From: Escherichia phage vB_EcoM_G10400 | Sequence record: MK327937.1 | Length of the DNA stretch: 64,000 nucleotides | Direction: 5' to 3' (one strand) | Shown here: positions 1 to 64,000 of the stretch, one piece after another | How positions within the stretch are numbered: position 1 is the first letter of the stretch | Layout of the letters: the number at the start of each line of letters is the position of its first letter | Translations under genes and position numbers: made by a program | Notes under the pieces: model-generated | The model's database searches: none | Seen by the model: only the letters and a program-made list of their open reading frames with translations | Told to the model about the DNA's origin: nothing

Positions 1-80
1 ACATGGATAAAATGGCGGGTCGTTCAGATTTGTCTGTTTTATTAGGTGTTAAGCTACCAAAAATTATCATTGATGAATAA
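1..80 (+). CDS. 3' end of upstream late structural gene, probably head vertex protein gp24 (partial, runs off window start)
   Basis: Open frame 3 from window edge to TAA at 78-80; position immediately upstream of rnlB as in T4. Identity inferred from synteny only. Confidence 0.35.
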   Translation, partial: MDKMAGRSDLSVLLGVKLPKIIIDE

Positions 81-86
81 AACAAA

Positions 87-107
87 GGGACCTTTCGGTC
101 CCTTTTT
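87..107. terminator. Intrinsic terminator hairpin between convergent genes
   Basis: GGGACC-TTTC-GGTCCC stem-loop 87-102 followed by TTTTT; A-run on the other side allows bidirectional function. Confidence 0.6.
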
Positions 108-109
108 AT

Positions 110-1114
110 TTAACTTACCAATTCAATCCAAGCCGGACGAAGTACATCTTGTACCATTTTAACTAATTCCTTCTTAATCAAAGAAGGATTATCCGCTTGA
201 GTTAGAGTAATACCTTCACGAGAAGTTTCTTCCAAAATATCTTGAACCGTTAGTCCCATCACCTTTCCAAAATCTTTTGGACCAATTTCACCAATTTTAG
301 AAATAACGTTATTTACTCGGTTCAGTGTAACATAACAAGCTAAAATTCCCAGCAATTTATTATCAGCTTCTGACAACTCAACTTTAGCTTTAATAGGCTT
401 ATCAGACTTTTTCTTTTCACTAAATTTAGAGTTCTTGCATTTGATGGCTACACGATTGCGATTAGGCAGCCAAGAAGGATAACAAGGTTTCAATACATAT
501 CCTTCAGCGGTAAATACTTCGCCTTTTGCTTCAGCATTCCAAACGCATTTATTTGCATCAACTAATCCAGCATGGTCTACCGTAAAATTATAATCCTGTA
601 CGACAGAATCTAAATCATTTGGCAATTTAATAAGTTCTTCAAATTTACCACGACCTAAAAGTGGAGCCATTTTAAATTTAAATGTATTACAGAATGATTC
701 CATCATATAATCATCGACATAAATTACATCACCACTTTCTGTAGTAACAATAATGTCAAATACATAAAAATCTTTATCACCATAATCGACATTCTTCTGA
801 ATGCCAGGTCCGGCGAATTCACCAAAGACTTGATAAGATACAACCGCTGAAGTTTCCATAATATCTTGTACTGCTTTAATGGAATCAGCGTAATTCTTCA
901 AAATAATTTCATACCCAAAGAAATCTTCAGCAGGAAGAATAGGACCAGTTCGTTTAGCACAAGTTACTTTATCACGCTCAATAATCAATGAGAAATTTGT
1001 GCCGTGAATCTTTTCACGAGCTACCCATTCGCCGCCAGTCAATCCTAAACTGTAAAGTTTTTCAATAAATTTAGAGTTGTAATGATTTTCAAGACTGCTA
1101 TACTTTTTAAACAT
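110..1114 (-). CDS. rnlB: RNA ligase 2 (Rnl2)
   Basis: 334 aa; N-terminus [16 protein letters not shown] and KIHGTN adenylation motif match T4 Rnl2 as I recall it. Confidence 0.9.
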
Positions 1115-1123
1115 AATTAATCC

Positions 1124-1402
1124 TCAAAATGTAATTTCTAACCAATCACCATCACGCTGATCACTATTGACTTTAAAGCTAAATCCTTCTTTTCTCAGCC
1201 AATCACCAATTTCTTCAGTAATCAATTTATCGCGAGCAGTACAATAATAACTAAAATATGTTTTACCTTGTTCAGCTGCTTTATTAGCAAGTTCCGAAAA
1301 ATCTTTAATAAAACACTCTAGCTTAAACTGTTTACTTTTAAGTGCTTTTTCGCGTAATCGATTAGCAAAAGATTCATTTTCATAAAGATCATACTGTTCC
1401 AT
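1124..1402 (-). CDS. Hypothetical small early protein (T4 24.2-like position)
   Basis: 92-aa ORF tightly packed downstream of rnlB on same strand. Confidence 0.55.
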   Translation of the reverse strand: MEQYDLYENESFANRLREKALKSKQFKLECFIKDFSELANKAAEQGKTYFSYYCTARDKLITEEIGDWLRKEGFSFKVNSDQRDGDWLEITF

Positions 1403-1405
1403 TTT

Positions 1406-1603
1406 TCACCTTTTATTAATATGTCTTTTTCTATAGACAACTTTTTCTCGAGTTTCAAATTTATTCTTAGCAGTCATAGCTCGAGCCCATAATACAGCCA
1501 CTTCTTTCGCCTGTAAGTTTAATTCACGAGCAATTTCAATGAATGACTTTCCAGACTCATGAAGAGTAAACACCACAACCTCAGTTCTCATAATCAATCT
1601 CAT
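1406..1603 (-). CDS. Hypothetical small protein, possible HTH (T4 24.3-like position)
   Basis: 65-aa ORF; start uncertain (internal Met possible). Confidence 0.45.
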   Translation of the reverse strand: MRLIMRTEVVVFTLHESGKSFIEIARELNLQAKEVAVLWARAMTAKNKFETREKVVYRKRHINKR

Positions 1604-1670
1604 GTTATCGAGTTGATGCCATTATATACATCATTTTCTGAGTATGTTTTGTGTGCTTTCAAAATGAAGA

Positions 1671-1688
1671 AAGGGGCCGAAGCCCCTT
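1671..1688 (-). terminator. Stem-loop with tetraloop downstream of hoc
   Basis: AAGGGGC-CGAA-GCCCCTT hairpin just 3' of hoc stop on minus strand. Confidence 0.5.
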
Positions 1689-1704
1689 ATGATTATGATT
1701 ATGA

Positions 1705-3123
1705 TTATGGATAGGTATAGATGATACCAGTTTCTAAAGCAGTTTTATGAATGATGTATCCATTGCGTGATTCTTGAACATCAACTTCTGGATAGTCTTT
1801 CATCATCTTCTGAAGAGTGTAACGATGCAGGTAGTATTTACTGTCTGGATCTTCAGTTTTCCAATCTTTACCTTCTTCGGTCATTTTTTGGATTTCATCC
1901 ATAACCCACCAACCGCACCAGATATAAGCTGAAGTACGATGTGGAAGAGGATGAACATAAGGTAATTCACCTTCTGGCTCTGGAGCAACTTTATCAGTTA
2001 CCTGAACTTGACCTTCCGCCGTAATAGTTTTGCTATCATAATCAGTTGCAGTAACGACAGCAGTAACTTCAATAGTTTGACTTCCAATAGATGAGGTATC
2101 AACGGTATATACATTAGTTGACCCTTCTACAGGAGAAGAATCTTTCTTCCATGAATACGCAATTTGCGCTTCTTCTGGAGCATCAGTGACATTAGCAGTA
2201 AATGTAGCCGAAGCATCTTGTTGAACGTTAATAGAAGGAGGAGTCAATGTAACCTGTGGATTCATTGTCTTCTTATTAACTGTTAATGATACTTCATTCG
2301 AAGTAACTTCCTTTTCATTGTAATTTTCAGCAGTTACTTGGGCTACGCATTTAATTCTTTTTACTCCACTTGTAGTAGGAGTATAGCTAAATGTAGCGTT
2401 AGTTGCTTCACCCACAGGAGAATCATCTACATACCACTGATACGTAGCAGATGCCCCATCAGGTTGAGAAGCTAAGGCAGCAGTAAATTCAACGGCTGTT
2501 CCAATCACTCCAGCTGGAGGACTATCAGGAGTTACTGCCAAGGTAGTCGTCTGCGTCTTTTTATTAACAGTCAATGATACTTCATTAGAAGTAACGCTTA
2601 GTGCATCATAATCTGCCGCAGTTACTTGAGCTACACACTTGATTTTTTTAACTCCGCTTGTGTCAGGAGTGTAATTGAATGTAGCGTCAGTTGCTTCGTC
2701 TACAGGAGAACCGTCAACGTGCCATTGATACGTAGCGTTTGCACCTGATGGCTGTGAAGCTAAGGCAGCGGTAAATTCAATTGGAGTTCCAATCACTCCA
2801 GCATCAGGGCTACCAGGAGTTACAGCTAAAGTAGTTGTTTGTGTCTTATTTTGAACTGTGATAGTTGTACTAATTTCTGCTGTTTCAGGTTCAGATTCTG
2901 CAACTTGATTGGTTGCAACTACTTTAATAGTCTTTTGACCGGCAGGTCCTTTTAGTACATAACTAAAAGTTGCTGACGTTTCTTCCTGTGGAGCGTCGTC
3001 TACAGTCCAAGCATATGTAATAGGTCCATCTCCAGTTTGACCACTGGGTGTAGCAGTAAACTGCTGAGTCTGATCTATAACTCCAGTAGGTGTTTTAGGA
3101 GTTATATCAACTGTAAAAGCCAT
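1705..3123 (-). CDS. hoc: Highly immunogenic outer capsid protein Hoc, 472 aa, with five rather than four domains
   Basis: C-terminal capsid-binding block YIWCGWWVMDEIQKMTEEGKDWKTEDPDSKYYLHRYTLQKMMKDYPEV matches T4 Hoc; N-terminal Ig-like repeats; an extra ~96-aa repeat relative to the 376-aa T4 Hoc I recall. Confidence 0.9.
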   Translation of the reverse strand: MAFTVDITPKTPTGVIDQTQQFTATPSGQTGDGPITYAWTVDDAPQEETSATFSYVLKGPAGQKTIKVVATNQVAESEPETAEISTTITVQNKTQTTTLAVTPGSPDAGVIGTPIEFTAALASQPSGANATYQWHVDGSPVDEATDATFNYTPDTSGVKKIKCVAQVTAADYDALSVTSNEVSLTVNKKTQTTTLAVTPDSPPAGVIGTAVEFTAALASQPDGASATYQWYVDDSPVGEATNATFSYTPTTSGVKRIKCVAQVTAENYNEKEVTSNEVSLTVNKKTMNPQVTLTPPSINVQQDASATFTANVTDAPEEAQIAYSWKKDSSPVEGSTNVYTVDTSSIGSQTIEVTAVVTATDYDSKTITAEGQVQVTDKVAPEPEGELPYVHPLPHRTSAYIWCGWWVMDEIQKMTEEGKDWKTEDPDSKYYLHRYTLQKMMKDYPEVDVQESRNGYIIHKTALETGIIYTYP

Positions 3124-3132
3124 AAGTTATCC

Positions 3133-3813
3133 TTATTTTAATGTTACGAAAGAAGAATTACGTGTTTCACGAATTAGAACTGATCCGTCACGATTAATGT
3201 AGTAAATTAAGCTAAATAAAGTTTGGTGTGCCGACGCATGTTCAAAACTAGTTGGGTGAGATTTCCAATCTGGGGTTTCAGCAATCCATTGATAAATCCA
3301 CCAAGGAACAGTGCAGAATCCTGGATTTTTTCCAATCAGCTGAAGATTCGGACTAAAGTTTTCCGGAAGAGTAAATACAGACGGCTTTTCGGATTCAATA
3401 ATCTCAGCTACAGCCTGTTCGAATTTTTCTTCAACAAAAGGAGTATCTTCAATTAAAACAGTGGTATTTTCAGGAATTTTATCCGTTTCTACTACTTCAA
3501 TTTTAATGTCAGATTTAACCGGAGAATCAATCAGAAGTGCTGCCTCTGGATTGACTTCTTCATCGTCATATTTTAATCCGTCTGCGGCATCAGCAGCATC
3601 AATTAAGTCTTTAATAGATAACCCATCAGTCTCTGGCATAGGTTCACTAGCGAGCTTCTGGAGAGCTTCTTCAATATCATTAACGATATTATCAAAAGAT
3701 TTATTCTTTTTGACCTTTATACCAAACTGTTCAGCATATTCAGCTAATTTAGCTTTAGCTTCTTTATTATCATCAAGAGCCTTCAGCTCTGCAATATAAT
3801 CTTTATCTATCAT
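3133..3813 (-). CDS. inh: Inhibitor of prohead protease gp21 (Inh)
   Basis: 226 aa, position between hoc and segE as in T4; start ATG at 3811-3813 lies inside the duplicated 55-bp block so the true start context is ambiguous. Confidence 0.7.
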   Translation of the reverse strand: MIDKDYIAELKALDDNKEAKAKLAEYAEQFGIKVKKNKSFDNIVNDIEEALQKLASEPMPETDGLSIKDLIDAADAADGLKYDDEEVNPEAALLIDSPVKSDIKIEVVETDKIPENTTVLIEDTPFVEEKFEQAVAEIIESEKPSVFTLPENFSPNLQLIGKNPGFCTVPWWIYQWIAETPDWKSHPTSFEHASAHQTLFSLIYYINRDGSVLIRETRNSSFVTLK

Positions 3814-3835
3814 AATATTTCCTCAGTATAAATAT
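3781..3835. repeat. 55-bp direct repeat, copy 1 (flank of inserted adapter)
   Basis: Identical to 3958-4012 (cttcagctctgcaatataatctttatctatcataatatttcctcagtataaatat). Confidence 0.95.
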
Positions 3836-3901
3836 CTGTCTCTTATACACATCTCCGAGCCCACGAGACCGTACTAGATCTCGTATGCCGTCTTCTGCTT
3901 G
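3836..3901 (+). other. Illumina Nextera adapter read-through (mosaic end + read 2 adapter + 8-nt i7 index + P7), non-biological
   Basis: CTGTCTCTTATACACATCTCCGAGCCCACGAGAC (3836-3869), CGTACTAG (3870-3877), ATCTCGTATGCCGTCTTCTGCTTG (3878-3901) read directly in the sequence. Confidence 0.95.
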
Positions 3902-4012
<111 letters not shown>

Positions 4013-4039
4013 AGATATATTTATTACTCGGAAAATAGT

Positions 4040-4657
4040 ATGTACCACTTTGTATATGAAACAACAAATCTAATAAATGGTAAAAAGTATATAGGAAAAC
4101 ACTCTACTGATGACTTGAATGATGGTTACCTTGGTTCCGGTAAGGCAATTCAGCAGGCTATAAAGAAATATGGTGAAAACAATTTCTCTAGAACAATACT
4201 AAAAGAGTTTAAAACTTCCGAAGAAGCGTACATGTATGAAGAAGAAATTATAACTCCTGAAATAATAAAAAGCAAAAATTATTATAATATGAAACCTGGT
4301 GGAATTGGTGGAATTGTTATGACTACAGAGGTTATAGCAAAGATGAAAGAATCTTCCGCTAAGAGATTTGAAAACTCACCGGGCACGGTATTAGGTACAA
4401 CTTGTTACACTAATGGAACTAAAAATATTTTTATTAAACCTGGAGAACTTGTTCCAGAAGGATTTGTAAAAGGAATGGTTCATCCTAATAGAAAGTCCAG
4501 AAAAGGATGTAAAGTCAAACCGACTACCACAGGAACTTTTTGGGTCAATAACGGTGCAATAAATAAATTAATACAACCAGACGGTATTATTCCCGACGGA
4601 TTTATTAAAGGTCGTCTCATGAAAAGAGATTCTAAAGGCAAATTTAGTAAGGCATAA
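4040..4657 (+). CDS. segE: GIY-YIG homing endonuclease SegE
   Basis: 205 aa; N-terminal GIY-YIG module (YIGKHS ... GYLGSG); located between inh and uvsW where T4 segE sits. Confidence 0.75.
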   Translation: MYHFVYETTNLINGKKYIGKHSTDDLNDGYLGSGKAIQQAIKKYGENNFSRTILKEFKTSEEAYMYEEEIITPEIIKSKNYYNMKPGGIGGIVMTTEVIAKMKESSAKRFENSPGTVLGTTCYTNGTKNIFIKPGELVPEGFVKGMVHPNRKSRKGCKVKPTTTGTFWVNNGAINKLIQPDGIIPDGFIKGRLMKRDSKGKFSKA

Positions 4658-4659
4658 TT

Positions 4660-6168
4660 ATGGATATTAAAGTACATTTTCACGACTTCAGCCATGTACG
4701 CATCGATTGTGAAGAGAGCACGTTCCACGAATTAAGAGATTTCTTTTCGTTTGAGGCCGATGGATATAGATTTAATCCTCGCTTCAGATATGGCAACTGG
4801 GATGGACGAATCCGTCTTTTAGATTATAATCGTCTTCTTCCATTTGGCTTAGTCGGGCAAATTAAAAAGTTCTGTGATAACTTTGGCTATAAAGCCTGGA
4901 TTGACCCACAAATTAACGAAAAAGAAGAATTATCAAGAAAAGATTTTGATGAATGGCTTTCTAAATTAGAAATCTATTCAGGAAATAAAAGAATTGAACC
5001 GCATTGGTATCAAAAAGATGCAGTGTTCGAAGGATTAGTTAATCGTCGTAGAATTCTTAATCTTCCAACATCCGCTGGTAAATCTTTAATTCAAGCTTTG
5101 CTTGCGCGATATTATTTGGAAAATTATGAAGGCAAAATTCTTATCATTGTTCCAACAACTGCTCTGACAACTCAGATGGCTGATGACTTTGTTGACTATC
5201 GTTTATTCAGTCATGCAATGATAAAGAAAATCGGCGGTGGAGCATCAAAAGATGATAAATATAAAAATGATGCACCGGTCGTTGTTGGTACATGGCAAAC
5301 TGTAGTTAAACAACCAAAAGAATGGTTCTCACAGTTTGGAATGATGATGAATGATGAATGCCATCTTGCTACAGGAAAAAGTATTTCATCTATCATATCA
5401 GGTTTAAATAACTGTATGTTTAAATTTGGTCTATCTGGTTCATTACGTGATGGCAAAGCCAATATCATGCAGTATGTTGGAATGTTTGGTGAAATATTTA
5501 AGCCAGTAACGACTTCTAAGTTAATGGAAGATGGACAAGTAACTGAGCTAAAAATTAATAGTATTTTTCTTCGCTATCCCGATGAGTTCACTACTAAATT
5601 AAAGGGAAAAACTTATCAAGAAGAAATAAAAATTATTACTGGGCTTAGTAAAAGAAATAAATGGATCGCTAAATTAGCTATTAAGCTTGCGCAAAAAGAT
5701 GAAAACGCTTTTGTCATGTTTAAACATGTATCACATGGTAAAGCTATTTTCGATTTAATTAAAAATGAATACGATAAAGTTTATTACGTATCAGGGGAAG
5801 TTGATACCGAAACCCGCAATATAATGAAAACCTTAGCTGAAAATGGTAAAGGAATAATTATAGTAGCTAGTTATGGTGTATTTTCTACTGGTATTTCAGT
5901 TAAAAATCTGCATCACGTTGTTTTAGCGCACGGTGTTAAATCAAAAATCATTGTATTACAAACAATCGGTCGTGTATTACGTAAGCATGGTTCTAAGACA
6001 ATAGCAACCGTCTGGGACCTCATAGATGATTGTGGCGTTAAGCCAAAATCTGCTAATACGAAAAAGAAATATGTTCATTTGAACTATCTTTTAAAACACG
6101 GCATTGATCGTATTCAGCGCTACGCAGATGAAAAATTTAATTACGTAATGAAAACAGTTAATTTATAA
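4660..6168 (+). CDS. uvsW: UvsW RNA-DNA and DNA helicase
   Basis: 502 aa; SF2 helicase motifs (PTSAGKS Walker A, DECH box); synteny. Confidence 0.9.
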   Translation: MDIKVHFHDFSHVRIDCEESTFHELRDFFSFEADGYRFNPRFRYGNWDGRIRLLDYNRLLPFGLVGQIKKFCDNFGYKAWIDPQINEKEELSRKDFDEWLSKLEIYSGNKRIEPHWYQKDAVFEGLVNRRRILNLPTSAGKSLIQALLARYYLENYEGKILIIVPTTALTTQMADDFVDYRLFSHAMIKKIGGGASKDDKYKNDAPVVVGTWQTVVKQPKEWFSQFGMMMNDECHLATGKSISSIISGLNNCMFKFGLSGSLRDGKANIMQYVGMFGEIFKPVTTSKLMEDGQVTELKINSIFLRYPDEFTTKLKGKTYQEEIKIITGLSKRNKWIAKLAIKLAQKDENAFVMFKHVSHGKAIFDLIKNEYDKVYYVSGEVDTETRNIMKTLAENGKGIIIVASYGVFSTGISVKNLHHVVLAHGVKSKIIVLQTIGRVLRKHGSKTIATVWDLIDDCGVKPKSANTKKKYVHLNYLLKHGIDRIQRYADEKFNYVMKTVNL

Positions 6169-6193
6169 GGGCTTCGGCCCTTTGGAGAAAAAG

Positions 6194-6424
6194 ATGTTAC
6201 TAGAATTTAAACAATTTCTTTATGAAGCTTCTATTGATGAATTTATGGGTAAAATTGCCTCTTGTCAAACATTAGAAGGTTTAGAAGAACTTGAAGCTTA
6301 TTATAAGAAAAGAGTTAAAGAAACTGAATTAAAAGATACTGATGACATCTCTGTGAGAGATGCTTTGGCAGGAAAAAGAGCTGAATTAGAAGATTCAGAT
6401 GATGAAGTAGAAGAAAGCTTTTAA
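6194..6424 (+). CDS. uvsW.1: UvsW.1 small acidic protein
   Basis: ATG at 6194 preceded by GGAG; ORF track start at 6182 is a TTG; 76 aa as in T4. Confidence 0.7.
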   Translation: MLLEFKQFLYEASIDEFMGKIASCQTLEGLEELEAYYKKRVKETELKDTDDISVRDALAGKRAELEDSDDEVEESF

Positions 6425-6479
6425 ATTAAAAAAGGCCCAACCAAAAAGGAAGGGCCAAAACTATAGACTAAAGGTCACA

Positions 6480-6647
6480 CTATAGCAAAAGTTGTGTTTC
6501 ATTTAATTGTTCTTCCGAACTTTCTGAAACTGGTAGTTCTTTAATGTAATTATAGCAAGGCCCAGGATGTACAGGACCTTTGTCTGTTTCAACAACCAAT
6601 GCAGAATCGATTGGAGTTTTACAGACAACACAAATCTTATCTGACAT
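6480..6647 (-). CDS. Unlisted 55-aa ORF with Cys-rich zinc-ribbon-like motifs (uvsY-region small gene)
   Basis: ATG 6645-6647 preceded by AGAGGAG; MSDKICVVCKTP...PGPCYNY; below ORF-track size cutoff. Confidence 0.45.
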   Translation of the reverse strand: MSDKICVVCKTPIDSALVVETDKGPVHPGPCYNYIKELPVSESSEEQLNETQLLL

Positions 6648-6675
6648 GATTGTCTCCTCTGAATTATATATCTAT

Positions 6676-6900
6676 TTATACAACTCTCATATGCATATCA
6701 ATGCCCATATCTTTAGAATAAAAATATTCATCAAGATATCCAGCAAATTTTCCTTTAATATAAAGGACATCTTCACCACACGGGTGGTCGGCCAGGATAC
6801 GAATATCCTGACGCTTAAGATTATACTTTTTCATTAAGAATTGAATCTCAGTTTCAAATTCTTCTTCATAATTAAAAGCATCATCAATGCTATATCTCAT
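6676..6900 (-). CDS. Hypothetical small protein downstream of uvsY
   Basis: 74-aa ORF; its start overlaps the uvsY stop. Confidence 0.55.
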   Translation of the reverse strand: MRYSIDDAFNYEEEFETEIQFLMKKYNLKRQDIRILADHPCGEDVLYIKGKFAGYLDEYFYSKDMGIDMHMRVV

Positions 6901-7313
6901 TATTTTCCAGCCTCAAATGCTCGCATGTCTTGAATGTGCTTAATAGCAAATCCACGTGATTTAATAGCATCAAGAGCTCCGCTACAGAAATCTAATAAAA
7001 TCCCCCAATACTGTAACGAGGTATCAACCTTTAAAACATCCTTATCAGCTGATAGAACTGTCTTCATTTCTGATTTCTCGTAACGATCCATACTAAATTC
7101 ATCACCATCTCCTCGTCCCGAGTAGTAGTCTAATTTAGCTTTAAGAGCAACTTTCTTTTGCGCGTCAATTCTAAGCATTTCCTTTTTAATACTTGAATGC
7201 TTATTAAGCCATTTACTATATAACATCACATTATTAGCTGCTTCATACTGTAATTTAGTCGAATCTATAAACACATCTTTCTTCAATTCTTCTTGAAGAT
7301 CTTCTAATCTCAT
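6900..7313 (-). CDS. uvsY: Recombination mediator UvsY
   Basis: 137 aa; matches T4 UvsY length and position. Confidence 0.9.
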   Translation of the reverse strand: MRLEDLQEELKKDVFIDSTKLQYEAANNVMLYSKWLNKHSSIKKEMLRIDAQKKVALKAKLDYYSGRGDGDEFSMDRYEKSEMKTVLSADKDVLKVDTSLQYWGILLDFCSGALDAIKSRGFAIKHIQDMRAFEAGK

Positions 7314-7353
7314 ATTGTTCTCTATTCAATTGTTATTGGATGGACTTAGATTC

Positions 7354-7380
7354 ATTATACCACGTTTTAACGTGAAGCAT
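7354..7380 (-). promoter_or_regulatory. Candidate MotA-dependent middle promoter for uvsY
   Basis: On minus strand ATGCTTCA (MotA-box-like, 7373-7380), 13-nt spacer, then TATAAT (7354-7359) with upstream TG. Confidence 0.45.
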
Positions 7381-7778
7381 TATACTCTATTACTAGAAGC
7401 CAGTTGCAGTTTTATCTGCTCAATATCATCAGGGTTATCGATGACCGAAAAACGTATTTCTACTATCAGAGTATAATCATCATAAACGGGTATCACATTA
7501 ACTGCTAATTTATCAATACGTGGCTCATAGTTTCTTACTGCGCTTTCGATATTACGCTCAACTGTGTCAGCAGTAAGAGGAGTCATATTTTCAAAAAGCT
7601 GGTCTGATAAATCACATCCAAATTCAGGGTCAAACGGTCTTGAACCTTTTCTTGTTGTAATAATTCCCAAAAGACTGTTTTTAATTGACCTTAATCCAAG
7701 TGATCTGGAAACGTCTTTGTTCCAATCCATTTTCATTTCCGGGTCAATGTCAGAATAAAGCTTATTAATATTTGACAT
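7380..7778 (-). CDS. 25: Baseplate wedge protein gp25
   Basis: 132 aa; synteny and length match T4 gp25. Confidence 0.85.
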   Translation of the reverse strand: MSNINKLYSDIDPEMKMDWNKDVSRSLGLRSIKNSLLGIITTRKGSRPFDPEFGCDLSDQLFENMTPLTADTVERNIESAVRNYEPRIDKLAVNVIPVYDDYTLIVEIRFSVIDNPDDIEQIKLQLASSNRV

Positions 7779-8404
7779 TATAGTAACTCAAAGAACTCTT
7801 TGAGGCCTCTTATTACGTGAGCATGGGTTTTTCCACACTCTGGACACTTAATTGGAACAGCCAAATAAACAGTAGGCTTTAAAAGCATATCTTTTATAGC
7901 TACAATATCTGACTCTGTGATGATAGAATATAAATCTTCCAGTTCTTTTTCATTTAAGTCTTCAACTGGAATGCTTTCCCCGTTAGCATGAATCGTTTCT
8001 ATACATGATACTATCATGTGGGCTATATTTTTATCATCAAAAATTTTAGGGTATCGGAATTTAATTTTAATGTCACCCAGTGTATACCAGAGGTCTTCTG
8101 GTGCATCTATTTGTGTATGTAATAGATTTATATGGGTTGGTATTTCAGTTCCACAGGTGCACTTCCAGGAGTTTTCGTGATTAACTTCACCGAGAGAATG
8201 TGCCCATAAATGAATCAACAATAGTTCTGATTCTTGGCGGTTTAAATCTTTTGCATTTGTGCAGTCTTTGATTAGCTTTTTAACAATTACTTCTACGGAA
8301 CCATTATTTTTGGCAGTAATAAGTTCTAGATATTCTTTAAGCGTGAATGCGCGACAATTGATTATTTTAGAACCAACTCTCACATCAAATTTGTATTCAT
8401 ACAT
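7778..8404 (-). CDS. 26: Baseplate hub protein gp26
   Basis: 208 aa; synteny and length match T4 gp26. Confidence 0.8.
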
Positions 8405-8425
8405 ATTTAGCTCCTTTATTTATCA

Positions 8426-8437
8426 TATTTATAAATA
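8426..8437. promoter_or_regulatory. Overlapping divergent late promoter cores for genes 26 and 51
   Basis: TATTTATAAATA reads TATAAATA on plus (8430-8437) and on minus (8426-8433); sits between the divergent starts at 8404 and 8455. Confidence 0.5.
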
Positions 8438-8454
8438 GAATAAAAGGAGCATCT

Positions 8455-9204
8455 ATGGCAAACATTATTCGTTGTAAATTACCAGATGGTGTTCATCGTT
8501 TTAAACCATTTACGGTAGAAGATTATCGAGATTTTTTGTTAGTTCGAAACGATATAGAACATCGGTCACCGCAAGAACAAAAAGAAATAATTACTGATTT
8601 AATTGATGATTATTTTGGAGACTATCCGAAGACTTGGCAACCATTTATATTTTTGCAGGTATTTGTAGGGTCGATAGGTAAAACTAAAGTACCGGTCACA
8701 TTTGTATGTCCAAAATGTAAAAAAGAAAAGACAGTTCCATTTGAAATATACCAAAAAGAATTAAAGGAACCTGTTTTTGATGTAGCTAATGTTAAAATTA
8801 AATTAAAGTTTCCTTCTGAGTTTTATGAAAATAAAGCAAAGATGATTACTGAAAATATTCATTCTGTCCAAGTAGATGAAATATGGTATGATTGGAAGGA
8901 AATTAGTGAATCAAGCCAAATAGAACTTGTTGATGCCATCGAGATAGAAACATTAGAAAAAATTCTCGATGCAATGAATCCTATTAATTTAACTCTACAT
9001 ATGTCATGCTGTAATAAGTACATTAAAAAATACACTGATATAGTAGATGTGTTTAAGCTATTAGTTAACCCAGATGAAATATTTACTTTTTATCAAATTA
9101 ATCACACACTCGTAAAAAGTAATTATAGCTTAAATTCAATAATGAAAATGATTCCTGCCGAGCGCGGATTCGTATTAAAACTGATTGAGAAGGATAAACA
9201 ATAA
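8455..9204 (+). CDS. 51: Baseplate hub assembly catalyst gp51
   Basis: 249 aa; synteny. Confidence 0.8.
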
Positions 9205-10379
9205 TGAGTATGTTGCAACGCCCCGGATATCCAAATCTCAGCGTTAAATTATTTGATAGCTACGACGCTTGGAGTAATAATAGATTTGTTGAATTAGCTG
9301 CTACTATTACCACATTAACTATGCGGGATTCTCTTTATGGCCGAAATGAAGGAATGTTGCAGTTTTATGATTCTAAAAACATCCATACAAAAATGGATGG
9401 AAATGAAATAATTCAGATTTCTGTAGCTAATGCAAATGATATTAATAATGTTAAAACACGAATTTATGGATGTAAGCATTTTTCCGTGTCAGTAGATTCA
9501 AAAGGTGATAACATCATTGCTATTGAATTGGGAACTATTCATTCTATAGAAAATCTTAAATTTGGTAGACCATTTTTCCCTGATGCGGGTGAATCAATAA
9601 AAGAAATGCTTGGTGTCATTTATCAAGACCGTACACTATTAACTCCAGCAATAAATGCTATAAATGCTTATGTTCCTGATATTCCATGGACTAGCACATT
9701 TGAAAACTATTTGTCATATGTAAGAGAAGTTGCTCTAGCTGTAGGAAGTGACAAATTTGTATTTGTGTGGCAAGACATCATGGGAGTTAACATGATGGAC
9801 TATGATATGATGATAAACCAAGAACCATATCCAATGATTGTCGGCGAGCCATCTTTAATAGGTCAATTCATCCAAGAATTAAAATACCCATTAGCATATG
9901 ATTTCGTTTGGTTGACTAAATCGAATCCTCACAAACGTGACCCAATGAAAAATGCTACTATCTATGCTCATTCATTTTTAGATTCTTCATTGCCAATGAT
10001 TACTACGGGAAAGGGCGAAAACTCTATTGTAGTGTCAAGGTCAGGTGCTTATTCTGAAATGACTTATAGGAATGGTTATGAAGAAGCTATTCGTCTTCAA
10101 ACTATGGCACAATATGACGGCTATGCTAAATGTTCTACTGTCGGTAATTTTAACTTGACTCCTGGTGTTAAAATTATTTTTAATGATAGTAAAAACCAAT
10201 TTAAAACAGAATTTTACGTTGATGAAGTTATCCATGAATTATCAAATAATAATTCAGTAACTCATCTTTATATGTTCACTAATGCAACGAAACTGGAAAC
10301 AATAGACCCAGTTAAGGTTAAAAATGAATTTAAATCTGATACTACCACTGAAGAAAGTAGTTCTTCCAATAAGCAATAA
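9204..10379 (+). CDS. 27: Baseplate hub protein gp27
   Basis: 391 aa; synteny and length. Confidence 0.85.
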
Positions 10380-10857
10380 AGAAGTTTCTATTCCTAAAAT
10401 GGGTCTTAAACATTATAACATTTTAAAGGATGTTAAAGGTCCTGATGAAAATTTAAAACTTCTTATTGATTCTATTTGTCCGAATTTATCACCGGCAGAA
10501 GTTGATTTCGTTTCTATTCATTTATTGGAATTTAATGGAAAGATTAAATCTCGTAAAGAAATAGATGGCTATACTTATGACATTAATGATGTCTATGTAT
10601 GCCAAAGATTGGAATTTCAATACCAAGGAAATACATTTTATTTTAGACCTCCTGGAAAATTTGAACAATTTTTAACGGTGAGCGATATGTTATCTAAATG
10701 CTTGCTTAAGGTCAACGATGAAGTTAAAGAAATTAATTTTCTTGAGATGCCAGCATTCGTTTTAAAATGGGCAAATGATATTTTTACAACTTTAGCAATT
10801 CCTGGCCCTAATGGTCCAATAACTGGAATTGGCAATATTATTGGATTATTTGAATGA
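10324..10857 (+). CDS. 28: Baseplate hub distal subunit gp28
   Basis: 177 aa; overlaps 3' end of gene 27. Confidence 0.75.
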
Positions 10858-12626
10858 AAAAGCCACAAGAAATGCAAACGATGCGTAGAAAAGTTATTTC
10901 AGATAATAAACCAACACAGGAAGCGGCTAAATCCGCTTCCAACACTTTATCTGGACTTAATGATATATCTACGAAATTGGATGATGCTCAAGCTGCTTCT
11001 GAATTAATAGCTCAAACTGTCGAAGAAAAATCGAATGAAATAGTTGGAGCAATTGGTAACGTAGAAAGCGCAGTGAGTGATACTACTGCCGGTTCTGAGT
11101 TAATTGCCGAGACTGTTGAAATTGGCAATAATATCAATAAAGAAATAGGCGAATCACTCGGAAGTAAATTAGATAAATTAACAAGTTTACTAGAGCAAAA
11201 AATTCAGACAGCTGGAATTCAACAGACTGGAACTAGTTTAGCCACAGTTGAAAGCGCTATTCCTGTTAAAGTCGTTGAGGATGATACTGCTGAATCTGTG
11301 GGTCCTTTATTACCGGCCCCTGAAGCAGTTAATAATGATCCTGACGCTGATTTTTTCCCTACCCCTCAGCCAGTTGAACCCAAACAAGAATCGCCAGAAG
11401 AAAAACAGAAAAAAGAAGCATTTAACTTAAAATTATCTCAAGCTTTAGATAAATTAACGAAGACTGTTGATTTTGGATTTAAAAAATCCATTTCAATTAC
11501 TGATAAAATATCAAGCATGTTATTTAAGTACACCATCAGTGCTGCTATTGAAGCTGCTAAAATGACTGCAATGATATTGGCTGTTGTTGTTGGAATAGAC
11601 CTGTTGATGGTTCATTTTAAATACTGGTCAGATAAATTTTCAAAAGCCTGGGATTTATTTAATACTGACTTTACTAAATTCTCTAGCGAAACCGGAACAT
11701 GGGGTCCTTTATTACAGAGCATCTTTGATTCTATTGATAAAATTAAACAACTTTGGGAAGCGGGAGATTGGGGTGGATTGACAGCAGCTATTGTTGAAGG
11801 ACTCGGAAGTGTTCTTTTTAATTTAGGTGAACTTATTCAATTAGGTATGGCTAAATTATCTGCAGCAATTCTTCGAGTCATTCCTGGTATGAAGGATACT
11901 GCTGATGAAGTAGAAGGAAGAGCATTAGAAAATTTCCAAAATTCTACTGGAGCATCTCTCAATAAAGAAGACCAGGAAAAAGTTGCAAATTATCAAGATA
12001 AACGAATGAACGGAGACCTTGGTCCGATAGCAAAAGGATTAGATAAAATTGCTAATTGGAAAACTCGTGCATCTAATTGGATTCGTGGGGTTGATAATAA
12101 AGAAGCACTAACTACCGACGAAGAACGTGCAGCAGAAGAAGAAAAATTAAAGCAACTTTCACCTGAAGAAAGAAAAAATGCTTTAATGAAGGCTAATGAA
12201 GCCCGTGCCGCAATGATTCGCTTTGAAAAATATGCTGATTCAGCTGATATGAGTAAAGACTCAACGGTTAAATCTGTTGAATCTGCCTATGAAGACCTTA
12301 AAAAACGGATGGATGACCCGGATTTAAATAATTCACCGGCAGTTAAAAAAGAACTTGCTGCTAGATTTTCTAAAATTGATGCTACTTATCAAGAGCTCAA
12401 GAAAAATCAGCCTAATGCCAAACCTGAAACTTCTGCTAAATCGCCAGAAGCAAAACAAGTCCAGGTAATAGAAAAGAACAAAGCACAGCAAGCTCCTGTT
12501 CAACAAGCATCTCCTTCAATCAATAATACTAATAATGTTATTAAGAAAAATACTGTCGTTCATAATATGACACCTGTCACAAGCACAACTGCTCCTGGTG
12601 TATTTGATGCGACTGGGGTTAATTAA
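10854..12626 (+). CDS. 29: Baseplate hub / tail length determinator gp29
   Basis: 590 aa; synteny and length. Confidence 0.85.
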   Translation: MKKPQEMQTMRRKVISDNKPTQEAAKSASNTLSGLNDISTKLDDAQAASELIAQTVEEKSNEIVGAIGNVESAVSDTTAGSELIAETVEIGNNINKEIGESLGSKLDKLTSLLEQKIQTAGIQQTGTSLATVESAIPVKVVEDDTAESVGPLLPAPEAVNNDPDADFFPTPQPVEPKQESPEEKQKKEAFNLKLSQALDKLTKTVDFGFKKSISITDKISSMLFKYTISAAIEAAKMTAMILAVVVGIDLLMVHFKYWSDKFSKAWDLFNTDFTKFSSETGTWGPLLQSIFDSIDKIKQLWEAGDWGGLTAAIVEGLGSVLFNLGELIQLGMAKLSAAILRVIPGMKDTADEVEGRALENFQNSTGASLNKEDQEKVANYQDKRMNGDLGPIAKGLDKIANWKTRASNWIRGVDNKEALTTDEERAAEEEKLKQLSPEERKNALMKANEARAAMIRFEKYADSADMSKDSTVKSVESAYEDLKKRMDDPDLNNSPAVKKELAARFSKIDATYQELKKNQPNAKPETSAKSPEAKQVQVIEKNKAQQAPVQQASPSINNTNNVIKKNTVVHNMTPVTSTTAPGVFDATGVN

Positions 12627-12634
12627 GGAATAAT

Positions 12635-13729
12635 ATGGCAATTGTTAAAGAAATAACTGCTGATTTAATTAAAAAGTCCGGTGAGAAAATTTCAGCCGGA
12701 CAGAGTACTAAATCAGAAGTAGGAACTAAAACATACACAGCCCAGTTTCCAACTGGGCGTGCTAGTGGTAATGACACTACAGGGGACTTCCAGGTAACAG
12801 ATCTATATAAGAATGGATTATTATTTACTGCATACAATATGTCATCTAGGGATTCTGGAAGTCTTAGATCGATGAGATCTAACTACTCTTCTTCATCTTC
12901 GAGTATTTTACGTACAGCCAGAAACACTATCAGTAATACAGTATCAAAACTGTCAAATGGATTAATATCAGATAATAATTCAGGAACAATAAGTAAAGCC
13001 CCTGTTGCAAATATTCTTTTACCAAGATCTAAATCCGATGTTGATACATCATCACATAGATTTAATGATGTTCAAGAAAGTCTTATCAGCAGAGGCGGAG
13101 GTACTGCTACTGGTGTGCTAAGTAATATTGCTTCAACTGCAGTATTTGGAGCACTGGAAAGTATAACACAAGGTATAATGGCTGATAATAATGAACAAAT
13201 ATACACTACGGCTCGAAGTATGTATGGTGGTGCTGAAAATAGAACTAAAGTGTTTACTTGGGATTTGACTCCACGTTCAACAGAAGATTTAATGGCTATT
13301 ATTAATATCTATCAATATTTTAACTATTTTTCTTATGGTGAAACTGGTAAATCTCAATATGCTGCTGAAATAAAGGGGTATTTAGATGATTGGTATCGTT
13401 CTACGTTAATTGAACCTTTATCTCCGGAAGACGCAGCTAAAAATAAAACACTATTTGAGAAAATGACATCGAGTTTAACTAACGTTCTAGTAGTTTCAAA
13501 CCCGACAATTTGGATGGTGAAAAACTTTGGTGCAACATCTAAGTTTGATGGAAAAACGGAAATATTTGGCCCATGCCAAATACAAAGCATCAGATTTGAT
13601 AAAACACCTAATGGTAACTTTAACGGATTAGCTATTGCTCCAAACCTCCCTAGTACATTTACTCTTGAGATTACTATGAGAGAAATTATCACGTTAAACC
13701 GTGCTTCTTTATATGCGGGGACTTTTTAA
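12635..13729 (+). CDS. 48: Baseplate tail tube cap gp48
   Basis: 364 aa; synteny and length. Confidence 0.85.
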   Translation: MAIVKEITADLIKKSGEKISAGQSTKSEVGTKTYTAQFPTGRASGNDTTGDFQVTDLYKNGLLFTAYNMSSRDSGSLRSMRSNYSSSSSSILRTARNTISNTVSKLSNGLISDNNSGTISKAPVANILLPRSKSDVDTSSHRFNDVQESLISRGGGTATGVLSNIASTAVFGALESITQGIMADNNEQIYTTARSMYGGAENRTKVFTWDLTPRSTEDLMAIINIYQYFNYFSYGETGKSQYAAEIKGYLDDWYRSTLIEPLSPEDAAKNKTLFEKMTSSLTNVLVVSNPTIWMVKNFGATSKFDGKTEIFGPCQIQSIRFDKTPNGNFNGLAIAPNLPSTFTLEITMREIITLNRASLYAGTF

Positions 13730-14694
13730 TGTATTCTTTAGAGGAATTTAATAATCAAGCAATAAACGCAGATTTCCAACGTAATAATATGTTTAGCTGC
13801 GTTTTTGCGACAACTCCATCAACTAAAAGCTCTTCGTTGATAAGTTCAATTAGCAACTTTTCTTATAATAACTTGGGCCTAAATTCAGATTGGTTAGGAT
13901 TGACTCAAGGTGATATTAATCAGGGAATTACCACGCTAATTACTGCTGGCACACAAAAACTGATAAGAAAATCAGGGGTTAGTAAATATCTTATTGGTGC
14001 CATGAGTCAACGTACAGTTCAAAGTTTATTAGGCTCATTTACAGTTGGTACATATTTAATTGACTTCTTTAACATGGCATATAACTCATCTGGATTGATG
14101 ATATACTCTGTAAAAATGCCAGAGAATAGATTATCCTATGAAACTGACTGGAACTACAATTCTCCTAATATTCGCATAACCGGGAGAGAATTAGACCCTT
14201 TGGTTATTTCATTTAGAATGGATTCAGAAGCTTGTAACTATCGTGCAATGCAAGACTGGGTTAACTCCGTTCAAGACCCAGTAACTGGATTACGCGCTTT
14301 GCCACAGGATGTCGAGGCAGATATTCAGGTTAATCTTCATTCTCGTAATGGATTGCCTCATACTGCGGTGATGTTCACTGGATGCATTCCAATATCAGTG
14401 AGCGCTCCTGAGTTATCATATGATGGAGATAACCAAATAACTACATTTGACGTTACTTTTGCGTATAGAGTGATGCAGGCTGGAGCAGTTGATAGGCAAG
14501 CTGCGCTTGAATGGCTTGAATCTGCTGCTATAAATGGTATTCAAAGCGTTCTCGGAAATAGTGGAGGTGTTACTGGACTATCTAATTCGCTTTCACGACT
14601 CAGTAGATTAGGGGGAACTGCAGGAAGCATTTCAAACATTAATACTATGACAGGAATTGTCAATTCGCAAAGTAAAATATTAGGAGCAATATAA
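13729..14694 (+). CDS. 54: Baseplate tail tube initiator gp54
   Basis: 321 aa; synteny and length. Confidence 0.85.
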   Translation: MYSLEEFNNQAINADFQRNNMFSCVFATTPSTKSSSLISSISNFSYNNLGLNSDWLGLTQGDINQGITTLITAGTQKLIRKSGVSKYLIGAMSQRTVQSLLGSFTVGTYLIDFFNMAYNSSGLMIYSVKMPENRLSYETDWNYNSPNIRITGRELDPLVISFRMDSEACNYRAMQDWVNSVQDPVTGLRALPQDVEADIQVNLHSRNGLPHTAVMFTGCIPISVSAPELSYDGDNQITTFDVTFAYRVMQAGAVDRQAALEWLESAAINGIQSVLGNSGGVTGLSNSLSRLSRLGGTAGSISNINTMTGIVNSQSKILGAI

Positions 14695-14698
14695 CAAT

Positions 14699-14716
14699 GG
14701 GGACCTTTCGGTCCCC
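14699..14716. terminator. Bidirectional intrinsic terminator between gene 54 and the alt region
   Basis: GGGGACC-TTTC-GGTCCCC hairpin followed by T-rich run. Confidence 0.65.
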
Positions 14717-14722
14717 ATATTT

Positions 14723-15013
14723 TTATTTACGGAATGAAATAAAAGCAGCAACTGAAGCAACTAAACTGTCTTCAATATAAACCTCAATTTTTACCGGAGC
14801 TTCTGACTCAAATTTACCTGTTACTACACCTTGGAAAATACTTTCAGTCTGTTCTGGCTTTGAAAAATTTTCAGAAGGAAAAATTCCGAACTTTTTATCT
14901 GTTCCAAAAATTTTGATAAATTCATCGTAAACTGCTTCATTAAAAGCATTATCAGCAGGAATAACTCCTTCAACTACAAGTTCTTGACCTAAAAAGCGCA
15001 AAGAAGATTTCAT
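14723..15013 (-). CDS. Hypothetical early protein downstream of alt paralogs
   Basis: 96-aa ORF; GAGGA Shine-Dalgarno and ATG at 15011-15013. Confidence 0.6.
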   Translation of the reverse strand: MKSSLRFLGQELVVEGVIPADNAFNEAVYDEFIKIFGTDKKFGIFPSENFSKPEQTESIFQGVVTGKFESEAPVKIEVYIEDSLVASVAAFISFRK

Positions 15014-15044
15014 TTTGTGTTCCTCATGTTATGTCAGTAAGACT

Positions 15045-15074
15045 ACTATAACACAACACGAGGGACTTGTAAAC
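15045..15074 (-). promoter_or_regulatory. Candidate early promoter (GTTTAC -35, 18-nt spacer, TATAGT -10)
   Basis: Minus-strand GTTTAC at 15069-15074 and TATAGT at 15045-15050; part of a ~50-bp cassette repeated at 30281-30334. Confidence 0.5.
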
Positions 15075-17131
15075 TACATTTTGAACTTTTTAGACATTCC
15101 GTTGATGTTAACCAAAGAAGCCAAGATTTGAGAAACTTCATTTTCCTCTTCTTTTGATTCTTCTACAAGGAATTGATTAAATCCAGCCATTGGACGAACT
15201 TCACCAGTTTCCATTAGATGGTCTCCATCATATACTGATTCTTCTAATTGTTCAGAAGGAGGAACGATTGTACCTTCGATTAGATACTTGTTATAAGCAG
15301 TTTCTTTCATAAAGTACGTACTTACTTTATTAATCTTCAGTAAAATTCCACGTGGTAGAATAACTTCAGCTTCTGATGGAAATCCTGATAAATGACCTGG
15401 AACGATAACTTTGATTCGCTCAGCTCCTTTAATTATCATACCCACGCTAGTTTCTGCATCTTCATTAGCATATGTAGAATGACTACCCATATGCATCAAA
15501 TCTTCTGCATCAACGGAACCTTCTCCTTCACCAGAAAATACTGCGCCGGAATCATCTAGAGCCATATAGTTTTTACCATGCTCACCGAAGATATTTGGTT
15601 TAAGCGATGTGGATACGAAGTTCTTGAAATAGAACATTTTATTTTCAATGTTATGACGCAAAGTTTTAAAGGTAACTTCTTGCCCACGGTAAAGTGTAGT
15701 TCCTGGAGGAAGAACTGATCCTTTGGCAAAGGCAGAATCTAACGTCTCGATGTGCTTAATAGCTCGTTCCATGTATTCTTCACGGGTAGAATCTGGTTTA
15801 CCCAAAAGGAACGAGTTCATTTCAACATATGAATCTGCACAATAATCTTCAATTACATCAGATTCAGCCTGAGTCAGTCCTTTTGGAGCTACTTCGGTGC
15901 TTGCGTATTCATATGCCTGGGCAGCAGATTCATTAATCAATTTATAAATGCCATTCATGACAAATTGAATAATAGCTGTCTTTTCATCTGGTGTGGTTTT
16001 AGAACCTTTAACTAAATCATTAATAATTTTCTTAATAACATCAAAGCTATTAGAAATATTAATGTCAGCAAGATCGCTTAAAATTTTATCAGTTTTATAA
16101 TCAAAGAATTCTTTATTCTTTAAATATTCTTGAGAACCTTGATATGTTATATCGCTCTGCAACTTGATAGATGGATCACGTAAACGTGCATGGGCCAATG
16201 CAATATGATTTCGGAAGCTTTCTAGTTCATAATCGTTAGATTTAAAACGAGAAGCACTTCTCATACCACCGATAGCTCCTTTGCTGAAGTTTGAACCAAT
16301 CTGGATAACGCCAGAGTTCATCGGACCTTCTGCTTTATATACCGGAACTTTAGATTCAAACTCTTGATATTTCTTGGCAGCAAAGCTATCACCCTGAAGT
16401 GAAGCATCAACAGTAGAATATTGAGCTTGTGCTGCTAATCGACGACTTATTTTAGTTTTCTGAATAACAGCTTGGTCCGTGCGCTTATCATTTTCTAAAG
16501 CAATAGAAGCAGCAACAGCGACAGCTTTAGGAACAGCATTTCCTGTTTTAACGTCTACATAAACATCACCGACCTTTGATTCAACTTTTGTGAATAACTC
16601 AGTTGAAATAGGAGGTACACCTGGAATGTCTTCTAAATTGGCATTTTTACGGTAAACCATAATATATGCATATTTCTTATCATAGTCCCAGATTTCCTTT
16701 AAAAGAACATATCGACCTGCTCCTTTAGTACGTACTAAACGGTCAGCAATAACTTGCATTTGACGAGCTGCGCCATTTGTTTTACTTTTTAGTACGCGGA
16801 ATAGGCATGCGTCGATTTTATACTGTTTCATTGTTTGAAGAGCAGTATCAAAAACGGCATTAATGACACCAATTGGATTTCCACCCAAGTTTTTAAGCTT
16901 AACTAATGATAGTTTCTCATTAACACCTATCATTACGATATGCATCATTTTATCGCCTGGCTTAACGTTTTTATTCGTATCACCACCAGAGGTGTATGTA
17001 CAAAATCTAAATCCAGGAAGCACGCTTTCTTCGCCGGCTTGAATAGCAAAAATTTGTGGTATTTTATGCTTAGGATTTAAGTTAACAACCGGCGCCGAAG
17101 CGCCGTCAAATAATTCTGTAATAAGTTCCAT
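15074..17131 (-). CDS. Alt-like ADP-ribosyltransferase paralog
   Basis: 685 aa; N-terminus MELITELFD and blocks shared with the adjacent alt; ART signature residues present (TLYRGQ, FVSTSL, EAEVILPRG). Confidence 0.75.
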   Translation of the reverse strand: MELITELFDGASAPVVNLNPKHKIPQIFAIQAGEESVLPGFRFCTYTSGGDTNKNVKPGDKMMHIVMIGVNEKLSLVKLKNLGGNPIGVINAVFDTALQTMKQYKIDACLFRVLKSKTNGAARQMQVIADRLVRTKGAGRYVLLKEIWDYDKKYAYIMVYRKNANLEDIPGVPPISTELFTKVESKVGDVYVDVKTGNAVPKAVAVAASIALENDKRTDQAVIQKTKISRRLAAQAQYSTVDASLQGDSFAAKKYQEFESKVPVYKAEGPMNSGVIQIGSNFSKGAIGGMRSASRFKSNDYELESFRNHIALAHARLRDPSIKLQSDITYQGSQEYLKNKEFFDYKTDKILSDLADINISNSFDVIKKIINDLVKGSKTTPDEKTAIIQFVMNGIYKLINESAAQAYEYASTEVAPKGLTQAESDVIEDYCADSYVEMNSFLLGKPDSTREEYMERAIKHIETLDSAFAKGSVLPPGTTLYRGQEVTFKTLRHNIENKMFYFKNFVSTSLKPNIFGEHGKNYMALDDSGAVFSGEGEGSVDAEDLMHMGSHSTYANEDAETSVGMIIKGAERIKVIVPGHLSGFPSEAEVILPRGILLKINKVSTYFMKETAYNKYLIEGTIVPPSEQLEESVYDGDHLMETGEVRPMAGFNQFLVEESKEEENEVSQILASLVNINGMSKKFKM

Positions 17132-17134
17132 GAT

Positions 17135-19189
17135 TTATCCTTGAACGAACTTGTAAGGCATGTTTGCAATATCTATACAAGACGCAATAATTCCAAGAGA
17201 TGATTCTACTTTCTGTTTAACATTTGATGAAACAAATGATGCAAAGTCAACTCTGTCTTCTACTTCAATATCACCTGTCATTGTAACTACTTCGCCGGTT
17301 TCCATTAGACGGTCACCGTCATAAATTACCGATTCGGTGAGTTCTTCTGTGGTCATAACTTCAGCTTGAATAAGCTTGTTGTTAGTTTTAACTGTTCCAT
17401 CATTGTAAGATGCATCGGTTATTTTATTAACTTTGACCATTAATCCACGTGGCAAAATGACTTCCATTTCATTTGAAGGTGCTAAACTTCCACCTGGTAA
17501 AACAACATTGACTTTATCAGCCCCAGTAATAACCCATCCAATTCCAACTAAATTATCGCTAGAATTTACTAGTCCTTCATCAGTTTTATCAATAGAAACA
17601 CTTAAACGCTTTTCGTCTGGTAAAACACCCACAGATGAATCAGTCATCCAGGTACCAAAAATATTTGGATATAATGATGTTGACACAAAGTTTCTAAAAT
17701 AAAAAACTCGATTTTTTACCATTGCTTCATATATTGAAGGTAACATTCGTTGTGAACGATACAAAGTAATACCTTTTGGTAATCGTTCACCATTTTTAAA
17801 GGCTGAATCTAAATTATCAATAGCTTTTTCTATGTCAGATGCTGTCAAAATACTTGTACGCTCATCTGGATTATATAATCCCAAAAGAGCATTATTTATA
17901 TCTACATATCCTGAACCTACGTATTCACGAATTCCGCGTTTTTGCGCCGGTGTGTATTTAGATGAATCTTTATTTTCGACTATAGGATGTAATGACCATC
18001 CAGCGGTAAGAGCATATCCACGTAATTCTCTTCGAATAATCTTTGTTTTTATTGCATTCCAAGAATTTTGTACTAACTCATTTGCAGCATCTTGGTTTAA
18101 ATGCGAATGTTTGTTAATATTTCTTTCAAACCAAGCACCTTTATATTTTTCTAAGGTATCATCGACGATAGAAGCAATAGTTTCTAAAGTTTTTATTGAA
18201 GTAATAGATTCTTTTTTTAATTTTTCTAAAGCTTTATTTTTTATTTCTGCATTAATAATGGATTCTTTATCTTCAGGAATTATAGAAGCTTCTCTGAATG
18301 CCATCCCAGCTGTAACACTGCTAAGAGCATTCTCTAGTGCAAATCCTGAAGTAGAAATTACCGTTAATTCATTAGAATCAGAAATTAAAGGCGCGTCCGC
18401 TGGTTTATTTAATTCTGCCGCTGAAGCCTCAAATTTTTGAAACATCGGTGTTTCAAATCTAGAAGATTCCAATGACTGACTTTGTGCAATTGCTCTACGG
18501 GAAATTTTAACTTTAACGATTACAGCTTGGTCAGAACGTTTATCATTTTCTTGTGCAATAGATGCTGCAATTGCCTCATTTTTAGTTACTTGAGCTCCAG
18601 TATCTTTATTGATATAAACATCACCGACCTTCGATTCAACTTTAGTAAAGAGCTCGGTACTAATTTCTGGAACTCCTGGAATGTCTTCTAGTGATACATT
18701 TTTGCGATGTATAAGAATATATGCATACTTTTTATCATAATCCCAGAGTTCCTTAAGAAGGACGTATCTGCCACCTGAACGACTACGGATAAGTCTATCA
18801 GCAATAACTTGAATTTGTCGAGCTTGACCAGCGGTTTTAGACTTAAGAATACGAAGCATACAGGCATCAATTTTATACTGACGCATTGTTTGCATCGCAA
18901 CAGTAAAAACTGAATTGATATAATTAATTGGGCTTGGACCAAGACCTTTTAATTTAGCAATTGAACCTTTAGCAGTTAATGTAAAAGGAACAATATGCAT
19001 CATTTTATCGCCCATCTTTAAATCGCGATTAGTATCACCTCCAGATGTATAGGTACATAAACGAAAGCCTGGTTGTTCAATTGCATCATCAACATGAACT
19101 GAAAAAATTTGCGGTATTTTCTTCTTTGGATTTAAGTTTGTAATCGGAAGAGTAGTATCTTCGTCAAATAATTCTGTAATAAGTTCCAT
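17135..19189 (-). CDS. alt: ADP-ribosyltransferase Alt (packaged head protein)
   Basis: About 684 aa from second Met; sequence matches my recall of T4 Alt (MELITELFDEDTTLPITNL...); ART motifs TLYRSQ, FVSTSL, EMEVILPRG. Confidence 0.8.
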   Translation of the reverse strand: MELITELFDEDTTLPITNLNPKKKIPQIFSVHVDDAIEQPGFRLCTYTSGGDTNRDLKMGDKMMHIVPFTLTAKGSIAKLKGLGPSPINYINSVFTVAMQTMRQYKIDACMLRILKSKTAGQARQIQVIADRLIRSRSGGRYVLLKELWDYDKKYAYILIHRKNVSLEDIPGVPEISTELFTKVESKVGDVYINKDTGAQVTKNEAIAASIAQENDKRSDQAVIVKVKISRRAIAQSQSLESSRFETPMFQKFEASAAELNKPADAPLISDSNELTVISTSGFALENALSSVTAGMAFREASIIPEDKESIINAEIKNKALEKLKKESITSIKTLETIASIVDDTLEKYKGAWFERNINKHSHLNQDAANELVQNSWNAIKTKIIRRELRGYALTAGWSLHPIVENKDSSKYTPAQKRGIREYVGSGYVDINNALLGLYNPDERTSILTASDIEKAIDNLDSAFKNGERLPKGITLYRSQRMLPSIYEAMVKNRVFYFRNFVSTSLYPNIFGTWMTDSSVGVLPDEKRLSVSIDKTDEGLVNSSDNLVGIGWVITGADKVNVVLPGGSLAPSNEMEVILPRGLMVKVNKITDASYNDGTVKTNNKLIQAEVMTTEELTESVIYDGDRLMETGEVVTMTGDIEVEDRVDFASFVSSNVKQKVESSLGIIASCIDIANMPYKFVQG

Positions 19190-19241
19190 CATAGCCTCTC
19201 TAGTGTTTATTCTATTTATAAAATTAAAGGCCCGAAGGCCT

Positions 19242-19430
19242 TTAATAATCTAGTGGTAAGAGAGTACGGTATATTTCAAACTTTGGACCTTTTTCATAGG
19301 CATCAAATGTTTCTGTGAATTTATTATAAGCATATGCATCTACAAATTCGAGAATGACTTGTGATACAGAAGTAGAAACATCTCCACCTTCTTTTTGAGC
19401 AATGACAATTGTTTCTAAGTAAGCTTTCAT
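19242..19430 (-). CDS. Hypothetical small protein between ligase and alt
   Basis: 62-aa ORF; overlaps ligase stop. Confidence 0.5.
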   Translation of the reverse strand: MKAYLETIVIAQKEGGDVSTSVSQVILEFVDAYAYNKFTETFDAYEKGPKFEIYRTLLPLDY

Positions 19431-20890
19431 AAACCAGTTACCTCATGAAAATCACCAAATACATCCTCGAATGTATTAGCTTTAGTTTTATCTTCACGCA
19501 AACGAATCGCAATCGGAAGAAATAATTTAACGTAATCAGTGCGGCCATCAGATTTTAACCAACCGTTGCATTCGCACTCTAGAATTTTTCCAATATAATA
19601 ATTTTGGTTTTCCATAATGCGAGTACGGTCAAGTTCATGCGATTTTACACCGGCTTTATCTTTTAAGCCTGAACCAGCATTTACTTTAATTTTTCCACAC
19701 TCTGACTCAAGAATAAATCCACCTGCTTTAGTAGGGTCTTTACGGTGAGGATAAATTCCTACAATTTTTAAATCAACATCAATTACTTCTTTAAATTTAT
19801 AGAGATTTTTTGAACGAGCATTTTCCCATAATCCATCGATATTTTTGAGAATAATACCTTCAAGACCTTGGTCAATATACTTTTTATAAATTATCTTGGC
19901 TTCGTCTAGGTTATTTACTACCTGGTTTTCAATTAAAATTACTTTATCATAGCCTGATGTCATTTGTTCTAGTTTAGAAAAACGTACATCATATTTCAAA
20001 CGAAATGCAGGAAGACCGTATATTTCTACCAACGGTACATAATCCCAGACCTGAAACTTCATGCATTGTGCTTCTTTTTCAGAAATGGTTCCCTTTAAAG
20101 ATTTATTGGCGATGCCATTAGATGCAGTACGTGATTCAGCTACTTCGGCGAATTCTTTAGCTTTACTGTTTTCAGGATAAGCATCAAAAAGAAAATCTAG
20201 GCCTTCTGGCTCCTTTTTAACTTGCTCATGATATACCAATTCGCCATCAATTAACACGCCTTCTGGATGAATCTGGCGGGCTTCAGCGGTCATTTTGATT
20301 AATTCTTCCTTAAGAAGATCTAATCCTAGATATTCATTACCAGCTCGTGATAAAAGACGAACGTCATCTAATTCATCACCTCTGACTTCGGCAAAGCACC
20401 GAGCTCCATCAGCTTTTAACTGGGCAAAGGCTGGAAATTTGATATTCTTATTAATGCCTTTTTCATCATAAGAACTTGCAAGCATTTGAGGTTGTTCAGG
20501 AATTAAACCTGGCCAAACTTTGTTCGCAATAGATACTGAAGCGCCACATTCAAGGTCTCGCATCATCACTCGACGCAAAACTTCAACATCATCTTTTTTA
20601 CCGTCAGTAATATAACCTACTAATTCCTCAATTGCCGCATTTCCGGTCAATTTTCGAGTAGCTAATGTAAATTCAATGAAGTCAAGCATATCAGTAATAG
20701 TCAGCATTCCAAAACTCTGGGTAGCAATACCAGGTTTAGGCCATTTCTTGATATAATACTGTAACCCACGAGAATAAGTCAGACGATATACTCGTTTAAG
20801 CAATTCATTATCTTTATTCTTTTCAAGAATTGCTTGCTTCTGCTTAGTTGAACCAATAGATGCTATTTCGTTCAGAATTTTAAGAATCAT
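19427..20890 (-). CDS. 30: ATP-dependent DNA ligase gp30
   Basis: 487 aa; MILKILNEIASIGSTKQKQAILEKNK and KADGAR adenylation motif as in T4 DNA ligase. Confidence 0.95.
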   Translation of the reverse strand: MILKILNEIASIGSTKQKQAILEKNKDNELLKRVYRLTYSRGLQYYIKKWPKPGIATQSFGMLTITDMLDFIEFTLATRKLTGNAAIEELVGYITDGKKDDVEVLRRVMMRDLECGASVSIANKVWPGLIPEQPQMLASSYDEKGINKNIKFPAFAQLKADGARCFAEVRGDELDDVRLLSRAGNEYLGLDLLKEELIKMTAEARQIHPEGVLIDGELVYHEQVKKEPEGLDFLFDAYPENSKAKEFAEVAESRTASNGIANKSLKGTISEKEAQCMKFQVWDYVPLVEIYGLPAFRLKYDVRFSKLEQMTSGYDKVILIENQVVNNLDEAKIIYKKYIDQGLEGIILKNIDGLWENARSKNLYKFKEVIDVDLKIVGIYPHRKDPTKAGGFILESECGKIKVNAGSGLKDKAGVKSHELDRTRIMENQNYYIGKILECECNGWLKSDGRTDYVKLFLPIAIRLREDKTKANTFEDVFGDFHEVTGL

Positions 20891-21156
20891 TGTTCATCCT
20901 TTAGAGTTTGGTTTACAGCTCTATTATAAATCAATTCATCATTAAGCTCAGTCAAAGACCTGTGGTACGTTGTTCTAACTTTATTTCCTTGCATCCAGTG
21001 CTTGACGTAAATGAAACCTTGCTCTACACATTTTTTAAAAATTCGTTCGTCTTTTTGAGCTCGGAATTCTGGATTGCATCTAAAAAATTGATTTACGTGA
21101 CCGTAATCACGTGTAGTATTACCTTCATTTTCATAAATAGTGTGAACAACAAACAT
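20887..21156 (-). CDS. Hypothetical protein (30.1-like)
   Basis: 89-aa ORF in ligase-distal early cluster. Confidence 0.5.
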   Translation of the reverse strand: MFVVHTIYENEGNTTRDYGHVNQFFRCNPEFRAQKDERIFKKCVEQGFIYVKHWMQGNKVRTTYHRSLTELNDELIYNRAVNQTLKDEQ

Positions 21157-21995
21157 TAGAATGCTCCTTGGAAAATATTATTAGCACCAGTAGGTCTATT
21201 ATACAAATACTCTATGCCACCGGGTTTAATATAGTTCCATGTCTGAAACGGATGCGTCTGATATGGATGATATAGATGATTATAAGGATTAAATCCAGGA
21301 GTTCTCCAGGTAGTGTTCCAAGGAAAAGAATCGTTTTTAATCATCTTTTCAATTACATCTTTTATAGCTTTTTCACTATCAAAACTTTCTTTATTTTCCT
21401 TCGGTGAAAAAAGCTTATTTTCTACATCATTCCATGTATAAACTCGCTGAGCAGTTTTTGGAATATTGTCACGCTCTCCTCGAGCCATCCAATAAACAGG
21501 AACATTTAATATTTCACTCGCATGATCGCAATGGTGAGCGAGATCGTCAATATAACAAATCACGTTATATTTCTCTTTTGCCTTTTTAAACAACTCTTCT
21601 TTTGAAGAATCATGACCACACATCAGTACTTCTGAGAAGGCACCAGGAAAAAGAGCGTTCAAATTAAATTGACGATTCAGCAGAGCGTCAATAGAATCAC
21701 CCAATGCTGTAACAGCTACAAAATTATAATCTTCTTTTAATTTGTTAATTACACACAGAGCATCTTTATATGGAGACAAGTAACGAATAAAATCTGAACG
21801 ATTGTATTTTTCAATTAGCTTGACGCCAAGTTCTTCATCACAATTAAAAAGTTTACCTGGAGAAATAAATTTCTCATCTTGGATCATTTTTAAAATATGT
21901 TCTAATGGAAGATTATATTTCTGAGCAAAATAAGGAAGACCTGATTGCCAGCTTAAACATACTCCATCAATATCAGTTAAAATAGTAGGCTTCAT
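21156..21995 (-). CDS. HAD-family phosphatase-like protein (30.2-like)
   Basis: 279 aa; N-terminal LTDIDGV motif typical of HAD hydrolases. Confidence 0.55.
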   Translation of the reverse strand: MKPTILTDIDGVCLSWQSGLPYFAQKYNLPLEHILKMIQDEKFISPGKLFNCDEELGVKLIEKYNRSDFIRYLSPYKDALCVINKLKEDYNFVAVTALGDSIDALLNRQFNLNALFPGAFSEVLMCGHDSSKEELFKKAKEKYNVICYIDDLAHHCDHASEILNVPVYWMARGERDNIPKTAQRVYTWNDVENKLFSPKENKESFDSEKAIKDVIEKMIKNDSFPWNTTWRTPGFNPYNHLYHPYQTHPFQTWNYIKPGGIEYLYNRPTGANNIFQGAF

Positions 21996-22456
21996 AGAGA
22001 GTCTCTTAATAGGTTTAACACATCAATAAATTCAGCTTCGGTTAGTATTGTATCATCTTTTGTTAGACCACTAGCCATGCTGTGCTTCAAAACTTTTCCT
22101 TTCGAGGCTTGTAATGCATCACGAAAGCCCTTGTTTTGAATCGCTGCTTCAAAATATGCATTTGTGTATAATTCTTTCCACGCCGGGGAGTATCTTGAAA
22201 ACGGAACTCCAATCCAGAAGAGGGTCCCACGGTCCTGAGCTCTAGCATAAGACCTTCCAGCTTGTTGGGCGGCAAGCCCGGATAACCCAAATATACGACG
22301 TTGTTGTTCAACATTTTTCACCTTACACCCTTGGAGGAATCCTTCAAGACCTCCAAATTGAATACCATCCATAACGAAAGGCCATTGGGCGAAATTACTT
22401 AATGCGCATGATGGCCATCTAAAATTACTTCTAATCTCTAACTCAGACATTTTCAA
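21992..22456 (-). CDS. NADAR/YbiA-like domain protein (30.3-like)
   Basis: LSNFAQWPF motif resembles the YbiA/NADAR signature; true start probably at MSELE (22450). Confidence 0.5.
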   Translation of the reverse strand: MKMSELEIRSNFRWPSCALSNFAQWPFVMDGIQFGGLEGFLQGCKVKNVEQQRRIFGLSGLAAQQAGRSYARAQDRGTLFWIGVPFSRYSPAWKELYTNAYFEAAIQNKGFRDALQASKGKVLKHSMASGLTKDDTILTEAEFIDVLNLLRDSL

Positions 22457-22649
22457 TGCTTATAATTTCAACATCAGCCCAATGACCATAGCAAGGAAGA
22501 CGAAATTCAACTGGCCAGTTAGGGTCCTTTTCTAATATAATAGACTTAACTTGTGGTTCTTCGTGTTCATCAGTATACGGATTTTTATCTGTTACTTTAT
22601 ATGTGACCTTAATGTACTGAATTCCAAAAATCTTATTAATTATATTCAT
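22443..22649 (-). CDS. Hypothetical small protein
   Basis: 68-aa ORF, same-strand tight packing. Confidence 0.45.
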   Translation of the reverse strand: MNIINKIFGIQYIKVTYKVTDKNPYTDEHEEPQVKSIILEKDPNWPVEFRLPCYGHWADVEIISIENV

Positions 22650-22843
22650 ACTAATTCCTTTAATCCGTAGATAGGAGATAATTCATCACCCATACGAAGG
22701 TCTTCATTTCCATCTACCCAGGAAACAATATAAGCCTCTTTTATTTGAATACCACTCCATTTAAATGGAGGTAGAACCTTAGAAATTAATCCAGGTATAC
22801 CAACTCCCTTTAATTCAACGGTTTGACCTAAAAAGAATTTCAT
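22646..22843 (-). CDS. Hypothetical small protein
   Basis: 65-aa ORF. Confidence 0.45.
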   Translation of the reverse strand: MKFFLGQTVELKGVGIPGLISKVLPPFKWSGIQIKEAYIVSWVDGNEDLRMGDELSPIYGLKELV

Positions 22844-23130
22844 TAAAACCTCATCTGAAAACCATGCGATTTAACGTTACCACCGCCAATATCAGAAATA
22901 TTAATTTCACGCGCAATTGAAGGGTCAATGTCAATTTCACGATTGAGTTTAGTGATAGCTAAAGTATCGCGCCCATTTACAGTACGGAACTCTAAAGGAC
23001 AAACCACATCAACGTAGTTTTTAATCGATTCGCTAGTAGGTTGCAAATGTGCAGGAAGGTCTTTAGGCGACTTTGAGAAAACTACTTCGCAGAAGTTTTT
23101 ACGGGTATCAAAATAAGTAGTCATAAACAT
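22843..23130 (-). CDS. Hypothetical protein
   Basis: 95-aa ORF. Confidence 0.5.
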   Translation of the reverse strand: MFMTTYFDTRKNFCEVVFSKSPKDLPAHLQPTSESIKNYVDVVCPLEFRTVNGRDTLAITKLNREIDIDPSIAREINISDIGGGNVKSHGFQMRF

Positions 23131-23171
23131 AACATTTTCCTCAGTAAGGGGCCAAAGCCCCTCATTTTATT

Positions 23172-23549
23172 TTAAATATCAAATTCGTTAAGAACTACAT
23201 CAAAGATTGCTTCAAGATGCTCAGGTTTAGCTCTGTTACTCAGAATATGACGAATCCAAGTTTTAACCAAAAGCTTGCGATTAGCACCATTCCAGCAAGG
23301 ATGAGTCCCTAAATCACGTTGACGAAAATCATCATCCAGAGCGATTTTGAAGTTTGAACCTTCCATTGTGATTGAAACCGTGATGCCATTTTCAAATCGC
23401 ATATAAACGTAATTAGGAGTCATATACTGTTCAATTTCGCATACTGATCCATTTTGATGTTTCCAAAGGCAAATAGTATCAATAGAACCTGCAATACAAT
23501 TAGAAACATATTTACGTTCAAAATTGGTGTAGTTCATTTTATTCTCCAA
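23172..23549 (-). CDS. Hypothetical protein
   Basis: 125-aa ORF. Confidence 0.5.
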   Translation of the reverse strand: MENKMNYTNFERKYVSNCIAGSIDTICLWKHQNGSVCEIEQYMTPNYVYMRFENGITVSITMEGSNFKIALDDDFRQRDLGTHPCWNGANRKLLVKTWIRHILSNRAKPEHLEAIFDVVLNEFDI

Positions 23550-23604
23550 GATGTTTAATTGCGGTACAGGTATATAATATCATATCCTGTACCAAAGTAA
23601 ACAA

Positions 23605-23937
23605 TTATTTTACTACTTTCCAATGCTGCATGTCAAGTTTACCAACTTTTTTCATCTTCTCAATTAAGCGTTCTGCACGTTGGCGAGCTGTAACATAATG
23701 CCATTCGCCTAATTCATTTTGTTCAATTTTTCCAACGATTACTGTATTCAATTCATAAATCCAACCAGTAAAGAAATTATGAACTTGAATTGTAAAGGTG
23801 AAATCTGTTCCCATACCTTCTGTTGTTTCTACTTCAATAATATCACCTTCAACTGCCATTAAGAACCACATAGTTTCATCATATTTACCATTGAAGCATT
23901 TAGTTTTAACTGTAGCGTTCAGATTAATCGTTTTCAT
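23605..23937 (-). CDS. Hypothetical protein
   Basis: 110-aa ORF. Confidence 0.5.
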   Translation of the reverse strand: MKTINLNATVKTKCFNGKYDETMWFLMAVEGDIIEVETTEGMGTDFTFTIQVHNFFTGWIYELNTVIVGKIEQNELGEWHYVTARQRAERLIEKMKKVGKLDMQHWKVVK

Positions 23938-24010
23938 TTTATTCTCCTTTGTTTATGTAAGATAATACTATCACAAAGGAACTATACTGTAAACAACTTT
24001 ATGCAATCTT

Positions 24011-24042
24011 TGGAAAATAAAAAAGGACTCCCGAAGGAGTCC
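24011..24042 (-). terminator. Intrinsic terminator after small basic protein gene
   Basis: GGACTCC-CGAA-GGAGTCC hairpin (24025-24042) followed on minus strand by U-run. Confidence 0.6.
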
Positions 24043-24047
24043 TCAAC

Positions 24048-24224
24048 TTATGCTTTCTGCTTACCAAAACGAGAAGCATCATCTCGAAGAACCGCACGTG
24101 CTCGGCGCATGATCTTCTCAACAGTTTGATTGATACGAGAGTTCGACCCACGCTTGTAGCCAGCGCGTTTAGAATCACCAACTTTCTTTTCAACTGCTTT
24201 CTTTGCTTTAACTTGTTTTGCCAT
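24048..24224 (-). CDS. Small lysine/arginine-rich basic protein, function unknown
   Basis: MAKQVKAKKAVEKK...; start at 24224 preferred over ORF-track start 24266 (no SD there). Confidence 0.5.
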   Translation of the reverse strand: MAKQVKAKKAVEKKVGDSKRAGYKRGSNSRINQTVEKIMRRARAVLRDDASRFGKQKA

Positions 24225-24468
24225 TATAAATTCTCTTTTAAATGAAAATGCAGGACTTATTGGCATTGCCTGCGAAAGCCCTCAAAGGGGTACTTAGGTT
24301 TTGAATATTTACCGACAGGATAACCATAAACCCGTCATCATTCACATTCAAGAGGTACACCATAAAACTGCCGGGGTCTTAAAACTATAATGATTCGCAA
24401 ATCATTAATCAGACAGTTCGATGGCTCCTCGATTTTAGCTCACACTAAGGCAGTGAATCTCCAATAAA

Positions 24469-24717
24469 TTACTTCAGTGTTACCACAAAGTGACGAACTG
24501 CTTTTCGTGCAGCAGAAGCCAGAGGCTTAGCATACTTAAGTTCATCTTTTTCCTGAAGCTCAGCGGCTAATGCAGTTTGAGCAGGATTTAGATGTTTGAA
24601 ATAACGCAGGATTTCAAGAGCTTCGGCTTCAACATCAATAGATGCGCCATAGTTTTCGTGACCATTATTCCATGCGTTTCGTTGCAGTTCAAGAGCGTGT
24701 TGTAATTGTTTAATCAT
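24469..24717 (-). CDS. rIII: rIII lysis inhibition accessory protein
   Basis: 82 aa; position upstream of ligase cluster as in T4. Confidence 0.8.
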   Translation of the reverse strand: MIKQLQHALELQRNAWNNGHENYGASIDVEAEALEILRYFKHLNPAQTALAAELQEKDELKYAKPLASAARKAVRHFVVTLK

Positions 24718-24864
24718 TTAAAAATTCTCGTTAGAGATTAAAACTCGGTAGTCACGTTCTTCTGAATTTCATCTTCTTTCGACAGATCTCTCAGTTGTAG
24801 ACTACCACATAGAATTGTTCGGTTAACTTATTATTCCGACACCCAATTCATATTATTATTTATA

Positions 24865-25200
24865 TCACTTATAAAGACATGGAATAGCTTTATAGTGACA
24901 AGTAACGAATTTTTGTTTAATTTCTTTTGGCTGCTTAAGACCCAGAGCTACAAAAGGATGCGGAACGTTTCGAATTTGACCAACTGGAAGAGAAGTCAAA
25001 TCACCAACTTCGCAGAAACCTTCAGGAACATCAGGACCAACAGAGTGAACTACACACAATTCAGGAACTTCACCTTGAACACGTTTACCGATAATAAGCC
25101 CTGATTCTGTGACTTCTTCATCGCCAGCTTGTGCAGGTTCAGAAACTAAAATAACATATTCACCGACAGCACGAATTGGTAGCTGTTGTACTTCAGACAT
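24865..25200 (-). CDS. 31: Co-chaperonin gp31 (GroES-like)
   Basis: 111 aa; GroES-like fold signature, T4 gp31 length. Confidence 0.85.
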
Positions 25201-25256
25201 CGTTTTTCCTTTTTGTTAATAGATGAATTAATAATAACAAATAATTCTTAAAGCAT

Positions 25257-25565
25257 TTATTTACCAATAAATTGGAGCAAATGCTCAACTTTCATACCAT
25301 TAACGGAAATCAATTTGTCAATAGAAAAACCTCGCCATGCGCCAAGTTCAACATCAAATACTGGAATCATGTCAGTAGATTCTTTCCGAGTAGATTCAGT
25401 CAATTTACCAGTTTGCATGGTTGGCATAAAGTCTGCATCACGAGTACCTTTCATAGTACGAATAGTACCATCAGACTTTTCAAAAACTACGTTTGAAACA
25501 CCCATGGACAATTTAGTTTTCAAAATTTCGCGAATTGCTACTTTCTGCTCAGTTGTCAGTTTCAT
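25257..25565 (-). CDS. Hypothetical protein (31.1-like)
   Basis: 102-aa ORF. Confidence 0.5.
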   Translation of the reverse strand: MKLTTEQKVAIREILKTKLSMGVSNVVFEKSDGTIRTMKGTRDADFMPTMQTGKLTESTRKESTDMIPVFDVELGAWRGFSIDKLISVNGMKVEHLLQFIGK

Positions 25566-25802
25566 TTATTTACCTATTACAGTTTTAATATGAGTTGTTC
25601 CACGTTCTTTAAGGGTGGAAAGTAATTTTTGGCATTTTTCTAAATCAGATTTCCAACTATATGGTCTATCAATACAAACCCAATTTGTCTTATAATACTG
25701 TTTCCATTTAGAGAAAAAATATTTCTTATACTCTACAGCAAACGAGATGTTCTCATTAGAATAAGAACTAATTGCTGTGAGCTTTACCAAACGAAATTTC
25801 AT
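25566..25802 (-). CDS. Hypothetical protein (31.2-like)
   Basis: 78-aa ORF. Confidence 0.5.
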   Translation of the reverse strand: MKFRLVKLTAISSYSNENISFAVEYKKYFFSKWKQYYKTNWVCIDRPYSWKSDLEKCQKLLSTLKERGTTHIKTVIGK

Positions 25803-26383
25803 TATTCACCACAGAATTCGTTGATATTTTCCCAGTTTAACTTATTCAAGTTTTTCTTAGGAACATTAAACACTTCAATACCTGCATTTCGCAGAATATC
25901 ATCCCAGCCAGGTTTATTTTTATCGTATGTTTCGCAATAAACCAGCTTTTTAATACCAGATTGAGCTATTGCTTTTGCACAATCTGGACAGGGAGAAAGT
26001 GTTACATACATAGTAGCACCTTCAATAGAAGAACCATTTCGTGCAGCAAACAAAATTGCATTTAGTTCAGCATGAATTTCATTTTTAGATGACCATTCCG
26101 AGTGAGCACTACGATGTTCTTTTGCCAAGACAAAACGATCAGTTGAACCAAATGATACGCATTCGGGCTTATGGCCTTGAATGATAGTATGTTTAGGCTT
26201 ATTCAACAACCATCCTTGCTCAGCAGCATAATCACAACAGTTCACACCCCCTGCGGGTGAACCATTATACCCAGTAGAAATAATACGTCCATTCTTTTCA
26301 ATTACTGCTCCTACCTTCCAGGAGCAACATTTTGATTCTTGTGATACTAAATATGCAATTTGAAGTACTGTACTCGCTTTCAT
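25802..26383 (-). CDS. cd: dCMP deaminase
   Basis: 193 aa; zinc-binding HAELNAI and SPCPDCAK cytidine/dCMP deaminase motifs. Confidence 0.9.
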   Translation of the reverse strand: MKASTVLQIAYLVSQESKCCSWKVGAVIEKNGRIISTGYNGSPAGGVNCCDYAAEQGWLLNKPKHTIIQGHKPECVSFGSTDRFVLAKEHRSAHSEWSSKNEIHAELNAILFAARNGSSIEGATMYVTLSPCPDCAKAIAQSGIKKLVYCETYDKNKPGWDDILRNAGIEVFNVPKKNLNKLNWENINEFCGE

Positions 26384-26718
26384 TTCATAATCACCAGATA
26401 AGCAGATTTAGCAGTTTCAACACGATAAATTTCGTGACGAAGTTTAGTTATACTTTTAATAACAGAACTAATTATATTCTGCCCATCTTTAAAGCGGTTT
26501 TTCTTGTCAATAAAAATTGCACCAACCATCTTTTTGTGAAGCTCAACTGGATACTTCGTCACAATAATAGCATCATATACAGAAGGATGAATACTATTTA
26601 CTAGAGTGTCATTCATTAAAGTTATTCTAATGAACTGTGCTGTTTCAGAGTCAAGCGCTCTATGATCGCCAGTATCATTTTCAAGACAATTATCAATTAT
26701 ATCAGTTAAATTCATCAT
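26380..26718 (-). CDS. Hypothetical protein (cd.1-like)
   Basis: 112-aa ORF. Confidence 0.5.
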   Translation of the reverse strand: MMNLTDIIDNCLENDTGDHRALDSETAQFIRITLMNDTLVNSIHPSVYDAIIVTKYPVELHKKMVGAIFIDKKNRFKDGQNIISSVIKSITKLRHEIYRVETAKSAYLVIMK

Positions 26719-27050
26719 AGTACGCCATACACCCTTTGTGCTTCAACTAATCCATCAAAATCCAGTTTAAGATGCGATATTTGATCGCCATCGCCTGGAT
26801 TCACAATTACTAATACTGAACGAGGAGTTTCGGTAATAACACGAACCGATGTTTCAGGAAATCGTTCAGAAACCTTATTTACCAATTCCTGAGCAAATAG
26901 TTTAACTTTTTCTTGGAATTCTTTAACAGTAATTGGTTTTTCACTTAGCAGCATTTTGTTTTCCTCATTTGTTTGGTAGAGCCATAATATCACAACTCTA
27001 CCGTAAAGTAAACTATTAAATCGCTTTGAATTCCGCAGTTTGAGATTCAA
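26715..27050 (-). CDS. Hypothetical protein (cd.2-like)
   Basis: 111-aa ORF; start uncertain. Confidence 0.45.
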   Translation of the reverse strand: MNLKLRNSKRFNSLLYGRVVILWLYQTNEENKMLLSEKPITVKEFQEKVKLFAQELVNKVSERFPETSVRVITETPRSVLVIVNPGDGDQISHLKLDFDGLVEAQRVYGVL

Positions 27051-27291
27051 AGCGAATGTCGCCTTTGATAACTAGCTCAGCATCAAGACCAAATACGACA
27101 ATGATATGCGCGGAACCTGGATACAGCGTAATGGCAACAGAATCCACCTGGTCTGGAAGCAAAGTGTTTAATACATGAGTCACTTGAGCATGGATTCGAA
27201 GTTCGGCTGCGTTATCAAGCTTTTCAAACATATTATTAGCGATAATTTGGCTAAACACTACTTCTACGATTTTAGAGTAAGTCGGAAACAT
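27016..27291 (-). CDS. Hypothetical protein (cd.3-like)
   Basis: 91-aa ORF. Confidence 0.45.
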   Translation of the reverse strand: MFPTYSKIVEVVFSQIIANNMFEKLDNAAELRIHAQVTHVLNTLLPDQVDSVAITLYPGSAHIIVVFGLDAELVIKGDIRFESQTAEFKAI

Positions 27292-27293
27292 AT

Positions 27294-27494
27294 TTACCTC
27301 ACATAATTTTCTTCAAGCCAATCAATAACATCCAACGCATTATCAAAAGTTGAACCATCTACTCTGTCTTCTGTTTCATAATCAAGAACATCTAAGCCTA
27401 CTCTTCCATCAACAATAGGCCATAAACAAAATAGATATTTCTTTTCTTTTTCAATTTTATCACAAAGACGATAAATCTTTTCTATGTTATTCAT
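27294..27494 (-). CDS. Hypothetical protein (cd.4-like)
   Basis: 66-aa ORF. Confidence 0.45.
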   Translation of the reverse strand: MNNIEKIYRLCDKIEKEKKYLFCLWPIVDGRVGLDVLDYETEDRVDGSTFDNALDVIDWLEENYVR

Positions 27495-27683
27495 AAGTTT
27501 TCCATGGTAAAGGCAGTTTAGTTTTCTTTACTGTTAGTTCAACATCAGGATTCTTTTCTCTTAATTTAAGGCATTCCTCCCAAGCTCTGATTTCACTAGT
27601 GAATACACAAAATTGCCCATTACTAGTACCGACTAAACCACTATTTACAATAATAATAGCCCAAGTTTCATGGTGCAAAGCCA

Positions 27684-27684
<1 letters not shown>
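27487..27684 (-). CDS. Hypothetical protein (cd.5-like)
   Basis: 65-aa ORF. Confidence 0.45.
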
Positions 27685-28902
<1,218 letters not shown>

Positions 28903-28906
<4 letters not shown>

Positions 28907-29133
28907 TTATTTTTCTCAACCAATGATTGAATATAATCATGCAGGTCTTTAGATGCTTTACCCCACTTATTTTGATATTCATTTTTGAGATTAGCACGTG
29001 ATTGAGCTAATAAAACATCATTAGTTGGAGGTAAAGATTCTAATCGCTGAATCTGGCGTCCATAAATCATTGCAGCCATCTCGGATTCATAAATCAATCC
29101 TTTGAGATGTTCAAATTGATGCCATGAAATCAT
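28903..29133 (-). CDS. Hypothetical protein (pseT.2-like)
   Basis: 76-aa ORF. Confidence 0.5.
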
Positions 29134-29429
29134 TTACATTTATCCTCTTTTAACTCTTGACGATAATAACATATCATAGTTTTCTGGTCATGTACATATC
29201 GTTTTACATCATTAAGCCAAATACGAAATTCCTGGGAATCTTCAAATGGCATACCGACCCAAGCTTTACCATCAATAACTTTAACTTGCCAAGATAATTT
29301 AGCTTCGTCATATGACTTTATTTGTACAGGCCAATTAGGATGAATTGTTTCTTTCTTTACTTCTAGAGGCTTTGTCGAACAACCAACTAGAAGACCAATA
29401 GATAATATTACTGCTGATAGTTTAATCAT
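29130..29429 (-). CDS. Putative lipoprotein (pseT.3-like)
   Basis: Signal peptide with lipobox LLVGCS near N-terminus. Confidence 0.5.
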   Translation of the reverse strand: MIKLSAVILSIGLLVGCSTKPLEVKKETIHPNWPVQIKSYDEAKLSWQVKVIDGKAWVGMPFEDSQEFRIWLNDVKRYVHDQKTMICYYRQELKEDKCK

Positions 29430-29779
29430 TTAGAAAGGTCCTGGATGTCTTCTGCTAACTTGTTGAAGGAGTTGTTAATTTGTTTTTCAACCAATCCTGG
29501 CTTATGAGCCACCACATCCGCCTTCTTTGCGTCTTTGCGCAGTTTTTCATTTTCACGCTCAATAGCAGCAATTGCCTCACGATTTTTATTATTCATCGCA
29601 TCAATATAATTATACTGAATTCGCAAATTATTTAATGCTAAAGCGTTTTCATTGGCTGTTTTTGTAATTTCGGTAACTGATGTTTCTAATCTTTCTACCT
29701 TATTTTTTAAAATAATAGATGTTCCGCCAAATGCTATTACAAGTAATAGCAATCCAGCTGTAAAATTACTTACATGCAT
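29426..29779 (-). CDS. Membrane-anchored coiled-coil protein, hypothetical
   Basis: N-terminal hydrophobic helix followed by charged heptad-like region. Confidence 0.45.
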   Translation of the reverse strand: MHVSNFTAGLLLLVIAFGGTSIILKNKVERLETSVTEITKTANENALALNNLRIQYNYIDAMNNKNREAIAAIERENEKLRKDAKKADVVAHKPGLVEKQINNSFNKLAEDIQDLSK

Positions 29780-30273
29780 AAAGTTTTAATAACCTCTATA
29801 ATATCGTCTTGAGAAAGACCGTTAATTAAAATATGATGTTCAGCTGGAGATTTAGAAATTTTAAAGCATGCCTCAACATCTTCTGCCATATCCGATGCAC
29901 TACGATTTGGATTACTAATCCCAAGGCGATGTTTTCCCGTCAAAGGATTAACGATGATATAGCATTTGCAGCTATTGATATGAACATTGGGTTGAGTCTG
30001 ATTAATGAACACTTCACAATCATACTTAGCGAGTTGATTTTCTAAAAAGACTTTCATCTCTTCAACCGCATCAGGAAGCATATCACGGGCTTGCTCAAGA
30101 CGACGATTTCGATATTCTTTAATGGTCGTTTTCCGCTTGACTTGCTTAGCTAAATCTTTCTTAAGATCGGTGATATATCCAACTCGACGGTTTCCTTTAA
30201 ATACAGAAATCCCATCTGTAGTATCACCGTATGCTTCAACGACCATTTCAGTAGTAATACGCTGCAAATCCAT
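29770..30273 (-). CDS. alc: Alc, terminator of host (cytosine-DNA) transcription
   Basis: About 167 aa, directly downstream of rnlA on the same strand as in T4. Confidence 0.75.
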   Translation of the reverse strand: MDLQRITTEMVVEAYGDTTDGISVFKGNRRVGYITDLKKDLAKQVKRKTTIKEYRNRRLEQARDMLPDAVEEMKVFLENQLAKYDCEVFINQTQPNVHINSCKCYIIVNPLTGKHRLGISNPNRSASDMAEDVEACFKISKSPAEHHILINGLSQDDIIEVIKTLCM

Positions 30274-30304
30274 CATAAAGTCCTCATGTTATGCCAGTAA
30301 GACT

Positions 30305-30334
30305 ACTATAACACAACACGAGGGACTTGTAAAC
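30305..30334 (-). promoter_or_regulatory. Candidate early promoter (GTTTAC -35, 18-nt spacer, TATAGT -10) upstream of alc
   Basis: Near-identical to the element at 15045-15074; GTTTAC at 30329-30334, TATAGT at 30305-30310. Confidence 0.5.
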
Positions 30335-30337
30335 AGC

Positions 30338-31925
<1,588 letters not shown>

Positions 31926-31933
31926 AATAAAAT

Positions 31934-31947
31934 GGGCCTTGCGGCCC
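31934..31947 (-). terminator. Stem-loop after nrdB
   Basis: GGGCC-TTGC-GGCCC hairpin immediately 3' of nrdB stop on minus strand. Confidence 0.4.
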
Positions 31948-31952
31948 ACTCC

Positions 31953-32455
31953 TTAAAAGTATTTTTTAAAACTCATCATAACTTTATCATCAACATCATT
32001 ATCAATCTGTGCTACAAGGTAAGATGACAGTTCTACTTCTTGCGGCGCGGATTGAACATTATCAGAATTAAGGTATTCACGAATCCAAGGATATGGATGT
32101 TTAACCGGAGCATCGGTAATTGGGCATGGAAGACCGCACTGTTTCATACGAGATACAGTTAAGTAATCAATAAAGCTCCACATGCTATTTGTATTTAATC
32201 CAGGAACATCGCCGTCTTTAAATAAATGAACTGCCCAATCTTTTTCTTGGCGGTTAACTTCCATGAAAATATCAACTGCTTCTTGTTCACACTCTTGAGC
32301 AATTTTAACCCATTCATCGCCGTCAGTGCCAAGTTGAAGTTGACGAATAATATATTGGGTGCCTTTAAGATGAAGCTGCTCATCACGTGCAATGAACTTC
32401 ATAATCTTGGCATTACCTTCCATGATTTCCATGTTCTTATGGAAGTTAAAGGTAC
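31953..32455 (-). CDS. nrdB: Ribonucleotide reductase small subunit NrdB, exon 2
   Basis: Encodes ...TFNFHKNMEIMEGNAKIM... to C-terminus; 3' splice site placed after intron terminal G (32456) so that exon junction reads GCG-UGU-ACC (A-C-T). Confidence 0.75.
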
Positions 32456-33545
32456 CGTATGTTCGATTGAGTTCGCTAATTCTCAACCCGTTCTCTTATG
32501 AACTGCTGCATGTTACCATGCAGTCCAGACTATATCACAATCCCGGAGGGATTCTCCCCATTTCGAGTCGCTTGACCCTACGTCCGAAGACTAGTCGTTG
32601 AACCTTGTTTTGCAATTGTCGCCGTGCCATCGTTTATATGTTGATGGTGATAAATCTTTCTTATCACAATATGGACAATTCAATTGAATTCTATTTGGAT
32701 TTAATTTACATCTGTCATTATGTTTTAGATAAAATCCAGGACCTTTACCAATGTGACCACAAAAATCACATGTGATTTCTTTTTGTGCAGGATGGGTCCC
32801 GTTCTTAACCATTTCTAATGTTTTTGCTGATGTTCTTTTCTTATGGTCTTCTGATAAGAAATGATGTGAACCGTCATTTACCCGTTTTGATTGAGTTTCT
32901 GACTGCATTTTACCACCGCAAAATACATGAGTACCTTCTTTTATAGCTGCAATATTGCGTTCTTTAACTTTTGCAATATGCTCAGCTTGTTGAAAATTAT
33001 GTATACCTAATGCAACTCTATTTAAATTAGATTTACGCTGTATTTCACCATCTAAAAGATGAAATGTACCATTTTCTATCTTAGATTTAATAGAGGCAAT
33101 ATTTTTAGCTCGTACTTCAGGGATATTAAAAATCTGGATTTCTCTAGATTTTGCGGCTTTAGAAGCTAATTCAGAAATTTCTTCAGGAGAATATTTCATT
33201 CTAAGCTTTATAGCATGACAAGCCTTGTAATCTTTTTGAGCTAAATGTATATCATAATGTTCCTGTATAGAAAGGCACATCAAATTATCTAAATCATTAT
33301 TTTCACGGTTACCGTCTTTATGATGGATTTCGTATGTTCTTCCATCAGAATCTTTAGGTATAGGTCCGTTAGCATCTATCCAAATTTTTCTATAGTTCAA
33401 TTGTGCATCCTCTTAAAAGTATAATCATATTTATATTATACTAATTAAAGGTGCAAGCAAAACCTTGGCTGCTAGTTTTCCTATAAAGGACTTTCCAGCA
33501 ATTAAAGGAGTTTTCGATAAACGTTACCGTTTAAAGGCGCATTTT
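32456..33545 (-). mobile_element. Group I self-splicing intron in nrdB (1090 nt) carrying I-TevIII
   Basis: Exon 1 ends in U, intron ends in G; 3' region shares conserved core (GAUAUAGUC...GCAUGG...CAUGCAG) with the td intron; splice junction restores NrdB frame. Confidence 0.75.
32591..33400 (-). CDS. HNH homing endonuclease I-TevIII (full length)
   Basis: 269 aa inside nrdB intron; EIHHKDGNRENNDLDNL HNH motif and C-terminal zinc-finger-like Cys pairs. Confidence 0.8.
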   Translation of the reverse strand: MNYRKIWIDANGPIPKDSDGRTYEIHHKDGNRENNDLDNLMCLSIQEHYDIHLAQKDYKACHAIKLRMKYSPEEISELASKAAKSREIQIFNIPEVRAKNIASIKSKIENGTFHLLDGEIQRKSNLNRVALGIHNFQQAEHIAKVKERNIAAIKEGTHVFCGGKMQSETQSKRVNDGSHHFLSEDHKKRTSAKTLEMVKNGTHPAQKEITCDFCGHIGKGPGFYLKHNDRCKLNPNRIQLNCPYCDKKDLSPSTYKRWHGDNCKTRFND

Positions 33546-34221
33546 ACGCAAAAGATACATAAAAACGAATAGCTTCTAAGGCATTAATAACGTGCAAACA
33601 GAGGTAAAGAGATTTCATTAAAGCACGTTTAGCTTCGGCTTCTTGTTTAATAGCTCGGTTTAAACGAAAGACGGCATCAGGAGATTCTTTAGCTAGTTCT
33701 ACAAATTCTTTAGCATTTTCCCATTCACGAGTTTTAATCAGAACATCATCATAATAACGTCCAATGGATTCAGCACGTTTCATAATAGCTTCATCTAATA
33801 CAATCTCATCAAATACCTTTGACGGATCAGTATAAAGATTTCGCATGATATGAGTATATGAACGACTATGAATAGTTTCACTAAAAGTCCATGTAGCAAC
33901 CCATGTATCAAGGCTTGGGTCTGAAATTAATGACATAAGTACAGCAGATGGCGCACGACCCTGAATGCTATCCAAAAGTGATTGATACTTCAGGTTATTA
34001 GTAAAAATATCTTGCTGATATTGAGGAAGCTTGTTAAATTGTGCAGCATCCATCATCAAGTTTACTTCTTCAGGACGCCAGAAAAATGACAATTGCTTTT
34101 CGGTTAAATCTTCAAAAACTTTATGGCGTTGAATATCATAACGCGCAATACCAAGACCTGAACCAAAAAACATAGGTTCTTTTAAAACATCAACTGGATT
34201 TGTATTAAAAACTGTGCTCAT
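33546..34221 (-). CDS. nrdB: Ribonucleotide reductase small subunit NrdB, exon 1
   Basis: MSTVFNTNPVDVL... through ...EAIRFYVSFA; class I R2 ferritin-like fold residues. Confidence 0.8.
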
Positions 34222-34272
34222 AAATTTTCCGCTTAGTTAATAGTTGGTGACTCGTCCGTGAGTCAAATTATA

Positions 34273-36537
34273 TCATAATTTACAGGATGAACAATCTTCA
34301 GCTTTTGGAGTTTCTATTTCATAATCATCAGTACCAGAACCATCGCGGGTATTATGATAATAGAAATTTTTAATGCCATAATACCATCCGTATAGCATAT
34401 CATCAATCATTATTGACATTGGAACCTTTCCTTTTGGAAAAATCTGCGGGTCATAATATGTATTCGCTGAAGCTGATTGACATACCCATTTCAGCATAAT
34501 AGCTACCTGCGTAAGATAAGGTTTATTACCTTTCTTAGCTAATTTCCATGTATAATCATATAGGTCTATGTTATGTTCAATATTGGGCACGACTTGATTA
34601 AAGGAACCCTCTTTTGATTCTTTAACAGAGACTGGTCCACGTGGAGGCTCGATACCGTTTGTACTGTTAGAAACTTGGGAAGATGACTCACATGGCATAA
34701 GTGCTGATAGTGTGCTATTACGGATGCCAAAGAGCTTAAGGTCTTCCCGCAGCGACGACCAGTCACAAACGTATTTTGGAGCTGCGATTTGGTCAATCTT
34801 TTTATTGTACCAGTCGATAGGTAATTCGCCTCGAGACCAACGAGTGTCTGAATAATATTCACAAGGTCCTTTTTCTTTGGCGAGTTTAATGGATGCTTTA
34901 ATGAGTCCATACTGTAATCTCTCAAATAGTTCATGTGTTAAATCGTTAGCATCTTCATAAGAAGCAAAGTTACTTGCCAACCAAGCTGCATAGTTAGTAA
35001 CACCTACACCGAGGTTACGACGCTTTTTAGCTTTTTCTGCTTCAGGAACTGGATATCCTTGGTAATCCAAAAGATTATCAAGAGCACGAACCTGGACTTC
35101 TGCCAATTCATTAATTTTATCTTGGTCTTGCCAGTCAAAATTATCCAGTACGAATGCAGAGAGAGTACACAATCCAATTTCAGCATCAGGACTATTCACA
35201 TCATTTGTTGGAATAGCAATTTCACAGCACAAGTTACTCTGACGAATAGGTGCCTTTTCACGAATAAACGGAGTATAGTTATTCGTATTATCAATGAACT
35301 GTACATAAATCCTTGCTGTTCCTGAGCGTTCAGTCATGAGCAATTCAAATAGTTCACGAGCTTTAATACGCTTTTTACGAATATTAGGGTCTTTTTCTGC
35401 TGCTTCGTACAATTCACGGAAACGGTCTTGGTCTTTAAAATAAGAATAATAAAGTTCGCCACCCATTTCATGCGGACTAAACAAAGTAATGTAATCGTTC
35501 TTTCCGAATCGTTCCATCATTAGGTCATTCAGCTGGACGCCATAATCCATATGACGGATACGGTTTTCTTCTACACCTTTGTTATTTTTCAAAACGAGAA
35601 GATTTTCAACTTCCAAATGCCAAATAGGATAATAAGCAGTAGCAGCGCCGCCACGAATTCCACCCTGTGAGCATGATTTAACTGCAGTCTGAAAATGTTT
35701 CCAAAAAGGAATAACACCGGTATGGCGTACTTCACCCATGCCAATCTTAGAACCTTCGGCACGAATCATACCAACGTTAATACCAATTCCAGCGCGTTTA
35801 GAGATATATTCAACAATCGAAGCGGAAGCCTTATTGATAGACTTCAGCGAATCACCTGCCTCAATAACAACACATGAACTAAACTGTCGAGTCGGAGTAC
35901 GACAACCAGCCATAATAGGAGTTGGTAATGAAATCTGTCGAGTAGATACTGCTTCATAAAAACGAATAACATGTTTTAATCTATCAACAGGTTCATCTTG
36001 ATGCAATGCCATTCCAATAGTCATAAATGCAAACTGCGGAGTTTCATAAATTTGACCAGTGGTTTTATCTTTAACTAAATATTTTTCTTTTAATTGCATC
36101 GCCCCGGAATAAGTAAATTCCATATCCCGCTCGTGCTTAATTTTTGATTCTAAAAATGTAATTTCTTCTGCTGAATATTTTGACAACAATTCAGGGTCAT
36201 ATTTACCTGCATTTACACAGTAAGAAATATGGTCAATAAATGAACGTGGTTCATACTGCCCATAAACATGCTTACGAAGAGCAAACATTAAACAGCGTGC
36301 AGCTACATATTGATAATCAGGTTCTTCAACCGAAATAGAATTCGCAGCAGCCTTAATGACAATAGTCTGAATATCATCAGTTGTCATTCCATCACGGAGA
36401 TATGATTTAATATTTTCATATAATTCATAAGGATCTACTGATGTTCCCTCAGATGCCCAAGATAAAACTTTAATAATTTTTTGCGGGTCAAAGCTCTGAG
36501 AAACACCACTACTTTTGATAACATTAATTAATTGCAT
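34273..36537 (-). CDS. nrdA: Ribonucleotide reductase large subunit NrdA
   Basis: 754 aa; ATP-cone N-terminus and class I RNR catalytic motifs (NLCCEI). Confidence 0.9.
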   Translation of the reverse strand: MQLINVIKSSGVSQSFDPQKIIKVLSWASEGTSVDPYELYENIKSYLRDGMTTDDIQTIVIKAAANSISVEEPDYQYVAARCLMFALRKHVYGQYEPRSFIDHISYCVNAGKYDPELLSKYSAEEITFLESKIKHERDMEFTYSGAMQLKEKYLVKDKTTGQIYETPQFAFMTIGMALHQDEPVDRLKHVIRFYEAVSTRQISLPTPIMAGCRTPTRQFSSCVVIEAGDSLKSINKASASIVEYISKRAGIGINVGMIRAEGSKIGMGEVRHTGVIPFWKHFQTAVKSCSQGGIRGGAATAYYPIWHLEVENLLVLKNNKGVEENRIRHMDYGVQLNDLMMERFGKNDYITLFSPHEMGGELYYSYFKDQDRFRELYEAAEKDPNIRKKRIKARELFELLMTERSGTARIYVQFIDNTNNYTPFIREKAPIRQSNLCCEIAIPTNDVNSPDAEIGLCTLSAFVLDNFDWQDQDKINELAEVQVRALDNLLDYQGYPVPEAEKAKKRRNLGVGVTNYAAWLASNFASYEDANDLTHELFERLQYGLIKASIKLAKEKGPCEYYSDTRWSRGELPIDWYNKKIDQIAAPKYVCDWSSLREDLKLFGIRNSTLSALMPCESSSQVSNSTNGIEPPRGPVSVKESKEGSFNQVVPNIEHNIDLYDYTWKLAKKGNKPYLTQVAIMLKWVCQSASANTYYDPQIFPKGKVPMSIMIDDMLYGWYYGIKNFYYHNTRDGSGTDDYEIETPKAEDCSSCKL

Positions 36538-36854
36538 AAGTCCTCAACTTGAAAATCGTCTTTAAACAATCGGTTAACTATATGAGCTATTATATCACCA
36601 TGACACGGCTTTGGTTTACATGTGCATCCTAGCCTCATTCCACGTAAAGGCTCTAAATGTGCTTTAGTTATTTCTCCGGATTTAATTCGACGTATAAAAT
36701 CTTTTTTGAATAATTCAATGGCAGCCTCCCGGCTGCCAGCATCTTTACCGACGTAATTTCCCCAAAATGTACCACGGTGAATATTAACATCAAAGTCGGA
36801 TTTATATTTATTCACTACCTGGCATAGACGGCCCGCGCGGTGATAATTCGTCAT
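36528..36854 (-). CDS. Hypothetical protein (nrdA.1-like)
   Basis: 108-aa ORF. Confidence 0.5.
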
Positions 36855-37071
36855 ATTGTTTTTCCGTTAAAACAGTAATATCATAGTAACAATCAGAAGA
36901 AGTTTTAACTGTAGAAATTTTATTATCAAAATACTCACGAGTCATTTTATGAGTATAATATTTTTTGCCATAAATGATAATAGGCTGATTTGGTCCTGGA
37001 ACTTCTAACTCACTTGGGTTAGGAAGTGTAAAAAGAACTACACCAGAAGTATCTTTAAATCGTAAAATCAT
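36808..37071 (-). CDS. Hypothetical protein (nrdA.2-like)
   Basis: 87-aa ORF. Confidence 0.45.
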
Positions 37072-37094
37072 AAATCCTCACAATTAAATTAAAA

Positions 37095-37406
37095 TTACAC
37101 CGCCATTTTTCCTTTCAAGACGCCGTGGGGCTGATAATCTTTGAGAACGAAATCTTTAGGCCTGAGTTTAAGAATGTATTCCAATTGTTCTTTAGTAGAA
37201 AGATAGCGGAATTTATAAGGCAATCCGCCTATTACCAGTTCACAAAGCTCTTTAGGTTCACGACGCAAAATTTCTTTACATTGTTCTACGTGATTCATAT
37301 AGATATGAGTATTACCACCGGAAAATATCAAATCTCCCGGAATAAGATTACACATCTTAGCTACAATATGAACTAACGTAGCATATGATGCAATATTAAA
37401 TGGAAG
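37095..37406 (-). CDS. td: Thymidylate synthase, exon 2
   Basis: Encodes LPFNIASYATLVHIVAKM... C-terminal TS segment; ATG at 37407-37409 in ORF track is the intron 3' end (AUAAUG). Confidence 0.9.
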   Translation of the reverse strand, partial: LPFNIASYATLVHIVAKMCNLIPGDLIFSGGNTHIYMNHVEQCKEILRREPKELCELVIGGLPYKFRYLSTKEQLEYILKLRPKDFVLKDYQPHGVLKGKMAV

Positions 37407-38422
37407 CATTATGTTCAGATAAGGTCGTTAATCTTACCCCGGAATTATATCCAGCTGCATGTCACCATGCAGATCAGACTATATCTCCAACTTGTTAAAG
37501 CAAGTTGTCTATCGTTTCGAGTCACTTGACCCTACTCCCCAAAGGGATAGTCGTTAGGCATTTATGTAGAACCAATTCCATTTATCAGATTTTACACGAT
37601 AAGTAACTAATCCAGACGAAATTTTAAAATGTCTAGTTGCATCTGCTGCACAATCAAAAATAACCCCATCACATGAAATCTTTTTAATATTACTAGGCTT
37701 TTTACCTTTCATCTTTTCTGATATTTTAGATTTAGTTATGTCTGAATGCTTATGATTAAAGAATGAATTATTTTCACCTGAACGATTTCTGCATTTACTA
37801 CAAGTATAAGCAGAAGTTTGTATGCGAACACCGCACTTACAAAACTTATGGGTTTCTGGATTCCAACGCCCGTTTTTACTTCCGGGTTTACTGTAAAGAG
37901 CTTTCCGACCATCAGGTCCAAGTTTAAGCATCTTAGCTTTAACAGTTTCAGAACGTTTCTTAATAATTTCTTCTTTTAATGGATGCGTAGAACATGTATC
38001 ACCAAACGTTGCATCAGCAATATTGTATCCATTAATTTTAGAATTAAGCTCTTTAATCCAAAAATTTTCTCGTTCAATAATCAAATCTTTCTCATATGGA
38101 ATTTCTTCCAAAATAGAACATTCAAACACATTACCATGTTTGTTAAAAGACCTCTGAAGCTTTATAGAAGAATGGCATCCTTTTTCTAAATCTTTAAAAT
38201 GCCTCTTCCATCTCTTTTCAAAATCTTTAGCACTTCCTACATATACTTTATTGTTTAAAGTATTTTTAATCTGATAAATTCCGCTTTTCATAAATACCTC
38301 TTTAAATATAGAAGTATTTATTAAAGGGCAGTCCTACAATTTAGCACGGGATTGTCTACTAGAGAGGTTCCCCGTTTAGATAGATTACAAGTATAAGTCA
38401 CCTTATACTCAGGCCTCAATTA
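37407..38422 (-). mobile_element. td group I intron (1016 nt) carrying I-TevI
   Basis: 5' end UAAUUGAGGCCUGAGUAUAAGGUGACUUAUAC... and 3' end ...GAACAUAAUG match the T4 td intron as I recall; exon 1 ends GGU. Confidence 0.9.
37554..38291 (-). CDS. GIY-YIG homing endonuclease I-TevI
   Basis: 245 aa; MKSGIYQIKNTLNNKVYVGSAKDFEKRWKRH GIY-YIG domain; C-terminal DNA-binding region with zinc finger. Confidence 0.9.
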   Translation of the reverse strand: MKSGIYQIKNTLNNKVYVGSAKDFEKRWKRHFKDLEKGCHSSIKLQRSFNKHGNVFECSILEEIPYEKDLIIERENFWIKELNSKINGYNIADATFGDTCSTHPLKEEIIKKRSETVKAKMLKLGPDGRKALYSKPGSKNGRWNPETHKFCKCGVRIQTSAYTCSKCRNRSGENNSFFNHKHSDITKSKISEKMKGKKPSNIKKISCDGVIFDCAADATRHFKISSGLVTYRVKSDKWNWFYINA

Positions 38423-38971
38423 ACCCAAGAAAACATCTACTGATCGTTGATACCACTGCAAATCCAAATAGCCATTACGCACATTAAACTGATAGAACAT
38501 ATGACAAGGCGGTAATGCCATTTGCTTAAGTTCTGCCGGATTCCATGCTGAAACAATTTGACGCCTATCATTTGGCAGTTTTTTAATACGATCAATAACT
38601 TCTATAATTTGGTCTACACCGCCAAAATCACGCCATTGTTTTCCATAAATTGGACCAAGTTCACCGCTATGGTATCCTAAATCTTTTGCTTGATTTTCGT
38701 AATTTTCATCCCAGACTGTTTTGCCTTGAATTAATGAATTATGTTGAATTAATCGCAAATCATTTACGTTAGTACTTCCTGATAAGAACCACAATAACTC
38801 AGAAATACATGCATTCCAGGCGAGCTTCTTAGTTGTTACTGCAGGAAAACCTTTAGTTAAATCCCAGCGTAATTTAGTACCGAACAAAGCAATTGTTCCT
38901 GTGCCCGTTCGGTCATCAGTTTCATAACCATTTTCAAAAATGTCTTTAATTAAATCTTGGTATTGTTTCAT
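38423..38971 (-). CDS. td: Thymidylate synthase, exon 1
   Basis: MKQYQDLIKDIFENGYETDDRTGTGT... through ...DVFLG; catalytic PPCH motif present. Confidence 0.9.
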
Positions 38972-39016
38972 TTAGTACCTTATATAAATTATAATACATT
39001 TTATGAAGCTAAATAA

Positions 39017-39376
39017 TCAATACGGTTTAGCATCAAATTTTCTCTCAATTTCAGGCGTGAAATATAATTCTTTACCGCGTTTGGAAAAGCGACCAATAAT
39101 ATGATAATTATTCTCATCAAACGTGATATTACCAATATCCATAGCTTTCAACCAAATATCGATATTTCTATCCAGCTTTATGTCAAAATTCCAATACGGA
39201 GAACTATTACCGAAAATACTGCAAGCGGATTCAGTGAAACAACTGCTATAAATCTTGTCTTTAGGAACTACTAATTGATAGACACCTTTAATAAACTGAG
39301 GACCCTGCCACTTTGGCTGTTTCGCGTCTTCTTCTAATAGAATAGGGTAATAATTAAAATTCATATTTTCCGCCAC
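39017..39376 (-). CDS. Hypothetical protein between td and frd
   Basis: 119-aa ORF. Confidence 0.5.
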   Translation of the reverse strand: MAENMNFNYYPILLEEDAKQPKWQGPQFIKGVYQLVVPKDKIYSSCFTESACSIFGNSSPYWNFDIKLDRNIDIWLKAMDIGNITFDENNYHIIGRFSKRGKELYFTPEIERKFDAKPY

Positions 39377-39384
39377 GTGTTATT

Positions 39385-40211
<827 letters not shown>

Positions 40212-40222
40212 ATTATCTCCTA

Positions 40223-40555
40223 TTAAAAAGGATCAGGAATATATCCGCTAGCTTTAATCATTTTAATTAACGTTAGCATTCCTTTATTAACCGCTCGTGA
40301 GATTTCATCAAAAACTTCATCACTAAAAAGTTCTAACACACCCTTCTGAACTTTTAATTTACAGCCAACAATTTCGTCATCGCCTATAGTAAATTCATTA
40401 CCACCAATTCCTCCGAAAAACTTAATTACACCAGTTAACTGTCTTCCACGAGAATATGGGTCGTGTGATAAATTAATATGAGTCACCCCGGGTACAGTTT
40501 TAAATTGGCAGCGAATGTTTACTTGGGAAATTCCAGTTACATGAATATCAGACAT
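40223..40555 (-). CDS. Hypothetical protein (frd.2-like)
   Basis: 110-aa ORF. Confidence 0.5.
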   Translation of the reverse strand: MSDIHVTGISQVNIRCQFKTVPGVTHINLSHDPYSRGRQLTGVIKFFGGIGGNEFTIGDDEIVGCKLKVQKGVLELFSDEVFDEISRAVNKGMLTLIKMIKASGYIPDPF

Positions 40556-40565
40556 AATATTTTCC

Positions 40566-40808
40566 TCAAACAGACTTTTTCACAATTTTCCAATCAGCTT
40601 TAAACTGTTCAACGTCAGAATGGTAAATCCAGAATCCTGCGCTTTCTCCATCCTCATAAAGAGGGCATCCATCACATTCATCTTCCCATCCCATATCACG
40701 CAAAAGACGTTCAGCTTTTTCAACAAGTTCAGAATCTTTACCAATAATATTAAAATACCATTTACCTCTAACTTCTGAATCTTTGATACTCTGACGTTGT
40801 AATCTCAT
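40566..40808 (-). CDS. Hypothetical protein
   Basis: 80 aa from MRLQRQ with AAGGAGAA SD; longer ORF-track version would overlap the promoter element. Confidence 0.5.
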   Translation of the reverse strand: MRLQRQSIKDSEVRGKWYFNIIGKDSELVEKAERLLRDMGWEDECDGCPLYEDGESAGFWIYHSDVEQFKADWKIVKKSV

Positions 40809-40833
40809 TTTATTCTCCTTAGTTGATAAGGCT

Positions 40834-40863
40834 ATAGTATCACTACCATAGCCTGTTGTAAAC
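40834..40863 (-). promoter_or_regulatory. Candidate early promoter (GTTTAC, 18-nt spacer, TACTAT)
   Basis: Minus-strand GTTTAC 40858-40863 and TACTAT 40834-40839; member of repeated promoter family. Confidence 0.45.
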
Positions 40864-40865
40864 AA

Positions 40866-41159
40866 TTATTTTTGAATTTTATCGAGCCACTTACCAAGCT
40901 TAATCATTTCTTTAGTAGCCTTTTCCATACTTCTGAACTTAACCAATAGAGGATAGGTATCGACACCCATAACTAAACTGGTTACAAGACTGTGTTCACC
41001 CACAAGCCATAACGAATACGTTTGAATATCGAGCCCGTAATTTCTGTCTTTGTGGACCCGTACACCTATCACTTCAAATTTCTCACTAGCTTTTTCTACC
41101 GCATCCAGGAAATCATCTTTAGTCATATTAGGCCTTAAAAGTTTTTCGCAAAAGTTCAA
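40866..41159 (-). CDS. Hypothetical protein
   Basis: 97-aa ORF. Confidence 0.45.
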   Translation of the reverse strand: MNFCEKLLRPNMTKDDFLDAVEKASEKFEVIGVRVHKDRNYGLDIQTYSLWLVGEHSLVTSLVMGVDTYPLLVKFRSMEKATKEMIKLGKWLDKIQK

Positions 41160-41550
41160 TGATTTCGTCTACATTGTTTTCATCTACAATGCAGTGAATT
41201 TTTGTTACGCCAGAAACCTTGTCTTTGACTTCATCTTCTTCAGAAGTCGGTTCTTTATACTCGCGAAAACAATGAAATTCGTCTTCACAAACGTTAAAGT
41301 AAAAATGCTTTCCATTTGCGCATTCAATGTGTTTTATTACTCTAAATCCATCAACAAAGAAAGCTTCTTTAACTTCAAACCATCCGCCGTTTTCTTGAAT
41401 AATTTTAACTATTGATGAATTAGAACGTGGGCGATAATTAATAAATGTATCAATAAGTCTTGGAACAAGCTCATACTTTTTGCCGATATACATTACGGTT
41501 TCCTCATTTTGATAGGGGCTTGATAGAGCCCCTTGATAATTATTGTTCAA
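41128..41550 (-). CDS. Hypothetical protein
   Basis: 140-aa ORF. Confidence 0.5.
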
Positions 41551-41767
41551 TCAGTCCCATGTAAAATTCTGCGTCTTCAGAATCCATGCCATCACAATAT
41601 TCATTAGCCATAAAGCGGGTGAGGTCTTCAAGAGGACCTTCAATAACGATTTGAATACTCCAAAACTTAGAATCTTGTACGCTTGTGATACTAAGTTCAG
41701 GATAACGATTACGAATAATTTCTTCAATATATTCAAAATCAACGATGTCAATATCAACTTTAGCCAT
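41540..41767 (-). CDS. Hypothetical acidic small protein
   Basis: 75 aa from MAKVDIDIV with AAGAGGA SD; ORF-track start 41830 would include the promoter -10. Confidence 0.5.
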
Positions 41768-41810
41768 ATTATTTTCCTCTTTAATTATCAGCAGTATTGC
41801 CGATAGTTGT

Positions 41811-41840
41811 ATAGTACCATGGAAGGACAAGGATGTAAAC
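41811..41840 (-). promoter_or_regulatory. Candidate early promoter (GTTTAC, 18-nt spacer, TACTAT)
   Basis: Minus-strand GTTTAC 41835-41840, extended TG, TACTAT 41811-41816; conserved flanks shared with elements near 58500, 61640, 62150. Confidence 0.5.
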
Positions 41841-41859
41841 CGTTTTGTGAAAAATTTTT

Positions 41860-41889
41860 AAAATAAAAAAGGGGACCCTAGAGGTCCCC
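41860..41889 (-). terminator. Intrinsic terminator downstream of gene 32
   Basis: GGGGACC-CTAGA-GGTCCCC hairpin followed on minus strand by U-run. Confidence 0.6.
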
Positions 41890-41911
41890 AATTAATTAGT
41901 AATATAATCTA

Positions 41912-42820
41912 TTAAAGGTCATTCAAAAGGTCATCCAGGTCCGTGTCATCAGCACTAGATGAACTGCCAGAGCTTGAGCTCATAAAATCATCTTCAGTTT
42001 TTGTATTGAAGTCATCAACATTGAATGCATCCAAATCATCAGCAACTTTATCAGCTTTCTTAGCAGCAGTTGCAGCGGCACCGCCCATCACAGCAGTTCC
42101 CATAACTTGACCGAATTTAGTGCTCAGTTCTTCAAATGATTTGAATTTATCTTTAGAAGTCATTTCAGAAAGGTCAACCATTTGTTCGAACAGTTCTTTC
42201 TGAAAAGATTCATCATCAATGTTTGGAATCGCAGATTGATTCAGGAATTTAGATTCATCGTAGTTACTAAATCCAGAAACCTGTTTAACTTTCAGTACAA
42301 AGTTAGCACCTTCCCACGGACAAGTTACATCAACCGGAGTTTCACCCATTTCAACATCAACTGCAATCATTGCATTGATTTTATCCCAGATTTTCTTACC
42401 GAAACGGTATTTAAATACTTTACCTTCATTTTCTGGAGCAGCTGGGTCTTTTACAACAAGAATGTTAGCCCAGTAAGAAGTTTTACGTTTAACAAGACTG
42501 TACTCTTTATTGTCAGTGTTGTACAGATCATTTTTACTGATGTATTGACATACTGGGCAAGAATCGTAATCACCGTGGGTAGATGAACAGTTTTCAATAT
42601 ACCATTTACCATTTTTCTTGAAACCGTGATTTACAAGAATTGCGAATGGTGCTTGTTCATCATTTTTAGACGGAAGAAAACGAATTACTGCTTGACCGTT
42701 ACCCGCATTGTCGAGTTTCAGTTTCCACTCGCCTTTATCTTCAGAAGAAAAACCACCTTTATTTCCAGCCAGTTTAGCCATTTGCGCAGCGAGTTCAGCA
42801 GTAGATTTACGTTTAAACAT
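41912..42820 (-). CDS. 32: Single-stranded DNA-binding protein gp32
   Basis: About 301 aa; [17 protein letters not shown]... and acidic C-terminal tail ...[15 protein letters not shown] as in T4 gp32. Confidence 0.95.
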
Positions 42821-42895
42821 TTTTATTTCCTTTTTAATTTAATTAACAGTTGGTGCTATGACGATGTATGACCTCATAGCTGGTCAATGAGATAA
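42821..42895 (-). promoter_or_regulatory. Gene 32 translational operator (5' leader pseudoknot plus A/U-rich gp32 binding tract)
   Basis: Leader reads ...AGCUAUGAGGUCAUACAUCGUCAUAGCAC... followed by UUAAUUAAAUUAAAAAGGAAAUAAAAAUG, matching the autoregulatory leader as I recall it. Confidence 0.55.
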
Positions 42896-42919
42896 TTATA
42901 ATCTATTTATAATAAGCAA

Positions 42920-43573
42920 TTAATACTTACAAGATTTCACAGTTTCAATGAAAACATTTTTAGCTTTCTGTGAATCAATATTTAAAATTTTTCTATAAGC
43001 CTTTAACTTTATAGAATAATTATTCCAGACTAAATTATCAGTCTGTTCATCATGTTTATCAATTATATTTAAAAATGAATCAAGCAAGATAAACGTCTCA
43101 AACGAAATTATGTTCGATTGCAGAAGTTTAAAAATATAACTTGACTGAACCTTTGGATTATATTCAAAGATTTCTTTAAAAGCAGAAACTTCAACTTTTT
43201 TACTAAAATAGTAAATATTGCGAATATCTTCTTCAAACTTAAACTTAATTTGCTTTAAGCGTCCGATATATTCACGATAAAACACAAGTGCATCAGCGTC
43301 AGAGATGTCACCAATCCAAGCATCTTGGTTAGCAACCAAATTACTTATAAAGATTAAAGCAAGTTCCTTTAATTTATATTTTTCTGATAACTTCTGGAAA
43401 AAATACTTATCCCTTCGCTTTTGATAAGCGGCATCAGACACCCGCATGCACCAATTATACTTAATTACATCATACTTTCCATTCATATGCTGTTTTATCA
43501 TTAAGTATAATTTATAAACTGATTTACCATCAATGTATCTTTCACCACCAGCAGGCATGCGGAGTTTAATCAT
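42920..43573 (-). CDS. 59: Helicase loader gp59
   Basis: 217 aa; synteny next to gene 32. Confidence 0.85.
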   Translation of the reverse strand: MIKLRMPAGGERYIDGKSVYKLYLMIKQHMNGKYDVIKYNWCMRVSDAAYQKRRDKYFFQKLSEKYKLKELALIFISNLVANQDAWIGDISDADALVFYREYIGRLKQIKFKFEEDIRNIYYFSKKVEVSAFKEIFEYNPKVQSSYIFKLLQSNIISFETFILLDSFLNIIDKHDEQTDNLVWNNYSIKLKAYRKILNIDSQKAKNVFIETVKSCKY

Positions 43574-43908
43574 AGCAGAAAATCTAATGTATTAGTTTTT
43601 TCACAACGAACAACAGAAGGACGTAAAAGATTTTCGTCAATAGCTTCTGACTGAATTTTTTCAATTATACCCGAAGGAATAAATTTAGCAAATTGAGTTT
43701 CAGGAATAGAATTTTCTTCCAAGAATGCTGTTGTAGCTTCAAGATAACTCATTCCAAACTCTTCTACCATTTTTTCAATAATAAATCCGTTTTCTTGACG
43801 ATCAAGAAGCTTTGCTATTTCATCCTTTTCTTTCTTGATTGAAAGTTCTTTTTCTGAAAGACCGGTCTCATCGACCGGACGAATATCATTTAGAGAAAAC
43901 TGTGTCAT
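43570..43908 (-). CDS. 33: Late transcription co-activator gp33
   Basis: About 112 aa from MTQFSLNDIR; synteny. Confidence 0.75.
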   Translation of the reverse strand: MTQFSLNDIRPVDETGLSEKELSIKKEKDEIAKLLDRQENGFIIEKMVEEFGMSYLEATTAFLEENSIPETQFAKFIPSGIIEKIQSEAIDENLLRPSVVRCEKTNTLDFLL

Positions 43909-44155
43909 AAAGTTCAACTACCTCTTCAGTTTCAGCTTCAAACACATCACGGTTATCTTTATGATACAAAGCTAATAGACGATTAAACATCTTACCATCA
44001 ACGCCAAGTTCATCTTTAGCACGAATTCGAATATCTTTAATTAGTTCATTATAACCGGAAATTTTCAGTTTATGATCAGATGCTTCTTTAATAAATTTAG
44101 CCAAGTCTTCGCCATGGATAGCTTCATCAAATTCAACCATTTCTTTTTTAGCCAT
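43886..44155 (-). CDS. dsbA: dsDNA-binding protein DsbA
   Basis: 89 aa; synteny between rnh and 33. Confidence 0.75.
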   Translation of the reverse strand: MAKKEMVEFDEAIHGEDLAKFIKEASDHKLKISGYNELIKDIRIRAKDELGVDGKMFNRLLALYHKDNRDVFEAETEEVVELYDTVFSK

Positions 44156-44163
44156 TATTCACC

Positions 44164-45081
44164 TCAAAATTCATTAATGCTATTAGTTAATTTAGAAAGA
44201 CCCGCTTTTACAAAATATGAATAAATTTTGCCACGCGGTGGTAATTTATATGAATTATAGTAATTCACAATGTTTGAAGCAATATTATCAGGAATATAAT
44301 CAAAATCAATTAGAACTAAATTTTCTTTATAACGATTATATTCAGATTCTGTGAGAAGCACCTTAGCTTGCTCACGGTCATTAGCAATAGCTTCAACGAT
44401 TGAAGTTTTCATTGAAGGAGTTCGTTCACCTTCAACTTTGGTAAACCAAAAGTCAGATCGTACTTTAACTGAAGCAACGTTATCCTTTTTGTCGCCTTTA
44501 AGGATTTTAGTCATACAGTCAATTTCAGCAGAACCGCTTTTAATTTTAACCCATTTCTTGTGCATCGGTGACCATTGCTTAACATTTGGATATTTGTGAA
44601 GCTGTGTAAAGTCACCATCCGATGAAATGATTAAAATCTTGTGTCCTTCTAAAGAGAACTTTTTAACAAGAACAGCAATGTGGTCATCTGCTTCATACTT
44701 ATCAATATCCATAACAATGTATGGCATATAAGCTTTCAATTCATCTATGACTTTATGACTGGATTCAAAATAACCTTCCCAGTCCCAAGTAGATTCTTCT
44801 CGTGCTTTTCCGCGGTTTTTCTTGTAATAGTAAGCAAAATCACGACGCCAATATCCAGATTTCGCATTATCAATACACAGTACAATTTTAGTGTATCCAA
44901 GCGTTTTTGCTTTTTTGACATTAAACTTAATTGAGTTCAATATCAAATGACGAACCATTGATAAATTAATTTTTTCTTTATCTGGGAAGTTTACCAAAGC
45001 AGTTGAAAGCGCAATTTGACTAAAGTCAATAAAGCAAATTCCTTCTTTGTAATCTTCATCCAACATCATTTCTAAATCCAT
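44164..45081 (-). CDS. rnh: RNase H (5'-3' exonuclease / flap endonuclease)
   Basis: 305 aa from MDLEMMLDEDYKEG; matches my recall of T4 RNase H. Confidence 0.9.
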   Translation of the reverse strand: MDLEMMLDEDYKEGICFIDFSQIALSTALVNFPDKEKINLSMVRHLILNSIKFNVKKAKTLGYTKIVLCIDNAKSGYWRRDFAYYYKKNRGKAREESTWDWEGYFESSHKVIDELKAYMPYIVMDIDKYEADDHIAVLVKKFSLEGHKILIISSDGDFTQLHKYPNVKQWSPMHKKWVKIKSGSAEIDCMTKILKGDKKDNVASVKVRSDFWFTKVEGERTPSMKTSIVEAIANDREQAKVLLTESEYNRYKENLVLIDFDYIPDNIASNIVNYYNSYKLPPRGKIYSYFVKAGLSKLTNSINEF

Positions 45082-45143
45082 ATGAACCTCGTTCAATTAG
45101 TGAGATTTCTATTATATACCATCCAAATCTTAAAGTAAACAAG

Positions 45144-45151
45144 TATAAATA
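45144..45151 (+). promoter_or_regulatory. Late promoter core TATAAATA for gene 34
   Basis: TATAAATA about 35 nt upstream of gene 34 ATG (45186), SD TAGGAG. Confidence 0.6.
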
Positions 45152-45185
45152 CTTATTATTGAAAACACAATAGGAGCCCGGGAGA

Positions 45186-48100
45186 ATGGCCGAGATTAAA
45201 AGAAAGTTCAGAGCAGAAGATGGTCTGGACGCAGGTGGTGATAAAATAATCAACGTAGCTTTAGCTGATCGTGCCGTAGGAACTGACGGCGTTAACGTTG
45301 ATTACTTAATTCAAGAAAACACAGTTCAACAATATGATCCAACTCGTGGATATTTAAAAGATTTTGTAATCATTTATGATAACCGCTTTTGGGCTGCTAT
45401 AAATGATATTCCAAAACCAGCAGGAGCTTTTAATAGCGTACGATGGAGAGCGTTACGTACTGATGCAAACTGGACAACTGTTTCATCAGGACCTTATCAA
45501 TTAAAATCGGGCGAATCAATTTCAGTTGATACTGCAGCTGGTAATGACATTACATTTACTTTACCATCTTCTCCAATTGATGGTGATACCATCGTTCTCC
45601 AAGATATTGGAGGAAAACCTGGAGTTAATCAAGTTTTAATTACAGCTCCGGTACAAAGCATTGTAAATTTTAGAGGTCAGCAAGTACGTTCAGTACTAAT
45701 GACTCATCCAAAATCACAGATAGTTTTAATTTTTAGTAATCGTCTGTGGCAAATGTATGTTGCTGATTATAGTAGAGAAGCTGTAGTTGTAACTCCTGCG
45801 AGTCTCTATCAGGCACAATCAAACGATTTTATCGTACGTAGATTTACTTCTGCTTCAGCAATTAATATTAAACTTCCAAGATTTGCCAATCATGGCGATA
45901 TTATTAATTTCGTTGATTTGGATAAATTAAATCCTCTTTATCACACAATTGTTACTACATATGATGAAACAACTTCAGTACAAGAAGTTGGAACTCATTC
46001 CATTGAAGGTCGTACATCGATTGACGGTTTCTTGATGTTTGATGATAATGAGAAATTGTGGAGATTGTTTGACGGGGATAGTAAAGCACGTTTACGCATT
46101 ATAACAACTAATTCTAATATTCGTCCAAACGAAGAAGTCATGGTATTTGGCGCGAATAATGGAACAACCCAAACAATTGAACTTCAGCTTCCGACTGATA
46201 TTTCTGTTGGTGATACTGTCAAAATTTCCATGAATTACATGAGAAAAGGACAAACGGTTAAAATCAAAGCTGCAGGTGAAGATAAAATTGCTTCTTCAGT
46301 TCAATTGCTGCAATTCCCAAAACGCTCAGAATATCCACCTGAAGCTGAATGGGTAACAGTTCAAGAATTAGTTTTTAATGGTGAAACTAATTATGTACCA
46401 GTTTTGCAACTTGCTTATATTGAAGATTCTGATGGAAAATACTGGGTTGTACAGCAAAATGTTCCAACCGTAGAAAGAGTAGATTCTTTAAATGATTCTA
46501 CTAGAGCAAGATTAGGCGTAATTGCTTTAGCTACACAAGCTCAAGCTAATGTCGATTTAGAAAATTCTCCTCAAAAAGAATTAGCAATTACTCCAGAAAC
46601 GTTAGCTAATCGTACTGCTACAGAAACTCGCAGAGGTATTGCAAGAATAGCAACTACTGCTCAAGTGAATCAGAACACCACATTCTCTTTTGCAGATGAC
46701 CTTATCATTACTCCTAAAAAGCTGAATGAAAGAACTGCTACAGAAACTCGTAGAGGTGTCGCAGAAATTGCTACGCAGCAAGAAACTAATACAGGTACTG
46801 ATGATACTACAATCATTACTCCTAAAAAGCTTCAAGCTCGTCAAGGTTCTGAATCATTATCTGGTATTGTAACCTTTGTATCTACTGCAGGAGCTACTCC
46901 AGCTTCTAGCCGTGAATTAAATGGTACGAATGTTTATAATAAAAACACTAATAATTTAGTTGTTTCGCCTAAAGCTCTGGATCAGTATAAAGCTACTCCA
47001 ACGCAACAAGGTGCAGTAATTTTAGCAGTTGAAAGTGAAGTAATTGCTGGACAAAGTCAGGAAGGATGGGCAAATGCGGTTGTAACGCCAGAAACGTTAC
47101 ATAAAAAGACATCAACTGATGGAAGAATTGGTTTAATTGAAATTGCTACGCAAAGTGAAGTTAATACAGGAACTGATTATACACGTGCAGTCACTCCTAA
47201 AACTTTAAATGACCGTAGAGCAACTGAAAGTTTAAGTGGTATAGCTGAAATTGCTACACAAGTTGAATTCGACGCGGGCGTCGACGATACTCGTATCTCT
47301 ACACCATTAAAAATTAAAACCAGATTTAATAGTACTGATCGTACTTCTGTTGTTGCTCTATCTGGATTAGTTGAATCAGGAACTCTCTGGGACCATTATA
47401 CCCTTAATATTCTTGAAGCAAATGAGACACAACGTGGTACACTTCGTGTGGCTACACAAGTAGAAGCTGCTGCTGGAAAATTAGATAATGTTTTAATAAC
47501 TCCTAAAAAGCTTTTAGGTACTAAATCTACTGAAGCACAAGAAGGTGTTATTAAAGTTGCAACTCAGTCTGAAACTGTGACTGGAACGTCAGCAAATACT
47601 GCTGTATCTCCAAAAAATTTAAAATGGATTGTGCAGAGTGAACCTACCTGGGCAGCTACTACTGCAGTAAGAGGCTTTGTTAAAACTTCATCTGGTTCAA
47701 TTACATTTGTCGGTAATGATACAGTCGGTTCTACCCAAGATTTAGAACTGTATGAGAAAAATAGTTATGCAGTATCACCATATGAATTAAACCGTGTATT
47801 AGCAAATTATTTGCCATTAAAAGCAAAAGCTGCGGATAGTAATTTATTGGATGGTCTAGATTCATCTCAGTTCATTCGTAGGGATATTGCGCAGACGGTT
47901 AATGGTTCACTAACCTTAACTCAACAAACGAATCTGAGTGCCCCTCTTGTATCATCTAGTACTGCTACGTTTGGTGGATCAGTTTCGGCAAATAGTACAC
48001 TAACTATTTCTAATACTGATAGAACAGCAACTCGTCTGATTTTTGAGAAAGGATCTCAAACTGGAACGAACCCGGCTCAAACGATGACAGTCAGCGTGTG

Positions 48101-49058
48101 GGGGAATCAATTTAGTGGGGAATCAAACACAACACGTTCTACCGTATTTGAAGTTAGTGATGAAACATCTTATCACTTTTATTCTCAACGCGATAAAGAT
48201 GGTAATATAGCATTTAGCATTAATGGTACTGTAATGCCAATAAATGTGAATGCTTTAGGAACATTGAATGCAAATGGTGTAGCAACATTTGGTAATTCAG
48301 TCACTGCAAGTGGTGAAATTATTTCTCGAAGCGCAAATGCTTTCCGTGCTATTAACGGAAATTATGGTTTTATTGTTCGCAATGACGGGTCAGTAACGAA
48401 TTTTATGCTTACTGCATCGGGCGATCAGACTGGTGGATTTAATGGATTACGTCCATTAACTATTAATAATGCATCTGGTCAAGTAACGATTGGTGAAAGC
48501 TTAATCATTGCCAAAGGTGCTACTATAAATTCAGGCGGTTTAACTGTTAACTCGAGAATTCGTTCTCAGGGCACTAAAACATCTGACTTATATACCCGTG
48601 TGCCGACATCTGATACTGTAGGATTCTGGTCAATTGACATTAATGATTCAGCTACTTATAACCAATTCCCGGGTTATTTTGAAATGGTTGAAAAAACTAA
48701 TGAAGTGACTGGACTTCCATACTTAGAACGTGGCGAAGAGGTTAAATCTCCTGGTACATTGACTCAGTTTGGTAACACACTTGATTCGCTTTACCAAGAT
48801 TGGATTACTTATCCAACTACCCCAGAAGCTCGCACCACTCGCTGGACACGCACATGGCAGAAAACAAAAAACTCTTGGTCGAGTTTTGTTCAGGTATTTG
48901 ATGGAGGTAACCCTCCTCAGCCATCTGATATTGGTGCTTTACCATCTGATAATGCTATAATGGGGAATCTTACTATTCGTGATTTCTTACGAATTGGTAA
49001 TGTTCGCATTATTCCTGACCCAGTGAATAAAACGGTTAAATTTGAATGGGTTGAATAA
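45186..49058 (+). CDS. 34: Long tail fibre proximal subunit gp34
   Basis: 1290 aa; synteny and size. Confidence 0.9.
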   Translation: MAEIKRKFRAEDGLDAGGDKIINVALADRAVGTDGVNVDYLIQENTVQQYDPTRGYLKDFVIIYDNRFWAAINDIPKPAGAFNSVRWRALRTDANWTTVSSGPYQLKSGESISVDTAAGNDITFTLPSSPIDGDTIVLQDIGGKPGVNQVLITAPVQSIVNFRGQQVRSVLMTHPKSQIVLIFSNRLWQMYVADYSREAVVVTPASLYQAQSNDFIVRRFTSASAINIKLPRFANHGDIINFVDLDKLNPLYHTIVTTYDETTSVQEVGTHSIEGRTSIDGFLMFDDNEKLWRLFDGDSKARLRIITTNSNIRPNEEVMVFGANNGTTQTIELQLPTDISVGDTVKISMNYMRKGQTVKIKAAGEDKIASSVQLLQFPKRSEYPPEAEWVTVQELVFNGETNYVPVLQLAYIEDSDGKYWVVQQNVPTVERVDSLNDSTRARLGVIALATQAQANVDLENSPQKELAITPETLANRTATETRRGIARIATTAQVNQNTTFSFADDLIITPKKLNERTATETRRGVAEIATQQETNTGTDDTTIITPKKLQARQGSESLSGIVTFVSTAGATPASSRELNGTNVYNKNTNNLVVSPKALDQYKATPTQQGAVILAVESEVIAGQSQEGWANAVVTPETLHKKTSTDGRIGLIEIATQSEVNTGTDYTRAVTPKTLNDRRATESLSGIAEIATQVEFDAGVDDTRISTPLKIKTRFNSTDRTSVVALSGLVESGTLWDHYTLNILEANETQRGTLRVATQVEAAAGKLDNVLITPKKLLGTKSTEAQEGVIKVATQSETVTGTSANTAVSPKNLKWIVQSEPTWAATTAVRGFVKTSSGSITFVGNDTVGSTQDLELYEKNSYAVSPYELNRVLANYLPLKAKAADSNLLDGLDSSQFIRRDIAQTVNGSLTLTQQTNLSAPLVSSSTATFGGSVSANSTLTISNTDRTATRLIFEKGSQTGTNPAQTMTVSVWGNQFSGESNTTRSTVFEVSDETSYHFYSQRDKDGNIAFSINGTVMPINVNALGTLNANGVATFGNSVTASGEIISRSANAFRAINGNYGFIVRNDGSVTNFMLTASGDQTGGFNGLRPLTINNASGQVTIGESLIIAKGATINSGGLTVNSRIRSQGTKTSDLYTRVPTSDTVGFWSIDINDSATYNQFPGYFEMVEKTNEVTGLPYLERGEEVKSPGTLTQFGNTLDSLYQDWITYPTTPEARTTRWTRTWQKTKNSWSSFVQVFDGGNPPQPSDIGALPSDNAIMGNLTIRDFLRIGNVRIIPDPVNKTVKFEWVE

Positions 49059-49066
49059 GAGGTATT

Positions 49067-50182
49067 ATGGAAAAATTTATGGCAGAGTTTGGACAAGGAT
49101 ATGTCCAAACGCCATTTTTATCGGAAAGTAATTCAGTAAGATATAAAATAAGTATAGCGGGTTCTTGCCCGCTTTCTACTGCAGGACCATACGTCAAATT
49201 TCAGGATAATCTTGTTGGAAGCCAAACATTTAGCGCAGGTCTTCATTTAAGAGTTTTTGACCCTTCTACAGGAGCATTAGTTGATAGTAAGTCATATGCT
49301 TTTTCAACTTCAAATGATACTACATCAGCTGCTTTTGTTAGTTTCATGAATTCTTTGGCGAATAACAGACTTGTTGCTATATTAACTAGCGGAAAGGTTA
49401 ATTTTCCTCCTGAAGTAGTATCTTGGTTAAGAGCAGCAGGAACGTCTGCTTTTCCATCTGATTCTTTATTGTCAAGATTTGACGTATCATATGCTGCCTT
49501 TTATACTTCTTCCAAAGGAGCTATTGCATTAGAACATGTTAAACTAAGTAATAGAAAAAGCACAGATGACTATCAAACTATTTTAGATGTTGTATTTGAC
49601 AGTTTAGAAGACGTTGGAGCTACGGGATTTCCTAAAAGAACATATGAAAGCGTGGAGCAATTTATGTCAGCAGTCGGTGGAACTAATAACGAAATTGCAC
49701 GTTTACCAACTTCATCCGCAATAAGTAAACTCTCTGATTATAATTTAATTCCTGGCGATGTTCTTTATCTTAAAGCGCAGTTATATGCTGATGCAGATTT
49801 ACTTGCGCTTGGAACTACAAATATATCTATCCGTTTTTATGATGAATCGAATGGATATATTTCTTCAACACATGCCGAGTTTACTGGACAAGCTGGGTCA
49901 TGGGAATTAAAGGAAGATTATGTAGTTATTCCAGAAAATGCAGTAGGATTTACGATATATGCACAAAGAACTGCGCAAGCAGGTCAAGGTGGCATGAGAA
50001 ATTTAAGCTTTTCTGAAGTATCAAGAAATGGAGGAATTTCAAAACCTGCTGAATTTGGCGTCAATGGTATTCGAGTTAATTATGTCTGTGAATCTGCTTC
50101 ACCTCCGGATATAATGGTACTTCCTACACAAGCATCGTCTAAAACTGGTAAAGTGTTTGGACAAGAATTTAGAGAAGTTTAA
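49067..50182 (+). CDS. 35: Long tail fibre hinge protein gp35
   Basis: 371 aa; synteny and size. Confidence 0.85.
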   Translation: MEKFMAEFGQGYVQTPFLSESNSVRYKISIAGSCPLSTAGPYVKFQDNLVGSQTFSAGLHLRVFDPSTGALVDSKSYAFSTSNDTTSAAFVSFMNSLANNRLVAILTSGKVNFPPEVVSWLRAAGTSAFPSDSLLSRFDVSYAAFYTSSKGAIALEHVKLSNRKSTDDYQTILDVVFDSLEDVGATGFPKRTYESVEQFMSAVGGTNNEIARLPTSSAISKLSDYNLIPGDVLYLKAQLYADADLLALGTTNISIRFYDESNGYISSTHAEFTGQAGSWELKEDYVVIPENAVGFTIYAQRTAQAGQGGMRNLSFSEVSRNGGISKPAEFGVNGIRVNYVCESASPPDIMVLPTQASSKTGKVFGQEFREV

Positions 50183-50187
50183 ATTGA

Positions 50188-50210
50188 GGGAGCCTTCGGG
50201 TTCCCTTTTT
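50188..50210 (+). terminator. Intrinsic terminator after gene 35
   Basis: GGGAGCC-TTCG-GGTTCCC hairpin followed by TTTTT. Confidence 0.6.
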
Positions 50211-50213
50211 CTT

Positions 50214-50221
50214 TATAAATA
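50214..50221 (+). promoter_or_regulatory. Late promoter core TATAAATA for gene 36
   Basis: TATAAATA 24 nt upstream of gene 36 ATG. Confidence 0.6.
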
Positions 50222-50244
50222 CTATTAAAATAAAGGGGCATACA

Positions 50245-50901
50245 ATGGCTGATTTAAAAGTAGGTTCAACAACTGGAGGCTCTGTCATTTGGCATCAAGG
50301 AAATTTTCCATTGAATCCAGCCGGTGACGATGTACTCTATAAATCATTTAAAATATATTCAGAATATAATAAGCCACAAGCTGCCGATAACGATTTCGTT
50401 TCTAAAGCTAATGGCGGTACGTATTTAAATAAAGTAATTTTTAATAAAGGAATGACTGTTCCTGGCGCAGGGTCAGGTGATAATGGTATTTTTGCTGGTC
50501 CTGGTGATAGTGCCACGTATGATACTACAAATATGGATATTGTTTCGTGGTATGGTATTGGTTTTAAATCATCACAAGGAACAGCAGGTAGAACTGTAGT
50601 AATTAACACGCGAAATGGAGATATTAGCTCAAAGGGTGTAATTGAAGCATCACAAATCCGTGTAACTTCGTTATCACCAGTAAATAATTATGACCTTACG
50701 CGGAAAGATTATGTTGATGGAGCAATAAATATTGTTACAGCAAACGCAAACTCTAGGGTATTACGCTCTGGAGACACTATGACAGGAAATTTAACTGCGC
50801 CAAACCTTTTTTCACAGAATCCTGCATCTCAACCCTCGCATGTTCCACGATTTGACCAAATTGTTATTAAGGATTCTGTTCAAGATTTCGGCTATTATTA
50901 A
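50245..50901 (+). CDS. 36: Long tail fibre distal connector gp36
   Basis: 218 aa; synteny. Confidence 0.85.
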   Translation: MADLKVGSTTGGSVIWHQGNFPLNPAGDDVLYKSFKIYSEYNKPQAADNDFVSKANGGTYLNKVIFNKGMTVPGAGSGDNGIFAGPGDSATYDTTNMDIVSWYGIGFKSSQGTAGRTVVINTRNGDISSKGVIEASQIRVTSLSPVNNYDLTRKDYVDGAINIVTANANSRVLRSGDTMTGNLTAPNLFSQNPASQPSHVPRFDQIVIKDSVQDFGYY

Positions 50902-50909
50902 GAGGACTT

Positions 50910-53900
50910 ATGGCTACTTTAAAACAAATACAATTTAAAAGAAGCAAAACTGCAGGAGCACGTCCTGCCGCTTCAGTATTAGCCGAAGGTGAATTGGCTA
51001 TAAACTTAAAAGACCGTGTACTTTTTACTAAAGATGACCAAGGAAATATTATTGATCTGGGTTTTGCTAAAGGCGGTAGTATTGACGGGAATGTTATTCA
51101 TACAGGCAATTATAACCAAACTGGCGATTATACTTTAAATGGTGTCTTCACTCAGACTGGTAATTTTAATTTAACTGGTATTGCTCGAGTAACTCGCGAT
51201 ATTATTGCCGCTGGGCAGATTATGACTGAAGGCGGAGAACTTATTACAAAAAGTTCAGGTACAGCGCATGTTCGTTTTTTCGATAACAATAGTCGCGAAC
51301 GCGGAATCATTTATGCCCCGGCTAATGATGGTTTAACTACACAAGTACTTAATATCAGGGTTCAAGACTACGCCGCTGGTAGCGAAAGCACTTATGCATT
51401 TTCAGGCAGTGGACTATTTACTTCACCTGAAGTATCAGCATGGAAATCTATTTCGTCTCCACAAATTCTAACCAACAAAGTCATTACTAATAATAAATCT
51501 ACGGGTGATTATGACATCTATTCGATGGCAGACAATGTTCCATTGTCTGAAAGCACTACTGCTATTAATCATCTTCGTGTCATGCGTAATGCCGTTGGTT
51601 CTGGTATTTTCCATGAAGTTAAAGATAATGATGGAATAACTTGGTATGCAGGTGATGGACTTGACACCTATCTTTGGTCATTTACTTGGAGCGGCGGAAT
51701 TAAATCGAGTCACTCAATTTCTATTGGTTTAACACCTGGTAATAAAGATTATTCAATATTAGGACCATCTAGTATTGCTTTAGGAGATAATGATACTGGA
51801 TTTAAATGGCATCAAGATGGATATTATTTTAGCGTTAATAATGGAACAAAAACGTTTTTATTTAGTCCTAGCGAAACAACTAGCCTAAGAAAATTTGTAG
51901 CTGGATATTCTACTAACGGAACCGATTTAACTACTCCTCCAACTGAAAACTATGCATTAGCCACTGTTGTTACTTACCATGATAATAACGCATACGGCGA
52001 CGGTCAAACTCTTTTAGGATATTATCAAGGCGGTAACTATCATCATTATTTCCGCGGTAAAGGTACTACAAACATTAATACTCACGGCGGTTTGTTAGTT
52101 ACTCCTGGTAATATTGACGTTATTGGTGGTTCTGTTAATATCGATGGTAGAAATAATAATTCAACTTTAATGTTTAAAGGCTATACCATGGGTCAAAGCT
52201 CCGTTGATAACATGTATATAGCTGTTTGGGGAAATACTTTTACTAATCCAAGTGAAGGCACCCGTAAAAATGTCATGGAAATTTCTGATGATATTGGATG
52301 GATGCATTATATTCAACGAACAACTGCAGGTAAAGTCGAATCGGTTCTAAACGGCACCCAGATTGTTAATGAAAACTTGACCGTAGTAAAAAATGCTACA
52401 TTTGATGGTACAATCAGCGCAGCAGGTGAAATTTCATCTGGGGCTGTGAATGCGCTTCGTATTTGGAACGCAGATTATGGAGCTATTTTTAGACGTTCAG
52501 AAGGCAGTCTTCATATTATTCCAACTGCTTACGGTGAAGGTAAATATGGCGATATCGGTCCACTTCGCCCGTTTAGTATGGCTTTAGATACCGGTAAAGT
52601 TACTATTCCAGATTTACAATCAAGTTACAATACGTTTGCTGCTAACGGTTATATTAAATTTGTTGGTCATGGAGCGGGTGCCGGCGGTTATGACATTCAA
52701 TATGCTCAAGCGGCTCCTATTTTCCAGGAAATTGATGATGATGCTGTAAGCAAATATTATCCTATTGTTAAACAGAAGTTTTTAAATGGTAAAGCTGTTT
52801 GGTCTTTAGGTACTGAAATTAGTTCAGGTACATTCGTTATTCATCATCTGAAAGAAGATGGTTCACAAGGCCATACGTCTCGTTTTAATCAAGACGGTAC
52901 TGTTAACTTCCCAGATAACGTTTCTGTCGGCGGCGGTGAAGCTACTATTGCTCGCAATGGTAATATCTGGTCTGATATCTGGAAAACGTTTACTTCAGCA
53001 GGCGACGTAACTAATATTCGCGATGCAATAGCTACTCGTGTTGCTAAAGAAGGTGATACGATGACCGGTAGGTTGACTTTATCTGCTGGAAATGATGCCC
53101 TTGTTTTAACTGCAGGCACGGGCGCTTCATCGCACATCCGTAGTGATGTAGGTGGTACAAATAATTGGTTTATAGGCAAAGGCGGCGGCGACAATGGTCT
53201 AAGTTTTTACAGTTACATTACACAAGGCGGTGTGAACATAACAAATAACGGCGAAATAGCGCTTTCTCCTCAAGGACAAGGAGCGTTTAATTTTAATAGA
53301 GACCGCCTTCATATAAACGGTACACAATGGACCGCACACCAGGCTGGCGATTGGGGAAATCAATGGCGCCAGGAAGCTCCTGTATTTGTGGATTTTGGTA
53401 ATGTCGGTAATGATAGTTATTATCCTATTATTAAAGGAAAATCTGGTATTACTAATGAAGGGTATATATCTGGTGTAGATTTTGGTATGCGACGCATTCC
53501 TAATAACTGGGCACAAGGTATTATTCGTGTAGGTAATCAGGAAAACGGTTCCGACCCACAAGCTGTCTTCGAATTCCACCATAATGGAAACATGTACGTT
53601 CCTGACATGGTTAAAGCTGGAGTAAGAATATCAGCTGGTGGAGGTGACCCTGCATGGACAGACGCATGTGTTGTTATTGGTGATAATGACACCGGATTAG
53701 TTCATGGTGGTGACGGCCGAATCAATATGGTTGCCAATGGTATACATATTGCAAACTGGGGAGCAGGCTATCAATCTCATCCTGGGCTTTGGGATTCAAC
53801 CGGTGCTTTTTGGACAGAAGTTGGAAGAGCTATCGTTTCTCATGGGCATCTCGTTCAGGCAAATGATAGTTATTCAACGTTTGTCCGTGATGTTTATGTC

Positions 53901-54239
53901 CGTTCTGATATTCGTGTTAAAAAAGACCTTGTTAAATTTGAAAATGCTTCTGAGAAGCTTTCAAAAATTAATGGTTACACTTATATGCAGAAGCGAGGCC
54001 TAGATGAAGAAGGTAATCAAAAATGGGAACCTAATGCCGGTTTAATTGCCCAAGAAGTTCAAGCTATTTTACCTGAATTAGTTGAAGGCGATCAGGATAG
54101 TGAAGCTTTACTTCGTTTGAACTATAACGGTGTAATTGGTTTAAATACAGCTGCAATCAATGAGCATACTGCAGAAATTGCAGAACTTAAATCAGAAATT
54201 GAAGAACTTAAAGCATTAGTTAAATCATTGTTAAAATAA
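50910..54239 (+). CDS. 37: Long tail fibre distal subunit gp37 (T2-type, with C-terminal coiled-coil chaperone-like extension)
   Basis: 1109 aa, longer than the 1026-aa T4 gp37 I recall; C-terminus ...[26 protein letters not shown]. Confidence 0.85.
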
Positions 54240-54244
54240 TAAGA

Positions 54245-54258
54245 GGGGCTTCGGCCCC
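54245..54258 (+). other. GC stem-loop with UUCG tetraloop in the 37-38 intergenic region
   Basis: GGGGC-TTCG-GCCCC immediately before the gp38 SD GGAGG; only a short T-run, so attenuator or RNA stability element rather than strong terminator. Confidence 0.45.
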
Positions 54259-54270
54259 TTGGAGGTTTAT

Positions 54271-55047
54271 ATGGCAGTAACAGGACCGTGGGTAGGATCG
54301 TCTGCAGTAGTTAATACAGGACAAAATTGGATGGGTGGTGCCGCGCAGAGATTGAGAATGGGAATTCCGTTTTGGATGAGTAATATGATAGGTAGATCTG
54401 TTGAAATAATTCACACGCTTGGAGCAGACCATAACTTCAATGGTCAATGGTTCCGAGATAGATGTTTTGAGGCAGGTAGTGCACCTATAGTGTTTAATAT
54501 CACTGGAGATTTAGTATCATATTCTAAAGATGTTCCTTTATTCTTCATGTATGGAGATACACCGAATGAATATGTTCAGTTGAATATACACGGCGTAACG
54601 ATGTATGGACGTGGCGGTAATGGCGGTAGCAATAGTCCTGGTTCAGCTGGAGGTCATTGTATTCAAAACGATATTGGTGGGAGACTAAGAATTAATAATG
54701 GCGGAGCTATTGCTGGAGGTGGCGGCGGTGGCGGTGGCGGATATTATTCTCCTTTTTCACAAATGAGATTGACTTTTGGAGGTGGCGGCGGGCGTCCGTT
54801 TGGCGCACCGGGCGGATCTATTGATATGCAATCAGGAGCAACTGCTGGTACTATTTCTGCGCCTGGCGCAGGGTCTGTGAACGGTATCTATAGCGGCGGT
54901 GGCGGTGGCGAAGTTGGCTCCGCAGGAGGTAGATGTAATATTCGTGGTCAAGGATATGAATACGATGGCGGAGCTGCTGGTTATGCCGTCATAGGGTCTA
55001 CACCGACATGGCAAAACGTTGGAGCAATATATGGTCCAAGAGTATAA
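54271..55047 (+). CDS. 38: T2-type receptor-recognising adhesin gp38 with glycine-rich motifs
   Basis: 258 aa from ATG 54271 (ORF track starts at a TTG); multiple poly-Gly stretches ([28 protein letters not shown]) separated by variable segments. Confidence 0.8.
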
Positions 55048-55066
55048 TTTGATAAAAGGAGGGTCT

Positions 55067-55723
55067 ATGGCAGCACCTAGAATATCATTTTCGCCCTCTG
55101 ATATTCTGTTGGGTGTTCTAGATCGCTTGTTCAAAGATAACGCTACCGGGAAAGTTCTTGCTTCCCGGGTAGCTGTCGTAATTCTTTTATTTATGATGGC
55201 GATTGTTTGGTATAGGGGAGATAGTTTCTTTGAGTACTATAAGCAATCAAAGTATGAAACATACAGTGAAATTATTGAAAAGGAAAGAAATGCACGCTTT
55301 GAATCTGTCGCCCTGGAACAACTCCAGATAGTTCATATATCATCTGAGGCAGACTTTAGTGCGGTGTATTCTTTCCGCCCTAAAAACTTAAACTATTTTG
55401 TTGATATTATAGCATACGAAGGAAAATTACCTTCAACAATAAGTGAAAAATCACTTGGAGGATATCCTGTTGATAAAACTATGGATGAATATACAGTTCA
55501 TTTAAATGGACGTCATTATTATTCCAATTCAAAATTTGCTTTTTTACCAACTAAAAAGCCTACTCCCGAAATAAACTACATGTACAGTTGTCCATATTTC
55601 AATTTGGATAATATCTATGCTGGAACAATAACCATGTACTGGTATAGAAATGATCATATAAGTAATGACCGCCTTGAATCAATATGTGCTCAGGCGGCCA
55701 GAATATTAGGAAGGGCTAAATAA
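55067..55723 (+). CDS. t: Holin T
   Basis: 218 aa from MAAPRISFSPSDIL with AAAGGAGGG SD; single TM segment then periplasmic domain; matches T4 holin. Confidence 0.9.
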   Translation: MAAPRISFSPSDILLGVLDRLFKDNATGKVLASRVAVVILLFMMAIVWYRGDSFFEYYKQSKYETYSEIIEKERNARFESVALEQLQIVHISSEADFSAVYSFRPKNLNYFVDIIAYEGKLPSTISEKSLGGYPVDKTMDEYTVHLNGRHYYSNSKFAFLPTKKPTPEINYMYSCPYFNLDNIYAGTITMYWYRNDHISNDRLESICAQAARILGRAK

Positions 55724-55996
55724 TTATTTGTTCGTATACATCTCTAGATATCGATATACACCCTCAAAACCCTCGTTGAATTCGTCGATGAGGGTTTTCT
55801 TATCTTCTTGAGTTAATTCAGAAACAATTTTACGGAATGAATTCTGATTTAATTTTCTACCTTCATGCGTTACTCCAATCTCATTCAGAAATGCAATAAA
55901 ATTAGCACGATTTTCAACAATATCTTCTCTGGAAAATTTAATCAAAATAGACGCAACAGTAATAATTTCACGAACTGTATCAATGTTTTTATTCAT
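55724..55996 (-). CDS. asiA: Anti-sigma-70 factor AsiA
   Basis: 90 aa; MNKNIDTVREIITVASILIKFSREDIVENRANFIAFLNEIG matches T4 AsiA as I recall it. Confidence 0.9.
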   Translation of the reverse strand: MNKNIDTVREIITVASILIKFSREDIVENRANFIAFLNEIGVTHEGRKLNQNSFRKIVSELTQEDKKTLIDEFNEGFEGVYRYLEMYTNK

Positions 55997-56008
55997 TAAC
56001 TATACCAC

Positions 56009-56161
56009 TCAATTAGTTGACTTTGTTATAATATCATCAGACGTTTGATTTGTAAACTGGTCTGTGTTATTTTCTTCAAAAATTTTTTCTACGAATTCTT
56101 TGAACGACTCACGTTCCTGAGCTACATTATGCTCGATTACCATTTCAAGATTATGACTCAT
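56009..56161 (-). CDS. Unlisted 50-aa acidic ORF (asiA.1-like)
   Basis: ATG overlaps stop of upstream gene (ATGA); MSHNLEMVIEHNVAQERESF...; below ORF-track cutoff. Confidence 0.4.
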   Translation of the reverse strand: MSHNLEMVIEHNVAQERESFKEFVEKIFEENNTDQFTNQTSDDIITKSTN

Positions 56162-56436
56162 TCGAAATAATCTTCAATTTCGTAATCATGGACATAAATC
56201 ATTATAGTTTTTAATACATCATCGATACTTTTTCCCGGAGCTGGAATTACGTAAAAATATCCTGCTTTTGAGAGGTCTTTATAAGTTCCAACCAAGAAAT
56301 CATTATTCTCAAGATGCAGTTCTTCAACTAATTCATTAACAATTGAACGGTATAAATTTGGTAAAAACTTATATAGCTTTTCTAGAATATCAATTTTGAT
56401 TGTATATTGAACCACGGACTGAGAATCAATAATCAT
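56158..56436 (-). CDS. arn: Probable anti-restriction nuclease Arn (acidic DNA-mimic-like protein)
   Basis: 92 aa, net acidic, located between asiA and motA as arn is in T4; assignment by size and synteny only. Confidence 0.5.
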   Translation of the reverse strand: MIIDSQSVVQYTIKIDILEKLYKFLPNLYRSIVNELVEELHLENNDFLVGTYKDLSKAGYFYVIPAPGKSIDDVLKTIMIYVHDYEIEDYFE

Positions 56437-56519
56437 AGACCTTCCCCTTATGTTTCTGTTTGCGATTAGATTCTTTAAACGCTTTCTTCTTATCCTTATG
56501 AACAGAAGCTTTATTAAAA

Positions 56520-56738
56520 TTATGTTTTGCGACTAAATTGTTCATAGTGCTGAATTACCTCTCTTAAACATTTGCATGTGAATGAAAACTTTTTAGCTAC
56601 ACCACATTCAAATATATGTTCTCTTAAATCGCGTGTATCGGTATATCCCATCTCAACAATAAAATGCCGTATTAGATTTTTATCTTTATCATTGAGAGAA
56701 TTAAAATAATCAGATTTTGAATTAATTTCCCTGGCCAA
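56520..56738 (-). CDS. Hypothetical protein with Cys pairs
   Basis: 72-aa ORF. Confidence 0.45.
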   Translation of the reverse strand: MAREINSKSDYFNSLNDKDKNLIRHFIVEMGYTDTRDLREHIFECGVAKKFSFTCKCLREVIQHYEQFSRKT

Positions 56739-57018
56739 ATTGAATCACCTTCAGTTGACGTTTTAATTCTTTTATCATTTCTTCGTTCATCGCAATATAA
56801 AGATCGCGTAAAGCAGGTTTTAGCATTCCATTTACCGGAGAACTAAATGGGCATACATAATCTTTTCCTACGAGCTTTTTAGTGAATTCCATATCACAGA
56901 ACTTAAATCCCGGCTCATTGGTATAAATTCCCCAATTAGTTGACATCATTTTATTGGCATATTCTAGTGCCTGGATTTGATTCATAATTCCATCAATTTG
57001 AAACTTTTTAATATTCAT
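56722..57018 (-). CDS. Hypothetical protein
   Basis: 98-aa ORF. Confidence 0.45.
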   Translation of the reverse strand: MNIKKFQIDGIMNQIQALEYANKMMSTNWGIYTNEPGFKFCDMEFTKKLVGKDYVCPFSSPVNGMLKPALRDLYIAMNEEMIKELKRQLKVIQFGQGN

Positions 57019-57479
57019 TAGTAAAGGTCCTCAGAGTAAAGTTCTTTTTCACTACCACCACGTTCAATACGTACTTGTCCGGCATAAGTTGCAATAATCA
57101 TTGCTTCTTCACGTGTCCAATAATTACTATATTGGTCAATAAATCCTTGGTCATCATCACAAACTTGCTGAGTAACTAATTGAGGTTTAACTACATCTAA
57201 AACTTCTGCCATATCTTTAGAATAATGACGAGCACCTGGAATAATAAGAGTTCGTCCATCTTTTAATTTAAAGCGATTTGCTGCACAGACAATTCGTCGT
57301 TGATACTTTTGGTTTTCATCCCAATATGCAGTCTGCCAACAGATTTCAGGAACTTCTTTCAGAATATCTTCTTCTGTGCATTTATAACCATGCGCTTTAA
57401 ATTTTTGAACAAGACTCTCCGGAGTCTCACGAGATAAAGGAACATTCAGCATTTTTAAACGATTGATAAATGGGTTCAT
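57018..57479 (-). CDS. Hypothetical protein
   Basis: 153-aa ORF. Confidence 0.5.
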
Positions 57480-57805
57480 TTAAACCATCCTTTAATACGC
57501 TGCCACAAAGTTTTCTGTTGAGCTTTGTTAACACCAATTGAGCGAATAACTGGTTGAGATTCCTGGAATTCTTTATAATCAGCAAGGTAAATTTCGTAAG
57601 CTGCATCCGTAAATGAACTTATCGCTGCCATAAAATTATTGCGAATACCTACTGGAGCATCTTTACTTTCACGAATAATCATGTATTTACCAGTCTTAAT
57701 CTTTACGATAGTTCCAAGATAAGCTCCATGATACCAGATGTCCCACCCCTCTTGAGTGGGTTCTGCACAACGACGAAGTTCATTGACAATTTCTAACTTG
57801 TTCAT
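57476..57805 (-). CDS. Hypothetical protein (motA.1-like)
   Basis: 109-aa ORF. Confidence 0.5.
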
Positions 57806-57815
57806 TATTTATTCC

Positions 57816-58451
57816 TCACAGTTCAGATGCTACAGTGATTACAGCTTCAATGTTTTCTGCCGAGCGTTTAATGTCAAGATACACATTACCGTTTTTAGCG
57901 ATTTTACATGACATTCCGATATCAGTAAATTTCTGAATATGATGTTCCATCATTTTGTATCCAAAAATTCGCATATTTCCATTGTTGTTAATTTCAAAAT
58001 TACGAATTCCGTGAGTGCGTTTTTCTAAAATAGCGAGATAATTACTACGATAAGTTTCAACCTTTTTAAGAACAAATCCATTTTCATCTAAAAGTTTTAA
58101 CATGAGGTCTTTATCTTCTTCCATATCGGAAGTAATCTCGCGAGCTTTACGAGTTGCTCGTTTTTTCAGCAGTTCCGGAGCATTTTCCTGTGCATATAAA
58201 GTTGCTGCATTTGAAATAATATCCTGAGCTTCACCAGTAATGATTAATCCATCACCAGATTTCTCCACCAGGCCTTTTTTAATCAATACCCCAATATTAC
58301 TATTAACTACTGCGTTACCTAAATCTGGATGCACCTCACGAACTTCTGCAGCTGTAATGAAATCTTTCTTAGCAATGGTAATTAAAATCGCAGCAGTTTT
58401 TTCATTCAGAACATCGTTAGAAGCTTTGATGATGTAAGTTACTTTAGACAT
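57816..58451 (-). CDS. motA: Middle-transcription activator MotA
   Basis: 211 aa; MSKVTYIIKASNDVLNEKTAAILITIAKKDFITAAEVREVHPDLGNAV matches T4 MotA as I recall it. Confidence 0.9.
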   Translation of the reverse strand: MSKVTYIIKASNDVLNEKTAAILITIAKKDFITAAEVREVHPDLGNAVVNSNIGVLIKKGLVEKSGDGLIITGEAQDIISNAATLYAQENAPELLKKRATRKAREITSDMEEDKDLMLKLLDENGFVLKKVETYRSNYLAILEKRTHGIRNFEINNNGNMRIFGYKMMEHHIQKFTDIGMSCKIAKNGNVYLDIKRSAENIEAVITVASEL

Positions 58452-58492
58452 TTTCTAATCTCCGTAATTCTGTATCAGTAGTTGATAGTTGT

Positions 58493-58522
58493 ATAGTACC
58501 ACAGTATGCTTTGGTTGTAAAC
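58493..58522 (-). promoter_or_regulatory. Candidate early promoter for motA (GTTTAC, 18-nt spacer, TACTAT)
   Basis: Minus-strand GTTTAC 58517-58522, TACTAT 58493-58498; motA SD GGAG and ATG follow. Confidence 0.5.
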
Positions 58523-58552
58523 CGTTTTGTGAAAAAATTTTAAAATAAAAAA

Positions 58553-58570
58553 GGAGAGCCGAGGCTCTCC
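58553..58570 (-). terminator. Intrinsic terminator downstream of gene 52 operon
   Basis: GGAGAGCC / GGCTCTCC inverted repeat followed on minus strand by U-run. Confidence 0.55.
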
Positions 58571-58576
58571 CTAAAA

Positions 58577-58726
58577 TTACTGCATGACAGTTATCACAGT
58601 CATGATAACACGTTGAATTCCGAACGCAAGAAGACCTCCTGCTACGGCTGGAACAACACCTAAACCCGCCAGTAAAATGCTACCAGATACTAATGCAGCG
58701 CTTGTAATACCTATGAATGGACTCAT
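58577..58726 (-). CDS. Unlisted 49-aa hydrophobic membrane peptide (52.1-like)
   Basis: ATG overlaps gene 52 stop (ATGA); MSPFIGITSAALVSGSILLAGLGVVPAVAGGLLAFG...; two predicted TM helices. Confidence 0.45.
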   Translation of the reverse strand: MSPFIGITSAALVSGSILLAGLGVVPAVAGGLLAFGIQRVIMTVITVMQ

Positions 58727-60051
58727 TTGATTTCCTCTAAATCTTTGGTGTATTCTGTAACTACATCAGTAGTTTTCCAATATTCGTTTTCTTCTTTTTT
58801 AGCTTTAGCTTCTTCAGCAAGTTTCTTCGCTTCATCGGAAGTCATATGAAAAATATTCATTCCAACTAGTTTATCAACATAAGAAGAATACATATCGATT
58901 TTCGAAAGTTCTTCGGTCAGTTCTTTACGAGTTTTACCCTGTACAACAATTTCACCTGAAATTACTTTCTTAATGAAATGTGCCTTGGCAAAGGCTAAAC
59001 GAAATGCTGATTCAGTTTCTTTAATTTTGTTATCAATTCGTTTTTGGACATAAGTTTTACGAACTTCAACGAAGTCTTTAATTAAATCGACTACGTTATC
59101 GTAAACTTGTAGTTTTCCTTTCTCATTAATAACCGTAATATTCTGAGAACGACGCTCAATCAACCCGAAGTCTTTCATAATTTTTGCATGGCGTTCTTCT
59201 TCGTTATTGCTCAAAGAGTATTCTTTGCGGAATTTAACTTTGAAGCCAAAACCATGCTCACCGCAAGCATCATCCCATGTAATGAAGCCTTTATCTTCAA
59301 GTGGGTCTAAGATTTTACTCACATAAGTTTCACGATCATACTTATATGGAATCTCAGTGATATGCATTTGAGTTCGTGAAGTAAACTTATATGTTCCACG
59401 AATTTCATACTGCCCATCAATTTCAACAACTTCACCACGAAATTCTGGGAATTCTACCTTCGGTTTAGTTACTTTCTTTCCTTGAAGAGCTTGCAGTACA
59501 GCTTTCTTAACAGAAGAAACACTATGAGGAAGAATGTAAGTTGCATAACCAGTTGCAATACCGGAAACGCCATTAAGAAGAACAGTAGGAATAATAGGCA
59601 AATAGAAAGCAGGCGGAATGTGTTCTTTATCTTGATGTACCGGAGCATATTCAGTATCTTTATATACGTTATAGAAATTTTTACTTACACGAGCAAAAAT
59701 ATAACGACTTGCCGCTGCCTTTTGGACAGTACGAGAACCGAAGTTTCCTTGGCCATCTAACAAAGGAAAGTTATTATTCCAAGTGTTAGCCATCAAAGCA
59801 CCTGCGTCTTGTGCAGAGTTTTCGCCATGGTGATATCCAAGGTCCGCTACACCACCTGCAATAGAAGCGAGTTTGTGAAACTTATCTTTATTTCCTCGTG
59901 CCAAATCAAGAGCTCGAGCAATAACAAATCGTTGAACTGGCTTAAATCCATCAATCATATTTGGGATAGCACGATTTTCAACCGTGTACATAGCATAAGC
60001 CAATGCTTCATTATCAATGATACTTTTTAAATCGCGATTATTCAGTTGCAT
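58723..60051 (-). CDS. 52: DNA topoisomerase II medium subunit gp52
   Basis: 442 aa; GyrA/ParC-like N-terminal breakage-reunion domain (AMYTVENRAIP..., active-site Tyr region). Confidence 0.9.
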   Translation of the reverse strand: MQLNNRDLKSIIDNEALAYAMYTVENRAIPNMIDGFKPVQRFVIARALDLARGNKDKFHKLASIAGGVADLGYHHGENSAQDAGALMANTWNNNFPLLDGQGNFGSRTVQKAAASRYIFARVSKNFYNVYKDTEYAPVHQDKEHIPPAFYLPIIPTVLLNGVSGIATGYATYILPHSVSSVKKAVLQALQGKKVTKPKVEFPEFRGEVVEIDGQYEIRGTYKFTSRTQMHITEIPYKYDRETYVSKILDPLEDKGFITWDDACGEHGFGFKVKFRKEYSLSNNEEERHAKIMKDFGLIERRSQNITVINEKGKLQVYDNVVDLIKDFVEVRKTYVQKRIDNKIKETESAFRLAFAKAHFIKKVISGEIVVQGKTRKELTEELSKIDMYSSYVDKLVGMNIFHMTSDEAKKLAEEAKAKKEENEYWKTTDVVTEYTKDLEEIK

Positions 60052-60055
60052 AAAT

Positions 60056-60196
60056 TTACCATACTAGTGAATGTAGTGCCATAATAACATCAGAAATGAA
60101 AAGCACGACTTGAATTAATCCGAACATTACTCCATAATATAGTGCTACTAATAAAGTAGCAAGGGCTAATGAATAGCCCAAGATTTTCTTAATCAT
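60056..60196 (-). CDS. Unlisted 46-aa hydrophobic peptide upstream of gene 52
   Basis: MIKKILGYSLALATLLVALYYGVMFGLIQVVLF...; overlaps the next upstream small ORF by 8 nt. Confidence 0.4.
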   Translation of the reverse strand: MIKKILGYSLALATLLVALYYGVMFGLIQVVLFISDVIMALHSLVW

Positions 60197-60347
60197 TAGT
60201 AGATAACAACACAAATGTTAAATATGCACACATACCCTGAGCTAAAGCTTGTGAAAACACGCTGCTGGCATCAATACAGATAGTTAAAACACATGCTACT
60301 ATCCAACAAATAAATGAAATAACTCCTAATAATTTTGCAATATTCAT
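60189..60347 (-). CDS. Unlisted 52-aa membrane peptide (possibly ac, acridine sensitivity locus)
   Basis: GAGGA SD then MNIAKLLGVISFICWIVACVLTIC...; lies between stp and 52 where T4 ac maps; assignment tentative. Confidence 0.4.
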   Translation of the reverse strand: MNIAKLLGVISFICWIVACVLTICIDASSVFSQALAQGMCAYLTFVLLSTND

Positions 60348-60354
60348 ATTTTCC

Positions 60355-60435
60355 TCACTGGCGTCCGAAGACGCCTTTAGTTTTAAGATTATTACGATAG
60401 AACTGCATCACGTGTTCGTTGTGGAAATTACTCAT
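60355..60435 (-). CDS. stp: Stp peptide (26 aa), activator of the host PrrC anticodon nuclease
   Basis: Translates exactly to [26 protein letters not shown]; start ATG shares a base with ndd stop (TAATG). Confidence 0.85.
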
Positions 60436-60893
60436 TAATATGCCTGCAAAACGAATTTAAAATTATCAGCCAACATACGGTTCATTTCTTCAAGTGTTTG
60501 ATACTCAGAATGATGATTACGAGTAAACGCTAAAGCTAACTGTCCTTTTCCAAATCCCGTCGTCAGAGGTTTCATCTTAGAAGCAGGCAGATAAAATACT
60601 GTGTATGGAACATTGTTATTTGCAATAGTACGTGCAAGCTGAGACCGACGTTGACGAATATGACTTAGAACTGCACTGAATCCTTGCTTAGAACGCTGAT
60701 TACCTACATAAAATCGTGCTGACACACATGGATTACTAAATGGACGACCATCTAATTTACTTACTAAAAAGTAAAATCCAGGTTTAGATAAAATATCTTT
60801 ATGCGGGGTTCCCAAAAACCATTCACCACCCTTGATTGTACCAATAACAGTAGCGCCTGCGTTGTTCAGATCAGTAACAGTCATGTATTTCAT
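60435..60893 (-). CDS. ndd: Nucleoid disruption protein Ndd
   Basis: About 151 aa from [18 protein letters not shown]; matches my recall of T4 Ndd; ORF-track start 60947 is an extension. Confidence 0.8.
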
Positions 60894-60951
60894 ATTAATT
60901 TCCTCTAAATTATTTTCTACTCCATGGCCGCATGAATACACGGCCATTAAA

Positions 60952-61167
60952 TTAATCGTCGCAGTCGACGCTCAATTCCCAAAACTCTTCTACGGTATAA
61001 GTTTCAGTATCATTTTCAATACAGAAACGTTCATTACTGTTATTTACTAAAGTAGCGTTAACTGTCATTTTCTCGCTGGTGCTCTTAAGAGGCGAAATAC
61101 GAATTAACTGATCACCGTTATCTAAACAGAAAATTTCGCCAACTTTTACATCTTTAAAACTTTTCAT
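60952..61167 (-). CDS. Hypothetical protein (ndd.1-like)
   Basis: 71-aa ORF. Confidence 0.5.
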
Positions 61168-61282
61168 AATTCACCTCAAGGAGTATAAAATCCAAACGCA
61201 GTTGTTGACCATCCCATCCAATATGGAAAATTTGCACCAATGTAAAACATAAGAATATAAAACCAACCGCTCAGCAAATTCA

Positions 61283-61501
61283 TCATTTTACACCATTCCA
61301 AATTGTTTCAACCACGGATTTTAAACCATTTTGATGAATATCCATTCCGACTACTGCCATCAAATAGATTCCAACTACAACTGAACCTAAGGCAAAAATC
61401 AGCATGAAAATGAATAAAGCCGGAAAAATATTATCGAAAAACCATTCAATAAATGTAAAAGCACTGCGTTTACGCTTCATATTTTCCTCACATAAATCCA
61501 A
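61283..61501 (-). CDS. Small membrane protein, hypothetical
   Basis: Hydrophobic core FPALFIFMLIFALGSVVVGIYLMAVVG; start uncertain. Confidence 0.45.
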   Translation of the reverse strand: MDLCEENMKRKRSAFTFIEWFFDNIFPALFIFMLIFALGSVVVGIYLMAVVGMDIHQNGLKSVVETIWNGVK

Positions 61502-61601
61502 AGTAAACGTTTAATACATCAATCATTAAAACGATTGGGAATATACTCAAAACTATTAGTATTATAACTACATTCCATATAGCTTTAACAATCTTTTTCA
61601 T
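61488..61601 (-). CDS. Small membrane peptide (37 aa), hypothetical
   Basis: GGAGG SD then MKKIVKAIWNVVIILIVLSIFPIVLMIDVL; ORF-track longer version would include promoter. Confidence 0.45.
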   Translation of the reverse strand: MKKIVKAIWNVVIILIVLSIFPIVLMIDVLNVYFGFM

Positions 61602-61629
61602 TTTCTGTTCCTCCGTAGTTGATAGGGTA

Positions 61630-61659
61630 ATAGTACCACGGAAGAACAGTCTTGTAAAC
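61630..61659 (-). promoter_or_regulatory. Candidate early promoter (GTTTAC, 18-nt spacer, TACTAT)
   Basis: Minus-strand GTTTAC 61654-61659 and TACTAT 61630-61635. Confidence 0.45.
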
Positions 61660-61843
61660 AACTTTTTAAAAATATTCGTAATAAATGTGAATACCAACTA
61701 CTACCGCTGAAACTTGCACAACCCACCACGCACAAGCAATAAGTACAGAATTCAAAATTTTCATAATAACCTCATTACAAAAGTAAATGTTAAACAAATT
61801 ACTGGAATACTAATTAACCAAACAAAACACCACCACAGTGAAC

Positions 61844-62107
61844 TCATAGTTCAATCTCAGCGATTTTCATTTCATTATTGTTAATAGCATTTTTAAGACT
61901 ATCCGAAAGAATTACATTCCAGTGGTCATTCATATGACCATTAACTAAGCGTGTAATTTCTTCGGGAGTTGAAAAATAAGGCGTATCAGACTCCCAATGC
62001 GATAATCCTAAGCGAGTATAAATCATACCTTCATCATCGCTAGAATATTCAACTGACACAAACTCATCAGTTATTTTATGCTTAGCATAATAAAATTTAA
62101 ATTTCAT
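61844..62107 (-). CDS. Hypothetical protein (87 aa)
   Basis: GGAGAG SD then MKFKFYYAKHKITDEF...; ORF-track start 62206 would include promoter. Confidence 0.5.
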   Translation of the reverse strand: MKFKFYYAKHKITDEFVSVEYSSDDEGMIYTRLGLSHWESDTPYFSTPEEITRLVNGHMNDHWNVILSDSLKNAINNNEMKIAEIEL

Positions 62108-62141
62108 TTTACTCTCCAAATCAGTATCAGTTGATAGTTGT

Positions 62142-62171
62142 ATAGTACCACGGTCCTTGTGGTATGTAAAC
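62142..62171 (-). promoter_or_regulatory. Candidate early promoter (GTTTAC, 18-nt spacer, TACTAT)
   Basis: Minus-strand GTTTAC 62166-62171 and TACTAT 62142-62147. Confidence 0.5.
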
Positions 62172-62187
62172 TGTTTTGTGAAATTTT

Positions 62188-62745
62188 TTAAATGGAAAGA
62201 TACCATCCGTTGTAGTTGCTTTTTCTTACAACCTTACGAAGGTCTTCTCTGTCACCGATGAACTTCGGAGTGTACTGGATGACACCTGGATGAATTTCTT
62301 TAGTGTTGAATATAATTATACAGTCAGCGACTTGATGATTTAGAATGGGCCCTAGATTTATTCCAGAACCGTATGGATACTCTCCGCTGCATCCTGTTGT
62401 TACAGAAATCCAACGTGAGTCAGTTTGATGTGTCTTAACTTCTACACGAAGCCCGCAGTATTTTGGATGCGCCAATACATCCCATGCATATGTGTACGGA
62501 TCATCGACATCTTCTTGGCCTTTATTGACATATCCGCTTAGCCAATCTGCCACAAAAAACTCTGCGTACACAGCGATACGGCATCTTTCGATAACTTCTG
62601 CCTTATCCTGATTTGGGTTTTGTTTTAAAGAGTATCTTGCAGTATCAGCAATTTTGACCTTCATTTCATTGGTTAAATCGCTGTTCGATAGAGTAAATGT
62701 CGGAATCTGAAATAGTCTCTGTAACCCAGGATTCGTTTTCTGCAT
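62188..62745 (-). CDS. denB: Endonuclease IV (dC-specific ssDNA endonuclease)
   Basis: 185 aa; synteny adjacent to rIIB; matches T4 denB length. Confidence 0.8.
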   Translation of the reverse strand: MQKTNPGLQRLFQIPTFTLSNSDLTNEMKVKIADTARYSLKQNPNQDKAEVIERCRIAVYAEFFVADWLSGYVNKGQEDVDDPYTYAWDVLAHPKYCGLRVEVKTHQTDSRWISVTTGCSGEYPYGSGINLGPILNHQVADCIIIFNTKEIHPGVIQYTPKFIGDREDLRKVVRKSNYNGWYLSI

Positions 62746-62810
62746 TTAAACTTTCCTTTATGTCGGAATCACTGATATTCATATAAATCATAATTTCTCT
62801 TAAAACAAAA

Positions 62811-62822
62811 GGGCCGAAGCCC
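62811..62822. terminator. GGGC-CGAA-GCCC hairpin with flanking T/A runs
   Basis: Tetraloop hairpin between denB and upstream small ORF. Confidence 0.5.
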
Positions 62823-62827
62823 TTATT

Positions 62828-63022
62828 TTATTTGAATTGTGCAATTCTTTTCTCTAAACAGTCAGCATAAGATTTCATTGAGATAAACTGCGAAAGTAAT
62901 AGTTCTTGCTCAACTGCGTTAACTGTTAGAAATTTTGCGCTTTCTAAAAATTTACTCAGTGCATTAATTTTGAGCATTAATTGATCGTATTCTTCTTTTA
63001 CTCGTGCTTGATAACCTAACAT
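62828..63022 (-). CDS. Hypothetical protein (denB.1-like)
   Basis: 64-aa ORF. Confidence 0.5.
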   Translation of the reverse strand: MLGYQARVKEEYDQLMLKINALSKFLESAKFLTVNAVEQELLLSQFISMKSYADCLEKRIAQFK

Positions 63023-63038
63023 AATTTTCCTTAGTTAA

Positions 63039-63050
63039 GGGCCGAAGCCC
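63039..63050 (-). terminator. GGGC-CGAA-GCCC hairpin immediately after rIIB stop
   Basis: Same hairpin sequence as at 62811-62822. Confidence 0.5.
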
Positions 63051-63989
63051 TTATTTAAATTGTTCAGTAACGTCTTCAACTACTTCGTATTGGCAGGTAC
63101 GCATTTTAGCATCGTTGTAATCAATCGGAATTGATACTACATCGCGAGGATGAACTTTAACTTTTACAACTCGGCTGGTTGAACTGCCAAAGTGACGAAT
63201 ATAAGATTTAGAACACACATGCAGACCGCGAGAACAAGTCTGTGTATCATCGTCATTCACACGAGTACGTGGCATTTTAACTACTTTACCGGGACTGTTA
63301 TCAAAAGTATTTGAGTGGCAGTCAAAGTAATTGCTGCGAACTACTTTCCAAGCATAGAAGTAACCATCTTCTGTAATTTCAATATCGTTTGCTACCAAGA
63401 AATCAAAGAGTCGAGATACCGCTTTTTGGCTCGGGTTTTCCAACAGATTTTCCAAGAACGGAAAATAAAATTCAAAGTTTTCGCCTTTTTCCATCGAATC
63501 GAGAATACGATCAACTAAACCAGATCGCAATTCAATATTTTGATAGAACAAGCTTCCACCTTCAATTCGAACATCACCGGAAATATATTTTTCAACAGCG
63601 CGACGAACATTAATTTTTTGTGCCGCTTCTTCCAATTTATCTGCAACAAGCAGATTAAGAATTTCCTGGAAGTTTGAATGAGTATTAGGAGTTGCGTTAT
63701 AAGTTACACCGTCAACAGTAATTGAAATGAATTTTTTAGATGCATTCCAAATAATGTCAGATTTAGCAACTGGAGCAATAACTGCATCGCTATTAACTTT
63801 AACTGTAATATCACCACTAATAGTAACTTTAGAGCGCTCAGCTTCTTCAGCATTTTTCAAAACACGACGGATTGTGTCCACCGATACACCTTGCCAATCA
63901 GCCAATTCCTGTTGGGTGTAATTACCACTTGAATACAGTTTGACAATTTCAGATTGTTCGTTTTTGGTCAGGCATTTAATATTGTACAT
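63051..63989 (-). CDS. rIIB: rIIB membrane-associated rapid-lysis protein
   Basis: 312 aa; MYNIKCLTKNEQSEIVKLYSSGNYTQQELADW matches T4 rIIB as I recall it. Confidence 0.9.
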   Translation of the reverse strand: MYNIKCLTKNEQSEIVKLYSSGNYTQQELADWQGVSVDTIRRVLKNAEEAERSKVTISGDITVKVNSDAVIAPVAKSDIIWNASKKFISITVDGVTYNATPNTHSNFQEILNLLVADKLEEAAQKINVRRAVEKYISGDVRIEGGSLFYQNIELRSGLVDRILDSMEKGENFEFYFPFLENLLENPSQKAVSRLFDFLVANDIEITEDGYFYAWKVVRSNYFDCHSNTFDNSPGKVVKMPRTRVNDDDTQTCSRGLHVCSKSYIRHFGSSTSRVVKVKVHPRDVVSIPIDYNDAKMRTCQYEVVEDVTEQFK

Positions 63990-64000
63990 AATTTTCCTTA

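Follow-up and report, generated by a model that had tools for sequence, protein, structure and literature searches.

Two paralogous Ig-like domain-2 cassettes in the five-domain Hoc of Escherichia phage vB_EcoM_G10400, a common allele among T4-type phages

The DNA considered here is a stretch of 64,000 nucleotides (referred to as "the window" throughout) from sequence record MK327937.1 of Escherichia phage vB_EcoM_G10400, a Tequatrovirus whose genome was published by Korf et al. 2019 (PMC6563267). The genes rnlB-24.2-24.3-hoc-inh-segE-uvsW follow one another in the window in the same order as in the T4 reference genome (NC_000866), and hoc lies between 24.3 and inh. The assignment of this gene to hoc, which had initially been made from the letters of the sequence alone, is borne out both by its T4 synteny, i.e., its 24.3 and inh neighbors, and by a phmmer search of the PDB, in which the predicted protein matches T4 Hoc chains with E = 1.9e-212 (query residues 201-472 aligned to residues 105-376 of the T4 Hoc chain). 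The protein is also 100% identical in amino acid sequence to the Hoc deposited for vB_EcoM_G10400. The product of hoc is a highly immunogenic outer capsid protein, which in T4 is present as 155 copies at the hexamer centers, bound through the C-terminal domain. No T4-type late promoter TATAAATA for hoc was found on the minus strand of window positions 1-4100, and this sequence is also absent from the 300 nt upstream of hoc in T4. The 120 nt on the 5' side of hoc in the window, consisting of the 3' end of inh and a ribosome-binding site, are almost the same as in T4, so that the gene is presumably expressed as it is in T4. The coordinates of hoc, of the domains of its product and of a nearby insertion that is discussed further below are collected in Table 1.

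Table 1. Positions, in the window, of hoc, of the segments that encode the Hoc domains and of the adapter insertion near the gene
Feature	Window position	Strand	Hoc residues	Remarks
hoc	1705-3123	-		Intact ORF of 1419 nt; 472 aa plus stop; predicted 50.8 kDa, pI 4.4
Ig-like domain 1 (D1), orthologous to T4 Hoc domain 1	2848-3123	-	1-92	78% aa and 84.4% nt identity to T4 D1; pLDDT ~84-94
Repeat unit 1, type A domain-2 paralog	2560-2847	-	93-188	No direct T4 counterpart
Repeat unit 2, type B domain-2 paralog	2272-2559	-	189-284	Closer counterpart of T4 Hoc domain 2
Ig-like domain 4 (D4), orthologous to T4 Hoc domain 3	1996-2271	-	285-376	86% aa identity to T4 D3; confident predicted beta-sandwich
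C-terminal capsid-binding domain	1708-1995	-	377-472	93/96 aa identical to T4 Hoc 281-376
Adapter insertion	3836-3957			inh-segE intergenic; Nextera transposase adapter CTGTCTCTTATACACATCTCCGAGCCCACGAGAC, index CGTACTAG, P7 sequence ATCTCGTATGCCGTCTTCTGCTTG, 56-nt poly(A) run
55-nt direct repeat flanking the adapter	3781-3835 and 3958-4012			

An AlphaFold2 model of the protein, built on a shallow alignment of 44 Hocs, consists over residues 1-376 of four successive all-beta sandwich domains (pLDDT ~84-95), among which repeat units 1 and 2 share an identical strand pattern and have pLDDT values of >90 and ~90, respectively. Foldseek matches of the model include the four-Ig proteins Dscam1 and ICAM-5 D1-D4 as well as the RB49 Hoc structure 3SHS. 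The C-terminal domain is poorly modeled from this shallow alignment, with pLDDT <50 for much of residues 379-472, and the case for capsid binding is therefore made from sequence identity to T4. In that domain the aromatic residues of T4 are kept at 13 of 13 positions, including the WCGWW motif, dN relative to T4 is 0.013, and the domain is invariant in the alignment of 44 Hocs. Matches above the curated Pfam cut-offs were obtained for PKD (39.3 bits, as compared to a cut-off of 23.5), PKD_4 and Ig_2. Together with BiPBP_C, these matches fall over the two repeat units, with BiPBP_C and Ig_2 lying within unit 1 and the best PKD stretch (residues 195-267) within unit 2. The Ig_3 and I-set families match at residues 289-373, in both cases under the curated cut-offs (just under for Ig_3). 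The original prediction had suggested Big_2-like domains for this protein; Big_2 is absent among the Pfam matches to the window Hoc at E <= 1, and the families named above appear instead.

Within hoc, Tandem Repeats Finder reports a single array, at 2267-2847, with a period of 288, 2.0 copies and 78% matches. The original prediction had placed a duplicated domain at 2270-2847, which is at most 2 nt away from the in-frame unit boundaries, and had judged the two copies to be about four-fifths identical as proteins; when compared in frame, the units are identical at 77 of 96 amino acids (80.2%) and at 222 of 288 nucleotides (77.1%). The length of T4 Hoc on which the prediction leaned is also correct (1131 nt and 376 aa in NC_000866), and its description of a 472-aa Hoc with five domains, as compared to four in T4, agrees with the intact 472-aa reading frame, in which the additional domain is a paralog of T4 domain 2. 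Both units start with KTQTTTLAVTP, and unit 1 can be told apart by specific peptides such as ...QPSGANATYQWHVDGSPVDEATDATFNYTPDTSGVK. The number of nucleotide matches lies far above chance expectation (z ~20; mean of 74 matches, sd 7.3 and maximum 100 over 5000 shuffles of unit 2) and above the 114 matches of the runner-up among the in-frame 288-nt registers of hoc. The two units are adjacent, of domain length and far closer to each other (80% amino acid identity) than to the other Ig-like domains, D1 and D4 (28-40%), and are in this sense an in-frame tandem domain duplication. The 66 nucleotide differences between them are distributed as 12, 13 and 41 over codon positions 1, 2 and 3, and the Nei-Gojobori estimates for unit 1 versus unit 2 are dS = 1.01, dN = 0.135 and omega = 0.13. 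A dS of ~1.0 in combination with this dN/dS ratio indicates that the copies are old and that purifying selection has acted on both. The low ratio and the confident fold predicted for each copy mark the pair as domains that have been kept by selection rather than as a pseudo-repeat.

A clear assembly artefact does exist in the same window, ~700 nt from hoc, and it is the one observation that favors reading the second copy as a false duplication made by a short-read assembler. At that site, the direct repeat that flanks the adapter sequences (Table 1) has the length of the SPAdes k-mer, 55, that was used for the phage set to which vB_EcoM_G10400 belongs (PMC6563267), and an insertion of 177 nt is missing from relatives; this is adapter contamination that was assembled into the genome. 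The copies within hoc, in contrast, differ at 66 of 288 nucleotides (77% identity) and share no in-register exact run longer than 17 nt, and are thus too diverged for assembly from 300-nt reads with k = 55 to confuse them. Their differences concentrate at third codon positions with the frame intact, and for unit 1 as well as for unit 2 near-identical units are known from other phages. In addition, ~240 independent phage records have the two-unit architecture, as do hundreds of assemblies from metagenomes or Logan, and the independent assemblies that carry it include 28 clusters of 472-aa Hocs. From the copy divergence, the intact frame and the independent occurrences it follows that hoc is unaffected by the adapter artefact. 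A false duplication is extremely improbable and can be regarded as effectively refuted, and the original view that the repeat is no recent assembly collapse or expansion stands on the divergence of the copies, the purifying selection on them and their hundreds of independent occurrences.

The abundance of the two-unit form was estimated by tblastn against the phage collection, with unit 1 as the sole query (E <= 1e-25), which yielded 886 separate copies in 613 phage records. Of 60 records drawn at even spacing from the 613, one copy is present in 34, two copies in 24 and three in 2 (~57% with one, ~40% with two and ~3% with three or more), and by this 60-record sample the five-domain form of Hoc is present in about 40% of sequenced T4-type phages. 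When the best 120 Hoc protein clusters at 90% identity are sorted by length, 81 are of 376 aa, 28 of 472 aa and 8 of 568-570 aa. Several of the 472-aa clusters have 58-167 members each, which amounts to several hundred sequences overall from independent assemblies. The longest Hocs in the Tequatrovirus series examined are those of UGKSEcP1, with three units and 568 aa (L008 1025-2731), and slur08, with four units and 664 aa (L006 314-2308, LN881733.1). Since ~40% of the sampled records have two units and since three- and four-unit forms also exist, the form seen in the window is an ordinary one. IMG/VR contributed 21 loci, a number that does not suffice for an independent census; the span of the Hoc match among them ranges from ~176 to 551 aa. 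Two peculiarities of database records were encountered along the way. A 32-kb record named "Staphylococcus phage SAJK-IND" (MG010123.1) contains a T4-type hoc that is 94.8% identical to that of the window, and is probably mislabeled or contaminated. In MZ501066.1 (Escherichia phage FriedrichMiescher) and in vB_EcoM-101117BS1, hoc is split into two CDSs ("Hoc part 1 / part 2") with an aligned span that is 1 nt off the 1419 nt of the window gene, which suggests that some two-unit phages have frameshifted hoc alleles or sequencing errors.

Each unit in the 120 clusters was typed by its nearest reference, with window unit 1 standing for type A, window unit 2 for type B and UGKSEcP1 unit 3 for type C. 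The arrays observed are A, B, A-B, A-C, B-B, B-C, A-B-B and A-B-C. Among the 120 typed clusters there are no B-A and no C-first arrays; no other type stands before A and none after C. The third unit type occupies the final position of both the three-unit array of UGKSEcP1 and the four-unit array of slur08. Clean paralog clades were looked for by hierarchical clustering of 161 units and were not obtained, in that the units do not separate by position. Barcodes of diagnostic sites reveal the units to be extensively mosaic across phages, which accounts for the lack of clean clades and means that the A/B/C typing is coarse and fuzzy. The single unit of T4 is closer to window unit 2 (87.8% nt identity, dS 0.28) than to unit 1 (79.9%, dS 0.81), and the former dS resembles that of the flanking orthologous domains in the comparison of the window with T4 (0.23-0.49). 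This affinity changes along the T4 unit, however, since its nt 241-264 match unit 1 at 24 of 24 positions and unit 2 at 15 of 24, with a weaker lean toward unit 1 over nt 217-240. The 376-aa Hoc of Yersinia phage PYPS2T has a D1 that is 100% identical to D1 of the window and a sole unit that is 99.7% identical in nucleotides to window unit 1; unit 2 is missing, and nucleotide identity to the window falls to 93.8% in the next domain. The 5' half of the PYPS2T gene is thus nearly that of the window and yet has one unit, which indicates that copy number changes by recombination between close relatives. Unit 1 of UGKSEcP1 is likewise 99.7% identical in nucleotides to window unit 1. Tentatively, and with more doubt than confidence, we suggest that domain 2 of Tequatrovirus Hoc may be an ordered cassette array of the general form A-B-(B)-C, in which a standing polymorphism of 1 to 4 copies is reshuffled by recombination among co-circulating phages.

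The origin of the A-B array can be viewed in more than one way. Unequal recombination between co-infecting phages with diverged single-copy alleles of domain 2 might have joined the two units, in which case their 23% divergence would predate the "duplication". Consistent with such a history, single-unit Hocs exist both as type A (18 clusters, as well as the PYPS2T unit mentioned above) and as type B (63 clusters, T4 included), units are strongly mosaic across phages, and T4-type phages recombine at high frequency. The type order is nonetheless A before B before C in 35 of 35 multi-unit clusters, and also in slur08 as judged by nucleotide identity, and a constant order of this kind is better explained by one ancestral ordered array with subsequent losses than by repeated independent joinings. 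Moreover, A and B are separated by a larger dS (1.0) than are the flanking orthologous domains of the window and T4, and a joining of single-copy alleles seems to us unlikely.

It is a serious possibility, which we would place somewhat short of an even chance, that a multi-unit array is ancestral for Tequatrovirus and that the four-domain Hoc of T4 is the "short" form, derived by deletion. By dS, units A and B predate the split between the window phage and T4, and PYPS2T and the window differ essentially by the missing unit 2. The composition of the T4 unit, which is B-like at nt 1-216, A-leaning at 217-240 and A-identical at 241-264, would be expected if the paralogs had coexisted and recombined in the ancestry of T4. 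Five domains are also found in the Hocs of the related phages Pinarejo, JS10 and PMBT63, but the similar pair in JS10 and PMBT63 is D3/D4 (59% and 77% identity, respectively) and not D2/D3, which points to independent duplications of another domain, and one-unit forms make up the majority (~57% of the 60-record sample). The description of the additional domain as "extra", as first put forward, holds with T4 as the reference; a loss of units in T4 is equally conceivable. To judge from these sequences, Hoc domain duplication is recurrent.

Among the closest known counterparts of the window protein is T4 Hoc (NP_049793; PDB 5VF3, 8T1X, 8T9R), to which it is similar in position, in domain 1, the last Ig-like domain and the C-terminal domain (Table 1), in the type of domain 2 (81-85% amino acid identity) and in acidity (pI 4.4 for the window and 4.7 for T4). 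The difference resides in the domain-2 cassettes, of which T4 has one, in a protein of 376 aa and 40.4 kDa, and the window has two, in a protein of 472 aa and 50.8 kDa. The 472-aa Hocs of HP3, teqsoen, phiD1, ime09 and AR1 have the architecture of the window protein with allelic differences, and the hoc genes of teqsoen, HP3, phiD1 and ime09 are 94-97% identical to that of the window in whole-gene DNA comparisons. The Hocs of UGKSEcP1/2 (568-570 aa) and slur08 (664 aa) differ from it by allele and by number of units. Klebsiella phage PMBT63 and Escherichia phage JS10 (Dhakavirus) resemble the window phage in having four Ig-like domains and a capsid-binding domain, although their similar D3/D4 pair, unlike that of the window, is homologous to T4 domain 3. 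The five-domain Hocs of other genera were accordingly rejected as carriers of the window duplication, in JS10 and PMBT63 on the basis of the D3/D4 pair and in Pinarejo by the mere 40% identity of its D2 and D3.

Variation in the number of Hoc domains is well documented. In Fokine et al. 2023 (PMC10385173), 650 Hoc homologues are described as having a conserved capsid-binding domain and 1-10 Ig-like domains, and an aromatic-rich interface with gp23 is described as well. A three-domain Hoc variant has been reported for phage PNJ-9 (PMC11853027), and the PMBT63 Hoc has been noted to have an additional Ig-like domain relative to T4, with Hoc domain number varying widely (PMC13435897). Our literature searches found no paper on a 1-4-copy series of domain 2 within Tequatrovirus, nor does such a series for Tequatrovirus appear in the searched passages of Fokine et al. 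2023 (PMC10385173). The Tequatrovirus copy series is a refinement of the known variation in Hoc domain number and not a new kind of variation. The hoc gene of the window is a common allele of a published genome, variable Ig-domain number is already published, and the feature by itself changes no current understanding.

Taken as a whole, the evidence argues, with a probability of about 0.9, that the window contains a genuine, functional Tequatrovirus hoc allele whose product is a five-domain fiber with two paralogous domain-2 cassettes, drawn from a recombining array of 1-4 copies. The protein probably assembles on the capsid, its conserved C-terminal domain docking, as its sequence suggests, at the center of gp23 hexamers, from which four Ig-like (PKD/Ig-type) domains, one more than in T4, would project outward. 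In this reading, the added length comes from two domain-2 cassettes, A then B, of an ordered tandem array that has 1 to 4 copies in different natural T4-type phages and is reshuffled by homologous or unequal recombination. The T4 Hoc fiber is ~180 Å (roughly 18 nm) long (PMC10385173). By comparison, the fiber of the window phage may be longer by about one Ig domain (~4 nm, or about a quarter) and may have gained one potential binding module. The "bacteriophage adherence to mucus" model appeals to Hoc, which is also in wide use as a display scaffold. By analogy with T4, the Ig-like domains may bind mucin glycans and bacterial surfaces weakly and reversibly, and a longer fiber could alter reach or avidity for these ligands. 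The original suggestion that domain number may change capsid display geometry is plausible. Natural Hocs with 1-4 cassettes could serve for the construction of isogenic length variants and thereby for comparisons of mucin binding, aggregation and immunogenicity. If the length polymorphism is selectively maintained, e.g., through adherence to mucus or bacterial surfaces versus exposure to antibodies, these Hocs would represent a natural series for learning how fiber length tunes phage behavior.

Two observations concern genes on the inh side of hoc. In the uvsW region (window 4660-6424), uvsW is a 502-aa ORF that ends at 6168 and is followed by a GC-rich hairpin, GGGCTTCGGCCC, and then by a separate 80-aa ORF at 6182-6424 (TTG start as listed), presumably uvsW.1. 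The T4 RefSeq genome has a single fused uvsW of 587 aa, from which the window differs by a 1-nt indel and 3 substitutions at the stop codon. Between inh and uvsW, at the site that segE occupies in T4, the window has an ORF for a GIY-YIG homing endonuclease (4040-4657). In UGKSEcP1 (L008 284-335), the endonuclease is apparently absent and the helicase gene lies ~50 nt from inh; the mobile endonuclease gene near hoc seems to be polymorphic, present in some phages and absent from others.

Follow-up and report, generated by a model that had tools for sequence, protein, structure and literature searches.

In the 64,000 nucleotides of Escherichia phage vB_EcoM_G10400 (MK327937.1) that were analyzed here, referred to below as the window, one 54-nt sequence is found twice between genes, upstream of alc and upstream of alt.-3, and in both places the spacer of an early promoter can pair with the leader and the Shine–Dalgarno (SD) sequence that follow it. 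We hold with moderate confidence that this sequence is an early-promoter cassette whose SD-hiding hairpin gates the translation of read-through RNA, and that it is ancestral at alc and was copied to alt.-3. The near-identity of the two copies, their predicted structure, the covariation of the hairpin arms and the distribution of the cassette among phages are the observations on which this reading is built. The region of interest is a Tequatrovirus (T4-like) segment, ~99% identical to phages G2133 and HP3.

Two copies of one intergenic cassette

Copy A (15021..15074, minus strand) is located between an alt-like paralog and alt.-3, and copy B (30281..30334, minus strand) between rnlA and alc; both were delimited by pairwise alignment and by repeat search, and the repeat finder lists the pair as family D7. 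The pairwise alignment gives 53 identical positions out of 54 between unrelated flanks, and the similarity drops at once beyond both limits. The sole mismatch is an A/G difference at 15034 and 30294 in the minus-strand reading, in which the two copies have the sequence GTTTACAAGTCCCTCGTGTTGTGTTATAGTAGTCTTACTG[A/G]CATAACATGAGGA. A search of the window that allowed up to three mismatches returned exactly these two copies (0 expected from 100 shuffles). When the 12 early-promoter-type units of the window are placed in the same 54-nt frame, their median identity is 25/54 and the runner-up pair reaches 36/54, which makes the pair of A and B a clear outlier; their likeness is not the product of the early-promoter consensus alone. 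The identity begins at the -35 box and ends at the SD, and the bases from the SD to the ATG are locus-specific.

The preliminary description of this DNA had reported that the two sites are nearly identical, that the similarity goes past the -35 and -10 hexamers, and that the copies lie upstream of alc and of a small alt-adjacent gene behind a promoter. All of this is borne out: the pair is an outlier between unrelated flanks, the formal alignment runs through spacer and leader to the SD, the small gene is alt.-3, and the promoter reads TTTACA, a 17-nt spacer, TGn and TATAGT, with the SD GAGGA after it.

Copy A serves alt.-3 (96 aa; 14723..15013, minus strand), which was identified by comparison with T4. 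Upstream of copy A lies an intact alt-like ADP-ribosyltransferase paralog of 685 aa (15074..17131, minus strand), whose stop codon TAG overlaps the G of GTTTAC; at the position of this paralog T4 has only the remnants alt.-1 and alt.-2. Copy B is preceded by rnlA (gene 63; 30338..31462, minus strand), with its stop codon TAA 3 nt ahead of GTTTAC, and followed by alc, the inhibitor of host transcription (29770..30276, minus strand), whose second ATG (30271-30273) is the start annotated in T4. As a separate observation, two full-length 685-aa alt paralogs stand in tandem on the minus strand (15074-17131 and 17135-19192), where T4 has one alt together with alt.-1 and alt.-2. The first ~30 nt of the two paralogs (17104-17134 and 19162-19192; repeat D16) are 97% identical, and a second N-terminal stretch (repeat D3, 158 nt) is 72% identical.

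The promoter scan places the -35 hexamer TTTACA at 15068..15073 in copy A and 30328..30333 in copy B, and the -10 hexamer TATAGT, after TGn, at 15045..15050 and 30305..30310 (all minus strand). Both sites have the TTTACA-17-TATAGT arrangement with 10 of 12 consensus matches, and from this agreement both should be active promoters. The transcription start is predicted at an A seven bases past the -10 (15038 in A, 30298 in B), which would give a leader of 22-25 nt. The SD, GAGGA, is at 15021-15025 and 30281-30285 and stands 7 nt ahead of the start codon, which at alc is the second ATG. Each copy can be read as a complete intergenic expression cassette, with a putatively strong sigma-70-type T4 early promoter, a leader and an SD.

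Predicted pairing of the spacer with the Shine–Dalgarno sequence

Folding shows why the identity does not stop at the promoter hexamers: CCUCGUGUUGUGUU, in the spacer, is complementary over 14 bp to GACAUAACAUGAGG, in the leader and SD. The 5' arm CCUCGUGUUGUGUU, made of the promoter spacer and the first base of the -10, spans 15050..15063 in copy A and 30310..30323 in copy B; the 3' arm, which includes the SD, is GACAUAACAUGAGG at 15022..15035 in copy A and GGCAUAACAUGAGG at 30282..30295 in copy B (all minus strand). The A-to-G difference in copy B lies opposite a U and changes an A-U pair to G-U. In copy B the helix also lengthens outward through AAGUCC/GGACUU to ~22 bp. The inner end of the 5' arm is where the -10 lies, and transcription is predicted to start 3 nt ahead of the 3' arm. 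The earlier suggestion that spacer and leader are conserved beyond the needs of a promoter, as an RNA-level regulatory feature would be, agrees with this pairing.

In RNA that reads through the cassette, the predicted fold has an energy of -23.3 kcal/mol for A and -27.3 kcal/mol for B (z = -3.9 and -3.6), with the SD buried, and a leader that begins after the -10 folds at only -2.5 and -6.4 kcal/mol. The calculated cost of opening the region from the SD to the AUG is 14.5 (A) and 17.6 (B) kcal/mol in read-through RNA and 4.7 (A) and 4.2 (B) kcal/mol in RNA that the cassette's own promoter starts. By this cost alc is second and alt.-3 fourth of the 81 putative gene starts in the window, for which the median is 5.0. 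As a positive control for the measure we used the start of I-TevI, a 245-aa homing endonuclease (window position 38291, minus strand), which is strongly sequestered, as published; it costs 14.9 kcal and ranks third of 81, and the measure is validated by this documented case.

Thanks to G-U pairs, the fold of the sense strand of the cassettes is better by 6-11 kcal/mol than that of the antisense strand, which points to a structure formed in RNA rather than to a cruciform in DNA.

An AUG within the 3' arm opens a mini-ORF on the minus strand, at 15011-15028 in A (5 codons, AUGAGGAACACAAAAUGA) and 30272-30288 in B (4 codons, AUGAGGACUUUAUGA), whose UGA stop overlaps the main start codon. As neither is preceded by an SD, these mini-ORFs may be coincidental.

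Upstream transcription and proposed function

One of the questions raised by such a hairpin is which RNA would contain both of its arms. A late-promoter motif, TATAAATA (19213..19220, minus strand), stands directly upstream of alt, right after a terminator-like hairpin, and is a likely source of late RNA reading through into copy A. Upstream of rnlA, the middle promoters PnrdB and PI-TevIII have been published (PMC2988021). The terminator scan found no terminator-like site on the minus strand between the upstream promoters or genes and either cassette, and because there is none between rnlA and alc, upstream RNA is expected to run on into alc. With a late promoter at alt, middle promoters above rnlA and no terminator, both cassettes are placed where upstream RNA can enter the early gene, and read-through RNA presumably covers both of them. 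A MotA-box-like motif (TGCTTC, 12 nt, TACTAT) is also seen just upstream of rnlA (window 31495-31530, minus strand); a middle promoter at this motif is absent from the published list (PMC2988021, Table 1) and is not relied on here.

The mechanism that we propose starts from upstream RNA with both arms, which for copy A would be late RNA from the alt promoter and for copy B early or middle RNA through nrdB, denA and rnlA. In such RNA the 14-22 bp hairpin would form, the SD would be buried, and alc and alt.-3 would be poorly translated. The anti-SD CCUC is carried by the 5' arm, and this arm is missing from RNA begun at the cassette's own promoter. Such RNA would start in the loop, just ahead of the 3' arm, and without the 5' arm its SD would be open. 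Alc and Alt.-3 would then be made solely from their own early transcripts, during the short period in which early promoters fire. The silencing of read-through RNA by the hairpin is what the folding models would lead us to expect. In the accessible literature that was searched, we found no mapped 5' ends, translation measurements or structure probing for either site, and no account of a hairpin in the alc leader.

The upstream stop codon is only ~10 nt ahead of the anti-SD, and a ribosome that terminates there could melt the base of the stem, which would lead to coupling and not to silencing. In this alternative, alc and alt.-3 would be translated in proportion to rnlA and alt. Coupling by the melting of a hairpin is established in RNA phages and bacterial operons, and the spacing suits it: the upstream stop overlaps GTTTAC or lies 3 nt before it, and a distance of 0-4 nt recurs in other genera. 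Yet in a 14-22 bp helix the terminating ribosome would get no further than the few outermost pairs, the anti-SD would quickly pair again, and coupling has no need of a strong promoter set to skip the 5' arm. Moreover, the known T4 cases with this anatomy (e and I-TevI) are silencers (PMC3014915). We regard coupling as rather unlikely.

Conservation within Tequatrovirus

Following the suggestion that other T-even genomes be searched for the cassette, both copies were found in essentially all of ~500 Tequatrovirus records, including T2 and T4, where they are at NC_000866 positions 136336 and 123093. All 14 pairs are kept in 15 of 17 haplotypes, and the other two lose just an end pair. The substitutions that occur preserve pairing (C-G to U-G, G-U to A-U, U-A to U-G), and in copy A of SHFML-26 a C15>U change together with G50>A makes a compensatory replacement of C-G by U-A. 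In the same phage, G16>A is common to both copies. Strict concerted evolution of the copies was considered and rejected: they differ at 5 positions in T2, 5 in JoYop and 3 in SHFML-26, and shared variants are only occasional. The records show no sign of ongoing deletion or duplication between the copies; there are ~2 copies per record, and the 15 kb between them hold essential genes.

The same architecture at alc in other genera

A loose pattern scan of viral contigs gave, among the matches listed, mostly chance promoters, and tighter scans gave 9 stretches from viral contigs and 16 from metagenome contigs. With just these 9 and 16 stretches from contigs, the comparative data come mostly from phage records.

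Outside Tequatrovirus, the rnlA-alc spacer of ~60 nt contains GTTTACA, a -10 and a hairpin with the SD as its 3' arm, and the stem sequences differ. The arms are UCUCCAUUUG/CAAAUGGAGA in Karamvirus, UCUCCGUUUAGUU/AACUAAACGGAGA in Gelderlandvirus, UCCUCGUCAG/CUGAUGAGGA in Jiaodavirus, UCCCAUUUUGU/ACAAAAUGGGG in Kanagawavirus, UCUCCUCAU/AUGAGGAGA in Dhakavirus and UCUCCAUUUGGUUG/CAACCAAAUGGAGA in Moonvirus; the 5' arm in Gualtarvirus and Biquartavirus overlaps both the -10 and the first bases of the transcript. The calculated cost of opening the alc start in read-through RNA is 10-17.6 kcal in nine of the 12 genera scored, and 0.8-4.2 kcal in transcripts from the local promoter. In the other three (Mosigvirus, Tegunavirus and Marfavirus), alc has the promoter with weak or no occlusion of the SD, from which it follows that the hairpin at alc is not obligatory.

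A plain MAFFT alignment of the alc leaders does not bring the stems of different genera into one register. A covariance model was built from the alc leaders of four genera (Karamvirus, Gelderlandvirus, Moonvirus and Kanagawavirus), with a sequence-only model of the same alignment as a control. The covariance model recovers both copies in the window, those of T2 and T4, and also the Jiaodavirus, Dhakavirus and Marfavirus alc leaders. Its gain from structure over the sequence-only model is 18-24 bits, compared with -3 to +8 bits for other early promoters. In the alignment of 19 sequences fitted by the covariance model, which hence leans to the modelled structure, 90.8% of the cells are paired, a value that falls to 40-51% on sliding the partner columns; nine of 13 pairs have changes on both sides, and none of 500 shuffles matches the observed score. 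Because of this leaning, the slid control and the contrast in bit scores are the more telling results.

Origin of the alt.-3 copy

The position of copy A appears to have a different history. In six phages of five other genera, alt.-3 has an early promoter directly after the alt stop codon, and the spacer of this promoter holds a short internal palindrome, CACAAGGAnGUG, without pairing to the SD. No occlusion of the SD at alt.-3 was found in these six phages outside Tequatrovirus, with opening costs of 4.4-7.8 kcal. With occlusion present at alc across genera and absent at alt.-3 elsewhere, SD occlusion appears to be old at alc and new at alt.-3.

A probable explanation from these comparisons is that alt.-3 received a copy of the alc cassette whose endpoints are the -35 box and the SD. 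The hairpin would be ancestral at alc, and the alt.-3 copy would have arisen in the Tequatrovirus lineage, in whose ancestor the alc cassette would have displaced the native alt.-3 promoter and leader. The exchange may have taken place between short motifs common to all such cassettes, GTTTACA on the left and ATGAGGA on the right, and an exchange between shared motifs is of the kind proposed for PeSL cassettes (PMC2839356; PMC4122927). The direction from alc to alt.-3 is suggested by parsimony alone, and the leader half of the cassette is also similar to the alt.-3 leaders of other genera, which counts against this direction.

Comparison with known systems

The -35, the 17-nt spacing, the TGn and the -10 of the cassette all match the canonical T4 early promoter (UP, -35 GTTTAC, TGn, -10; PMC2988021). 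Ordinary early promoters of the window differ from the A/B pair in having only ~46% identity in the same frame and, for the most part, no pairing to their own SD.

The closest relatives in logic are the T4 hairpins with an embedded promoter, at e (lysozyme), soc, 49, I-TevI/II/III, segB and Aeh1 mobE (PMC3014915). In these the SD and/or the AUG is sequestered in long RNA, as predicted here, and the promoter is placed so that its own transcripts lose the 5' arm and stay translatable, as they would with the start predicted for our cassettes. The difference is in the promoter, which in the known cases is late or middle and delays expression, whereas here an early -35 and -10 are embedded. Neither cassette has a late or middle internal promoter, and a motif scan found no TATAAATA and no MotA box within either of them. 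Compared with e, soc and I-TevI the logic would be reversed: expression would be confined to the early period and would not continue on later read-through RNA. Genes alc, alt.-3 and 30.8 are absent from the examples of SD-sequestering hairpins in the review (PMC3014915).

In its anatomy the cassette fits the PeSL (promoter-early stem-loop), a mobile regulatory cassette known from T4-type phages (Arbiol et al., 2010, PMC2839356; Comeau et al., 2014, PMC4122927), which has a sigma-70-type early promoter, a stem-loop that either lies between -35 and -10 or overlaps the latter, and an SD at the 3' end, and which is repeated in one genome, with movement thought to take place by recombination between shared motifs. 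Both sites have a sigma-70-type early promoter with ~17-nt spacing and a stable stem-loop in or next to it, the stem overlapping the spacer and the -10. The fit between the genes is tight (in A, TAG overlaps GTTTAC and the ATG is 7 nt after GAGGA; in B, TAA is 3 nt before GTTTAC). In the region outside the repeat, copy A is preceded by the A-rich coding sequence AAAAAGTTCAAAATGTAG, and the sequence upstream of B is not clearly AT-rich. Against the PST/T4 promoter consensus TTTACW-N17-TAYWAT given in the PeSL papers, the -35 and the 17-nt spacing fit and the -10 TATAGT is off at one position. There are also differences from PeSL. Copies A and B are far more alike (53/54) than is general for PeSL, and they are 15 kb apart around essential genes instead of flanking a small variable ORF. 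In the text of the PeSL papers the stem-loop is read as a terminator or attenuator and pairing with the SD is not described; here the 3' arm is the SD and there is no U-run.

This comparison brings up an alternative in which the stem-loop works on transcription or RNA processing, as an attenuator, a terminator, an RNase III site or a stability element, and the involvement of the SD is incidental. The PeSL stem-loops of RB49 and phi1 lowered lacZ in a transcriptional fusion like a strong terminator (PMC2839356), and the ~22 bp of copy B come near the length of an RNase III substrate. An intrinsic (Rho-independent) terminator was nevertheless rejected for both sites: no U-run follows the stem, and neither site is among the 13 terminator-like sites that the scan lists between 14000 and 33900. 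A further point against this explanation comes from the comparison of genera: in nine of them the SD always forms the 3' arm and changes of the SD are matched in the anti-SD (CCUC/GAGG, UCUCC/GGAGA, CCCC/GGGG), as neither termination nor processing would need. An effect on transcription or processing instead of translation is, in our judgment, unlikely.

Another hypothesis is that the near-identity is merely the footprint of a recent recombination or gene conversion and that the alt.-3 copy is just a promoter. Short homologies serve for recombination in T4, exchange at PeSL cassettes is documented (PMC2839356; PMC4122927), and the identity ends exactly at motifs common to all such cassettes. 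Against a mere recent footprint stand the presence of both copies in essentially all Tequatrovirus records and the way in which they have diverged: between them there are 5 differences in T2 and 3 in SHFML-26, every substitution leaves the pairing intact, and one of these substitutions is compensatory at alt.-3. We find this hypothesis improbable. The earlier idea of a recombination hotspot finds support only as an origin, in a past copy event of the PeSL type that is indicated by the endpoints at the -35 and the SD and by the lack of such a cassette at alt.-3 in the other genera examined; no evidence of ongoing rearrangement between the copies was found.

Finally, it is highly improbable that the leader is the target of a trans-acting factor, be it the RegB endonuclease or a translational repressor such as RegA: two genes do indeed have an identical leader and SD, and RegB sites do occur in the SD regions of early mRNAs (PMC3014915), but GGAG or GGAU is found in neither copy, the sequence varies across genera with the pairing kept, which suits a cis structure and not a sequence-specific protein site, and the bases from the SD to the AUG differ between A and B. 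RegB cleaves translation initiation regions at GGAG or GGAU, with GGAGRAYARAA as the ideal site (PMC3014915). Copy A reads AUGAGGAAC and copy B AUGAGGACU, with GAGGAA or GAGGAC at the place concerned, and the RegB-type site of the preliminary description is ruled out. From its broader notion of a shared regulatory RNA site, the RNA-level feature is retained and the shared binding or cleavage site is replaced by an intramolecular hairpin that covaries in other genera. A search of the whole window against Rfam at the gathering score gave no matches; at copy A there is only a chance-level miRNA match (E = 0.23).

Implications for early gene expression

The cassette is a variant of a known phage device, and an extension of T4 biology rather than a new principle. 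New with respect to the literature that could be read are the early-promoter version, the conservation at alc across genera and the near-identical copy at alt.-3.

We suggest, tentatively, that T-even phages possess a portable "early-only" translational gate, in which the spacer of an early promoter is the anti-SD of its own leader and protein is made only while the promoter fires, however long middle or late promoters upstream keep transcribing the gene. Four gate-like units with three unrelated stem sequences are present in the window (alc, alt.-3, 30.8 and the ORF of the ndd.x region), and the alc unit is found in at least nine genera. If the suggestion is true, copying from alc to alt.-3 would have transplanted a whole regulatory logic as one 54-bp module. 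The PeSL stem-loops would also gain a translational role that was not described before, and part of them would have to be reinterpreted as translational and not transcriptional elements. The shut-off of T4 early expression, which is still incompletely explained, would have an extra post-transcriptional layer. Alc stops transcription of cytosine-containing DNA, and a working gate would explain how T4-type phages limit its synthesis to the earliest minutes of an infection. It would also mean, for annotation and for phage engineering, that abundant late RNA over alc and alt.-3 need not be accompanied by protein synthesis.

Other units and repeats in the window

The SD is occluded solely in read-through RNA in four of 11 early-promoter units, namely those of alc, alt.-3, gene 30.8 and a 37-aa ORF in the ndd.x region. 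The last two have the same architecture with unrelated sequence. Upstream of 30.8 (23935..23994, minus strand) the spacer UUCCUUUGU pairs with ACAAAGGAG, and the predicted opening cost falls from 13.1 kcal in read-through RNA to 0.4 kcal in the unit's own transcript; upstream of the 37-aa ORF (61599..61659, minus strand) CUGUUCUUCCGU pairs with ACGGAGGAACAG, and the cost falls from 18.1 to 1.5 kcal.

At four other early promoters (window 23602, 27013, 40863 and 45140, all minus strand) an inverted repeat brackets the -10 and ends before the SD, for example GGTACAGG...CCTGTACC and AGGCTAT...ATAGCCT. These repeats match the positions reported for the PeSL stem-loops of RB49 and phi1. In the Mosigvirus phages phiEC1 (L003, 1501-1561) and ST0 (L004, 1483-1543) a related cassette, GTTTACAAC...TATAGTAGTCCTACTGAAACATGAGGAACACAAAATG, stands before an ORF of 66 aa that is located between ndd and the genes on the denB side. 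It has the -10, the loop and the leader in common with copy A, but the SD is not involved in its hairpin, CAGUAGGA/UCCUACUG, which brackets the -10.

The early promoters of the family of repeat D2 (41802-41881, 58484-58563, 62133-62212 and 23956-24035) are alike in the UP region, in -35 and -10 and in the bases transcribed first, with up to 84% identity over 80 nt, and do not share the spacer, which is the opposite of the alc/alt.-3 pair.

A palindrome at window 8404-8455, involving both strands, has back-to-back TATAAATA late-promoter motifs between two divergent genes for the baseplate, which comparison with SHFML-26 identifies as 51 and 26. The SD of either gene (AAGGAGC) pairs with GCUCCUU across the palindrome; the predicted opening costs are 13.6 and 10.8 kcal, and the element looks like a late-promoter version of the same gate.

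Two further repeats were noted. A perfect 55-nt direct repeat is present at window 3781-3835 and 3958-4012, 177 nt apart; its plus strand holds TATAAATA, and its minus strand an SD and an ATG with identical first codons (MIDKDYIAELK). At window 2267-2842 there is a tandem duplication with a 288-nt unit, the copies of which are 77% identical.

Follow-up and report, generated by a model that had tools for sequence, protein, structure and literature searches.

The Escherichia phage vB_EcoM_G10400 (MK327937.1) was found to carry, directly behind its T4-type alt gene (copy A), a second full-length alt paralogue (copy B) that is a working gene under strong purifying selection. On balance, we consider it fairly probable that copy B encodes a second capsid-packaged, injected arginine ADP-ribosyltransferase (ART) with targets of its own. 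The pair as such is already known: it is annotated in approximately 400 relatives, and a 2026 paper reported the two genes as paralogues and proposed an expanded range of targets (PMC13600099). What was newly shown in this study is the purifying selection on copy B, the old split between the copies, the modular nature of the family, and the contrast within the genus between a variable copy A and a conserved copy B.

Organization of the alt locus

The analysis covered a stretch of 64,000 nucleotides, hereafter the window, the best match of which was vB_EcoM_G4507 (97.6% over 25 kb). As summarized in Table 1, the minus strand carries the two ORFs in head-to-tail order, with 685 codons each and a 3-nt gap, and the adjacent ~685-aa ORFs at 15074-19192 described in the first-pass annotation were reproduced in the ORF list with exact coordinates and lengths. 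The common start MELITELFD described there was also found, directly in copy B and from the second ATG in copy A, the ORF of which begins with MMELITELFD. The second ATG is the start annotated in T4, and copy A then comprises 684 aa and starts at 19189. The position of the locus between gene 30/alt.1 and alt.-3/gene 54 was the same in ten compared Alt loci.

Table 1. Features of the alt locus (window coordinates; a slash within a motif marks the cleavage position).
Feature	Position	Strand	Remarks
alt.-3 homologue, 96 aa	14723-15013	-	Conserved neighbour downstream of array; own early-type promoter 15045-15073
Copy B, second Alt paralogue, 685 aa	15074-17131	-	3 nt past copy A stop codon
Copy B C-terminal tail	15074-15271	-	L-E-E/S motif 15233-15250 aligns with T4 Alt C-terminal gp21 site
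Copy B segment missing in T4, 1,699 bp	15085-16783	-	Flanked by 9-bp direct repeats CTAAAAAGT, 16784-16792 and 15085-15093
Copy B ART domain, residues 413-620	15272-15895	-	Motif, Pfam and fold matches
Copy B SEAEVILPRG	15347-15376	-	ART motif, E587-A-E589
Copy B FVSTSL	15602-15619	-	ART motif, S507-T508-S509
Copy B TLYRGQ	15680-15697	-	ART motif, R482
Copy B helical middle, residues 239-412	15896-16417	-	14% identity to copy A
Copy B N-terminal domain, residues 1-238	16418-17131	-	68% identity to copy A; ITE-6 motif 17114-17122
A-run position where T4 is one base short	16972	-	Frameshift splits remnant into alt.-1 and alt.-2
Copy A, T4-type alt gene	17135-19192	-	99% identical to T4 Alt (gpAlt, NP_049811)
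Copy A C-terminal propeptide	17135-17344	-	ELTE/SV at 17327-17344, equivalent of T4 gp21 site LTE-619
Copy A effector module (helical middle and ART domain)	17345-18475	-	Motif and Pfam matches
Copy A NEMEVILPRG	17444-17473	-	ART motif
Copy A FVSTSL	17672-17689	-	ART motif
Copy A TLYRSQ	17750-17767	-	ART motif
Copy A N-terminal domain, residues 1-238	18476-19189	-	Contains gp21 cleavage motif ITE-6, 19172-19180
T4 late-promoter consensus TATAAATA	19213-19220	-	~20 nt upstream of copy A start
alt.1 homologue, 62 aa	19242-19430	-	Conserved neighbour upstream; overlaps end of DNA ligase gene 30

Directly upstream of the gene pair, the late-promoter consensus TATAAATA occurs only at the site given in Table 1; because its count across the whole window was not above chance, this position is to be read as suggestive. 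For a separate late promoter of copy B, the sole other TATAAATA, located inside copy A (17893-17900) ~760 nt upstream of the copy B start, would at most be a possible candidate. A Shine-Dalgarno-like AAGGA for copy B sits within the last codons of copy A. Together with the 3-nt gap and a late consensus found only upstream of copy A, this arrangement suggested that the two genes are probably co-transcribed.

T4 Alt is present at about 40 copies per capsid and injected with the DNA (PMC9026906), and its gp21 cleavage sites are ITE-6 and LTE-619 (PMC5694885). In the alignment, MELITE/L and an L-x-E/S at the position of LTE-619 were kept in both copies, and motif comparison only thus placed putative gp21 motifs at aligned positions, ITE and LTE in copy A and ITE and LEE in copy B. 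Of all regions, the N-domain was the best conserved between the two copies (dN 0.28, compared with 0.76-0.95 elsewhere), and YDGDHLMETGEV and the terminal KF of the copy B tail were conserved. From its sequence, copy B is likely to be packaged, cleaved by gp21 and injected; a literature search for virion proteomics of any B-carrying phage found none.

Family membership, catalytic motifs and fold

BLASTP aligned the two copies over their full length with 41% identity and 55% positives at an E value of 2e-162, and their similarity is therefore far beyond chance. Divergence of the central regions, as described in the first-pass annotation, was borne out by the regional identities (copy B numbering), which were 68% over residues 1-238 versus 14% over 239-412, followed by 36% over 413-620 and 44% over 621-685.

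The Alt-family identity of both genes was likewise upheld, on the basis of Pfam PF03496 (ADPrib_exo_Tox; 72.3 bits for copy B and 123.4 bits for copy A at a gathering cut-off of 23.4) and of phrog_802, "Alt-like RNA polymerase ADP-ribosyltransferase", which was matched end to end (E 5e-256 for B and 6e-262 for A), with residues 1-685 of B and 1-683 of A covering profile positions 2-674 of 674. The precomputed family PF26846 was present on all homologues. For copies A and B, a sequence search of solved structures returned nothing at E ≤ 0.01 and an NCBIfam search returned no family. When the N-domain and helical region of copy B were searched alone, Pfam gave sub-threshold chance matches only; CesA (17.6 bits versus a cut-off of 29.1) and the likewise sub-threshold DUF6842 were rejected. 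PADLOC gave no match for copy B or alt.-3, and a TIR-like match in the helical region of copy A (16 bits, E 0.001) was dismissed as chance.

The ART signatures were confirmed in both copies, namely TLYRSQ/TLYRGQ, FVSTSL twice, and NEMEVILPRG/SEAEVILPRG in A/B, and on alignment all of the R/S-T-S/E-x-E residues were retained in both, so that neither copy had lost its catalytic residues. In copy A, these correspond to R478, S503-T-S505, and E574-M-E576 (annotated Met numbering). They were intact in the two copies and 13 relatives from seven genera, and were invariant among the B-type proteins. In T4 Alt, the E577A variant is inactive, E577 being the second Glu of the E-x-E motif in upstream-ATG numbering (PMC11404850). 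The structure predicted for copy B was of moderate confidence (pLDDT 72), with values of about 75-90 in the ART region and the C-terminal tail outside the model, and its C-terminal ART domain matched C3/Vis/VIP2-type ART structures (Vis, C3bot, CDTa, and VIP2; Foldseek probability 1.00, TM about 0.6 on target). By alignment and modelling, copy B was shown to have a predicted ART fold with the E-x-E (arginine-type) catalytic motif.

Distribution, age and loss in T4

Among phage records, 401 contain full-length copy B, T2, T6, and RB51 being examples, and it is usually annotated there as Alt-like. In T2, T6, RB51, SHFML-11, 6phi13, and ~400 other Tequatrovirus records, the protein is 97-99% identical, its gene matches that of the window in position and in the 3-nt spacing, and it bears the annotation "Alt-like RNA polymerase ADP-ribosyltransferase". 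T2, T6, and RB51 carry another copy A allele (697 aa, about 70% identical overall), whereas the window has the T4-type A; its combination with full-length B occurs in at least 139 records. Copy B is missing from 91 of the 499 related Tequatrovirus records, the T4 type among them.

The alt.-1 and alt.-2 genes of T4 (NP_049810, NP_049809) are near-identical in DNA to codons 1-118 of copy B, and differ from it in that 1,699 bp between the two CTAAAAAGT repeats are gone and in a 1-nt frameshift. While the T4 record describes the two as the initial portion of alt in duplicate, the present comparison derived them from a full-length copy B, and T4 was shown, as judged from these sequence traces, to have lost copy B by deletion between the 9-bp repeats plus the frameshift. 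The first-pass annotation had allowed that T4 might carry the identical pair. This did not hold for T4 itself, which has the deleted remnant only, but it did for T2, T6, RB51, and ~400 other genomes, in which the pair is annotated and is therefore known biology at the annotation level. As the model phage T4 retains only a deleted stump, copy B has never been studied: our literature search found no experiments on its function, only annotation-level remarks.

In comparison with the T6, T2, RB51, and NWU orthologues, copy B exhibited dN/dS values of 0.037-0.046 at a dS of up to 0.25. Between A and B, dS was 1.2-1.4 in every domain and hence saturated. This saturation and the presence of B-type orthologues as the last genes of the Dhakavirus and Moonvirus arrays indicated that the A/B split is old. 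The idea of copy B as a recent divergent extra was not sustained, since conservation within the genus is higher for copy B than for copy A, which occurs as two very different alleles; by sequence, the variable gene is evidently A and the conserved gene B. Recent gene conversion as the origin of the alike A and B N-domains was rejected because dS in this domain was 1.42, saturated like the rest of the gene. The nearly identical N-termini (89% aa) of QL01 copies 2 and 3 may have arisen through conversion in Dhakavirus.

Duplications of alt were already recorded by Nolan et al. 2006 (PMC1524935), and tandem arrays are present elsewhere in Straboviridae, with three genes in Dhakavirus QL01, two in Moonvirus CF1, and two in Aeromonas phages 31/44RR. 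Like the pair in the window, these arrays are located between DNA ligase/alt.1 and alt.-3/gene 54, and in QL01 and CF1 a B-type gene comes last; the copy number varies from one to three. When the arrays were compared, the N-domains clustered by genome and the effector modules by type. The effector module of copy B was nearest to that of the last gene of QL01 (middle 45%, ART 55%, tail 67%) and also to that of CF1 copy 2, versus 26% to that of copy A. Judged from this clustering, the Alt family is modular, a conserved N-domain and C-terminal propeptide flanking an exchangeable helical and ART module.

Putative role of copy B and comparison with known systems

T4 Alt ADP-ribosylates Arg265 of the RNA polymerase alpha subunit (PMC2988021), and it is the only one of these proteins for which NAD-dependent transfer of ADP-ribose to protein arginine has been demonstrated (PMC2988021, PMC11404850). 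In the mechanism proposed here, one late transcript would direct the synthesis of both Alt proteins together. The two follow a common plan, namely an N-terminal propeptide of six residues with the gp21 motif ITE at its end, a conserved ~230-residue alpha/beta N-domain, a type-specific helical region, a C3/VIP2-like R-S-E ART domain (E-x-E), and, following an L-x-E protease motif, a C-terminal propeptide. Both would enter the prohead core through their common N- and C-terminal parts, be trimmed by gp21, and be injected with the DNA, whereupon each would mono-ADP-ribosylate arginines in a separate set of host proteins. For copy A these would be RNA polymerase alpha at Arg265 and the other known targets, whereas the targets of copy B would be determined by the helical region peculiar to it and by a different substrate-recognition (ARTT) loop.

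In the ARTT motif of C3 toxins, an aromatic residue precedes E-x-E by three positions, and the ARTT loop serves in substrate recognition. The corresponding residue is aromatic (F, Y, Y) in the B-type proteins and P, I, H, or M in the A-type ones, a difference that, along with the 14% identity of the helical regions, may plausibly represent a difference in specificity between A and B. The altered target specificity suggested for copy B in the first-pass annotation is plausible, and we infer that copy B is probably enzymatically active on a target set unlike that of A.

Alternatively, copy B might be a redundant second dose of Alt, packaged, injected, and directed at the same sites as A for more activity or as a backup. 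The same domain plan, E-x-E motif type, and processing motifs are found in both copies, and T4 Alt itself is non-essential and promiscuous (PMC2988021; PMC9026906). In addition, T4 and the 91 records are viable without copy B. The gene is therefore not needed in some circumstances at least, and it could be redundant with A. Redundancy nevertheless appeared rather unlikely, given the identity of only 14-36% in the effector part and the saturated dS, against which copy B keeps a dN/dS of about 0.04; moreover, A-type and B-type modules coexist in three genera, which is unexpected under simple redundancy, and the ARTT-loop residues are class-specific.

Since expression is probably late only and Alt has been described as both an enzyme and a core protein (PMC11404850), copy B might instead act late in the producing cell, uninjected, or serve mainly as a structural part of the prohead core with a secondary enzymatic activity. 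We regard this as improbable, because both gp21 motifs and the N-domain of the packaged T4 Alt are present in B, its catalytic residues are invariant across the B-type proteins, and the T4 core assembles without it. The loss by deletion and frameshift demonstrated by T4-type genomes, along with split copies in related genera (Melville, CF1 copy 2), would fit a decaying duplicate heading toward the T4 state, but this view is close to refuted by the intact ORF in the window with every catalytic residue present, by dN/dS of about 0.04 across orthologues (dS up to 0.25), and by the full-length gene in 401 records.

A second injected ART with its own targets thus remained the preferred reading of copy B. 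As a more tentative proposal, to which we give slightly less than even weight, the alt locus could hold, in an array, one to three genes for injected effectors that resemble polymorphic toxins, with cargo swapped between phages and even genera; the cargo of B would be an ancient, highly conserved second ART with a target other than RNA polymerase alpha, possibly a protein of translation, metabolism, or anti-phage defence. Knowledge of Alt comes entirely from T4, which belongs to the minority of Tequatrovirus without copy B, and two different ADP-ribosyltransferases appear to be injected by the majority of its relatives, T2 and T6 among them. If copy B has its own host targets, it would effect an undescribed modification in the earliest seconds of T-even host takeover. 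The exchange of effector modules also marks the Alt proteins as an arms-race locus. Alt is known to be linked to MazF, and escape from CmdTAC is known to run through alt.-3, the neighbouring gene.

Compared with known systems, copy B agrees with T4 Alt in its entire architecture and in its locus and likewise has the R/S-T-S/E-x-E motifs and the two motifs for gp21 processing, but differs in the helical region (14% identity), the ART domain (36%), and the ARTT loop. The ModA/ModB-type ARTs of T4 are small, early proteins without the capsid-delivery N-domain; copies A and B are Alt-type rather than Mod-type because of their 685 aa, Alt N-domain, and propeptides. The C3-like, VIP2, and iota-type exoenzymes (PF03496) have the R-S-E motifs and fold in common with the Alt proteins at only 14-20% identity, and the latter are extended by an N-domain specific to phages, a long helical stretch, and propeptides that a protease removes, being delivered by capsid ejection whereas the exoenzymes are secreted.

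Tandem Alt-type genes in a T4-like locus

As listed in the table below, comparison with the T4 reference region showed that the T4 gene order is kept across 12.6–22.5 kb of the window. The tandem Alt paralogues proposed by the first-pass annotation were confirmed at 15074–19192: the T4-type alt gene (copy A) and the second paralogue (copy B), 3 nt apart, gave a full-length alignment with 41% identity (E 2e-162), both scored far over the gathering score of Pfam PF03496 (ADP-ribosyltransferase exoenzyme), and both matched phrog_802, "Alt-like RNA polymerase ADP-ribosyltransferase", end to end. All homologues carried PF26846 as a precomputed Pfam assignment, while NCBIfam gave no match for either copy and PADLOC no meaningful match.

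Features of the alt locus in the window
Feature	Position	Strand	Remarks
Genes 48 and 54	within 12.6–22.5 kb	plus	gene order as in T4
Bidirectional terminator hairpin	14697–14718		between gene 54 and alt.-3; ends the unit
alt.-3 homologue	14723–15013	minus	96 aa, phrog_1739
Early-type promoter-like site of alt.-3	15045–15073		GTTTACA-17-TATAGT
Copy B	15074–17131	minus	685-aa ORF
Segment deleted in T4	15085–16783		1,699 bp
9-bp direct repeat CTAAAAAGT	15085–15093, 16784–16792		both ends of the T4 deletion
A-run	16972		one base missing in T4
Copy A	17135–19192	minus	685-aa ORF
Late-promoter consensus TATAAATA	17893–17900	minus	inside copy A; copy B starts ~760 nt downstream
Late-promoter consensus	19213–19220		ahead of copy A
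alt.1, DNA ligase gene 30, 30.1–30.3	beyond copy A, in that order	minus

Copy A was T4 Alt at 99% identity, and since T4 shares the in-frame upstream ATG, the 685-codon ORF is the same gene as the one annotated with a 684-aa product. It differs from T4 Alt by a few substitutions (e.g., N20 where T4 has Y20) and by two inserted residues (IEVEDR against IEDR in T4) within the C-terminal propeptide (17135–17344), the part removed by the prohead protease gp21. The motifs quoted in the annotation were present in both copies, and the loss of catalytic residues in one copy, which it had named as refuting, was not observed, those of copy B being complete (R482, S507-T-S509, and E587-A-E589). In T4 Alt, the second Glu of E-x-E is essential, as the E577A substitution (numbered from the upstream ATG) abolished all ADP-ribosylation (PMC11404850).

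A sequence search retrieved no related solved structure for either copy. An AlphaFold model of copy B (mean pLDDT 72, ART region mostly 75–90), for which 15 sequences were aligned, comprised three folded parts, namely an alpha/beta N-domain (~12–215), a helical region (~250–470), and a beta-rich ADP-ribosyltransferase (ART) core (~475–622). Foldseek matched the ART part with Vis toxin, C3 exoenzymes, CDTa, iota-like toxins, and VIP2 (probability 1.00, target TM ~0.6).

Beside the pair, the terminator loop is inverted relative to T4 (TTTC versus GAAA at 4720–4739 of the T4 reference region), and its stem is 2 bp longer. The neighboring alt.-3 is the gene in which read-through mutations extending the C-terminus allow T4 to escape the CmdTAC defence (PMC11618068). 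No deposited phage was identical over window 1–25000; the best match, vB_EcoM_G4507 (97.6% over 25 kb), is as expected of a mosaic Tequatrovirus.

Distribution, constraint, and the T4 remnant of copy B

T4 has no full-length counterpart of copy B. Its alt.-1 (61 aa) and alt.-2 (67 aa), described in the T4 record as "an old duplication of the first part of gene alt", were almost identical to copy B residues 1–118, and DNA alignment revealed that a base missing from the A-run splits the T4 frame and that a clean deletion, with the direct repeat at its two ends in the window, removes 1,699 bp. The alignment thus shows alt.-1/alt.-2 to be a stump left from an entire second gene that was lost via deletion between short repeats; their recognition as a deletion remnant of copy B is one contribution of this analysis.

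The annotation had also regarded an identical pair in T4 as refuting. T4 itself carries only the stump, but T2, T6, RB51, and hundreds of other genomes have the pair: 401 phage records, those three phages included, contained the whole of the segment absent from T4 with 94–99% nucleotide identity, and at least 139 had T4-type A with full B, the exact combination of the window. The contiguous T4-type deletion junction occurred in 91 of 499 matching records, among them both natural isolates and laboratory T4. Both genes are annotated as Alt or Alt-like in many records (RB51 calls both "alt"), alt.-1/alt.-2 and alt duplicates in other T4-like phages were listed previously (Nolan et al., 2006; PMC1524935), and a 2026 paper on phages 6phi13 and SHFML-11 reported [quoted passage not shown], proposing an expanded target range for them (PMC13600099). 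The pair is therefore already known at the sequence and annotation level and is not a novel feature; no functional study of copy B was found in the literature.

Against four orthologues (T6, T2, RB51, and vB_EcoM_11B_SA_NWU), copy B displayed dN/dS values of 0.037–0.046 with dS up to 0.25, which indicates strong purifying selection. Between A and B, synonymous divergence was saturated in every domain (dS 1.2–1.4), and the duplication is thus old, whereas dN was 0.28 in the N-domain (residues 1–238) versus 0.76–0.95 elsewhere. The 68% identity of the N-domains is accordingly attributable to constraint; recent gene conversion was rejected, as dS is saturated in that domain too. Copy B thereby emerges as ancient, conserved, and strongly constrained.

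Modular Alt arrays across genera

The array proved variable among genera. Dhakavirus QL01 carries three Alt-like genes in tandem (694, 681, and 707 aa, each 3 nt apart; 5995–12255 of its locus), Moonvirus CF1 two, the second one split, Aeromonas phage 31 two, and Gelderlandvirus Melville one, frameshifted; a single Alt-like ORF was present within the 11 kb analyzed of ECO111 5-P (a Mosigvirus-like, unclassified record). Per-domain identity matrices and neighbor-joining trees disagreed with one another. The N-domains clustered by genome or genus, as with the window pair and with QL01 copies 2 and 3 (89%), whose effector parts are nonetheless unrelated, while the helical and ART modules clustered by type. 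The module of copy B was nearest to those of QL01 copy 3 (50%) and CF1 copy 2 (35%), both the last genes of their arrays, versus just 26% for A.

Copy A itself occurs in Tequatrovirus as a T4 type (~175 records) and a T2/T6 type (697 aa, ~320 records), with DNA identities of 98% in the N-domain, 96% in the C-terminal tail, and 43–74% in between. The breakpoints are sharp, near residues 240 and 616, the helical and ART part being swapped between conserved flanks (window 17345–18475 versus T6 locus 3501–5594 and QL01 locus 5995–8079). Since the T6 allele shares 84–94% DNA identity with QL01 copy 1 in the ART module and only 40–63% in the N-domain, recent exchange of this module between genera is indicated. 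From the disagreeing domain trees and the alleles differing between conserved flanks, the Alt family is seen to be modular, with constant delivery parts around an exchangeable effector part, and its locus behaves like a modular array of effectors. Within Tequatrovirus, B is the conserved gene and A the variable one, the reverse of the earlier view of the second copy as the divergent one.

Proposed delivery and putative targets of the second copy

T4 Alt is a prohead-core protein (~40 copies per head) that is injected with the DNA and cut by gp21 after ITE-6 and LTE-619 (PMC9026906, PMC5694885). Copy B retains MELITE/L and, exactly at the aligned C-terminal site, L-E-E/S (slash, predicted cut site), and the N-terminal MELITE and C-terminal L-x-E-type site were conserved in nearly all of the 15 compared sequences. 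Processing at the predicted sites would yield computed masses of ~69.2 kDa for copy B and 68.1 kDa for copy A. Only one late-promoter consensus lies directly upstream of the pair, and a Shine–Dalgarno-like AAGGA for copy B, which starts 3 nt past the A stop codon, lies inside the end of A. We infer that A and B would be transcribed together, late, and that both products would be packaged, trimmed by gp21, and injected together. The consensus inside copy A could provide an independent transcript for B or be a chance match.

That copy B is a decaying pseudogene in this window is essentially excluded by its full-length occurrence in the public records and its low dN/dS. A protein that is not injected, or whose role is purely structural, is possible but not favored, given that the processing motifs and catalytic residues are retained. 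Copy B may be simply redundant with copy A, since T4-type phages are viable without it; this reading agrees poorly with the fact that the two module types have long persisted side by side under purifying selection.

Different targets for A and B are suggested by their unrelated helical regions (14% identity), by indels in the stretch from S-T-S to E-x-E, and by the substrate-recognition loop immediately preceding E-x-E, where position −3 relative to the first Glu is aromatic in the three B-type proteins (F, Y, and Y) and P, I, H, or M in A-type proteins. The E-x-E form is known from work on C3-like toxins as the arginine-specific form. C3 exoenzymes are likewise aromatic at position −3, and this likeness of the B-type loop may serve as a lead to a difference in targets.

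Follow-up and report, generated by a model that had tools for sequence, protein, structure and literature searches.

The product of gene 30.3 of phage T4 (gp30.3) hydrolyses guanosine-ADP-ribose on DNA, but not thymidine-ADP-ribose (PMC11125620). In vitro hydrolysis of guanosine-ADP-ribose by the T4 protein was also reported in two other studies (PMC11825919, PMC12945103), and the enzyme is absent from the list of proteins that remove cytidine-ADP-ribose (PMC12945103). Guanosine-ADP-ribose on RNA is cleaved as well, although less efficiently than by DarG1, the antitoxin of the DarTG1 system (PMC11833690). Johannesman et al. (Nat Commun 2025; PMC11825919) mapped resistance against DarTG1 in T2 and T4 to the 3' portion of the gene, which was renamed adfN, for anti-DarT factor NADAR. 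Purified AdfN strips ADP-ribose from DarT1-modified DNA, T4 without adfN becomes DarTG1-sensitive, and rescue by AdfN is weakened by the substitutions E36A and K43A and by C-terminal truncation (PMC11825919). Phage RB69, in which a frameshift deletes the last 15 residues of AdfN, is sensitive to DarTG1 (PMC11825919). In uninfected cells the T4 protein fails to neutralise DarT1, and phages outside the T-even group are only partly rescued by it (PMC11825919, PMC11125620), which means that an additional T-even factor is required.

In the mechanism considered here, AdfN is a minimal single-domain N-glycohydrolase of the NADAR fold, made from the 30.9-30 gene cluster. In a host with DarTG1, infection frees the DarT1 toxin, which then ADP-ribosylates guanines in the phage DNA and blocks replication. 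AdfN would cut the bond between ribose and guanine and release ADP-ribose, restoring DNA that can be replicated. Glu36 would serve as the ribose contact and Lys43 as the phosphate contact, in addition to the subfamily-specific His123.

[quoted passage not shown] The gene for E. coli YbiA (PDB 2b3w, PF08719) is a housekeeping gene of the LexA-controlled dinG operon, and the protein provides no protection against DarT1 in vivo (PMC11125620). AdfN(Bas32) and AdfN(Bas60), from T5-like and Vequintavirinae phages, are orphan phage NADARs that reverse the ADP-ribosylation of guanosine by DarT1, as AdfN(T4) does. They fall into different clades of NADARs and, unlike the T4 type, need no extra phage factor. 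In the last strand, where the YbiA family has a Glu and the DarT-linked family an Asp, the phage NADARs of the gp30.3 type carry a His instead (PMC11543638, PMC11125620). The gp30.3 class had already been set apart in a bioinformatic study of the NADAR superfamily, at least in the form in which that study is cited by papers of the Ahel laboratory (PMC11543638, PMC11125620). NADAR membership, guanosine-ADP-ribose hydrolysis and the anti-DarTG1 role of gp30.3 are therefore all published, as far as the T4 protein and its class are concerned.

The window analyzed here is a stretch of 64,000 nucleotides from Escherichia phage vB_EcoM_G10400 (MK327937.1), and all coordinates refer to it. Positions 21000-23200 (2.2 kb) match Escherichia phage vB_EcoM_G4507 (NC_054919) at 100% identity. 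Because the top database match across 25 kb, Shigella phage SHFML-11, reaches only 97.4%, and because a coordinate shift of 6 bases against NC_054919 arises between 21000 and about 19192, towards the alt genes, the window reads as a mosaic related to G4507 rather than as G4507 itself. By sequence, the phage is a T4-like Tequatrovirus.

An open reading frame of 154 codons extends over 21992..22456 on the minus strand, but the TTG at 22456 is only a mechanical start of this frame. The ATG at 22450 gives a protein of 152 residues. We chose it and dropped the TTG because the RefSeq annotation of vB_EcoM_G4507 and the T4 record concur in using the ATG, and because the published numbering of E36 and K43 fits the 152-residue form. 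The adfN coding sequence (gene 30.3; 21992..22450, minus strand) thus comprises 152 codons and a stop, and its predicted product is a phage-type NADAR ADP-ribosylglycohydrolase. Against Pfam, the protein matched PF08010 (Phage_30_3) with an E-value of 4.5e-70 and 234 bits (cut-off 36). Its alignment to T4 gp30.3 is gap-free over the full length, with identity at 150 of 152 positions; the two differences, I80 for L and M125 for I, are both conservative. The gene and T4 gene 30.3, now adfN, are orthologues. The C-terminal helix (21995..22036, minus strand; helix 140-153 of the model in 154-residue numbering), which is required for full activity and is lost in the defective RB69 allele, is complete, since all 152 residues are present and the alignment runs to the end of the T4 protein without gaps. 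Inside adfN, in another frame, there is also an open reading frame of 75 codons (22087..22314, minus strand) that is identical at 74 of 75 positions to T4 30.3', an internal translation product according to the T4 record. Conservation of this frame carries no information, given that adfN, which it overlaps, is 99% conserved in its own frame.

The gene is part of the packed cluster 30.4-30.3-30.2-30.1-30, and the cluster that begins with 30.9 ends with gene 30, which encodes DNA ligase. The 3' end of the upstream neighbour, gene 30.4 (22443..22649, minus strand; phrog_2042), overlaps the start of 30.3 by 8 bases. The downstream neighbour, gene 30.2 (21156..21995, minus strand; phrog_420), codes for a protein with HAD/NT5C-like phosphatase motifs, and its ATG overlaps the stop codon of 30.3 in the sequence ATGA. 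The order 30.4-30.3-30.2 is common to the window, G4507 and T4. A scan for sigma-70 promoter and terminator consensus sequences was uninformative, with 42 promoter-like sites compared to 40 expected.

Near its N-terminus, gp30.3 contains the motif SNFAQWP (22379..22399, minus strand; residues 18-24), which aligns with SNFAAWP in E. coli YbiA and represents the N-terminal NADAR signature. In an alignment of 43 gp30.3 family members, N19 never varies and L17 and S18 hardly vary. Pairwise BLASTP of gp30.3 against YbiA extended the match to 19 identities in 57 positions, with an E-value of 9e-6 that applies to this single comparison. On account of this extension, the motif is more than a chance heptamer. 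Searches with the single protein were negative: hmmscan gave no direct match to PF08719 (NADAR) at E-values up to 10, and neither NCBIfam nor the PDB sequences returned a NADAR match. The case for homology therefore rests on profile and fold comparison.

When 43 diverse gp30.3 relatives were compared with 19 YbiA relatives by hhalign, the two families aligned with 97.7% probability and an E-value of 2.3e-12 over 143 columns, corresponding to 143 of the 152 residues. PF08719 was reached by 7 of the 43 relatives at E-values up to 0.01 (best 1.1e-4), and by 3 of 9 in a smaller set. When a profile built from nine sequences was run against the PDB sequences, E. coli YbiA (2b3w) ranked first (E 0.058), aligned across the SNFA.WP...DG block. 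YbiA was the top relative among solved structures by structure as well as by sequence, and the model shows a helical core between two small beta sheets, the arrangement of the NADAR fold. Weak matches to phrog_1017 and DUF6939 were also seen.

These results bear on an earlier note made from the sequence alone, which had called the open reading frame 30.3-like, had compared SNFAQWP with the YbiA/NADAR signature and had proposed a NADAR/YbiA-like fold. The label agrees with the PF08010 match and with the near-identity to T4 gp30.3, and the motif comparison with the YbiA alignment. The profile check against PF08719 that the note had suggested failed for the single protein, whereas every more sensitive comparison agreed with the note. 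With the hhalign result, with the relatives that do reach PF08719 and with the conserved E36 and K43, gp30.3 belongs to the NADAR superfamily and the fold had been recognized correctly. True remote homology could thus be recovered from a seven-residue motif by sequence reading alone.

The E..[FY]Q..K block with the catalytic Glu and Lys is present in gp30.3. Glu36 (codon 22343..22345, minus strand) is invariant in the 43 family members and aligns with E48 of YbiA. Lys43 (codon 22322..22324, minus strand), the phosphate-binding catalytic residue, is nearly invariant and aligns with K55 of YbiA. Replacement of either residue by alanine impairs T4 AdfN (PMC11825919), and the role of the Lys43-type residue in NADARs is also supported by another study (PMC11543638). 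His123 (codon 22082..22084, minus strand), the last-strand marker of the phage subfamily, is invariant in the 43 members and falls into a predicted strand at 122-125 (154-residue numbering). In the hhalign register, H123 is opposite H126 of the "EH" pair of YbiA and K122 is opposite E125 (22082..22087), whereas the papers describe an exchange of Glu for His, so that the register of the last strand is ambiguous.

Compared with AdfN(T4) (PMC11825919), the gene in the window has the same length, the same neighbours, E36, K43 and H123, and an intact C-terminal helix. Orthology, fold, residue conservation, completeness of the helix and gene layout are all results of the present analysis. The phages differ in that the window contains a second full-length Alt paralogue, whereas T4 keeps only remnants; its record lists the fragments alt.-1 and alt.-2 of the second alt copy.

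Differences from the other NADAR types are larger. The NADAR domains of DarG1 (G. lovleyi, PDB 8bat; E. coli C7) have an N-terminal extension and an Asp in the last strand, while gp30.3 is a bare core domain with a His. gp30.3 is also an orphan that is not paired with a darT gene and cannot substitute for DarG1 in uninfected cells. In the annotation of NC_054919 no DarT was found within 12 kb of gp30.3, the neighbours being 30.4 and 30.2. Without the N-terminal extension and without an adjacent darT1, an assignment to the DarG1 type was rejected. YbiA is only 20% identical to gp30.3, and its glycine-rich C-terminal segment YWG.GG.G.G.N is replaced in gp30.3 by a short (D/E)TILTE.EF segment. 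The YbiA invariants E125, W133, D135-G137, G139, G141 and N143 have no counterpart in the gp30.3 consensus, and the YbiA-type assignment was rejected as well.

The gp30.3 family is broad. By tblastn, 1510 phage records contain gp30.3. Among the hosts of these phages are Klebsiella, Aeromonas, Acinetobacter and Vibrio, and the records extend beyond Straboviridae to Ralstonia phage RSP15 and Brevundimonas phage Gurke. An exhaustive profile search was needed to see this breadth, since a word-indexed homologue search gave just 22 close relatives; the profile search returned 1455 cluster representatives at E-values up to 0.001, and in many of these the domain appears to be repeated in tandem or joined to others. 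Metagenomic relatives often have 290-560 residues (P0023-P0026, P0031, P0037 and others), and some contain two or three stretches that match the profile, for example two in P0023 (294 residues) and three in P0024 (480 residues). These long relatives may represent tandem or fused NADAR domains. PHROG 652 matches gp30.3 only over positions 126-272 of its 296.

Taken with the published work on T4, these data make it highly probable that the allele in the window encodes a working AdfN, which would remove the ADP-ribose attached by DarT1 to guanines of the phage DNA and let replication proceed. Enzymatic activity, guanosine specificity and the anti-DarTG1 phenotype are carried over from experiments on the 99%-identical T4 protein, and we infer that the allele with the I80 and M125 substitutions would behave in the same way. 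With an intact AdfN, the Tequatrovirus described here should resist DarTG1-type defence, which would be useful for the prediction of host range and for the choice of therapeutic phages.

The earlier note had also placed gp30.3 in the same early region as two Alt ADP-ribosyltransferases, and had offered two explanations, either a writer and eraser pair for ADP-ribosylation or protection against host ADP-ribosylating defences. Both Alt-type genes are indeed present in tandem, as context outside the AdfN mechanism. The T4 Alt orthologue (17135..19189, minus strand) matches PF03496 with an E-value of 9.8e-36 and shares 99% identity with T4 Alt; the second paralogue (15074..17131, minus strand) matches PF03496 with an E-value of 4.5e-20 and is 41% identical to Alt. 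Both keep the R / S-T-S / E-x-E motifs. The placement in one region is right with respect to position. It does not hold for the transcription unit, since a terminator and a late promoter lie directly upstream of alt: a GC-rich hairpin with the sequence aaaggccttcgggccttt and a run of T (19226..19243, minus strand), followed by the T4 late promoter consensus TATAAATA (19213..19220, minus strand) some 20 bases ahead of the alt start codon. The G4507 record (NC_054919) likewise has a terminator annotated at this site. The consensus TATAAATA is not found in the window more often than by chance (13 occurrences, 8.8 expected), and it is informative only through its location, directly between the hairpin and the start codon of alt. 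Together, the two elements set the alt unit apart from the gene 30 early cluster.

As an eraser, gp30.3 would remove the ADP-ribose that the phage Alt places on arginines of host proteins, such as the RNA polymerase alpha subunit, and would make the Alt modification reversible. The two intact Alt-type genes are located 2.8-7.4 kb downstream of gp30.3 on the same strand, as such a pairing might lead one to expect. General chemistry can also be invoked in its favour, in that arginine-ADP-ribose and guanine-N2-ADP-ribose both contain an N-glycosidic bond to a guanidine-like nitrogen. However, alt belongs to a late unit of its own bounded by a terminator, and Alt is a capsid protein that is injected with the DNA according to the T4 record. 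In Acinetobacter phage Acj61, alt is on the strand opposite to 30.3, in a group with the baseplate genes 54 and 48. The annotations of Vibrio phage QD01, Aeromonas phage AS-gz, Klebsiella phage Roth22, Ralstonia phage RSP15 and Brevundimonas phage Gurke show no Alt within the 5-6 kb examined on either side of the gp30.3 homologue. The 1510 phage records with gp30.3 compare with 1222 for Alt, so that at least 288 contain gp30.3 and no Alt match, a linkage estimate that is based on record counts. A literature search for assays of NADARs or gp30.3 on Alt-type arginine-ADP-ribose retrieved no report, and the phenotype of the adfN deletion is fully explained by DarTG1 (PMC11825919). We therefore regard a writer and eraser pair as highly improbable, and the idea as unsupported rather than disproved. 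The proximity of NADAR genes to ART genes in T4-like phages had been remarked on earlier (PMC9503650). Because the alt unit is separate and its linkage to gp30.3 is not conserved in other phages, this proximity looks like inherited gene order.

Two further rivals concern small substrates. gp30.3 could act mainly on soluble signals or by-products derived from ADP-ribose, such as immune second messengers or products of RNA repair, and not on DNA adducts. Such a role of phage NADARs has been put forward from comparative analysis (PMC9503650). It would fit the resemblance of the product of the neighbouring gene 30.2 to nucleotide phosphatases, and ADP-ribosyltransferases that generate guanine-N2-ADP-ribose are listed as modifying guanine nucleosides and mononucleotides as well (table in PMC12945103). 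Against this, there is direct evidence that the T4 protein removes ADP-ribose from DNA, and its phenotype is specific for DarTG1 (PMC11825919); the literature that we examined shows no small-molecule substrate for the phage NADAR subfamily, and the proposal seems very unlikely. A housekeeping N-glycosidase of the YbiA type, acting on intermediates of the riboflavin pathway, would be suggested by the rank of YbiA among solved structures, and has next to no probability in our estimate. The second explanation of the earlier note, protection against a host ADP-ribosylating defence, agrees with the published anti-DarTG1 role of T4 AdfN and was correct. Counteraction of DarTG1 by AdfN is thus the preferred reading.

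The T-even factor that AdfN needs for its full activity might be encoded next door, in which case AdfN and gp30.2 would form a two-enzyme module. Although annotated as hypothetical and without a Pfam match, gp30.2 has the motifs of a HAD phosphatase, with DxD at residues 8-10, T96 and DD at 150-151, and the residues D8, D10, T96 and D150-D151 are invariant among four aligned gp30.2-type sequences. In addition to gp30.2, phrog_420 includes gp30.2 of Acj61, a gene of Roth22 that follows the NADAR gene at a distance of about 560 bases, and a gene of QD01 immediately after the NADAR gene, the product of which passes the Pfam threshold for the NT5C 5'(3')-deoxyribonucleotidase family. A module of this kind would be new, if true, but we consider it very unlikely. 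As a weaker variant of this reading, AdfN might additionally shield phage nucleic acid against the Alt-type transferases encoded by the phage, which share the R-S-E clade with the pierisin and ScARP toxins that modify guanine. The order of a NADAR gene followed by 30.2, either adjoining or close, was found in Tequatrovirus, Acj61, QD01 and Roth22 and not in AS-gz, RSP15 and Gurke, and the adjacency may reflect nothing beyond synteny that is conserved in Straboviridae.

Follow-up and report, generated by a model that had tools for sequence, protein, structure and literature searches.

nrdB Is Interrupted by a 1090-Nucleotide Insert with Exactly Defined Boundaries

We analyzed a window of 64,000 nucleotides from Escherichia phage vB_EcoM_G10400 (sequence record MK327937.1), in which nrdB lies on the minus strand in a T4-type gene order: nrdA (36537..34273), nrdB, denA (31949..31515), and rnlA (31498..30338). 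nrdA and nrdB are separated by a spacer of 51 nt, and mobE is absent from the window. All features described below are on the minus strand. The nrdB reading frame is broken and resumes further downstream, as had been noticed in a previous, sequence-only reading of this DNA. Exon 1 (33546..34221) starts at position 34221 and comprises 225 codons plus the first base of a cysteine codon; its translation ends ...ALEAIRFYVSFA and then meets a TAA stop codon. Exon 2 (31953..32455) is read in a different frame, supplies the GU that completes the cysteine codon, resumes ...TFNFHKNMEIMEGNAK, and continues for 166 codons to a stop codon at 31953. The N-terminal part of the Pfam family Ribonuc_red_sm is matched by exon 1 (7.9e-20, profile positions 9-141) and the C-terminal part by exon 2 (1.9e-11, profile positions 174-271).

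The 1090 nt between the two exons (32456..33545) start behind U33546 and end with a terminal G at position 32456. The 5' splice site reads ...UUUGCGU(33546)|AAAAUGCG..., and the 3' splice site reads ...AACAUACG(32456)|GUACCUUU. Joining the exons yields a coding sequence of 676 + 503 = 1179 nt, which is in frame and encodes 392 amino acids, with GCG-U|GU-ACC (Ala-Cys-Thr) at the junction. The sequence-only reading had placed both splice sites, the 1090-nt length and the in-frame GCG-UGU-ACC junction at these positions, and all of them turned out to be exact to the base. The position of the junction is unambiguous: the intron begins with A and exon 2 with G, and the intron ends with G and exon 1 with U, so that the insertion cannot slide by even one base. 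The TAA codon that terminates the exon 1 frame (33546..33544) straddles the 5' splice site. In T4 introns, a stop codon at the 5' splice site keeps ribosomes off the ribozyme core.

Among public genomes, that of phage vB_EcoM_G4507 is the closest over 25 kb (99.2% identity, 96% coverage), and the part missing from it is the intron. G4507 nrdB is an uninterrupted, intronless coding sequence of exactly 1179 nt, and a multiple alignment of the window with G4507 contains a single, clean gap of 1090 nt between ...TTCGCAT and GTACC..., in agreement with the junction defined above. This alignment is the nearest substitute for a cDNA that sequence data offer. In the T4 and RB3 records, nrdB is entered as one coding sequence joined across the homologous intron, and the splice-site sequences of both introns are identical to those of the window.

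The Insert Contains a Predicted Group I Ribozyme Core

Judged from its sequence and from comparative folding, the insert is a group I intron with a full core. P1 (33537..33549) would be formed by exon residues GCGU (33549..33546) and intron residue A1 pairing with the internal guide UGCGC (33541..33537), and RNAalifold adds an A-U pair to this helix. The 5' half of the ribozyme (33457..33532) holds P2 (33532..33519), the 5' strands of P3 (33510..33505) and P4 (33500..33495), the P5 hairpin (33490..33479), the 3' strand of P4 (33475..33470), and the 5' strands of P6 and P6a (33469..33457). In the 3' half (32465..32613) we assigned the 3' strands of P6a and P6 (32613..32602), the 5' strand of P7 (32596..32592), P7.1 (32591..32582), P7.2 (32578..32565), the 3' strand of P3 (32559..32554), P8 (32553..32539), and the 3' strand of P7 (32532..32528), followed by P9 (32523..32506), P9.1 (32503..32490), and P9.2 (32488..32465).

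The structure made up of P1, P2, P3, P4, P5, P6, P6a, P7, P7.1, P7.2, P8, P9, P9.1, and P9.2, including the P3/P7 pseudoknot, was tested on seven ORF-trimmed sequences. Across its 79 pairs, 99.8% of positions are paired, a percentage that is inflated because the window sequence served as the template for the structure, and eight pairs show compensatory changes, a count that is unaffected by this choice. The compensatory pairs are located in P2 (three pairs), P5 (one pair), P7.2 (where U-A changes to C-G), P9, and P9.2. None of 500 shuffled controls matched the observed pairing and compensatory values, and sliding the 3' partners by 1-3 columns reduced pairing to 36-44% with no compensatory pairs. 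P3, P4, P6, and P7 are invariant across the seven sequences; they fit the structure and carry no covariation information. When no structure was supplied, RNAalifold recovered P1, P2, P4, P5, P6a, P7.1, P7.2, P9, P9.1, and P9.2 together with the same eight compensatory pairs, the pseudoknot region being outside the reach of this nested-only program. A U.G wobble at the 5' splice site, formed by U33546 and G33540, is present in all seven sequences. Two extra helices, P7.1 (GUC-UUCG-GAC) and P7.2 (GGGUC-AAGC-GACUC), lie between P7 and the 3' strand of P3, and their presence is consistent with the group IA label that the nrdB intron bears in the T4 record.

A search of the whole window against Rfam at the curated gathering threshold returned no matches, and at this default setting both ORF-bearing introns of the window (nrdB and td) are missed. 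A local search located RF00028 on the 3' half only (32506..32746, 35.6 bits compared with a threshold of 50, E = 4.5e-7). The score probably falls below threshold because a 785-nt, ORF-bearing insert in P6a splits the core: the ORF-less orthologues from PD112 and DCP80, which are nearly the same in sequence as the non-ORF parts of the window intron, exceed the 50-bit threshold of RF00028 with 68.6 and 74.1 bits, respectively.

These findings bear on a reading in which there is no intron at all and nrdB has been split or broken by an inserted, free-standing HNH gene. Many public annotations, which list two NrdB coding sequences and a hypothetical protein, would fit such an arrangement, as would the empty Rfam result at the gathering threshold. 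It is nevertheless so improbable as to be negligible, given a complete group I core with covariation whose ORF-less orthologues do pass Rfam, the U.G wobble and the terminal G of the insert, an insertion that is exact relative to the intronless G4507 allele, and the joined nrdB coding sequences in the T4 and RB3 records. The T4 nrdB intron has in addition been described as self-splicing (PMC2790892). For the window copy, we infer self-splicing, and likewise the cleavage chemistry, regulation, and actual mobility considered below, from the literature on T4 and RB3. [quoted passage not shown]

The Intron Encodes a Full-length I-TevIII

The loop of P6a contains an open reading frame (32591..33400) with a TTG start, 269 codons and a TAG stop codon, its start and length being those of the I-TevIII coding sequence in RB3. 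The 3' strands of P6a and P6 are formed by its last ∼25 nt, and the 5' strand of P7 extends at its 3' end into the stop codon. Scanning all 269 codons revealed no frameshift or stop, and the product matches Pfam HNH_3 with E = 6e-13 (48.7 bits, cut-off 24.8), in line with the complete 269-amino acid HNH protein expected from the sequence-only reading. The codons for the catalytic motif residues His-26, His-27, Asn-39, and His-48 lie at 33257..33325. Two zinc fingers are found by pattern match at 32612..32770 (C211-X2-C-X12-H-X3-C231 and C242-X2-C-X13-H-X3-C263). The predicted endonuclease would consist of two domains, the HNH nuclease at its N terminus and the pair of zinc fingers at its C terminus. 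A marginal hit to Pfam FlgM (anti-sigma-28) at residues 74-114 (26.2 bits, cut-off 25) probably reflects a helical, Lys/Ser-rich linker and was rejected as an indication of function. When I-TevIII was compared by sequence with solved structures, only chance-level matches were obtained (E ≥ 0.29).

The assignment of the element as the nrdB intron with I-TevIII, also made in the sequence-only reading, holds: 266 of 269 residues are identical between the window protein and RB3 I-TevIII, the differences being D23Y, Q59K, and A265T, and the window protein falls into one 90% cluster with TEV3_BPR03. The RB3 enzyme has been purified and acts as a dimer (PMC1865063). Its alanine mutants H26A, H27A, N39A, and H48A have lost cleavage activity (Robbins et al. 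2007, PMC1865063), and the pairs Cys-211/Cys-214 and Cys-242/Cys-245 hold zinc and are required for DNA binding (PMC1865063). In the window protein, these eight mutagenesis-defined residues (His-26, His-27, Asn-39, His-48, Cys-211, Cys-214, Cys-242, and Cys-245) are all intact and carry the same numbers. Homing of the RB3 intron amounts to 4.3% per recipient, compared with <0.1% for the T4 intron (PMC1865063).

Two of the three substitutions are widespread. Tyr-23 is also found in a20, SHFML-11, HY03, and S16, with Asp-23 of RB3 as the exception, and Thr-265 is common to T4, a20, SHFML-11, and HY03; at the RNA level, A265T corresponds to U-A versus U.G in P6a. Lys-59 is limited to the lineage of the window among nine aligned sequences. 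The exact 269-residue protein has been deposited as a “hypothetical protein” of phage vB_EcoM_G10400 (QBO63744.1) and occurs on three contigs, so the Lys-59 variant is not a one-off sequencing error.

The private Q59K substitution raises the alternative that the intron splices while its I-TevIII allele is inactive or weakened, the element then being stranded, like the T4 copy, and dependent for its persistence on vertical descent or general recombination. Natural introns often have a decayed ORF, as T4-type deletions and ORF-less copies both show. We regard this alternative as improbable, however: the window ORF lacks frameshifts and stops and preserves every experimentally required residue, position 59 is neither one of the HNH motif residues nor part of a zinc finger, the identical protein is present on three independent contigs, and the window intron is only 2 nt away from that of phage a20, which leaves little time for decay. 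Judged from its ORF and from the donor-type exon sequence beside it, the window intron is likely to be homing-competent, a conclusion that the sequence-only reading had drawn slightly ahead of what sequence can establish.

A Hairpin, a Late Promoter Motif, and an Operator-like Site Precede the ORF

Directly upstream of the ORF, a hairpin (33404..33455) is predicted with a folding energy of -14.9 kcal/mol (z = -3.4); none of 200 shuffled sequences is as stable, and RNAalifold recovers the same hairpin. It pairs the Shine-Dalgarno sequence (AAGAGGA, 33408..33414), whose GAGG is followed after 8 nt by the TTG start codon, with CCUUU. The T4 late-promoter motif TATAAATA (33428..33435) spans the end of the hairpin 5' strand and the loop and is identical in T4. 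This motif is not enriched in the window (13 occurrences compared with 8.8 expected), and we therefore call the promoter from its identity in T4 and from published work.

Endonuclease genes in T4 introns have been described as having a ribosome-binding site that is hidden in long early transcripts and exposed in short late ones (PMC2988022). By analogy, the hairpin would bury the I-TevIII ribosome site in early and middle transcripts and keep expression of the ORF off, whereas late transcripts from the TATAAATA promoter would start inside the 3' strand of the hairpin, leaving the ribosome site free and the ORF on. The window also contains an operator-like copy of the homing site at intron nucleotides 84-103 (33443..33462), in which TTTTGCTTGCACCTTTAATT matches the spliced exon junction from -8 to +12 (TTTTGCGTGTACCTTTAACT) at 17 of 20 positions. 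Such a site has been proposed, and only proposed, to serve in I-TevIII autorepression (PMC2988022).

Comparison with T4, RB3, and Related Introns

The sequence-only reading had stated that T4 carries a deleted, inactive version of this ORF, and alignment with T4 bears this out. The T4 nrdB intron measures 598 nt and lacks 491 nt of the ORF together with one A in the P5 loop. The 491 nt (32846..33336) include the HNH domain, and in the window the deleted segment is flanked by the imperfect direct repeats GAAGAACATA (33342..33333) and GAAGACCATA (32851..32842). T4 and the window differ at 494 alignment columns, 492 of which are deleted, leaving two substitutions; both splice sites, the whole ribozyme, the promoter, the hairpin, and the Shine-Dalgarno sequence are the same. 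The ORF remnant in T4 has 97 codons and is annotated as defective in the T4 record, whereas the window ORF is full-length. The T4 intron is mobile only when MobE assists (PMC2790892).

The RB3 intron (Eddy & Gold 1991; Robbins et al. 2007, PMC1865063) occupies the same gene and insertion site and has the same architecture, with its ORF in P6a. It is 98.8% identical to the window intron, a similarity far above chance, and, at 1091 nt, contains one additional A near its 3' end. The P9 helix of RB3 shows a compensatory change from G-C to A-U and a change from G-C to G.U, and in P6a U-A is replaced by U.G. RB3 harbors mobE between nrdA and nrdB, whereas the window has none there.

The ORF-less nrdB introns of PD112, BYEP01, and DCP80 (∼300 nt) share the insertion site and core with the window. 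They retain the late promoter, the hairpin, and the Shine-Dalgarno sequence, but have lost the entire ORF; the ends of the missing segment coincide exactly with two copies of ACAATTG on either side of the window ORF.

A second ORF-bearing intron, the T4 td intron with I-TevI, is present in the window. Like nrdB/I-TevIII, td/I-TevI is a T-even group I intron in a gene for nucleotide metabolism with a looped-out homing endonuclease ORF. In both systems, moreover, the DNA is cut some way from where the intron inserts, expression is under similar late-promoter and hairpin control, and an operator has been proposed (PMC2988022). I-TevI is, however, a monomeric GIY-YIG enzyme, whereas I-TevIII is an HNH enzyme that forms a dimer. 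I-HmuI from the DNA polymerase intron of phage SPO1 resembles I-TevIII as an intron-encoded HNH protein with an extended DNA-binding region, but introduces a single-strand nick and also cuts intron-containing alleles, whereas the I-TevIII dimer cleaves both strands. Taken together, the element is almost certainly the T-even nrdB group I intron in its full-length form with I-TevIII, and it would splice, home, and be regulated by hairpin and late promoter as its relatives do.

The Intron Is Flanked by a Donor-type Exon Tract

About 180 bp of exon 1 adjoining the intron (33546..33725) match other intron carriers and not the otherwise closest genome. Over 177 aligned positions upstream of the intron, the window is identical to G4507 at 120 (68%), compared with 175 (99%) for a20, SHFML-11, and RB3. 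Downstream of the intron, the window and G4507 differ at 8 of 942 positions, and in the exon upstream of -180 they are ∼96.5% identical. That identity beyond -180 amounts to only ∼96.5% indicates a recombination history more complex than a single event. The segment from -62 to -180 is hypervariable among phages, and the end of the tract at -180 may be a mere point where homology resumes.

Homing would proceed by repair of the cleaved allele from an intron-carrying genome, with the intron and some flanking exon sequence being copied into the cut allele. For homing with co-conversion, a donor tract biased to the upstream side is predicted beside the cut site at -14/-16 (PMC2988022). Read from the sequence, the donor-type exon tract next to the intron is a signature of this process, and together with the intronless sister genome it illustrates homing in nature.

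Phage a20, a Mosigvirus, has nrdB exons that are only ∼80% identical to those of the window. Its intron differs from the window intron at 2 of 1090 nt (99.8% identity), and near-identity extends from about -180 to +19. These comparisons suggest that the intron and ∼180 bp of upstream exon form a block that moved very recently between phage genera, the window being Tequatrovirus-like, an interpretation that we favor with some reserve. If true, such recent spread refines known biology and does not amount to a new mechanism.

Alternatively, intron and tract may have arrived independently of I-TevIII cleavage, either through trans-homing by MobE or through homologous recombination between co-infecting phages in a region prone to mosaicism. 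The defective T4 intron does move in trans with the help of MobE (PMC2790892), mosaicism is pronounced in T-even genomes, and both the reduced identity to G4507 past -180 and the hypervariable segment, in which the tract ends possibly just mark the return of homology, fit a history of general exchange. On the other hand, the window contains no mobE in its 51-nt nrdA-nrdB spacer, the donor-type tract adjoins the I-TevIII cut site and is longer on its upstream side, and the block from -180 to +19 is also present in a20, whose backbone is very different. We consider arrival by such routes unlikely, and prefer homing initiated by I-TevIII. MobE nicks nrdB at nt 122-126, and nt 505-515 were a recombination point in one progeny phage (PMC2790892). 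Trans-homing by MobE was rejected as the main source of the exon tract, as mobE is missing from the window and the nick site at nt 122-126 is outside the tract.

Distribution and Annotation of the nrdB Intron

The nrdB intron with I-TevIII has been known since the 1980s-1990s, its biochemistry was described in 2007, and the exact window protein is already in GenBank. The copy analyzed here is one more textbook mobile intron; it is ordinary and establishes no new principle. What it does bear on is annotation: the correct form is one spliced nrdB plus I-TevIII, whereas many phage records give two fragments and a “hypothetical protein”. The record of the source genome is probably annotated in the same way, as nrdB fragments and a “hypothetical protein”.

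The intron is matched by 190 phage records, 84 of which hold at least 80% of it. A sample spread across these matches contains four classes: full-length introns, T4-type introns with 54-56% coverage, ORF-less introns with 28% coverage, and, in unrelated phages, brief matches confined to the 3' core. As ∼478 records match the surrounding 25 kb over most of its length, the full-length form would be present in roughly one-sixth of the close relatives, a rough figure that includes duplicate records. Intronless, full-length, HNH-deleted (T4-type), and ORF-less alleles, the last deleted between 7-nt repeats, thus form a complete natural series in public genomes. Combined with the block that may have spread recently, this series could be used to quantify the cycle of gain, decay, and loss of a homing endonuclease in phages.

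Probable ORF Loss and Intron Transfer in nrdB

Two copies of the 7-nt direct repeat ACAATTG (window 33404..33398 and 32619..32613) flank the I-TevIII ORF in the nrdB intron of the window. In the ORF-less introns of phages PD112 and DCP80 (fetched loci L003:1501-1801 and L004:1501-1806, respectively), we find that one ACAATTG is left and that exactly 785 nt between the two copies are missing, with the late promoter, the hairpin, and the Shine-Dalgarno sequence all retained. Given the single remaining repeat, the exact 785-nt gap, and these conserved elements, the ORF-less nrdB intron looks like a deletion product rather than the ancestral state. The 491-nt deletion in the T4 intron is bracketed by the imperfect direct repeats GAAGAACATA (window 33342..33333) and GAAGACCATA (32851..32842), and this placement suggests that the segment was lost by slippage or by a microhomology-mediated route.

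The intron of Escherichia phage a20 (Mosigvirus; fetched locus L008, 1825..4093) is 99.8% identical to that of the window despite nrdB exons that are only about 80% identical, and the near-identity extends across the insertion site from roughly -180 to +19 (exon positions counted from that site), together pointing to a recent intron transfer between genera. Stretches of 50-128 nt in unrelated phages that infect Pectobacterium, Klebsiella, Vibrio, Aeromonas, and Pseudomonas match the 3' part of the ribozyme core (window 32456..32536; intron nt 1010-1090, from the P7 3' strand to P9.2) at 80-96% identity; they presumably represent further group I introns of this subclass.

Between nrdA and nrdB, RB3 and T4 carry mobE, HY03 and S16 carry a gene with a homing endonuclease annotation, and the window contains only a 51-nt spacer (34222..34272). 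As this nrdA-nrdB spacer holds no mobE, the window lineage is intron-plus and mobE-minus.

Features of the I-TevIII Protein

Two substitutions are private to the window lineage among the nine aligned nrdB introns: a G to A change in the P9.2 loop (window 32472) and a C to A change that replaces Gln-59 of I-TevIII with lysine (Q59K; window 33224). In the stretch that links the HNH domain to the zinc fingers (window 33070..32780, residues ∼111-207), a G-(T/S/I)-H-x-F-like motif recurs five times at intervals of about 21-24 residues (NGTFH, LGIHNF, EGTHVF, DGSHHF, and NGTHP; four confirmed by pattern search, the fifth by eye only), and the motif looks like a small, repeated DNA-binding module. 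Residues 74-114 (window 33181..33059) give a marginal match to the Pfam FlgM family of anti-sigma-28 factors (26.2 bits versus a cut-off of 25), which probably reflects the composition of a helical linker.

A Second Intron, Public Annotation, and Other Genes

A group I intron with a full-length I-TevI also interrupts the thymidylate synthase gene td (window 37095..38971, minus strand). The two td halves (38971..38420 and 37409..37095) and the 245-residue I-TevI ORF (38291..37554; Pfam matches to GIY-YIG, I-TevI_ZnF, and I-TevI_DNA-bd) lie on the minus strand. The Rfam score of the td intron is 42.5 bits (37455..37685), below the threshold of 50, as is that of the nrdB intron.

Many deposited T4-like genomes list intron-containing nrdB as a pair of separate CDSs and label I-TevIII a hypothetical protein; QBO63744.1 (“hypothetical protein,” phage vB_EcoM_G10400) is the exact I-TevIII protein of the window. 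Elsewhere in the window (15074..19192, minus strand), we located a tandem pair of 685-residue, Alt-like paralogues, each with an ADP-ribosyltransferase domain; G4507, the closest genome, likewise has both in tandem.
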